DNA from: an uncultured virus (IMG/VR IMGVR_UViG_3300010885_025158)
Taxonomy: Duplodnaviria; Heunggongvirae; Uroviricota; Caudoviricetes
Strand: one strand, 5' to 3'
Length of the DNA stretch: 20,000 bases
Virus record (IMG/VR): IMGVR_UViG_3300010885_025158
Within the stretch, counting starts at the first letter, position 1, and every line of letters starts with the position of its first letter. Shown piece by piece: positions 1 through 20,000 of this stretch. Under the pieces are notes generated by a model, which was given only the letters and a program-made list of their open reading frames with translations, was not told where the DNA came from and did no database searches. The position numbers were made by a program, and so were the translations under genes.

Positions 1-1
1 C

Positions 2-130
2 TACTGTTCGTAGGTAGTCTTCAGCAAAATCGGTAGCGCCGCTATGTTTATAGCGAAAAGCTAAGTTTAGTGCATCCACAACCATTAGTGTATTTTCTTG
101 TGCTGTAACTTGTTGAAAACTTTTGCTCAT
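2..130 (-). CDS. D15: 5'-3' exonuclease / flap endonuclease (T5 D15-like), N-terminal part only (truncated by window edge)
   Basis: Manual translation from ATG at 130: MSKSFQQVTAQENTLMVVDALNLAFRYKHSGATDFAEDYLRTV. The 'LMVVD..NLAFR' motif is typical of 5' nuclease N-termini. It follows D14 as in T5. Not in the ORF track. Confidence 0.85.
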   Translation of the reverse strand, partial: MSKSFQQVTAQENTLMVVDALNLAFRYKHSGATDFAEDYLRTV

Positions 131-161
131 TTTAGTGTTAATTTATTGTTTATTAGTATGT

Positions 162-190
162 ATTATAACTTAATTTACTAATAATTTCAA
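162..190 (-). promoter_or_regulatory. sigma70-like promoter TTGAAA-17-TATAAT upstream of D15
   Basis: + strand ATTATA at 162-167 and TTTCAA at 185-190, with a 17-nt spacer. Confidence 0.75.
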
Positions 191-639
191 GTTACAAATT
201 GTGGTTGCTCATTGACTAACCAGTCTTCTAGCAGTGCAACATATAGTTCGTGTTCGTCAATGCTTACAAATATATATCTGTAATTACTACTAGGCATATC
301 TAAAAATGCCGTAAATATCTTTGATCGGTCAAACTTAAATATTAGTAGTGGTTTTTTGTTTACTTGGTGACCTTGACGCACTGACTGTTTCCAGAACTCT
401 ATTAATTGTGGGCTTTTACCCGTTAATAGAGCACTTGAAACATGGTCTTCTGCGTAGCCTTTTACTTCTACACACCACAAGTTAGTTCTACCAGGCACGT
501 ATAAATCGCCCTTAAGTTGATGTTTAGGGTCAAGAGCACCTGATCCAGGTACTCTTTCCCATGCTAACCCTGTATGTTTTTTAAGAGCATCACGTACTAC
601 AGTTTCAGTGCGAGCACCTTTTGCTCTACTGTCTACCAT
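187..639 (-). CDS. D14: PD-(D/E)xK Holliday junction resolvase-like nuclease (T5 D14-like)
   Basis: N-terminal SRAKGA.E, RVPGSGA, GD and EVK motifs of Hjc-type resolvases; lies between D13 and D15. Confidence 0.85.
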   Translation of the reverse strand: MVDSRAKGARTETVVRDALKKHTGLAWERVPGSGALDPKHQLKGDLYVPGRTNLWCVEVKGYAEDHVSSALLTGKSPQLIEFWKQSVRQGHQVNKKPLLIFKFDRSKIFTAFLDMPSSNYRYIFVSIDEHELYVALLEDWLVNEQPQFVT

Positions 640-938
640 TATTCAGCTGTTTTTGTTGGAAAAACAATAACAGGTGTTTCTGCTGTAGCAGTAACTGTAT
701 CAGCTACTGCTACTTCTTGAGCTACAGGTGCCGGCACTTCTTCTTCCGCAGCCTTTACGCCAGGTACTTCAAAAGTACAGTTAGGGTCAACCCGTACTAT
801 AGCTTTTCCATTACCAACTACTGTTAGTGTTGCACTTTCGTGGTCACTGAAATAGTCGCCAGGACTAAGCTGTACTTGACCGACGTTTTCACGAGTAACA
901 GTGCAGGTTACACTACCATCAATTTCTTCTAAAATCAT
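639..938 (-). CDS. hypothetical protein, beta-rich N-terminal domain plus acidic Ala/Pro/Val/Thr-rich tail
   Basis: 99-aa ORF tightly packed between D13 and D14, with a GAGGT Shine-Dalgarno sequence just upstream. Confidence 0.7.
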   Translation of the reverse strand: MILEEIDGSVTCTVTRENVGQVQLSPGDYFSDHESATLTVVGNGKAIVRVDPNCTFEVPGVKAAEEEVPAPVAQEVAVADTVTATAETPVIVFPTKTAE

Positions 939-939
939 A

Positions 940-2778
940 TTATACCTCTATTTGTGAGATGTTGTTGCGTTTCAGTACATTTACTTTTTCCAGTAAAGGA
1001 TGGGTAAATCCATGTGAAACAAGGAAAGTATTTAGGTGCTCTTCTCTGAGCAATACTTCTACTAGTTTTTCTTTGCCGTCAACGTCTAGCGTTTCGACAG
1101 TTTCATCTAATATTAGAAGGTTAATTCTTGAACTAGATAAAGTTTGCATTAGCTTTCTGATAGCTAATAAAGTTGCCACGTTAACTCTGGCTTTTTCACC
1201 ACCAGAGAGAGCTAAGATTTCAATATCTTTGCCATTATCAGTGATAACTACATTTAGTTTGTCACTAGCAGATATTTTAAATCCTATTTGAAATCTACCA
1301 TCAGATAAGTCAATTAGATACTTATTTGTAATTTCTTCTAAGTCTTTTACTAAGCATTCTATTTTATAAGCTACTAAACCAGTAGTTGAGAATGTCTTTG
1401 TTAACACGTTAGTTATAGACATTTTTTCAGATAATTCATGCAGTTTTGAACTATAAACTTCAAGTTCTGCATTCATTTCTGTTAGTTGACTACTAATAGT
1501 TTCTACTTTAGCGTTATGAGCACTAACACTAGCATTTTTCTTTTCTGCTATAGCAATAGTTGACTTAATATTAGCAATCGCTGTTTGAAGTGCTGTAAAC
1601 TTAGAATCTAGTTCGTTTTTATCAAGCAAATCTTCTTGTAGCTCAGAATTAATTAGCTGATGATACTTTTCCCACTCATCTCGTGATTTATTTGCTGATT
1701 TCCATGCCGCAGTTTTAATAGTAAACTCTTGCTCAATTGTATCTATTTCAACTAGTCGCGTGTTAATTTTAGCTATTTTTCCAGAAGCATTCACTATTAT
1801 AGCATATTGTTCAGCTACTAAAGTGGCGATTTTTTCTTTGTCAATAGCTTGTAAACAAGTAGGACACGTACCTTGTAGAGCGCCTATCTTTTTAATAAAA
1901 GCGTCTGAGTCTTTCACAGATTTGGTTAACTCAATAGAACTAGTGTTTAATTGTTTAATTTCTGGATTTAAACCACTAACCGTGTCTACTGGATTTTCTG
2001 GTAGTGGAAATAGTTTAATACCGGACTGTATCTGTTTATAAGTATTATTCTGAGTAATCTTTTTGTTTGTGGAGTCTAGCCCGCGTATTTGGCTATCAAG
2101 TTCCGAAGCCTCAGTCAATAAAGTATCTTCTATCACAGGTACTTCACAATAGTCTTTGTGAGATAAATCCATCTTAGAATATTTATCTAACCAACTATTA
2201 ACTGTGTTAACTTGTGACTGTGCTGACGCAATGTCTTTGGTCAATTCCTGAGCTACATCTTTAAATATTTCTTGTACGCGAGTATACTTAGTTAGATTCA
2301 GTATTTCAATTAAAAACTTTTTACGTGCTGTATCAGCAGCAGTTAAGAATTCTAAACTGCTAGCATTTGATTGGTATACAATTTGTGCAAAAGTTTTATG
2401 ATCGAATCCAAGAATATCTTCAATCATTTTATAAGTTGCTGTAGCAGTATGCGCACTTATATCTACAGTATTTTTATATAGTTTAACTGTTTGAGCAGCC
2501 CCACGCGATGTTTTAATTGTGTACTCTACACCGTCGCGTTCAAAGTCAAGTTCAATAGTATAAGTTTTGTCTTTTACGTATCTATTTAAAATATCTGCTT
2601 TTTTAATGCCTTTTGAATTCTTATTAAATAATACTTCTTCTAAAATAAGAGCAATAGAGCTTTTGCCGTGACCGTTACGACCCACTAACTGTGTTAGGGG
2701 TGAAGCAACAAAATCAATGACATTATCTTTTCCATAACTAAAAGCATTGCTCCAATTTAATTTTTTAATTGTTATCAT
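940..2778 (-). CDS. D13: SbcC/Rad50-like recombination ATPase (T5 D13-like)
   Basis: Walker A GRNGHGKS, Q-loop, central coiled coil with CPTC zinc hook, LSGGE signature, Walker B LILDE, H-loop VSH. Confidence 0.93.
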   Translation of the reverse strand: MITIKKLNWSNAFSYGKDNVIDFVASPLTQLVGRNGHGKSSIALILEEVLFNKNSKGIKKADILNRYVKDKTYTIELDFERDGVEYTIKTSRGAAQTVKLYKNTVDISAHTATATYKMIEDILGFDHKTFAQIVYQSNASSLEFLTAADTARKKFLIEILNLTKYTRVQEIFKDVAQELTKDIASAQSQVNTVNSWLDKYSKMDLSHKDYCEVPVIEDTLLTEASELDSQIRGLDSTNKKITQNNTYKQIQSGIKLFPLPENPVDTVSGLNPEIKQLNTSSIELTKSVKDSDAFIKKIGALQGTCPTCLQAIDKEKIATLVAEQYAIIVNASGKIAKINTRLVEIDTIEQEFTIKTAAWKSANKSRDEWEKYHQLINSELQEDLLDKNELDSKFTALQTAIANIKSTIAIAEKKNASVSAHNAKVETISSQLTEMNAELEVYSSKLHELSEKMSITNVLTKTFSTTGLVAYKIECLVKDLEEITNKYLIDLSDGRFQIGFKISASDKLNVVITDNGKDIEILALSGGEKARVNVATLLAIRKLMQTLSSSRINLLILDETVETLDVDGKEKLVEVLLREEHLNTFLVSHGFTHPLLEKVNVLKRNNISQIEV

Positions 2779-3025
2779 GTTCCAATAGTTCTTTTTTCAA
2801 TTCGTGCAATCCGCCCACATATTTTCCGTTTATAAATATCTGTGGAACACTCCTAGCATCTGGTACTTTTTGAACTAAGTCTTTCTTTGAGTACCCGTTA
2901 ATGCCTATCATACACTCTACATAGCTAATTGCTCGTTGTTCTAGTAATCGTTTTGCTTCTGTGCAGGCGGGGCAGTTTGTTTGTGACCATACCTCGGCTT
3001 TAAAGTGACTCAAATTTTTCCGCAT
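2765..3025 (-). CDS. glutaredoxin
   Basis: CPAC active site and the SVPQIFING.YVGG motif characteristic of glutaredoxins. Confidence 0.9.
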   Translation of the reverse strand: MRKNLSHFKAEVWSQTNCPACTEAKRLLEQRAISYVECMIGINGYSKKDLVQKVPDARSVPQIFINGKYVGGLHELKKELLEHDNN

Positions 3026-3956
3026 GATTTTGTAACTCCTTTAGTACAGATTCTATTGTTTCATCTGGTAGTTCTAAGATGTAAGCTAAATACTCTTTAA
3101 CTTCTTCTACCAGACTCATTTCAGGATCTAGGATAAGTGCAGAGTCTGTTTCTCGTTTAATTACCTTACGGTCAATTAAATCTGAATCTTCGAGTTCGCC
3201 AAGTTCTTGCATATCGCCTTCAACTTGGTAAATGGTGTGATCAAAAACTGTTGCCGGTTTAGGGTCACTAACCCCAACAGTTTTTCTTATAAGTTGAGGT
3301 AAGCTGAATTTGAGCCAAACATGATCCAAAGAATCTGAGTCAAGCAAAATAGCTCCAGTGTCCACGGAACTTCTATGAAAGCTAGTAGTATAAGGACTAC
3401 CAGGATACAGGATATTAAGTTGTGAATTTTCATAACTGTGTAAATCACCTGCTAACACTACTTGCCAGCGGTTAAATAGTGTTAAGTCAACTTCGGACTT
3501 AACGTGTGGAGGAATGTCGCCACGAACGTGAGTACAACATATATTTCCATATACTAAGTGAGGGGCTTTTTCAAACTCTTTTAGTTTATTGTACGGAATA
3601 AAATCAATGTTATTGTAACTGTAAAAATCATCAATAACTTGTACTAGTGAGTTTAGTCTATTAGTTGATTTTTTAAGGTTAGATAAGAAAGTAGTGTCTT
3701 TCTTTAGCATTTCGTGATTACCAGAATATATAATGGTTGGCTTTGTAAAACTAGCCACAAAGTCAAAATATAACTCTACTTCATCCATTGTTGGTAGTCG
3801 GTCAAATATATCACCACCAATAATTACTAAATCAGCCCCTTCTTGCATTTGTTGAAACTGCTCAACAAACATATGAAAACGATTTTTTGCCCACTCAATA
3901 GGTACGTTTTTTTGACCTAATTTTATATGCACATCTGCGGTAAATAGTATTTTCAT
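3000..3956 (-). CDS. D12: SbcD/Mre11-like nuclease (T5 D12-like)
   Basis: Metallophosphoesterase motifs DVH, GGD, GNHE, GDLH and YPGSP. Start moved to ATG 3956 (MKILFTAD) because the ORF-track start lies inside a terminator hairpin. Confidence 0.92.
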   Translation of the reverse strand: MKILFTADVHIKLGQKNVPIEWAKNRFHMFVEQFQQMQEGADLVIIGGDIFDRLPTMDEVELYFDFVASFTKPTIIYSGNHEMLKKDTTFLSNLKKSTNRLNSLVQVIDDFYSYNNIDFIPYNKLKEFEKAPHLVYGNICCTHVRGDIPPHVKSEVDLTLFNRWQVVLAGDLHSYENSQLNILYPGSPYTTSFHRSSVDTGAILLDSDSLDHVWLKFSLPQLIRKTVGVSDPKPATVFDHTIYQVEGDMQELGELEDSDLIDRKVIKRETDSALILDPEMSLVEEVKEYLAYILELPDETIESVLKELQNHAEKFESL

Positions 3957-3965
3957 TTTTATAGA

Positions 3966-4002
3966 CAAAATAGCCCGCAAAGCATAAAGTTTTGCGGGCT
4001 AT
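3966..4002 (-). terminator. intrinsic terminator after D11
   Basis: 12-bp stem ATAGCCCGCAAA / TTTGCGGGCTAT (3970-3981 and 3991-4002), followed by a short T-run on the minus strand. Confidence 0.75.
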
Positions 4003-4006
4003 AATT

Positions 4007-4654
4007 TTAACCTAAGTCTTTAACGGCTTCACGCTCTGATTCTGAAGCGCCTTCATCTGTTTCTTCGTCACTATGTGTAGTAACTTTGTTTAACAGGGCT
4101 AATACTTCATCAGCGGTAGGACGAGGATACTTTTCATCAATAGCTTTACTGGTAGTAACTAGTTCGCGCTCTGTATCTGACAGTGGGCGTGACTTGCAAC
4201 GAAGTACTTGCAGTTGGTATTCAACGTTAAAAGGTAGAGGGCCAGTCTTAACTCGCTTAAAAACAACATCCCAACCACTATCAAAATCAGTTGGATCGCC
4301 CAAATCTTCGGCGGCTGTCATAACTTGTTCAAACAATTTCTTTTTAAGGTTAAGTGCCTTAATTTTGCCATCTTTAGTGTCGATACAGTTTACTGTGTAT
4401 GACCAAGTGCATTTTAGTTCAGGAAAGAATTTTGGAACATGATCTACTTCTAGATTGTCAAATTTTTCTTTTTCTCTACTAAAAGCTAAACACTCAACAG
4501 GAATATCCTTGTTATTAGTGCCCTTAATCCAGTAAATGTAGCGAGGTAAGAGTCCACCAATTAAGCGAACTGAATTTTCGCCATCTTTGTACTCGTATGC
4601 CTCTACTTTGTTTGATTGTGCTTTGCCTTTTGTATTCTTAAAGCTAATTGCCAT
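4007..4654 (-). CDS. D11: T5 D11-like protein, putative ssDNA-binding / recombination protein
   Basis: Position between D10 and D12, acidic C-terminal tail, and resemblance to T5 D11 (PRYIYW, GDPTD..GWD, KTGP..NVEY). Confidence 0.75.
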   Translation of the reverse strand: MAISFKNTKGKAQSNKVEAYEYKDGENSVRLIGGLLPRYIYWIKGTNNKDIPVECLAFSREKEKFDNLEVDHVPKFFPELKCTWSYTVNCIDTKDGKIKALNLKKKLFEQVMTAAEDLGDPTDFDSGWDVVFKRVKTGPLPFNVEYQLQVLRCKSRPLSDTERELVTTSKAIDEKYPRPTADEVLALLNKVTTHSDEETDEGASESEREAVKDLG

Positions 4655-5039
4655 TTTTAATATCCTCGTATTTAAAGTGTATTTTGTTTTCTGTTATAGT
4701 TAGTAGCGGATTTGTTATTATTTTGCTTATATCAATATCTTTGAAATAAGATAAGTCTAAGTAATTAATATTGTAAAGTTTGTATGAGCTATAATCTCGT
4801 CTTCCGGCTAACTGTATATATTGTGATTTATAAATTACATCAGTTGTTTTATCTGTAAATAAATCTGCAGGGTTTACTAAAAAACTATTTCCAATTAAAT
4901 TACTAATGGGTTTAATTTTAGTCAAGTAATTTTTTGGTATAGATTTTTTAGTAAAATGCAAACGAAGTTTTTCAACTATTAAGTTAGGATCGTTTTTAGT
5001 TTCAGATTCTAAAACTGAAAGGTTAAAGAAAAAAGTCAT
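4644..5039 (-). CDS. conserved T5-like hypothetical protein
   Basis: 131-aa ORF with its own promoter, at the syntenic position between D10 and D11. Confidence 0.7.
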   Translation of the reverse strand: MTFFFNLSVLESETKNDPNLIVEKLRLHFTKKSIPKNYLTKIKPISNLIGNSFLVNPADLFTDKTTDVIYKSQYIQLAGRRDYSSYKLYNINYLDLSYFKDIDISKIITNPLLTITENKIHFKYEDIKNGN

Positions 5040-5058
5040 ATTCTGTAACTTAAAGATT

Positions 5059-5087
5059 ATTATAGCAGATTAACAACTGTAGTGCAA
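5059..5087 (-). promoter_or_regulatory. sigma70-like promoter TTGCAC-17-TATAAT
   Basis: + strand ATTATA at 5059-5064 and GTGCAA at 5082-5087; A-rich UP-like tract upstream. Confidence 0.75.
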
Positions 5088-5097
5088 GTTAATTTTT

Positions 5098-6387
5098 TTA
5101 TATGGTAGTTATTTGCCAGCCTTTACGCATATAAAGCCCAAGCCTATCATTGTTTTGTTTTTTATCAGCATAACCAGCAAAGTTAATATCTATTACTAAC
5201 GGATTCAGTTTTTCTGGAAAAATTCTTTGAATCCTGCCTATGATTTGTTCTAATAAGCTATCATTAGACATAGGCACTGCTAAAATAACGCACGATAAGG
5301 CATTAATAGAAATGCCTTCTGAAAAGATTTGTCTTGATCCTGCAATGGCTTTCTTTTCTCCATTGAGGATTTGTTGTTTTGCTTGATCTCTGTCGCCTTC
5401 GGTTCCAGTAACCAACAAACACGTTTCTCCAACATATTCTTTGACCTTTTGTAAAAATTCAACTCTATCTGCAATAATCAATACAGAGTGACCATTATCA
5501 ATTTCTATATTTGCTATACCAGCAACAAATTGTCGGTATTTATCGTTTTCACACAAATCATTGATTTTTTCTACCCAAGTTGCGCCAGTCTTTAGTGTTA
5601 TACCACTTTTAACTATTCTGATCTTAGGAATAAGTGTATTAGCTTCTGGAGGCTTTAATACATGAGTACCAAAATAATCAGGAAATAATATGTGCTTACC
5701 GTCTTTACGAATCATTGTACCCGAAAGAGCAATTCTGTATCTAGCGTAAAAACTGTCTACTGTTGTAGAAAAAGTAGTAGCAGGACAGTGGTGTGCTTCA
5801 TCCATTATAACTGTACCAAATTCTTTTGATAAAGTTGCTAGATGTTTAACTACGGACTGTATGTTTCCTACTACTATTGCCCTGTCTTCAATATCAAACT
5901 CGCCACCACCAATTACTCCAGCAGTCATACCAAATAAGATTTTTACTTCTTCTATCCACTGATCTCTTAGTGCAGCAGTATGTGTAATAACTAAAGTTCG
6001 TTGCCCAAACTTACGTGCTAAATGTAGCGCAGTAAAAGTTTTGCCCCAGCCTGGTAGTGCATTAATAAAACACGTATCCTTTACTTCGTTATATATTAGT
6101 ACTTGATCATCGCGTAAAGGATGTATTGTCTCAGGAAAGGGTACAGGTACTAGACTCCGCTTATCTATAATTTCGAAATTTTCGGGAATCAAGTCCTGTC
6201 GTCCTTGAGGTATACTAACTATACCTTTAGGCAACATTTTGTAGTTTTTTATTGTTTCAACGGCAAAAAATTTCTTTGAGCCAGTATCTTTTGCAATTTT
6301 ATATGTTAGTGTTTTGATAATCTTTTTAAGGTAATCTGCACCTGGATTATCCATATATATTCTGTTTGATATAATTGCTTTAGGCAT
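5098..6387 (-). CDS. D10: superfamily 2 DEAH helicase (T5 D10 / UvsW-like)
   Basis: Walker A PGWGKT, DEAH, motif III SGT, motif V EGI, motif VI QIIGRIQR. Confidence 0.92.
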   Translation of the reverse strand: MPKAIISNRIYMDNPGADYLKKIIKTLTYKIAKDTGSKKFFAVETIKNYKMLPKGIVSIPQGRQDLIPENFEIIDKRSLVPVPFPETIHPLRDDQVLIYNEVKDTCFINALPGWGKTFTALHLARKFGQRTLVITHTAALRDQWIEEVKILFGMTAGVIGGGEFDIEDRAIVVGNIQSVVKHLATLSKEFGTVIMDEAHHCPATTFSTTVDSFYARYRIALSGTMIRKDGKHILFPDYFGTHVLKPPEANTLIPKIRIVKSGITLKTGATWVEKINDLCENDKYRQFVAGIANIEIDNGHSVLIIADRVEFLQKVKEYVGETCLLVTGTEGDRDQAKQQILNGEKKAIAGSRQIFSEGISINALSCVILAVPMSNDSLLEQIIGRIQRIFPEKLNPLVIDINFAGYADKKQNNDRLGLYMRKGWQITTI

Positions 6388-6959
6388 TATACTAGTCTCC
6401 AGCTATCGTTTGTAGCAGTCTCGCTAAGACCATATAATAAATATATTTTATTTATTACTAAGAATACTGCATAGCGGTGAAAGTCTTGTGGTCGTTGTAG
6501 GCTTTTAAATCTTTGAGATAGACCTTCTACTTCTAATACACACCCTATACCATCAGCAGGTAAAACTTGTTTGATCTTTTTTGTGGTAAGTTTGGCGCGT
6601 GTATATTTTTTCCACTGAAATACCTTGCCACTATTATCTATAAACCATGTACTGGCTTTGGCAAGTTTTATTAAGTCAGCTAAAAAATATATTGCGGTTG
6701 ATATTTTATGTAGTTTTATATTTGCGTCTTTTTGTAGTGCAAGCCTACGTAAACCCAGTGTTTTTTGTGGTAGATTTTTATCATCTATGATTTTAATTGT
6801 AAGACTACTAGTATTAGTATCGTCCACATATTCGGTGTGAAAGAACACCAACCCATTGTACTGGGTTGGCTCTTTTTCACTCAATTTAAATACGGGCCAT
6901 GTTATCGCCTGTAACGCCGTAAACTTCGTCAAAGTGTCCAAAACTGTAGTCATCCCCAA
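6387..6959 (-). CDS. conserved T5-like hypothetical protein (start uncertain, probably shorter)
   Basis: ORF fills the gap between pol and D10; its 5' end overlaps the pol 3' end. Confidence 0.7.
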   Translation of the reverse strand: MGMTTVLDTLTKFTALQAITWPVFKLSEKEPTQYNGLVFFHTEYVDDTNTSSLTIKIIDDKNLPQKTLGLRRLALQKDANIKLHKISTAIYFLADLIKLAKASTWFIDNSGKVFQWKKYTRAKLTTKKIKQVLPADGIGCVLEVEGLSQRFKSLQRPQDFHRYAVFLVINKIYLLYGLSETATNDSWRLV

Positions 6960-9165
6960 TATCTTGATCTACGCCAATAGGTGTGTTAGGGATTTCGCAA
7001 CCCCATTCGTGTTGTGTGTTACGCTTTAGAATTTCGCAATACTCTTCAACACATTCGTCCTTAACTAGTGCTACAACTGAGTCATGTACAAGCATAAAGA
7101 TTTTAGCATCTAGCCCTTTGGCTTTAACTTCATTAGCAGTAGCCATAGCACCAAGCAAATTAATATCACTAGCGAGAGACTGAACTTCAGCATTAATTCC
7201 GCTACGAACTTCGTGAGCAGCAATACCTTTATCACTAGAAAATACATTAGGTAAACGACGCTTGCGACCAAAAAAGCTATAAGTATAGCCATTTGTTTCA
7301 ATAAATGTTTTACGTTCATTTAGCCACTTCTTTAGTTTACTAAATTTATTAAAGTATGCTTTAATATCTTCACGTGCTTGTTCAACTGGATAAGGTTGAC
7401 CGGTTGCTTTTGATACAGTCTGAGATACTTTATTAGCACCTGAACCGTATAAAATGCCAAAAGAAATAGCTTTAGCCGATTGACGCATACTACCGTATAG
7501 CTTTTTAACATCCTCAACTGCACAGGGTAAGCTAAACACCATTTTTGCAATAGTTGAGTGAAAGTCACCACCACTAGAGAAAACTTGTTGTAGGTTTTTA
7601 TCTCCTGATAGCACAGCAGCATAGTACATTTCTGCTGTGGTCAAGTCTTGCGAAACAATTTTATAACCTTCGATAGCTTTGATACAGCCTTTGATAATAG
7701 GATTGTCCCTAGGTATTTGCTGAGCATTAAACTTACCAGAACTACTGAGGCGACCGCTAGTGGTAAAGATAAGATTAAAATTTGTACGAATTCTACCGTC
7801 TCTATCAATTTCTGGTAAAATCTTGGAAATGTAGGTATTTTGAATTTTGCCAAGTTGTCTTACCTTTAAAATTGCAGCTGGCAATGGGTGTTCTTCGGAT
7901 AACTGCTCTAGGACTTCGGCATCGGTTGAGATTGCTCCTGTTGCTGTCTTTTTTCCAGTTGGTTGTAAACCCAAATAATCGAACAAGACGACACGCAACT
8001 GCAAAACACTATTAGGATTAAAAATTTTACCAGTGTCTTTTTCAAACCGCTTAACTTCGTCAAACCCATAAACAACTTCCTTTGCTTGTGCAATCTGCTC
8101 GTCTAAATACATGTTAGCAGCAGCCATGCGTTCTTTATCTACAGGAATACCTACTTCTTCCATGTCCATTAGAAACAAGGTACCTGGAATTAAGATTTCT
8201 TTATAGACTTTTAGTAGATTACCGTTCTTCTGAACAATGGGCCAAAACTTTTGAAACAAGTCAAATGTTACGGCAGTGTCAATAGAAGCATAACGGCTAA
8301 TAACATCAAAAGGTATGAGATCATACGTAAAGTCGTCTTGTAAAATTCCGTTCTTTGCACAGTATTCTTTCTTAAACTCGTCCAATTCAGCATCATAGTC
8401 CCCATAGTCAGTATATTTAAGTGCCAGTTGTTTTAAACCATGACTATCAATTTCGTCTAGTACATAGTGCATAACCATAGTATCGTGTACTTGGTTACGA
8501 TTAAAATCTATTCCAAAATGATATTTAATCATCTTGTAGTCAAATTTCATGTTGTGAAATATAGTAGAAAAATTACTTATAATTTCTTGCATTAAATCTA
8601 AACACTCGTCATCTAAGCAGTCTGTTAAGATGTATCTGCCATGCTTAGATTTATAACTCATGGAAATACCAAGCACATATCCGTCTCTTGGATAAAGTGC
8701 TGTTGTTTCCGTATCCCAGGCAACATAGCCCTCGGCATTGGCTAAGACTTCTCTAAAGAATTCTTTTGCTTCTTCAGTATCGTCAATGCCTTTAAAATCA
8801 CCAGTTACTAGTGGCTGTAGTGAGCCTTTCACATATTTGTGAATTCTATCTACAGCACGATCAAAGTCTGGTTTGCCTTCTGGTTTAAACGCTAGCATGG
8901 CCGGATTTGAGATAGCAATAAATTTATCTGCTACTAATTGGCCTGCCATGTTTGTAACTGAGGATACTTTTGCGTATTCTTTTGCGGCTTCTGCGCCCAC
9001 TAAGATAACGTAATTATAAGGTTCTAAGTCTACTACCAAGTCTACGTCTTTTTTCAAGAGTTTGGTAATTGGCTTAGAACTCATATGATAGTGATCGTAC
9101 TCAAATTCAAAATACTCTGAATAGCGGGTACGATTTGGGGCTTTGTCAATAATTGCAATTTTCAT
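6886..9165 (-). CDS. pol: family A DNA polymerase (T5-like) with 3'-5' exonuclease
   Basis: ExoI DTET, ExoII HNMKFD, ExoIII YASID, TTSGRLSS, motif A DLTTAE, motif B RQSAKAISFGILYG, motif C VHDS. Start set at MKIAII (9165) because 9177 is almost at the predicted transcription start. Confidence 0.95.
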   Translation of the reverse strand: MKIAIIDKAPNRTRYSEYFEFEYDHYHMSSKPITKLLKKDVDLVVDLEPYNYVILVGAEAAKEYAKVSSVTNMAGQLVADKFIAISNPAMLAFKPEGKPDFDRAVDRIHKYVKGSLQPLVTGDFKGIDDTEEAKEFFREVLANAEGYVAWDTETTALYPRDGYVLGISMSYKSKHGRYILTDCLDDECLDLMQEIISNFSTIFHNMKFDYKMIKYHFGIDFNRNQVHDTMVMHYVLDEIDSHGLKQLALKYTDYGDYDAELDEFKKEYCAKNGILQDDFTYDLIPFDVISRYASIDTAVTFDLFQKFWPIVQKNGNLLKVYKEILIPGTLFLMDMEEVGIPVDKERMAAANMYLDEQIAQAKEVVYGFDEVKRFEKDTGKIFNPNSVLQLRVVLFDYLGLQPTGKKTATGAISTDAEVLEQLSEEHPLPAAILKVRQLGKIQNTYISKILPEIDRDGRIRTNFNLIFTTSGRLSSSGKFNAQQIPRDNPIIKGCIKAIEGYKIVSQDLTTAEMYYAAVLSGDKNLQQVFSSGGDFHSTIAKMVFSLPCAVEDVKKLYGSMRQSAKAISFGILYGSGANKVSQTVSKATGQPYPVEQAREDIKAYFNKFSKLKKWLNERKTFIETNGYTYSFFGRKRRLPNVFSSDKGIAAHEVRSGINAEVQSLASDINLLGAMATANEVKAKGLDAKIFMLVHDSVVALVKDECVEEYCEILKRNTQHEWGCEIPNTPIGVDQDIGDDYSFGHFDEVYGVTGDNMARI

Positions 9166-9185
9166 AGTTGTTTCCATAATACTTT

Positions 9186-9214
9186 ATTATAGCGTATTTA
9201 GCTAATCTTTTCAA
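9186..9214 (-). promoter_or_regulatory. sigma70-like promoter TTGAAA-17-TATAAT upstream of pol
   Basis: + strand ATTATA at 9186-9191 and TTTCAA at 9209-9214. Confidence 0.75.
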
Positions 9215-9216
9215 GT

Positions 9217-10071
9217 TCATTTTGTTATATACTCAGCAGTAGAGTCTACATCTTCTTGCGACAATTCACCTGGGTCTACGTCGTCCGGTAGTGTTATTAT
9301 TTGCACTATAAAACCGCAATCTTCAATTAGTGGCTTTAGTAACTCACTAGCTTTTCTGCCTGCTTCATCACCATCAAACATTAAATAAACGTGAGTAATG
9401 CCTTGTGCTTTAAAAGGCAACATTTTTTGTTTTGTTGAATTTTGAAGTGTGTTTGTACCAAAAGCACATATAACATTATGTAAGCCCTTGTCGTACAAAT
9501 TTAACATATCAAAAATACCTTCAACAATTACCATAGACTTGTAGCCTGCTGGTAAATGACTAGGAAATACTGGTATCTGAACTCCGCTTGGGTAGTTTAA
9601 ATATCTAGGATTGCCGTTTGATAGGGTATGTCTACCTACAAAAACTACTGTTTTACCAGTTATGTCCTTGACGGGAAATATAATTCGGTCTTGTAGTTTT
9701 TCTACTTGATTTGTATAAAAAGCTCCAAAATACTTTAAAGTTTGTGGGCTAATGCCGCGAAACTGTTTGGTATAAGGCGTATATCCTGTAGGCAACTCTA
9801 AGTCTAGTCCAAAGTTTTTTAGTTCCGCTAATTTTTCTTTTAGTGCTGCTATTTTAAGTGGAATTGGATTTGTAAATATGCCGTAGTATTTAAATATGTT
9901 CGTTTTAAACCCACAACTAAAACAATGAGCAATCCCACTTACTCTGTCAACTCGGAAACTAGGGTTTGAGTCTTCGTGCTCTGAGTTTAGGCATTTGATT
10001 AAGTAGTCACGACCAGATACTGTAAATGCCAAACTATTTTTATTTAAAATATCTAATACTGGATCACTCAT
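9217..10071 (-). CDS. DNA primase (DnaG-like: zinc-binding domain plus TOPRIM)
   Basis: C....H.D..PS...HCFSC zinc finger, RIIFP, VEGIFD and FDGDEAG TOPRIM motifs. Confidence 0.93.
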   Translation of the reverse strand: MSDPVLDILNKNSLAFTVSGRDYLIKCLNSEHEDSNPSFRVDRVSGIAHCFSCGFKTNIFKYYGIFTNPIPLKIAALKEKLAELKNFGLDLELPTGYTPYTKQFRGISPQTLKYFGAFYTNQVEKLQDRIIFPVKDITGKTVVFVGRHTLSNGNPRYLNYPSGVQIPVFPSHLPAGYKSMVIVEGIFDMLNLYDKGLHNVICAFGTNTLQNSTKQKMLPFKAQGITHVYLMFDGDEAGRKASELLKPLIEDCGFIVQIITLPDDVDPGELSQEDVDSTAEYITK

Positions 10072-10271
10072 GTTACTACTTTACTTAATTGCCAACTGTG
10101 TACTTCTGCTAGTATGCCATCATCATAACGTACTGTTACGTTTGGCCAATATTTTTCTGCGTCATGTTTGTAAGTTTCTACAACAGCTTGTTTTCTGGTA
10201 GTACTTACATATACTAAATCCCCTACTACATATTCGATTCTACGACCATAAGGTACATTTTGATTATGCAT
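10068..10271 (-). CDS. small hypothetical protein, SH3/KOW-like beta pattern
   Basis: Fills the helicase-primase gap and overlaps both genes; 'YVVGDLVYV...VTVRYDDG' pattern. Start chosen at ATG 10271. Confidence 0.6.
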   Translation of the reverse strand: MHNQNVPYGRRIEYVVGDLVYVSTTRKQAVVETYKHDAEKYWPNVTVRYDDGILAEVHSWQLSKVVT

Positions 10272-11652
10272 TCCAGGGTAAGTCAGATTGTGAATCATCT
10301 TGTTTTACCTGTTCTTTTGGTTTCTTACCAGCTTTCTTAATAACTTCCTTATCGGCAGGCCTGTCCACAGACTGTGGGCTAATGCGTAAGGTATCCCAAT
10401 CGATCGGGCACGTAAATGCCATTTCCTTGCCGCCACGAATTTTCGTGGTTTCAAAGCTGATTGCGTTCGTTTCTTTATCGTGTGCTTCCATCGTAAGAGC
10501 AATGTCCGCCGCATCCAATATACCTTTTGCGAACCGTGCTTCTCCGGTTGCATCGATCTGGTATGGCGAAACCATAACAATTTCATATTTTCGTGCAAGA
10601 TTTTTAAGTTTCTTTGATACTTCAATTTGTGGTTTCCAGTCAAACTGATCGCTTCCTTCTAGTACAATTTGATTTAGGTAATCAACAACCGCTACTTTTA
10701 GTTTATCACCAAATCTAGCTTTGGCTTTACCAATATGCAAGTCGATACTGCTTAGGGTTAAGTCTCTGTCATCAACAATAATCATTTGATTATCTTCTTT
10801 TAGCTGATGCTGTCTTACTAGGTTTTCTTCAAATTTAAACCTGTCTCTATGACGCATAAAGTCTAGTACTGTTTGATCTGCGTCTTGAAACATATCTGCT
10901 CTGACTTTTACTACCCTAAGTATTTCATCGTCAGTTAGTTTATGCTGTTTGAGATTCTGGAGATTAACGTTAGCTAAAATTGCTAAGTTACGCTCCATTG
11001 TCTCCATTGCTGTCATTTCAATAGAGAAATAAATACTACTGTTACCAGACTGATATTGATTAACAAAGATGTTGCTACTAGTAATAGATTTACCGGAGCC
11101 TCGTTTACCCCCAATGAGTATGAGTTCTTGGCGAGCAACACCACCAAGAACAGCGTCAAAAGTATTATTAAGGCCAAGATATACACGTTCTTTCTCCAAA
11201 TCTTCTGGGTGACGAAACATCATTATGTCCGCCATTGTAAAAACTTTCTCACTAGTGTGAGTTTTTTCTTCTATTGTTAAGGCTATACTTGCTAAATTAT
11301 CTTTTATTTCTGCGGAATCGTAAAGCGGTAGTTTGTCTACGAATTTGTCTAATAATTTTACGGTTTCATTTTGTGTATACTGATCGATTAACGCATCTAG
11401 CGCAACCTCAGCTGAAACGTCAGGAACCTCAGTTAAACGGAGAGTTGCTAACGTCTTGGACGCCGGACCCTCCCTTAAGGTTAATTCTAGGTCATCAAAT
11501 GACGGTATAGCGCTATACTTATCATAGTACTTATTTATTACGCTATACAAGGAAGAGTACGCAGCATCTAAAAATACTAACTTAAGCTTTGCCCAAATAT
11601 CTAAGTTTCGCTCAGTTAATAATTTATTTAAGACTACTGCTGACGTATCCAA
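10264..11652 (-). CDS. D6: replicative DnaB-like helicase (T5 D6-like)
   Basis: Walker A GKRGSGKS, FSIEM, Walker B VVDYLN, K.R finger (TKIR); TTG start; upstream of primase. Confidence 0.9.
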   Translation of the reverse strand: MDTSAVVLNKLLTERNLDIWAKLKLVFLDAAYSSLYSVINKYYDKYSAIPSFDDLELTLREGPASKTLATLRLTEVPDVSAEVALDALIDQYTQNETVKLLDKFVDKLPLYDSAEIKDNLASIALTIEEKTHTSEKVFTMADIMMFRHPEDLEKERVYLGLNNTFDAVLGGVARQELILIGGKRGSGKSITSSNIFVNQYQSGNSSIYFSIEMTAMETMERNLAILANVNLQNLKQHKLTDDEILRVVKVRADMFQDADQTVLDFMRHRDRFKFEENLVRQHQLKEDNQMIIVDDRDLTLSSIDLHIGKAKARFGDKLKVAVVDYLNQIVLEGSDQFDWKPQIEVSKKLKNLARKYEIVMVSPYQIDATGEARFAKGILDAADIALTMEAHDKETNAISFETTKIRGGKEMAFTCPIDWDTLRISPQSVDRPADKEVIKKAGKKPKEQVKQDDSQSDLPWNA

Positions 11653-11654
11653 GG

Positions 11655-11954
11655 TTACCCTACTTTCGATTCATTGTCTATAATAACTTGGTCAATAATT
11701 TCACTAATTTTATAAGTTATAGATTCTCTTAGCTTTTTTAAATCTTGTTGATAGGTTGCACCACTATCATATAACAAACTTAATTGTTCGTGGGTTATAA
11801 GTTGCTGTAACCCAAAATAAATCTGGTCATAAGCCATAGTAGATTCAGGCGTAATATCTACTTGTACGGCTTTACCATAATTGTGCATTGCCTGTTTAAC
11901 AACTTCCTCTACCGTAAAGGAGTCGTTATCGTGGTATGTTAATGTTACTTTCAT
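11655..11954 (-). CDS. hypothetical protein
   Basis: 99-aa ATG ORF that ends 2 nt before the helicase start. Confidence 0.7.
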   Translation of the reverse strand: MKVTLTYHDNDSFTVEEVVKQAMHNYGKAVQVDITPESTMAYDQIYFGLQQLITHEQLSLLYDSGATYQQDLKKLRESITYKISEIIDQVIIDNESKVG

Positions 11955-11972
11955 GTTACGACTCTACAAAGT

Positions 11973-12007
11973 AAAAAAGCTCGGAAGCTTTTATGGACTT
12001 CCGAGCT
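11973..12007 (-). terminator. intrinsic terminator after D5
   Basis: 10-bp stem AGCTCGGAAG / CTTCCGAGCT followed by a T-run on the minus strand. Confidence 0.8.
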
Positions 12008-12025
12008 AAATAGTATTTATACTTA

Positions 12026-12775
12026 TTAAGCAGCTGCTTTAGCTTCAGCTTTAGCTTTTTTAGCTGCGCCATCATAGTCAGCAACTTTGATACCACGACG
12101 AGTAAGCAAAGTACGAAGACCACGTTCTGTTTTGTCAACAGAGGCTGCAATTTCAGCAACAGTCATAGTGCTGAGTTTGTCACCCAAAGCTGTAACTGGA
12201 TCAATAGATTCCTTAGCATGAGATTGCTTTTGAGCAGGAATCTTAGAAATTTGACCTTTGCGTGTCAGGCTAAGAGCCTTACCACGAACTGAGGCAACAG
12301 TTTTATTCAATGCAGTTGCAATGTCTTCAATGAAACTACCAGCTTCTGCCATGTTGATGAACTTGGCTTCTTCTGCGTCACTGTAAGTACGAGCAACTTC
12401 AACTTTTTCAGCAGGCTTTACTGAACCAGTCAATTCTAAGGCAAGTAACTTACCTTGAATTTGTTTGGCAGTAAACTTGGCATCAGCGAAATGTTCAGCA
12501 ATTTGTTTGTAGGTTAAGTTACCAGCGTTTGCATTTACGAAGTCAGCAAGATCAGTGCTTTCGTCGTGGGTAAATGCACTAGTTTTTTCTTTAGCTAGTG
12601 AAGCAACTTCACGGTCTAGTTGACGCAATTTAGAAGCAACAGAGCGAGTTGTGAACCCAAGAACTTCAGCAGCGTGTTCAACAGACTCTACGCTAACGGG
12701 GCTTGAGTTACCAACGATATTCAAAAGTTGGCTAACAGTGTCGTCAGACCATTTTTTAGTGGCTTTTTCAGTCAT
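12026..12775 (-). CDS. D5: T5 D5-like DNA-binding protein with tandem HTH-like repeats
   Basis: Repeated helical units (TTRSVASKL, TAKQIQGKL, TVASVRGKA, TERGLRTLL); directly after ligB as in T5. Confidence 0.85.
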   Translation of the reverse strand: MTEKATKKWSDDTVSQLLNIVGNSSPVSVESVEHAAEVLGFTTRSVASKLRQLDREVASLAKEKTSAFTHDESTDLADFVNANAGNLTYKQIAEHFADAKFTAKQIQGKLLALELTGSVKPAEKVEVARTYSDAEEAKFINMAEAGSFIEDIATALNKTVASVRGKALSLTRKGQISKIPAQKQSHAKESIDPVTALGDKLSTMTVAEIAASVDKTERGLRTLLTRRGIKVADYDGAAKKAKAEAKAAA

Positions 12776-13529
12776 TTTTATTTTCTTTCAAGAAATTATT
12801 TAAGTTTGTGATTATGGTTATTCCGAGGGACTCGGCTTTTTTGCGTTTTGTACTACCTTTATCTTCTTCATCAACTAAATAGTCTGTGGTTTTTGTTACA
12901 GACTCTGTTGCCTTGTACCCTGCAACTTCCAGTGCTTTATGTGCTTCTGCTTTAGTTTTAAATGAAGATAATTTTCCTGTAATGCAAATGGTTTTTAAAT
13001 CCCCAGTTACAACAGAATTTTTCTGAGAACGAAATGTGAAAGGCAAAAACTCTCTCATTTCGATAAAATCAGTTTCTAGCCAAGACAATAGGTTTTGTGT
13101 AACCTTTTCGCCCAAACCTGCTTGTTTACAAGTTTCCTGATTAATTTCGTCTATTGAATTAACAACAAGACAAATTTTTGTTGAAGCAGTATTACCTACA
13201 AGAGGTATTGAAAAAGATGCTAGAATAGTGGCTAAATCGGCGGATTTAGATTTTTCAATTTCTAAAAGAAGTTTTTCTGCTACTTTTGTACTACCCACTG
13301 CTTCAACTACTTGGTCTTGATCTAGATAATACAATTCAGTAATATCCGCTAGACTAAGTTTTTCTACTGTACGAGCACCCATACCTTTAATAGAAAGCGT
13401 CTTACAGAAGTGTTCGAGCTTTTTATTTAGTTGAGCACCGCAAGCTGTGTTTCTACAAAAGAGCTGATCGTTGACCAGTTCTAAAGTATAATTACAGCAG
13501 GGGCATTCGGTTGGTATTTCGATTCTCAT
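12768..13529 (-). CDS. ligB: NAD+-dependent DNA ligase subunit B (Zn finger, HhH, BRCT)
   Basis: CPCC...C...C zinc finger, HhH motifs (IKGMG, IPLVG, GLG), BRCT ICITG...SVTK.TDYLV...KKAESLGI. Confidence 0.9.
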   Translation of the reverse strand: MRIEIPTECPCCNYTLELVNDQLFCRNTACGAQLNKKLEHFCKTLSIKGMGARTVEKLSLADITELYYLDQDQVVEAVGSTKVAEKLLLEIEKSKSADLATILASFSIPLVGNTASTKICLVVNSIDEINQETCKQAGLGEKVTQNLLSWLETDFIEMREFLPFTFRSQKNSVVTGDLKTICITGKLSSFKTKAEAHKALEVAGYKATESVTKTTDYLVDEEDKGSTKRKKAESLGITIITNLNNFLKENKND

Positions 13530-13554
13530 AGTTTCATTATCAATTTATAAGTAT

Positions 13555-13583
13555 ATTATAACCGATTAAGGAGGCTTTATCAA
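13555..13583 (-). promoter_or_regulatory. sigma70-like promoter TTGATA-17-TATAAT between the two ligase subunit genes
   Basis: + strand ATTATA at 13555-13560 and TATCAA at 13578-13583. Confidence 0.75.
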
Positions 13584-13614
13584 GTGTAAATTTTACTACC
13601 CTGACTTCGTCAAC

Positions 13615-14568
13615 CTACGCATCTACTTTATGCAAGATGCAAGGAATAATCTCACCAGAGCGAATTACTGCTACAGTGTCTCCGATTTGGAGATCCAGCA
13701 TTTCAATAAAGCCAGGATTATTAAGAGTAGCTCTGGAGACCAAAGCATCACCAATATAAACAGGCTCTAGAATAGCTACTGGAGTAACTTTACCAGATTT
13801 ACCAACTTGCCACTCAACTCCGATAAGTTTTGTTTCAACGTGTTCGGCTCGCTCTTTTCTTGCATAAGCGCCCCTGGGATGTTTAGCTGTATAGCCCATT
13901 TCGTAAAATGTTTTATTGTCATTTACGCGAAATACTACACCATCACAAGGATATATTTTGTCTAGATCAGCTTCGTTGATTACACTAAATCCAAAAGACT
14001 TTAAGTCTGACATATCTTGGTTAAAAGTAGAAGCAATGCTTGGCTGTATCCCATAAGCAAAGAAACTAATTGCTCTAGTTTTAAACTCGTCTGTATTTTT
14101 TAGATTTAGTGCACCTGCTGCATAGTTTCGGGCATTCTCAATATTTTTAGGGGCTACGATTTCGCCTGTAATTTGGAATACTCCCTTAACAGGTATTTCA
14201 TGAGGCACAAGTTTAGTAGCTAACAACTTGTCAGTAATTACCTGACCTTCTATGCCATCACCACGCGTAAGACCTCTAACAAGATTACCATCAACATACA
14301 GTAAGCTAATAGCTGCCCCGTCCAGCTTAGTACTAACAACAATGTCTCGAATACCTTCCAAAGGCCGTTTTTGATTTTCGTCTTCATAGTATTTTTGTAA
14401 GCTGTACATTTGATAAACATGACGCTCTACATTGCCGTGTTGTTTTGCACCCACAGCATTGTAGCCAATTGACTCAGCCAATTGGTCAAACTGAGCATCA
14501 CTAATTACTGGACTACCGGCATAGTATGCTCTTGAAGCAACATTTAGATATTGTTCTAGTTTATTCAT
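13615..14568 (-). CDS. ligA: NAD+-dependent DNA ligase subunit A (Ia, adenylation, OB domains)
   Basis: YY...P.ISD..FD, KLDG, TRGDG..G, RNYAAG, DGVV, WQVGKSG..TPVA, GEIIP. Start moved to ATG 14568 (MNKLEQ), downstream of the promoter and an AGGA SD. Confidence 0.93.
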   Translation of the reverse strand: MNKLEQYLNVASRAYYAGSPVISDAQFDQLAESIGYNAVGAKQHGNVERHVYQMYSLQKYYEDENQKRPLEGIRDIVVSTKLDGAAISLLYVDGNLVRGLTRGDGIEGQVITDKLLATKLVPHEIPVKGVFQITGEIVAPKNIENARNYAAGALNLKNTDEFKTRAISFFAYGIQPSIASTFNQDMSDLKSFGFSVINEADLDKIYPCDGVVFRVNDNKTFYEMGYTAKHPRGAYARKERAEHVETKLIGVEWQVGKSGKVTPVAILEPVYIGDALVSRATLNNPGFIEMLDLQIGDTVAVIRSGEIIPCILHKVDA

Positions 14569-14589
14569 TAATCCTGCCTTTAAATAATA

Positions 14590-14618
14590 ATTATACCAGT
14601 TTAGGGTCGGCATTACAA
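14590..14618 (-). promoter_or_regulatory. sigma70-like promoter TTGTAA-17-TATAAT upstream of ligA
   Basis: + strand ATTATA at 14590-14595 and TTACAA at 14613-14618, embedded in the 3' end of the upstream ORF. Confidence 0.7.
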
Positions 14619-14890
14619 GTCAATTTTTCTGAATAGTGACGGATAATATCTTCGCCTTCTGCTTTTGAGCATATGTCAAATAGTCCGTCTAACATTGCAT
14701 AAATATTTTCTGTTGACGCAGGTATTGATACACCTTCTCGACTAGGTATCCACTCACCTTCATAACTTAAAAAGTACTTTCTAAGTTGTATATAAGTTGT
14801 TTCCCTAAAGTCATTAACTACTAAACGTACCTGGTAGCCTTTTTCTAGATTTTCTTCAATTAGTTTGTTGTATTGTATATTTGAATCCAT
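14591..14890 (-). CDS. PC4 / transcriptional coactivator p15-like ssDNA-binding protein
   Basis: V..FR...YI.LRKYF....GEW.P...GVSIP matches the PC4/YdbC family pattern; GGAG SD. Confidence 0.8.
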   Translation of the reverse strand: MDSNIQYNKLIEENLEKGYQVRLVVNDFRETTYIQLRKYFLSYEGEWIPSREGVSIPASTENIYAMLDGLFDICSKAEGEDIIRHYSEKLTCNADPKLV

Positions 14891-14947
14891 TTAGGCTCCG
14901 GTAAACTTTTTAACTTTTAAAATTTTGCTGGTTTGGCGCCTGTGTTT

Positions 14948-15568
14948 TTATATGCGTACACCCAGCTGTCGTAGGTGCTCTAGGCTAGCTAGCTCTGTGG
15001 CTTCTTGATATGCATTTTGTTGCCATTTTTCTGCCAACAACCACACTCTGTAAATCCAGCCGTGCCGCTCGCTAAAAGACTCCGCATCAATTCTAGCGGT
15101 AGAGTCATATCGAGCACTATAAACTACTTCACCAACTTTAAATCGATCACGCACTGCACCTTCTGGGATTAGTTCTGGTTTAAAGTAGCTGCTTCCAGGT
15201 ACACGAATAGGTACTGAGTTAGTTTCTAGAATATTCTTGATGAATGTGCTACTACGAAATGTAGCTTTAGAGATTGCATCTACAGTTTCGCCCGCAAGGT
15301 ATTCAGAAATAATGTAAACGCGTTCTTCGTCAGTTACTGGCTTGCCTCGTTTCTCTGCTCTGCGTTCAGCATTCCTACTTTGTTTCTTTTTCCAGTCTTC
15401 GATGATTGTTCCAAGCCTGGTCGTATTATATGCCATGCCAAGAATTTGGCAAGCATCTTTTTTAGTAATTGCTTTCGCACCTTGTTCAGGCTCTAGCAGT
15501 TTAATGACTTTTGCTATATTAGCATCCGTCATCAATTCTTCTTCACTAGCTGATTTTTTTCTTGCCAT
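14948..15568 (-). CDS. D2: T5 D2-like DNA-binding protein
   Basis: TKKDACQILG HTH-like motif and YLAGETVDAISK..FRS, resembling T5 D2; GGAG SD. Confidence 0.7.
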   Translation of the reverse strand: MARKKSASEEELMTDANIAKVIKLLEPEQGAKAITKKDACQILGMAYNTTRLGTIIEDWKKKQSRNAERRAEKRGKPVTDEERVYIISEYLAGETVDAISKATFRSSTFIKNILETNSVPIRVPGSSYFKPELIPEGAVRDRFKVGEVVYSARYDSTARIDAESFSERHGWIYRVWLLAEKWQQNAYQEATELASLEHLRQLGVRI

Positions 15569-15579
15569 AATGCTTCTCC

Positions 15580-15607
15580 AAAAGAAAAAGGCGGCACTAG
15601 GCCGCCT
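15580..15607 (-). terminator. intrinsic terminator after D3
   Basis: Minus strand AGGCGGC-CTAGT-GCCGCCT-TTTTCTTTT. Confidence 0.85.
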
Positions 15608-15610
15608 CGT

Positions 15611-15973
15611 TTACGCTTTCAACACGCCCAAGAAATAAACTGCGGCTTTGCCAGTCAGTTTGCTCAAAATGTCTTCGTCAATCTCAGCACCTTTAGCTTC
15701 GATTGCGGCTTTAAGATCAGCAATGCTAGACTCTTTGCTAACACGCTTACTACCTTCACCAGCAGGCTTGGCAGTTTTGCTAGTAGAAGCACCGGCTTCT
15801 TTCTTAACATAAACACCAGCTTGTACTAGTACCATACGAACGCCGTTAGGCGACATTTCAATTTCTTCTGCAATATCTTTGATAATTTCAGTTGAGGATT
15901 CAGGGGTTGGGCCTGCTCCTTCATACATTTCAATAACTTTAGTTTTCAGTTCTTCAGTCCATGCGCTTGCCAT
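15611..15973 (-). CDS. D3: T5 D3-like DNA-binding protein
   Basis: WT.EL...SPNGVRMVL..AGVYVKK and KLTGKAA, resembling T5 D3; AAGGA SD. Confidence 0.8.
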   Translation of the reverse strand: MASAWTEELKTKVIEMYEGAGPTPESSTEIIKDIAEEIEMSPNGVRMVLVQAGVYVKKEAGASTSKTAKPAGEGSKRVSKESSIADLKAAIEAKGAEIDEDILSKLTGKAAVYFLGVLKA

Positions 15974-15986
15974 ATTTGTTCCTTTT

Positions 15987-16259
15987 TTAAATATATTCTG
16001 TGTTGATTGCCGACATTTGTTTTGGAGAAAATCGGCGATAGTTGTGCTTTAGATCGTGTTTAGCCAATAGAGCCATAGTTGCTTCATGCTGTGCGGTCTT
16101 TAAAGTACGCATTTCATTGGCAAATAAGGCAAACTCATCTTCTGGCATTTTGGTAACATCAATGCCTTCAATAAATTCAGTGGGGGTAACCAACTCAACT
16201 ATTGCTCGGTCAGAAACTGAGCCGTCAGCTTTAGTGTATGTAAATTCCAAAAGTTTCAT
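15987..16259 (-). CDS. hypothetical protein
   Basis: 90-aa ORF downstream of a promoter; F.Y.K.DG.VS.R WYL-like start. Confidence 0.7.
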   Translation of the reverse strand: MKLLEFTYTKADGSVSDRAIVELVTPTEFIEGIDVTKMPEDEFALFANEMRTLKTAQHEATMALLAKHDLKHNYRRFSPKQMSAINTEYI

Positions 16260-16289
16260 GATGTGCCTTTTCTAATTGATTAAGTATAT

Positions 16290-16318
16290 ATTATATACTA
16301 TAACAGTGATTGATTCAA
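16290..16318 (-). promoter_or_regulatory. sigma70-like promoter TTGAAT-17-TATAAT
   Basis: + strand ATTATA at 16290-16295 and ATTCAA at 16313-16318; A/T UP tract. Confidence 0.75.
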
Positions 16319-16329
16319 ATAAAAAATTT

Positions 16330-16590
16330 TTAATCTTGTTTTAATATTTCTTTTGACAGTCCACGTTCAAACGCTTCCGCGTATTTTGTAAATAAAAGAG
16401 GCAGTACTAAAAATGGGGCAACTATAGTACTAATGATTATATAAATGAATATACTTAACTTAGGATTCTTTGTAAATCCGTTTTCTACATTATTAGATCG
16501 TGCTTTTTGTAATAGTGGATAAAACCATATATAACAAGCAGTAAAAGAAGTACTAAACGCAAATAGCAAATAGTATTCTATTACATCCAT
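16330..16590 (-). CDS. small membrane protein with two hydrophobic segments
   Basis: Hydrophobic stretches YYLLFAFSTSFTACYIWFYPLL and IFIYIIISTIVAPFLVLPLLF. Confidence 0.7.
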   Translation of the reverse strand: MDVIEYYLLFAFSTSFTACYIWFYPLLQKARSNNVENGFTKNPKLSIFIYIIISTIVAPFLVLPLLFTKYAEAFERGLSKEILKQD

Positions 16591-16973
16591 ACCAGCCTTC
16601 CGTTCTTATCGTGAGCGCGTGCACCCAACTGGAAACTTACTCTGCCTTCTGGCACTTTTTTGTCAGGATTACTACGAGCAGCTTGAACAGCCTCTGATTG
16701 TGTTTTAGGATTACTACTAAACAATGCTTTGTCTGCTCTGCCAGTAAACAGCTTAAATATTTTAGCTAATCGAATATCAGTATGCGACCACTGTGGGTTG
16801 CTAGGCGTTTTTCTACGTGCACGAATATTAGTTAAAGCATTTTTAATTTGCTCATTGTTGGGCTGCTGTTTCAACAGCCGCTGCAACTTTAGTTTACGAT
16901 TCTTTTCGTATTTGTTAGAGCTCTTATAAACTGCACTGTAGTTTTGTTTTGATTTACTAGCTGATTTAGCCAA
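16581..16973 (-). CDS. basic conserved T5-like hypothetical protein
   Basis: TTG start with AAGGA SD; Lys/Arg-rich; NR..KL.R.L...P motif recalled from a T5-family basic protein. Confidence 0.7.
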   Translation of the reverse strand: MAKSASKSKQNYSAVYKSSNKYEKNRKLKLQRLLKQQPNNEQIKNALTNIRARRKTPSNPQWSHTDIRLAKIFKLFTGRADKALFSSNPKTQSEAVQAARSNPDKKVPEGRVSFQLGARAHDKNGRLVWM

Positions 16974-16974
16974 T

Positions 16975-17253
16975 TTAATATCCTTTTCTTATTTTAAAGA
17001 TGCCAGTATCTTCTACTGACTTGAGCTCAACAATTTTAGCTTGCTCTAAGTATTCTAAGACTGCAAATGCTTCACCAAAAGAAAAAATACGTTGCTGCTC
17101 TTGATTAACAAGATCAGCAACGTGATTTAAATACTCTAGGCTTACTAGCTTCCAAGTCTCAGTACTTAGTTCACCAACGAGAGTCTTGAAGGGATTCGTT
17201 TTCAAACTGGACTTCGTGGTATTCGACATGGGCAGCCTCGTCACTTTCAGCAA
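16975..17253 (-). CDS. hypothetical protein (start probably the later ATG at 17229)
   Basis: ORF in operon context; the C-terminus looks winged-helix-like. Confidence 0.55.
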   Translation of the reverse strand: MLKVTRLPMSNTTKSSLKTNPFKTLVGELSTETWKLVSLEYLNHVADLVNQEQQRIFSFGEAFAVLEYLEQAKIVELKSVEDTGIFKIRKGY

Positions 17254-17503
17254 GTATTTCTAGTTCTTTAGCCTTGAGCACTTTCATGTGAATATCGTAG
17301 CAGGCTTGCAAAGCTGTAATTAGATCAGGTACTTGTTCAATAGAGATAGGCATATAGCGACGGCAAGTATCTGTAATAGCGATTTCGTCTAAGCCGCCAG
17401 CATTAGTACCATATTCAACATAGTTGTAGAAATAGCTGTCATTATATTCAAAGGTCTCGTCGGTGTCGGTGAGGTCTAGGACTTCGGAAAAGTAAATTTT
17501 CAT
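17171..17503 (-). CDS. acidic hypothetical protein
   Basis: 110-aa ATG ORF directly downstream of a promoter. Confidence 0.7.
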   Translation of the reverse strand: MKIYFSEVLDLTDTDETFEYNDSYFYNYVEYGTNAGGLDEIAITDTCRRYMPISIEQVPDLITALQACYDIHMKVLKAKELEILAESDEAAHVEYHEVQFENESLQDSRW

Positions 17504-17538
17504 AGTTTGTTTGCTTTAAAGTTGTTAGTGAAGTTAAT

Positions 17539-17567
17539 ATTATACTAAAAAATACTCAGCAATTCAA
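17539..17567 (-). promoter_or_regulatory. sigma70-like promoter TTGAAT-17-TATAAT
   Basis: + strand ATTATA at 17539-17544 and ATTCAA at 17562-17567. Confidence 0.75.
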
Positions 17568-17597
17568 GTAAATATTTTTTAATCAAAGTAGAATAGG

Positions 17598-17672
17598 TGG
17601 TGCACTGACTAGGAATTGAACCTAGACTCGACCGATTATGAGTCGGCTGCTTTACCATTAAGCTATCAGTGC
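17598..17672 (-). tRNA. tRNA with CAT anticodon (Ile2-like, or elongator Met)
   Basis: GCACTGA/TCAGTGC acceptor stem, anticodon arm GCCGA-CTCATAA-TCGGT, GGTTCAATTCC T arm, encoded CCA. Confidence 0.9.
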
Positions 17673-18188
17673 TTGTTTTTTAATTTGTTCTAGTGATATT
17701 GGGGTGTAATTAATTCTTTCTACTGATACATTAAAGTATCTGCGATCTGGAATTTGTGCTAATTGCATACGAACTACATTGTTATGTAGGTGCCCGTGCA
17801 CATTAAGACCCCAGCGTGCTAGGCTTTCAGGGTGAATGGGAATATGGGTTAATATAATTCCGTCAAACTGGTGCGATCCACGAATGTCTTTAAAGTACTT
17901 TAAGTACTGTTGAGCAGTAGCTAAATCGTGATTGCCTTTAACAAGAACTTTTTCGCCATTAAGTCTACCTAAGATTTCCAATCCTGTAGCATTACGAGTC
18001 ATAGTTACGTCACCCAAAAAGTAAACTTTATCCGCAGGACGCACCATACTGTTATGGCAAACAACCATATGTTCATTCATATGTTCAACCGAATCAAAAA
18101 CGCGCAGGGGAGCGCCTTCTGAGTCTTTAAACGTCAAAATGTTTTGGTGATGAAAGTGATGGTCACTTGCGAAAAATATGTTTGGCAT
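17658..18188 (-). CDS. calcineurin-like metallophosphoesterase
   Basis: SDHH, LGD, GNHD, THIP and HGHLH motifs; start at MPNIFF (18188), downstream of the promoter. Confidence 0.9.
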   Translation of the reverse strand: MPNIFFASDHHFHHQNILTFKDSEGAPLRVFDSVEHMNEHMVVCHNSMVRPADKVYFLGDVTMTRNATGLEILGRLNGEKVLVKGNHDLATAQQYLKYFKDIRGSHQFDGIILTHIPIHPESLARWGLNVHGHLHNNVVRMQLAQIPDRRYFNVSVERINYTPISLEQIKKQALIA

Positions 18189-18215
18189 AAATAAAAAATC
18201 CCTGAACAAGTATAT

Positions 18216-18244
18216 ATTATACTAAATTCAAGGATTTGTGTCAA
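18216..18244 (-). promoter_or_regulatory. perfect consensus sigma70 promoter TTGACA-17-TATAAT
   Basis: + strand ATTATA at 18216-18221 and TGTCAA at 18239-18244. Confidence 0.85.
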
Positions 18245-18255
18245 GTTTAGATAAT

Positions 18256-18330
18256 TGGTACCTGGTGACGGGTTCGAACCGCCGACCTTCGCCGTGTAAA
18301 AGCACTGCTCTACCGCTGAGCTAACCAGGC
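18256..18330 (-). tRNA. tRNA-Val(TAC)
   Basis: GCCTGGT acceptor, AGCTCAGCGGTAGAGC D arm, loop TTTACAC, GGTTCGAACC T arm, ACCA end. Confidence 0.9.
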
Positions 18331-18402
18331 AATTCCAACTGTTACCTTACGCTAAACCGTTGGCGTTTTTGCGGCCTTTTTTAAAGTCACATAGGAACTG
18401 AC

Positions 18403-18476
18403 TGGAGCAGGGTGCGAGAATCGAACTCGCAACCGAAGATTGGAAATCTGCTGTTTTACCACTAAACTAACCCTGC
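18403..18476 (-). tRNA. tRNA-Gly(TCC)
   Basis: GCAGGGT/ACCCTGC acceptor, loop TTTCCAA, GTTCGATTC T arm, TCCA end (U73 fits Gly). Confidence 0.92.
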
Positions 18477-18484
18477 AAAAAATC

Positions 18485-18559
18485 TGGAGCAGGATGTCGG
18501 GTTCGAACCGACGACATTCTCGTTGGCAACGAGACATTCTACCACTGAATTAATCCTGC
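18485..18559 (-). tRNA. tRNA-Gly(GCC)
   Basis: GCAGGAT/ATCCTGC acceptor, TCTCG-TTGCCAA-CGAGA anticodon arm, TCCA end. Confidence 0.93.
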
Positions 18560-18560
18560 G

Positions 18561-18652
18561 TGGCGGAAGACGGAGGAGTCGAACCCCATCCCTGTTAAGA
18601 GAACCTGGTTTTCAAGGCCAGTCGCAGGACCAACCCCGCTGCATCATCTTCC
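18561..18652 (-). tRNA. tRNA-Ser(TGA)
   Basis: GGAAGAT/GTCTTCC acceptor, loop CTTGAAA, long variable arm, GGTTCGACTCC T arm, GCCA end (G73 fits Ser). Confidence 0.92.
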
Positions 18653-18656
18653 AAGA

Positions 18657-18730
18657 CTAGTTATTTTTGTGTCAGGAAACTAGCAAACCCCGTGAGCGCA
18701 GCCCATCCTGTTTTCGCGTCAGCGGAGCCA
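18657..18730 (-). ncRNA. unidentified structured RNA candidate (two hairpins plus an H-type pseudoknot)
   Basis: GC-rich non-coding spacer. Pseudoknot pairings CGGGG/TCCTG and CTAGTT/AACTAG; hairpin TGGGC-TGC-GCTCA. Shares motif words with the tmRNA pseudoknot. Confidence 0.5.
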
Positions 18731-18734
18731 GAAG

Positions 18735-19331
18735 CTAAGAAGCATTTGTAGACAGGTCTGGCAATTTTTCTTTGCGTGATTCAATCAATTTGTTGATACG
18801 CTCAAGCACTTGTTCTGAAGTCATCCAAATGTCTTTGTTGTGCAACATAGCTTGGATTTCTTCGGTAGTTAAAAAATCTTTGTATACTTCGGTTAAGAAC
18901 TGTTCTGACCAAGCTCGTTCAAACTGAACTTGATCGTACATTTCTCCGCCTTTACCAAATACTCCAGCCGAATAGTTGTGAAACATAAATAAGCTGTGTG
19001 GAGTTATTTCGTAACTGTGTCCTGACAAAAAGATCATGGTTGCAGCACTCATACAAGCACCTTCTACACTAGTGGTGATGTGCGCAGCACTTTCACCCAT
19101 TACGCGTAAGAATTGAATTGCGCTATATAAGTCTCCGCCACAACTGTTGATATGAAACTTAATCTCATCGTACTGTCGTGCATTGCGGATAATATCAAAC
19201 CAGCTAGTATAATTTTCCGGCTCTAGTAGTTCTCCAGACAAATAAAACTCGTAAGAATTACTTGTGTTTTTGGTAAAAAACTCTGTTGACCCCAATTTAG
19301 GGTCAAGTAAATCATCTAGGCTATTTGTCAT
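18735..19331 (-). CDS. clpP: ClpP-like serine protease
   Basis: YLSGE, INSCGG, catalytic Ser in ACMSAAT, His in FMFHN, Asp in KDIWMT. Confidence 0.88.
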   Translation of the reverse strand: MTNSLDDLLDPKLGSTEFFTKNTSNSYEFYLSGELLEPENYTSWFDIIRNARQYDEIKFHINSCGGDLYSAIQFLRVMGESAAHITTSVEGACMSAATMIFLSGHSYEITPHSLFMFHNYSAGVFGKGGEMYDQVQFERAWSEQFLTEVYKDFLTTEEIQAMLHNKDIWMTSEQVLERINKLIESRKEKLPDLSTNAS

Positions 19332-19343
19332 GTTATTTTATAA

Positions 19344-19886
19344 TTAGAAGCTAAACCCTACTCCGAGACCATAAGCATTTTCTTGAATATCTTGATAGCT
19401 TTTGCTAGCATTTAAGTTTAATACAACGTTCTTAAGAACTGGGTAGCTATACGTACCAAATACAACTGATTGTTTAGTTTCAGTTGTAGCAGTTGTGCCT
19501 ACGCGAGTTTTTACACCAGCTAAAGCAAAACCAGGGCCAACCTTTAAACCAGCAGTTGCACCAACTAAGCCGTATTTATAGTCTGAGTTACGAGCACCAT
19601 TAAGCCCATTGTCAAGACCAACACCAACAAAAGGTGTAACGCCAAACATGGATTTACCAGCTGTAACTTCTAGGCTATGAATCATGCCACCAGTTTCAAA
19701 TGTGGCTGTACGGCCTTGTGCACCTAACTGAATGCCACTAACTTCTTTACCAGCACGAATATACTGAGCAGTACTGCGAGCACCAGAAGCCTGATCGTTA
19801 ACACTATCGATGTCAACGCTAAAATAATCAGCAGCAGATGCCGCACATGATAAAGCAACTAAAGTTGCAGTTAAGACTTTTTTCAT
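19344..19886 (-). CDS. outer-membrane beta-barrel (porin-like) protein with signal peptide
   Basis: Start MKKVLTATLVALSCAASA|AD with AAGGA SD; alternating amphipathic strands; C-terminal YGLGVGFSF BAM-type beta-signal ending in Phe. Confidence 0.8.
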   Translation of the reverse strand: MKKVLTATLVALSCAASAADYFSVDIDSVNDQASGARSTAQYIRAGKEVSGIQLGAQGRTATFETGGMIHSLEVTAGKSMFGVTPFVGVGLDNGLNGARNSDYKYGLVGATAGLKVGPGFALAGVKTRVGTTATTETKQSVVFGTYSYPVLKNVVLNLNASKSYQDIQENAYGLGVGFSF

Positions 19887-19902
19887 AAAATTCCTTGTTA
19901 AT

Positions 19903-20000
19903 GCCAACTTATTCTGTTACGAGGAAAGTTGGCGGAAACCCTAAGCAGTGTTTAGGCTGCTAATGCGAACTGTGAGTCGTTTGCGTTTACTTTTTGTTTA
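19903..20000 (-). ncRNA. ssrA: tmRNA, tag-coding region (5' part beyond the window; probably the coding piece of a permuted gene)
   Basis: Tag frame 19984-19952: GCA AAC GAC TCA CAG TTC GCA TTA GCA GCC TAA = ANDSQFALAA*. A-rich resume context AAAAAGTAAAC upstream, hairpin AGCAG/CTGCT over the stop codon, then a pseudoknot. Confidence 0.9.

Follow-up and report, generated by a model that had tools for sequence, protein, structure and literature searches.

The window, that is, the whole 20,000-nt stretch of phage DNA that was analysed, carries on its minus strand a permuted tmRNA, a ClpP-like protease gene and a tRNA-Ser(UGA)-like gene, and the element studied here sits at the junction of the last two, within a tRNA array, on the tRNA strand and with further tRNAs beyond the tRNA-Ser(UGA)-like gene. 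The main features of the locus are the following:

19903..19942, minus strand: terminal pseudoknot of the permuted tmRNA, used as comparison object (ARAGORN, Rfam beta_tmRNA)
18735..19331, minus strand: ClpP-like protease gene (Pfam PF00574, 40.5 bits against a cut-off of 20.2)
18654..18764, minus strand: whole RNA element, member of a new family (cmsearch 106.5 bits, E 3.2e-22, with model R1, a covariance model made from 39 phage copies, the window copy being among these 39 training sequences)
18561..18652, minus strand: tRNA-Ser(UGA)-like gene with an encoded CCA (Rfam tRNA-Sec model, 36.6 bits, threshold 47)

The permuted tmRNA is the sole one found by ARAGORN (genome positions 84049-84416), and its Rfam beta_tmRNA match is cut by the end of the window. 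ARAGORN missed the tRNA-Ser(UGA)-like gene at 18652, which starts 3 nt after the pseudoknot of the element and for which 96 distinct relatives were aligned. On the minus strand, the stretch between the tmRNA and tRNA-Val shows no consensus promoter or terminator. Metatranscriptome contigs cover the element in all four runs (these are contigs, which show coverage but not strand, level or ends, and DNA carry-over is possible), and in three of the four RNA runs a single contig, which may hold DNA, spans the element together with clpP and tRNA sequence.

An earlier, sequence-only reading had flagged a small RNA at 18657..18730. The conserved RNA runs instead from 18654 to 18764 (~110 nt), thus overlapping the clpP stop codon (18737-18735), and the flagged pseudoknot is only its 3′ domain; the strings then quoted are nonetheless present in the sequence. 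On the minus strand, this pseudoknot reads CGGGG (18692-18688)-TTT-GCTAGTT (18684-18678)-TCCTG (18677-18673)-ACACAAAAAT-AACTAGT (18662-18656). The first 30 nt of the element double as the final 10 codons of the ClpP-like gene, the sole frame that enters it. The R1 match of the window copy is full-length (model positions 1-101 of 101), and the window element is the only strong R1 copy in the 98.9-kb phage genome. Note that this genome has, over its two strands, 44 matches to a loose H-type pseudoknot pattern, and therefore shape alone is no proof; the evidence lies in the family, with a covariance-model E-value of 3e-22 and covariation across genomes, and it is on these grounds that the earlier idea of a stable non-coding RNA holds as far as conservation is concerned. 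Single-sequence folding of 18653-18740 gave a z-score of -0.41 and a fold that differs from the conserved one and is itself non-conserved.

Fold and covariation of the family

The fold of the window copy, part by part from the 5′ to the 3′ end of the RNA, is as follows:

18757..18762, minus strand: 5′ strand of helix Pa, GCCAGA, within the clpP frame (partner strand 18727-18732; both-sided changes at 4 of 6 pairs, 99 sequences)
18752..18756, minus strand: 5′ strand of pseudoknot helix b, CCUGU, which opens the Pa loop (partner strand ACAGG, 18707-18711)
18733..18751, minus strand: variable Pa loop, containing the clpP stop TAG; its length and sequence vary across the family
18727..18732, minus strand: 3′ strand of helix Pa, UCUGGC (covariation)
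18722..18726, minus strand: joint UCCGC, of which UCCG is nearly invariant (consensus uCcGc, 99 sequences)
18716..18721, minus strand: 5′ strand of helix Pe, UGACGC (partner strand 18693-18699, with a bulged C; both-sided changes at 5 of 6 pairs)
18712..18715, minus strand: GAAA of the invariant CGAAA (at least 97% identical, 99 sequences)
18707..18711, minus strand: 3′ strand of helix b, ACAGG, in the Pe loop (covariation)
18700..18706, minus strand: unpaired AUGGGCU, part of the invariant GAUGGGCUG (at least 97% identical, 99 sequences)
18693..18699, minus strand: 3′ strand of helix Pe, GCGCUCA (covariation)
18688..18692, minus strand: 5′ strand of S1 of the H-type pseudoknot, CGGGG (invariant)
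18685..18687, minus strand: loop L1, UUU, between the 5′ strands of S1 and S2
18678..18684, minus strand: 5′ strand of S2, GCUAGUU (all 7 S2 pairs change on both sides)
18673..18677, minus strand: 3′ strand of S1, UCCUG (S1 pairing)
18663..18672, minus strand: A-rich loop L3, ACACAAAAAU (GACAC invariant, remainder A-rich)
18656..18662, minus strand: 3′ strand of S2, AACUAGU (covariation)

The family fold thus has two hairpins, Pa and Pe, linked by pairing of the first five Pa loop bases with the Pe loop, followed by a compact H-type pseudoknot with a G-rich S1, a U-rich loop 1, a variable S2 and an A-rich loop 3. The strand order Pa5′-b5′-loop-Pa3′-Pe5′-b3′-Pe3′ is supported by covariation, and the Pa loop, which can be 8 nt, is not conserved. 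In the window copy all helix pairs are standard, and Pa, b, Pe, S2 and S1 can all form; the invariant joints UCCG, CGAAA, GAUGGGCUG, CGGGG and CCYGACAC are all present between 18726 and 18669. These joints make up ~35 unpaired or junction bases that are nearly invariant from phages to Acidobacteria, an invariance which for the pattern-fixed bases is partly by construction since the searches were pattern-based. The L3 pattern (GACAC followed by A-rich sequence) holds also in the sequences found without forcing that stretch. A ribosome finishing clpP reads through Pa and helix b to the stop in the Pa loop, and therefore the fold forms after translation or without it.

Compensatory change was frequent at both sampling depths. 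Among the 39 phage sequences, 96.3% of cells were paired versus 39–52% in slid controls, with 19 of 29 pairs changing on both sides, and among 99 distinct phage and bacterial sequences the paired fraction was 96.9% versus 36–50%, with a covariation score of 0.624 versus 0.06–0.11 and none of 500 shuffles as high. Four helices covary in the 99 sequences, one of them a loop-loop pseudoknot: helix b is 95.5% paired, 4 of its 5 pairs change on both sides, and it is among the top mutual-information pairs, which are exactly those of the covarying helices. The mutual-information scan gave no extra tertiary pairs beyond these four helices, and no covarying partner was found for the joint UCCGC in the 99 sequences. 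The sole variation in the S1 partner TCCYG turns a G-U into a G-C pair (GU 75, GC 22); as S1 and all joints are otherwise invariant, support for S1 comes from this one change and from analogy. UCCG might alternatively pair with CGGG, for which one sequence (L419) shows a matching double change.

These results revise the pairing proposed previously. Instead of two separate hairpins upstream of the pseudoknot, the covariation pairs TGACGC with GCGCTCA, and ACAGG with CCTGT inside clpP. Two stems that differ within one genome, formerly taken as covariation, do not constitute a test, and the search for homologues then suggested did find relatives in which S2 covaries (99 sequences).

Family spread and genomic contexts

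The family searches used patterns taken from the family itself, and the counts below under-sample its real spread and diversity. A first IMG/VR scan, with S1 and L3 fixed and S2 free, gave 61 loci, and in a second one, with L3 and the S1 3′ strand not fixed, 32 of the 80 loci still had UCCYGACAC and an A-rich loop. Among the bacterial loci, 72 of 80 fetched were members; the carriers are Alpha- and Betaproteobacteria, Verrucomicrobia and Terriglobia, and five plasmids carry the family as well. The pseudoknot, the same two upstream helices and the invariant joints are found in all 100 aligned members. There is one copy per genome in five of five carriers, and when 121 genomes were sampled within one bacterial family, three had the element, two of these being carriers already known. 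Queries of the INPHARED cultured phages with a 1.7-kb piece, the element and a bacterial variant returned tRNA matches only, or nothing. In 80 loci of ClpP relatives, the element lies behind clpP in only two (L002 and L003), and in most of them a tRNA-like gene directly follows clpP. The family moves with mobile DNA, namely phage tRNA arrays, small plasmids and islands; in bacteria it is sporadic, and it is an accessory rather than a housekeeping element.

The phage copies keep company with tRNAs: in 23 of 32 related phage loci there are tRNAs less than 1.5 kb away, every one on the element strand, and only 3 of 32 have a tmRNA within that distance. Eleven of the 32 copies lie 2–18 nt behind a tRNA and eight lie 0–16 nt before one, many sitting between two tRNAs; a terminator-like hairpin follows 10 of 32, and some have a Shine-Dalgarno sequence and an ATG within 10–20 nt downstream. 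In bacteria, a TANNNT (-10 box) ends 4–7 nt before Pa in 42 of 70 copies (at most 3 for any other offset), which would place the transcription start 1–3 nt before Pa, and three Caballeronia copies show a promoter, the element and then a terminator at ~33 nt. On plasmids pLM20P3 and pYEE7 the element is alone between convergent units, and in both, as in Methylobacterium, it lies just 3′ of a unit's last gene. A co-oriented gene follows 2–150 nt downstream in ~21 bacterial copies, and these genes are heterogeneous (BglII, C5 methylase in four cases, Mrr, HNH, Cas4-Cas1, ParA and DUF4160); at least six bacterial loci have a convergent gene downstream. Copies also adjoin defence, toxin-antitoxin and plasmid genes. 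Because the contexts differ so widely, the element is an autonomous module and not a clpP-specific cap.

The promoter-proximal position of these 42 bacterial copies, the ~21 co-oriented genes, the Shine-Dalgarno sequences behind some phage copies and a riboswitch-like degree of sequence conservation could all suggest a cis-acting leader of the downstream gene, be it a riboswitch aptamer, a translation or stability element, or a transcription antitermination signal. However, the downstream genes share no common pathway, are replaced by a convergent gene in the six or more loci mentioned, and give way elsewhere to tRNAs or terminators. In addition, no alternative pairing was seen that hides a ribosome-binding site or makes a terminator, and S2 ends 5–15 nt before the Shine-Dalgarno sequence where one exists, so that we hold a leader function to be quite unlikely. 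Processive antitermination in particular was put low because many phage copies immediately precede a terminator-like hairpin.

Comparison with the tmRNA pseudoknot

The terminal pseudoknot of the tmRNA (AGGG at 19942-19939 ... AAGTTGGC at 19910-19903, minus strand) is the standard one of Rfam beta_tmRNA (beta-type two-piece tmRNA) and the last structure of the coding piece, the ribosome-binding site of the next gene following at once. The element resembles tmRNA (RF01850, RF04321) in its H-type knot: in both, the first stem is GGG/CCU, loop 1 is U-rich, the second stem covaries freely, and loop 3 is A-rich and contains ACA. Both knots also stand at the 3′ end of their RNA and belong to the same phage transcript. 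Unlike the knot of the element, that of the tmRNA comes after a tag reading frame, in an RNA that also has a tRNA-like domain: no tag frame ending in ...ALAA precedes the element knot (ARAGORN gives a tag only for the upstream tmRNA), and no tmRNA or tRNA model match indicates a tRNA-like domain (T arm, acceptor stem, CCA) in 18654-18764. Loop 3 of the element consists of ACACA and A-rich bases, whereas that of tmRNA has its own invariant CGUAACAGAAUA in most of 35 phage tmRNAs (L021 and L078 depart from it). Moreover, the element has two further helices and invariant joints, and occurs in bacteria and plasmids away from tmRNA. R1 gave one weak match on tmRNA regions (L078, E 0.0064; 81 sources searched, 35 of them holding tmRNA). 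Judged by sequence, the likeness is one of architecture and a few bases, in which common ancestry is not demonstrable, and the two knots are not one family. The sequence-only reading had seen here a pseudoknot module shared with tmRNA, a view that gives way to the two upstream helices and joints of all 100 copies and to the failure of R1 to unite the knots.

A functionless relic of a duplicated tmRNA 3′ end, or a pseudoknot arisen by chance, might be suspected from the string GGGTTT...TTTCCT...ACA..AAT, common to the element and the tmRNA knot 1.2 kb upstream, and from the 44 loose patterns in the genome. This is extremely improbable, since phages and several bacterial phyla keep the element with compensatory changes, many carriers have it far from any tmRNA, and in bacteria it has its own promoter; indeed, cross-genome covariation and the bacterial members already refute it.

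The knot could also be a portable device that protects 3′ ends as in tmRNA, which would stop 3′ exonucleases after RNase P has cut before the tRNA, so that the clpP mRNA, or a small RNA, would gain in stability. In favour of such a cap, the element pseudoknot ends just before the tRNA-like gene, the tmRNA knot likewise ends its coding piece, no terminator lies in the window stretch, the elements of pLM20P3, pYEE7 and Methylobacterium stand just behind a unit's last gene, and 10 of 32 phage copies stand just before a terminator-like hairpin. By analogy, the loops of the knot would suit a stable triple helix, loop 1 being U-rich and adjoining U-A pairs and the A-rich loop 3 spanning a G-C stem; in known H-type pseudoknots, this loop pattern goes with a triple-helical, stable knot. 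However, the pseudoknot is never alone, and Pa, helix b, Pe and the joints, present in 100 of 100 copies, would be needless for a simple cap. In addition, 42 of 70 bacterial copies begin a transcript, and therefore have nothing upstream to protect, many phage copies stand between two tRNAs, and the tmRNA and element knots each keep their own invariant loop 3 and are not united by R1. Protection of 3′ ends as the main role is thus doubtful, and a cap for the clpP mRNA, as first suggested, is not general given the copies behind a -10 box or between tRNAs.

Proposed action and known systems

Altogether, the flagged stretch is probably the 3′ two-thirds of a ~110-nt RNA gene that belongs to a large, doubly pseudoknotted family, met in no catalogue searched, and forms an autonomous and perhaps trans-acting fold. 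In the window phage, the element would share a transcript with the tmRNA, the ClpP-like gene and the tRNA array; RNase P, cutting at the adjoining tRNA-like gene as previously envisaged, would leave a 3-nt tail behind the pseudoknot, and the 5′ end would come from a cut inside the end of the clpP message. As to its action, we consider plausible, at somewhat under even chances, an autonomous, tightly folded and nuclease-resistant RNA in which the joints would form one binding or catalytic core with a target conserved across phyla. This core would act independently of the neighbouring genes, and the 3′ pseudoknot would be part of the overall fold and also shield the 3′ end. More tentatively, the family is possibly a new small-RNA class on mobile elements, either a self-cleaving ribozyme or an 'orphan aptamer' without an expression platform. 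An orphan aptamer would act in trans by binding a conserved host component or small molecule, for example by soaking up a conflict-relevant signal or factor, and the place of the copies beside restriction, toxin-antitoxin, Cas and plasmid genes and in tRNA arrays may point to a role in host/mobile-element conflicts. RNAs so conserved, scattered and mobile proved in the past to be ribozymes, riboswitch aptamers or binders of core machinery.

If this is true, a ~100-nt RNA with ~35 near-invariant bases and two pseudoknots is common to phages, plasmids and bacteria and absent from Rfam 15, its hosts being freshwater phages, small plasmids and scattered Proteobacteria, Verrucomicrobia and Acidobacteria. 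At this length the RNA lends itself to biochemical work at once, and cultivable carriers exist, so that its function is directly testable; the family also exists outside phages, which gives independent genetic handles.

Rfam 15 gave no match (E up to 10, 5 or 1) on the window copy, 10 phage copies and 12 bacterial copies, and the check proposed earlier thus finds no described family at gathering or permissive thresholds. Topic searches of the literature gave no description of the element, although the phage csRNA catalogue (PMC10690425) may contain the family, and the sequence words of the invariant core led to no relevant paper. A superficial resemblance to preQ1-I aptamers had been pointed out: like preQ1-I (RF00522), the element has a small H-type pseudoknot with an A-rich 3′ loop. 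In preQ1-I, the ligand-contacting loop sits between S2 and S1, whereas the element has 0–1 nt there, a second stem of 6–8 bp and an extra 60-nt domain. There are no queuosine or preQ1 genes near the element, which is followed by tRNAs, terminators or unrelated genes, and preQ1-I identity was rejected in the absence of both an RF00522 match (window, phage or bacterial copies) and a queuosine context.

A new self-cleaving ribozyme on mobile elements, which in tRNA arrays would help to process the polycistronic transcript, for instance at the 3′ trailers of the tRNAs, would account for near-invariant bases around pseudoknotted junctions, for the scatter over phages, plasmids and islands without a fixed gene partner, and for the 11 of 32 phage copies that start 2–18 nt behind a tRNA 3′ end. 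Pa with b directly behind it also recalls the P1/P2 order of HDV-like ribozymes. However, the HDV-like order is a nested double pseudoknot, P1-P2-P3-P1′-P4-P2′, and this identity was rejected, as the strand order differs, no P3/L3 or P4 is conserved (the would-be P3/L3 loop is variable and can be 8 nt) and Rfam gave no HDV match. The hammerhead core comprises CUGANGA ... GAAA ... UH around three stems; CGAAA is present in the element but no CUGANGA stands beside Pe, the bases before the Pe partner G being GGGCU, and with no conserved UH after helix b and no Rfam match it is therefore not a hammerhead. No other Rfam ribozyme family matched either, and since bacterial transcription would start 1–3 nt before Pa, nothing would be left to cut off 5′. 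A ribozyme is thus unlikely, even if theta ribozymes offer a parallel: according to the excerpt of PMC10879173, they are HDV-like, tRNA-associated in gut phages and postulated to process tRNA 3′ trailers. As far as that excerpt goes, the element is like them a small pseudoknotted RNA adjoining phage tRNA genes, with the first two helices interleaved alike.

T4 species 1 and 2 (rnaC and rnaD) are small stable RNAs of unknown function encoded in the T4 tRNA cluster. Compared by description and not by sequence, the element is similarly a non-tRNA RNA gene in a phage tRNA array, on the tRNA strand and presumably freed by tRNA-processing enzymes, but its family is also found away from tRNA arrays, on plasmids and chromosomes, and there has a promoter of its own. 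The Rfam models of GOLLD, ROOL and manA gave no match on the element. As given in an extract of PMC12990946, GOLLD and ROOL are large, ornate, cage-forming RNAs of 550–830 nt, often found in bacterial or prophage tRNA arrays; within what that extract covers, the element shares with them a structured, pseudoknot-rich orphan RNA tied to tRNA arrays and phages, and differs in being only ~100–115 nt. The family thus adds to a growing set of unexplained folded RNAs among phage tRNA genes.

Structure and conservation of the element

On the minus strand, the gene upstream of the element is ClpP-like (Pfam PF00574, 40.5 bits) and its end, with the stop TAG (18737-18735), is followed by CTTCTGGCTCCGCTGACGCGAAAACAGGATGGGCTGCGCTCACGGGGTTTGCTAGTTTCCTGACACAAAAATAACTAGTCTT and then by GGAAGATG. 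The H-type pseudoknot that the sequence-only reading had placed between this stop and the tRNA can indeed form, both stems being present in the sequence. Note that the knot shape by itself is no proof against chance: loose patterns of this kind (S1 of 4-5 bp, S2 of at least 6 bp, A-rich loop 3) occur 21 and 23 times on the two strands of the virus genome (98,857 b in full, the window being its 64189-84188), and the single-sequence fold of the element is nothing special (z -0.41), so that the question was settled through relatives.

An exact 19-mer of the element was found in 4 IMG/VR loci and the pattern GGGTTT plus TCCTGACACAAAAAT, with a free gap between them, in 61. In the alignment of these 61 loci, conservation reaches some 60 nt beyond the upstream edge of the segment initially delimited, with several segments changing in a compensatory manner. 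Together with the window copy, the loci gave 40 distinct sequences, of which 39 were aligned (L226, cut by a contig end, was left out), and the covariance model R1 was built on this alignment with four helices plus S1. R1 scores the window copy, itself a training sequence, at 106.5 bits (E 3e-22), and its search of the virus genome returned no second strong copy. The features are as follows, Pa and Pe being hairpins, b the pairing between their loops, and S1 and S2 the stems of the 3′ knot.

18762-18757 with 18732-18727, minus strand: Pa, GCCAGA with TCTGGC (from covariation)
18756-18752 with 18711-18707, minus strand: b, CCTGT with ACAGG (from covariation)
18721-18716 with 18699-18693, minus strand: Pe, TGACGC with GCGCTCA (from covariation)
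18692-18688 with 18677-18673, minus strand: S1 of the H-type pseudoknot, CGGGG with TCCTG (from sequence)
18684-18678 with 18662-18656, minus strand: S2 of the H-type pseudoknot, GCTAGTT with AACTAGT (from sequence)
18652 to 18561, minus strand: tRNA-Ser(UGA)-like gene with encoded CCA, directly downstream of the element

In the 39-sequence alignment, 96.3% of the paired cells were complementary, versus 39-52% with partners slid by 1-3 columns; both sides changed in 19/29 pairs, and the observed covariation score was reached by none of 500 shuffles. Pooling 100 members (57 phage and 43 bacterial; 99 distinct) gave 96.9% versus 36-50% and a covariation score of 0.624 versus 0.06-0.11; aligning to the model biases this pooled result toward the structure, a bias from which the MAFFT-based 39-sequence result is free.

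Table. Helix support in the pooled alignment (99 sequences)
Helix; pairs with both-side changes; cells paired
Pa; 4/6; 97.5%
b (Pa loop with Pe loop, pseudoknot); 4/5; 95.5%
Pe; 5/6; 97.0%
S2; 7/7; 95.9%

A mutual-information scan of all column pairs placed the Pa, b, Pe and S2 helices on top and found no other convincing pairing. S1 (CGGGG/UCCYG) is constant except for a G-U to G-C change in 22/99 sequences, and its pairing is supported weakly and by analogy; the joint UCCG could conceivably pair with CGGG instead, an arrangement in which position 54 varies uncompensated but one sequence (L419) carries a matching G-to-A plus C-to-U double change. Neither of the hairpins drawn by the sequence-only reading, a short one in GGGCTGCGCTC and another formed by TCC(G)CTG/CAGGA, is conserved; other pairings covary instead. 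Among the 99 sequences, CGAAA, GAUGGGCUG, CGGGG and CC.GACAC are at least 97% identical, an invariance partly imposed by the search patterns except for CGAAA and UCCG, which are free of them. Altogether, the element family is a conserved, doubly pseudoknotted RNA to which the window copy fully belongs, and we regard what is said here of its identity as very probably correct.

Distribution of the family

To avoid circularity, a second IMG/VR scan (GATGGGCTG...GGGGTT) left loop 3 and the 3′ strand of S1 free. R1 members made up 32 of the 80 loci fetched, and in these (U/A)CCYGACAC, the A-rich run behind it and a complementary S2 are all retained. A stricter pattern, run against prokaryotes with each species represented by a single genome, matched 86 stretches; 80 were fetched, and 72 of these were R1 members at an E of 1e-3 or better. 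By record title, the carriers belong to Sphingomonadales, Acetobacteraceae, Azospirillaceae, Rhodobacterales and Hyphomicrobiales, as well as to Paraburkholderia, Caballeronia, Cupriavidus, Comamonadaceae, Verrucomicrobia and Terriglobia. The element is single-copy in all five carriers searched whole and, under strict filters, was found in 3 of 121 sampled genomes of one carrier's bacterial family, two of them known carriers. BLAST placed it on 5 PLSDB plasmids, including pLM20P3 and pYEE7 of Paracoccus yeei (7.2 kb and 9.6 kb; both confirmed by R1, 62-63 bits). The distribution is mobile and sporadic. As a separate observation, two family copies (L395 and L396) stand 2.6 kb apart in a single island of one Paraburkholderia contig, where a tRNA gene and a DUF6538-bearing integrase precede them.

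In Rfam 15, the window element had no match under the gathering thresholds, nor with E relaxed to 10, and there was none to the element in 10 diverse phage loci (E up to 5) or 12 bacterial loci (E up to 1); no paper describing the RNA came up in the literature, whether sought by sequence words or by topic. As far as Rfam 15 and these searches reach, the family is new; PMC10690425, an IMG/VR-based catalogue of candidate phage RNAs, could list it under a number.

Genomic contexts, transcription and possible role

In phages, tRNAs lie within 1.5 kb in 23/32 loci, always on the same strand as the element; a tRNA 3′ end, often of tRNA-Gly, lies 2-18 nt upstream in 11/32, a tRNA follows within 0-16 nt in 8/32, a tmRNA lies within 1.5 kb in 3/32, and a terminator-like hairpin within 160 nt downstream in 10/32. 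CUA-anticodon tRNAs (amber suppressors, labelled tRNA-Pyl by ARAGORN) were also seen near the element in L329, L280, L342, L286 and L297.

Among bacterial copies, a TANNNT hexamer ends 4-7 nt ahead of where Pa begins in 42/70 (other offsets, 3 at most), which would make the element the start of transcription. Promoter, element and a terminator at ~33 nt follow one another in three Caballeronia copies, and only 5/73 bacterial copies have a terminator by a crude test. Among the genes downstream in the same orientation are C5 methylase with NaeI (4 loci), BglII with MT-A70 methylase, Mrr, HNH, Cas4-Cas1, ParA-like, DUF4160 (2), DUF2442, DUF4258, Bro-N and DUF4143, and elsewhere ordinary genes (NadB-like, Na/H exchanger, MFS, nitroreductase), while several loci have convergent genes in their place. 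Other bacterial neighbours are Rep3 and RPA plasmid initiators, an integrase with DUF6538, PIN, ParE and BrnT. On pLM20P3 and pYEE7, the element has the mobilisation-side frames to one side and, to the other, a convergent toxin-antitoxin pair. The copy of a Methylobacterium plasmid stands behind an HTH/ImmA pair, and that of a Skermanella plasmid in a long gap behind repA. What these contexts share is mobile or accessory DNA. Other phage copies are followed by a Shine-Dalgarno and an ATG that opens a small frame resembling a membrane protein or lipoprotein. No single constant gene partner was found across the phage, bacterial and plasmid contexts surveyed. That the element is a cis leader is improbable. 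The family RNA has its own promoter in bacteria and does not depend on any fixed neighbour.

In the window, the 5′ strands of Pa and b lie inside the clpP frame, whose stop codon falls within the variable Pa loop. The frame may simply continue into the RNA gene, because a related contig (L219) has a near-identical Pa loop, but behind a tRNA rather than clpP. From the tmRNA to tRNA-Val, the minus strand outside reading frames holds no consensus promoter or terminator; the first perfect promoter is at 18244-18216. This sigma-70-type promoter (12/12; TTGACA, 17 nt, TATAAT) stands just downstream of tRNA-Val, and many similar hairpin-plus-promoter cassettes lie between genes of related phages.

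The element is covered by contigs in all four metatranscriptome runs, although contigs carry no ends, strand or level and could derive from DNA. In three runs, from relatives ~94% alike, a single contig (e.g., 18561-19338) joins the element to clpP and to the whole or a part of the tRNA-like gene, and the fourth holds a window-identical 151-nt contig (18601-18751). Among the differences listed for these relatives, none falls within 18653-18749 and many fall within clpP.

The tRNA-Ser(UGA)-like gene is matched in Rfam by the tRNA-Sec model only (36.6 bits, under the threshold of 47) and gets no ARAGORN call at 18652-18561. Its acceptor stem is 8 bp long (pair 8 is G-C in the window and, among relatives, A-U), its T stem has 4 bp, and both the D stem and the variable arm are long, a shape which we take to resemble the 8/4 ‘allo-tRNA’. 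The pattern occurs in at least 119 viral stretches (96 distinct copies aligned). Other small elements share the slot. In L027, L038, L040, L042 and L043, the place just upstream of such a gene is taken by an H-type pseudoknot with a hairpin behind it (the knot being GCGCA-rUA-AGUGUU-r-UGCGC-(13 nt, A-rich)-AACACU), in L040 between two tRNAs; the knot's S2 shows compensatory changes (AAUGUU/AACAUU), and R1 does not match it. A further spacer type, from a tRNA 3′ end to the tRNA-Ser-like gene (L096, L119, L122, L127, L145, L155, L161, L198 and others), has a ~14-bp long-range stem (AUAUAAAAACACAUU ... AGUGUGUUUCUAUAU) around a variable ~45-nt insert.

We suggest that the phage RNA would be cut out of a long transcript, with its 3′ end set by RNase P at 18652/18653, and would act as a self-contained unit whose invariant joints form one core. 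This reading as an autonomous, trans-acting core is tentative, at somewhat under even chances; that the RNA is a new ribozyme seems improbable. With its U-rich loop 1 beside U-A pairs and its A-rich loop 3 over G-C pairs, the 3′ knot probably contains U-A-U and A-minor triples and would then be a good block to 3′ exonucleases. A role as a 3′ cap is unlikely, if slightly less so than the ribozyme, and the remaining weight falls on other readings. Short, highly conserved and widespread, the RNA is open to experiment.

The tmRNA knot

The tmRNA that ARAGORN finds in the virus genome is permuted and in two pieces, its tag ends in ANDSQFALAA, and the end knot with which the element had been compared is present as its last structure.

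19942-19903, minus strand: tmRNA terminal pseudoknot, AGGG-TTTCC-GCCAACTT-TCCT-CGTAACAGAAT-AAGTTGGC

The survey covered 80 IMG/VR loci around ClpP relatives and the 4 exact-match (19-mer) loci, and held 35 permuted tmRNAs (ARAGORN), whose ends lie mostly just before clpP. Considering the window (19861-20000, minus strand), the genome beyond and L002-L081, a tmRNA of this kind (tag ...ANDSQFALAA) stands directly upstream of the ClpP-like gene in most of the 35 tmRNA-carrying loci, and the phage therefore couples a tagging RNA with a Clp-type protease subunit. The window differs by one additional gene between them, a 180-aa frame (19344-19886, minus strand) with a signal-peptide-like start (MKKVLTATLVALSCAASAA) ~17 nt behind the tmRNA pseudoknot and no Pfam match.

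Taken as a whole, what the sequence-only reading observed is partly confirmed and its interpretation partly supported: a noncoding RNA stands, but not a cap shared with the tmRNA. After the tag stop, most of the 35 phage tmRNAs read UAGGGUUU(yg)-S2-UUCCUCGUAACAGAAUA-S2' (L021 and L078 are exceptions to the common loop), with an S2 that is distinct yet complementary in nearly every lineage. The cut-off tmRNA end in the window matches beta_tmRNA in Rfam, and this arrangement is seen in the beta_tmRNA consensus too (GGGcU-stem-gCCUUGuuACcaAAg-stem). Because the relatives and this consensus share it, the tmRNA knot is an ordinary, already known component of the beta_tmRNA type.
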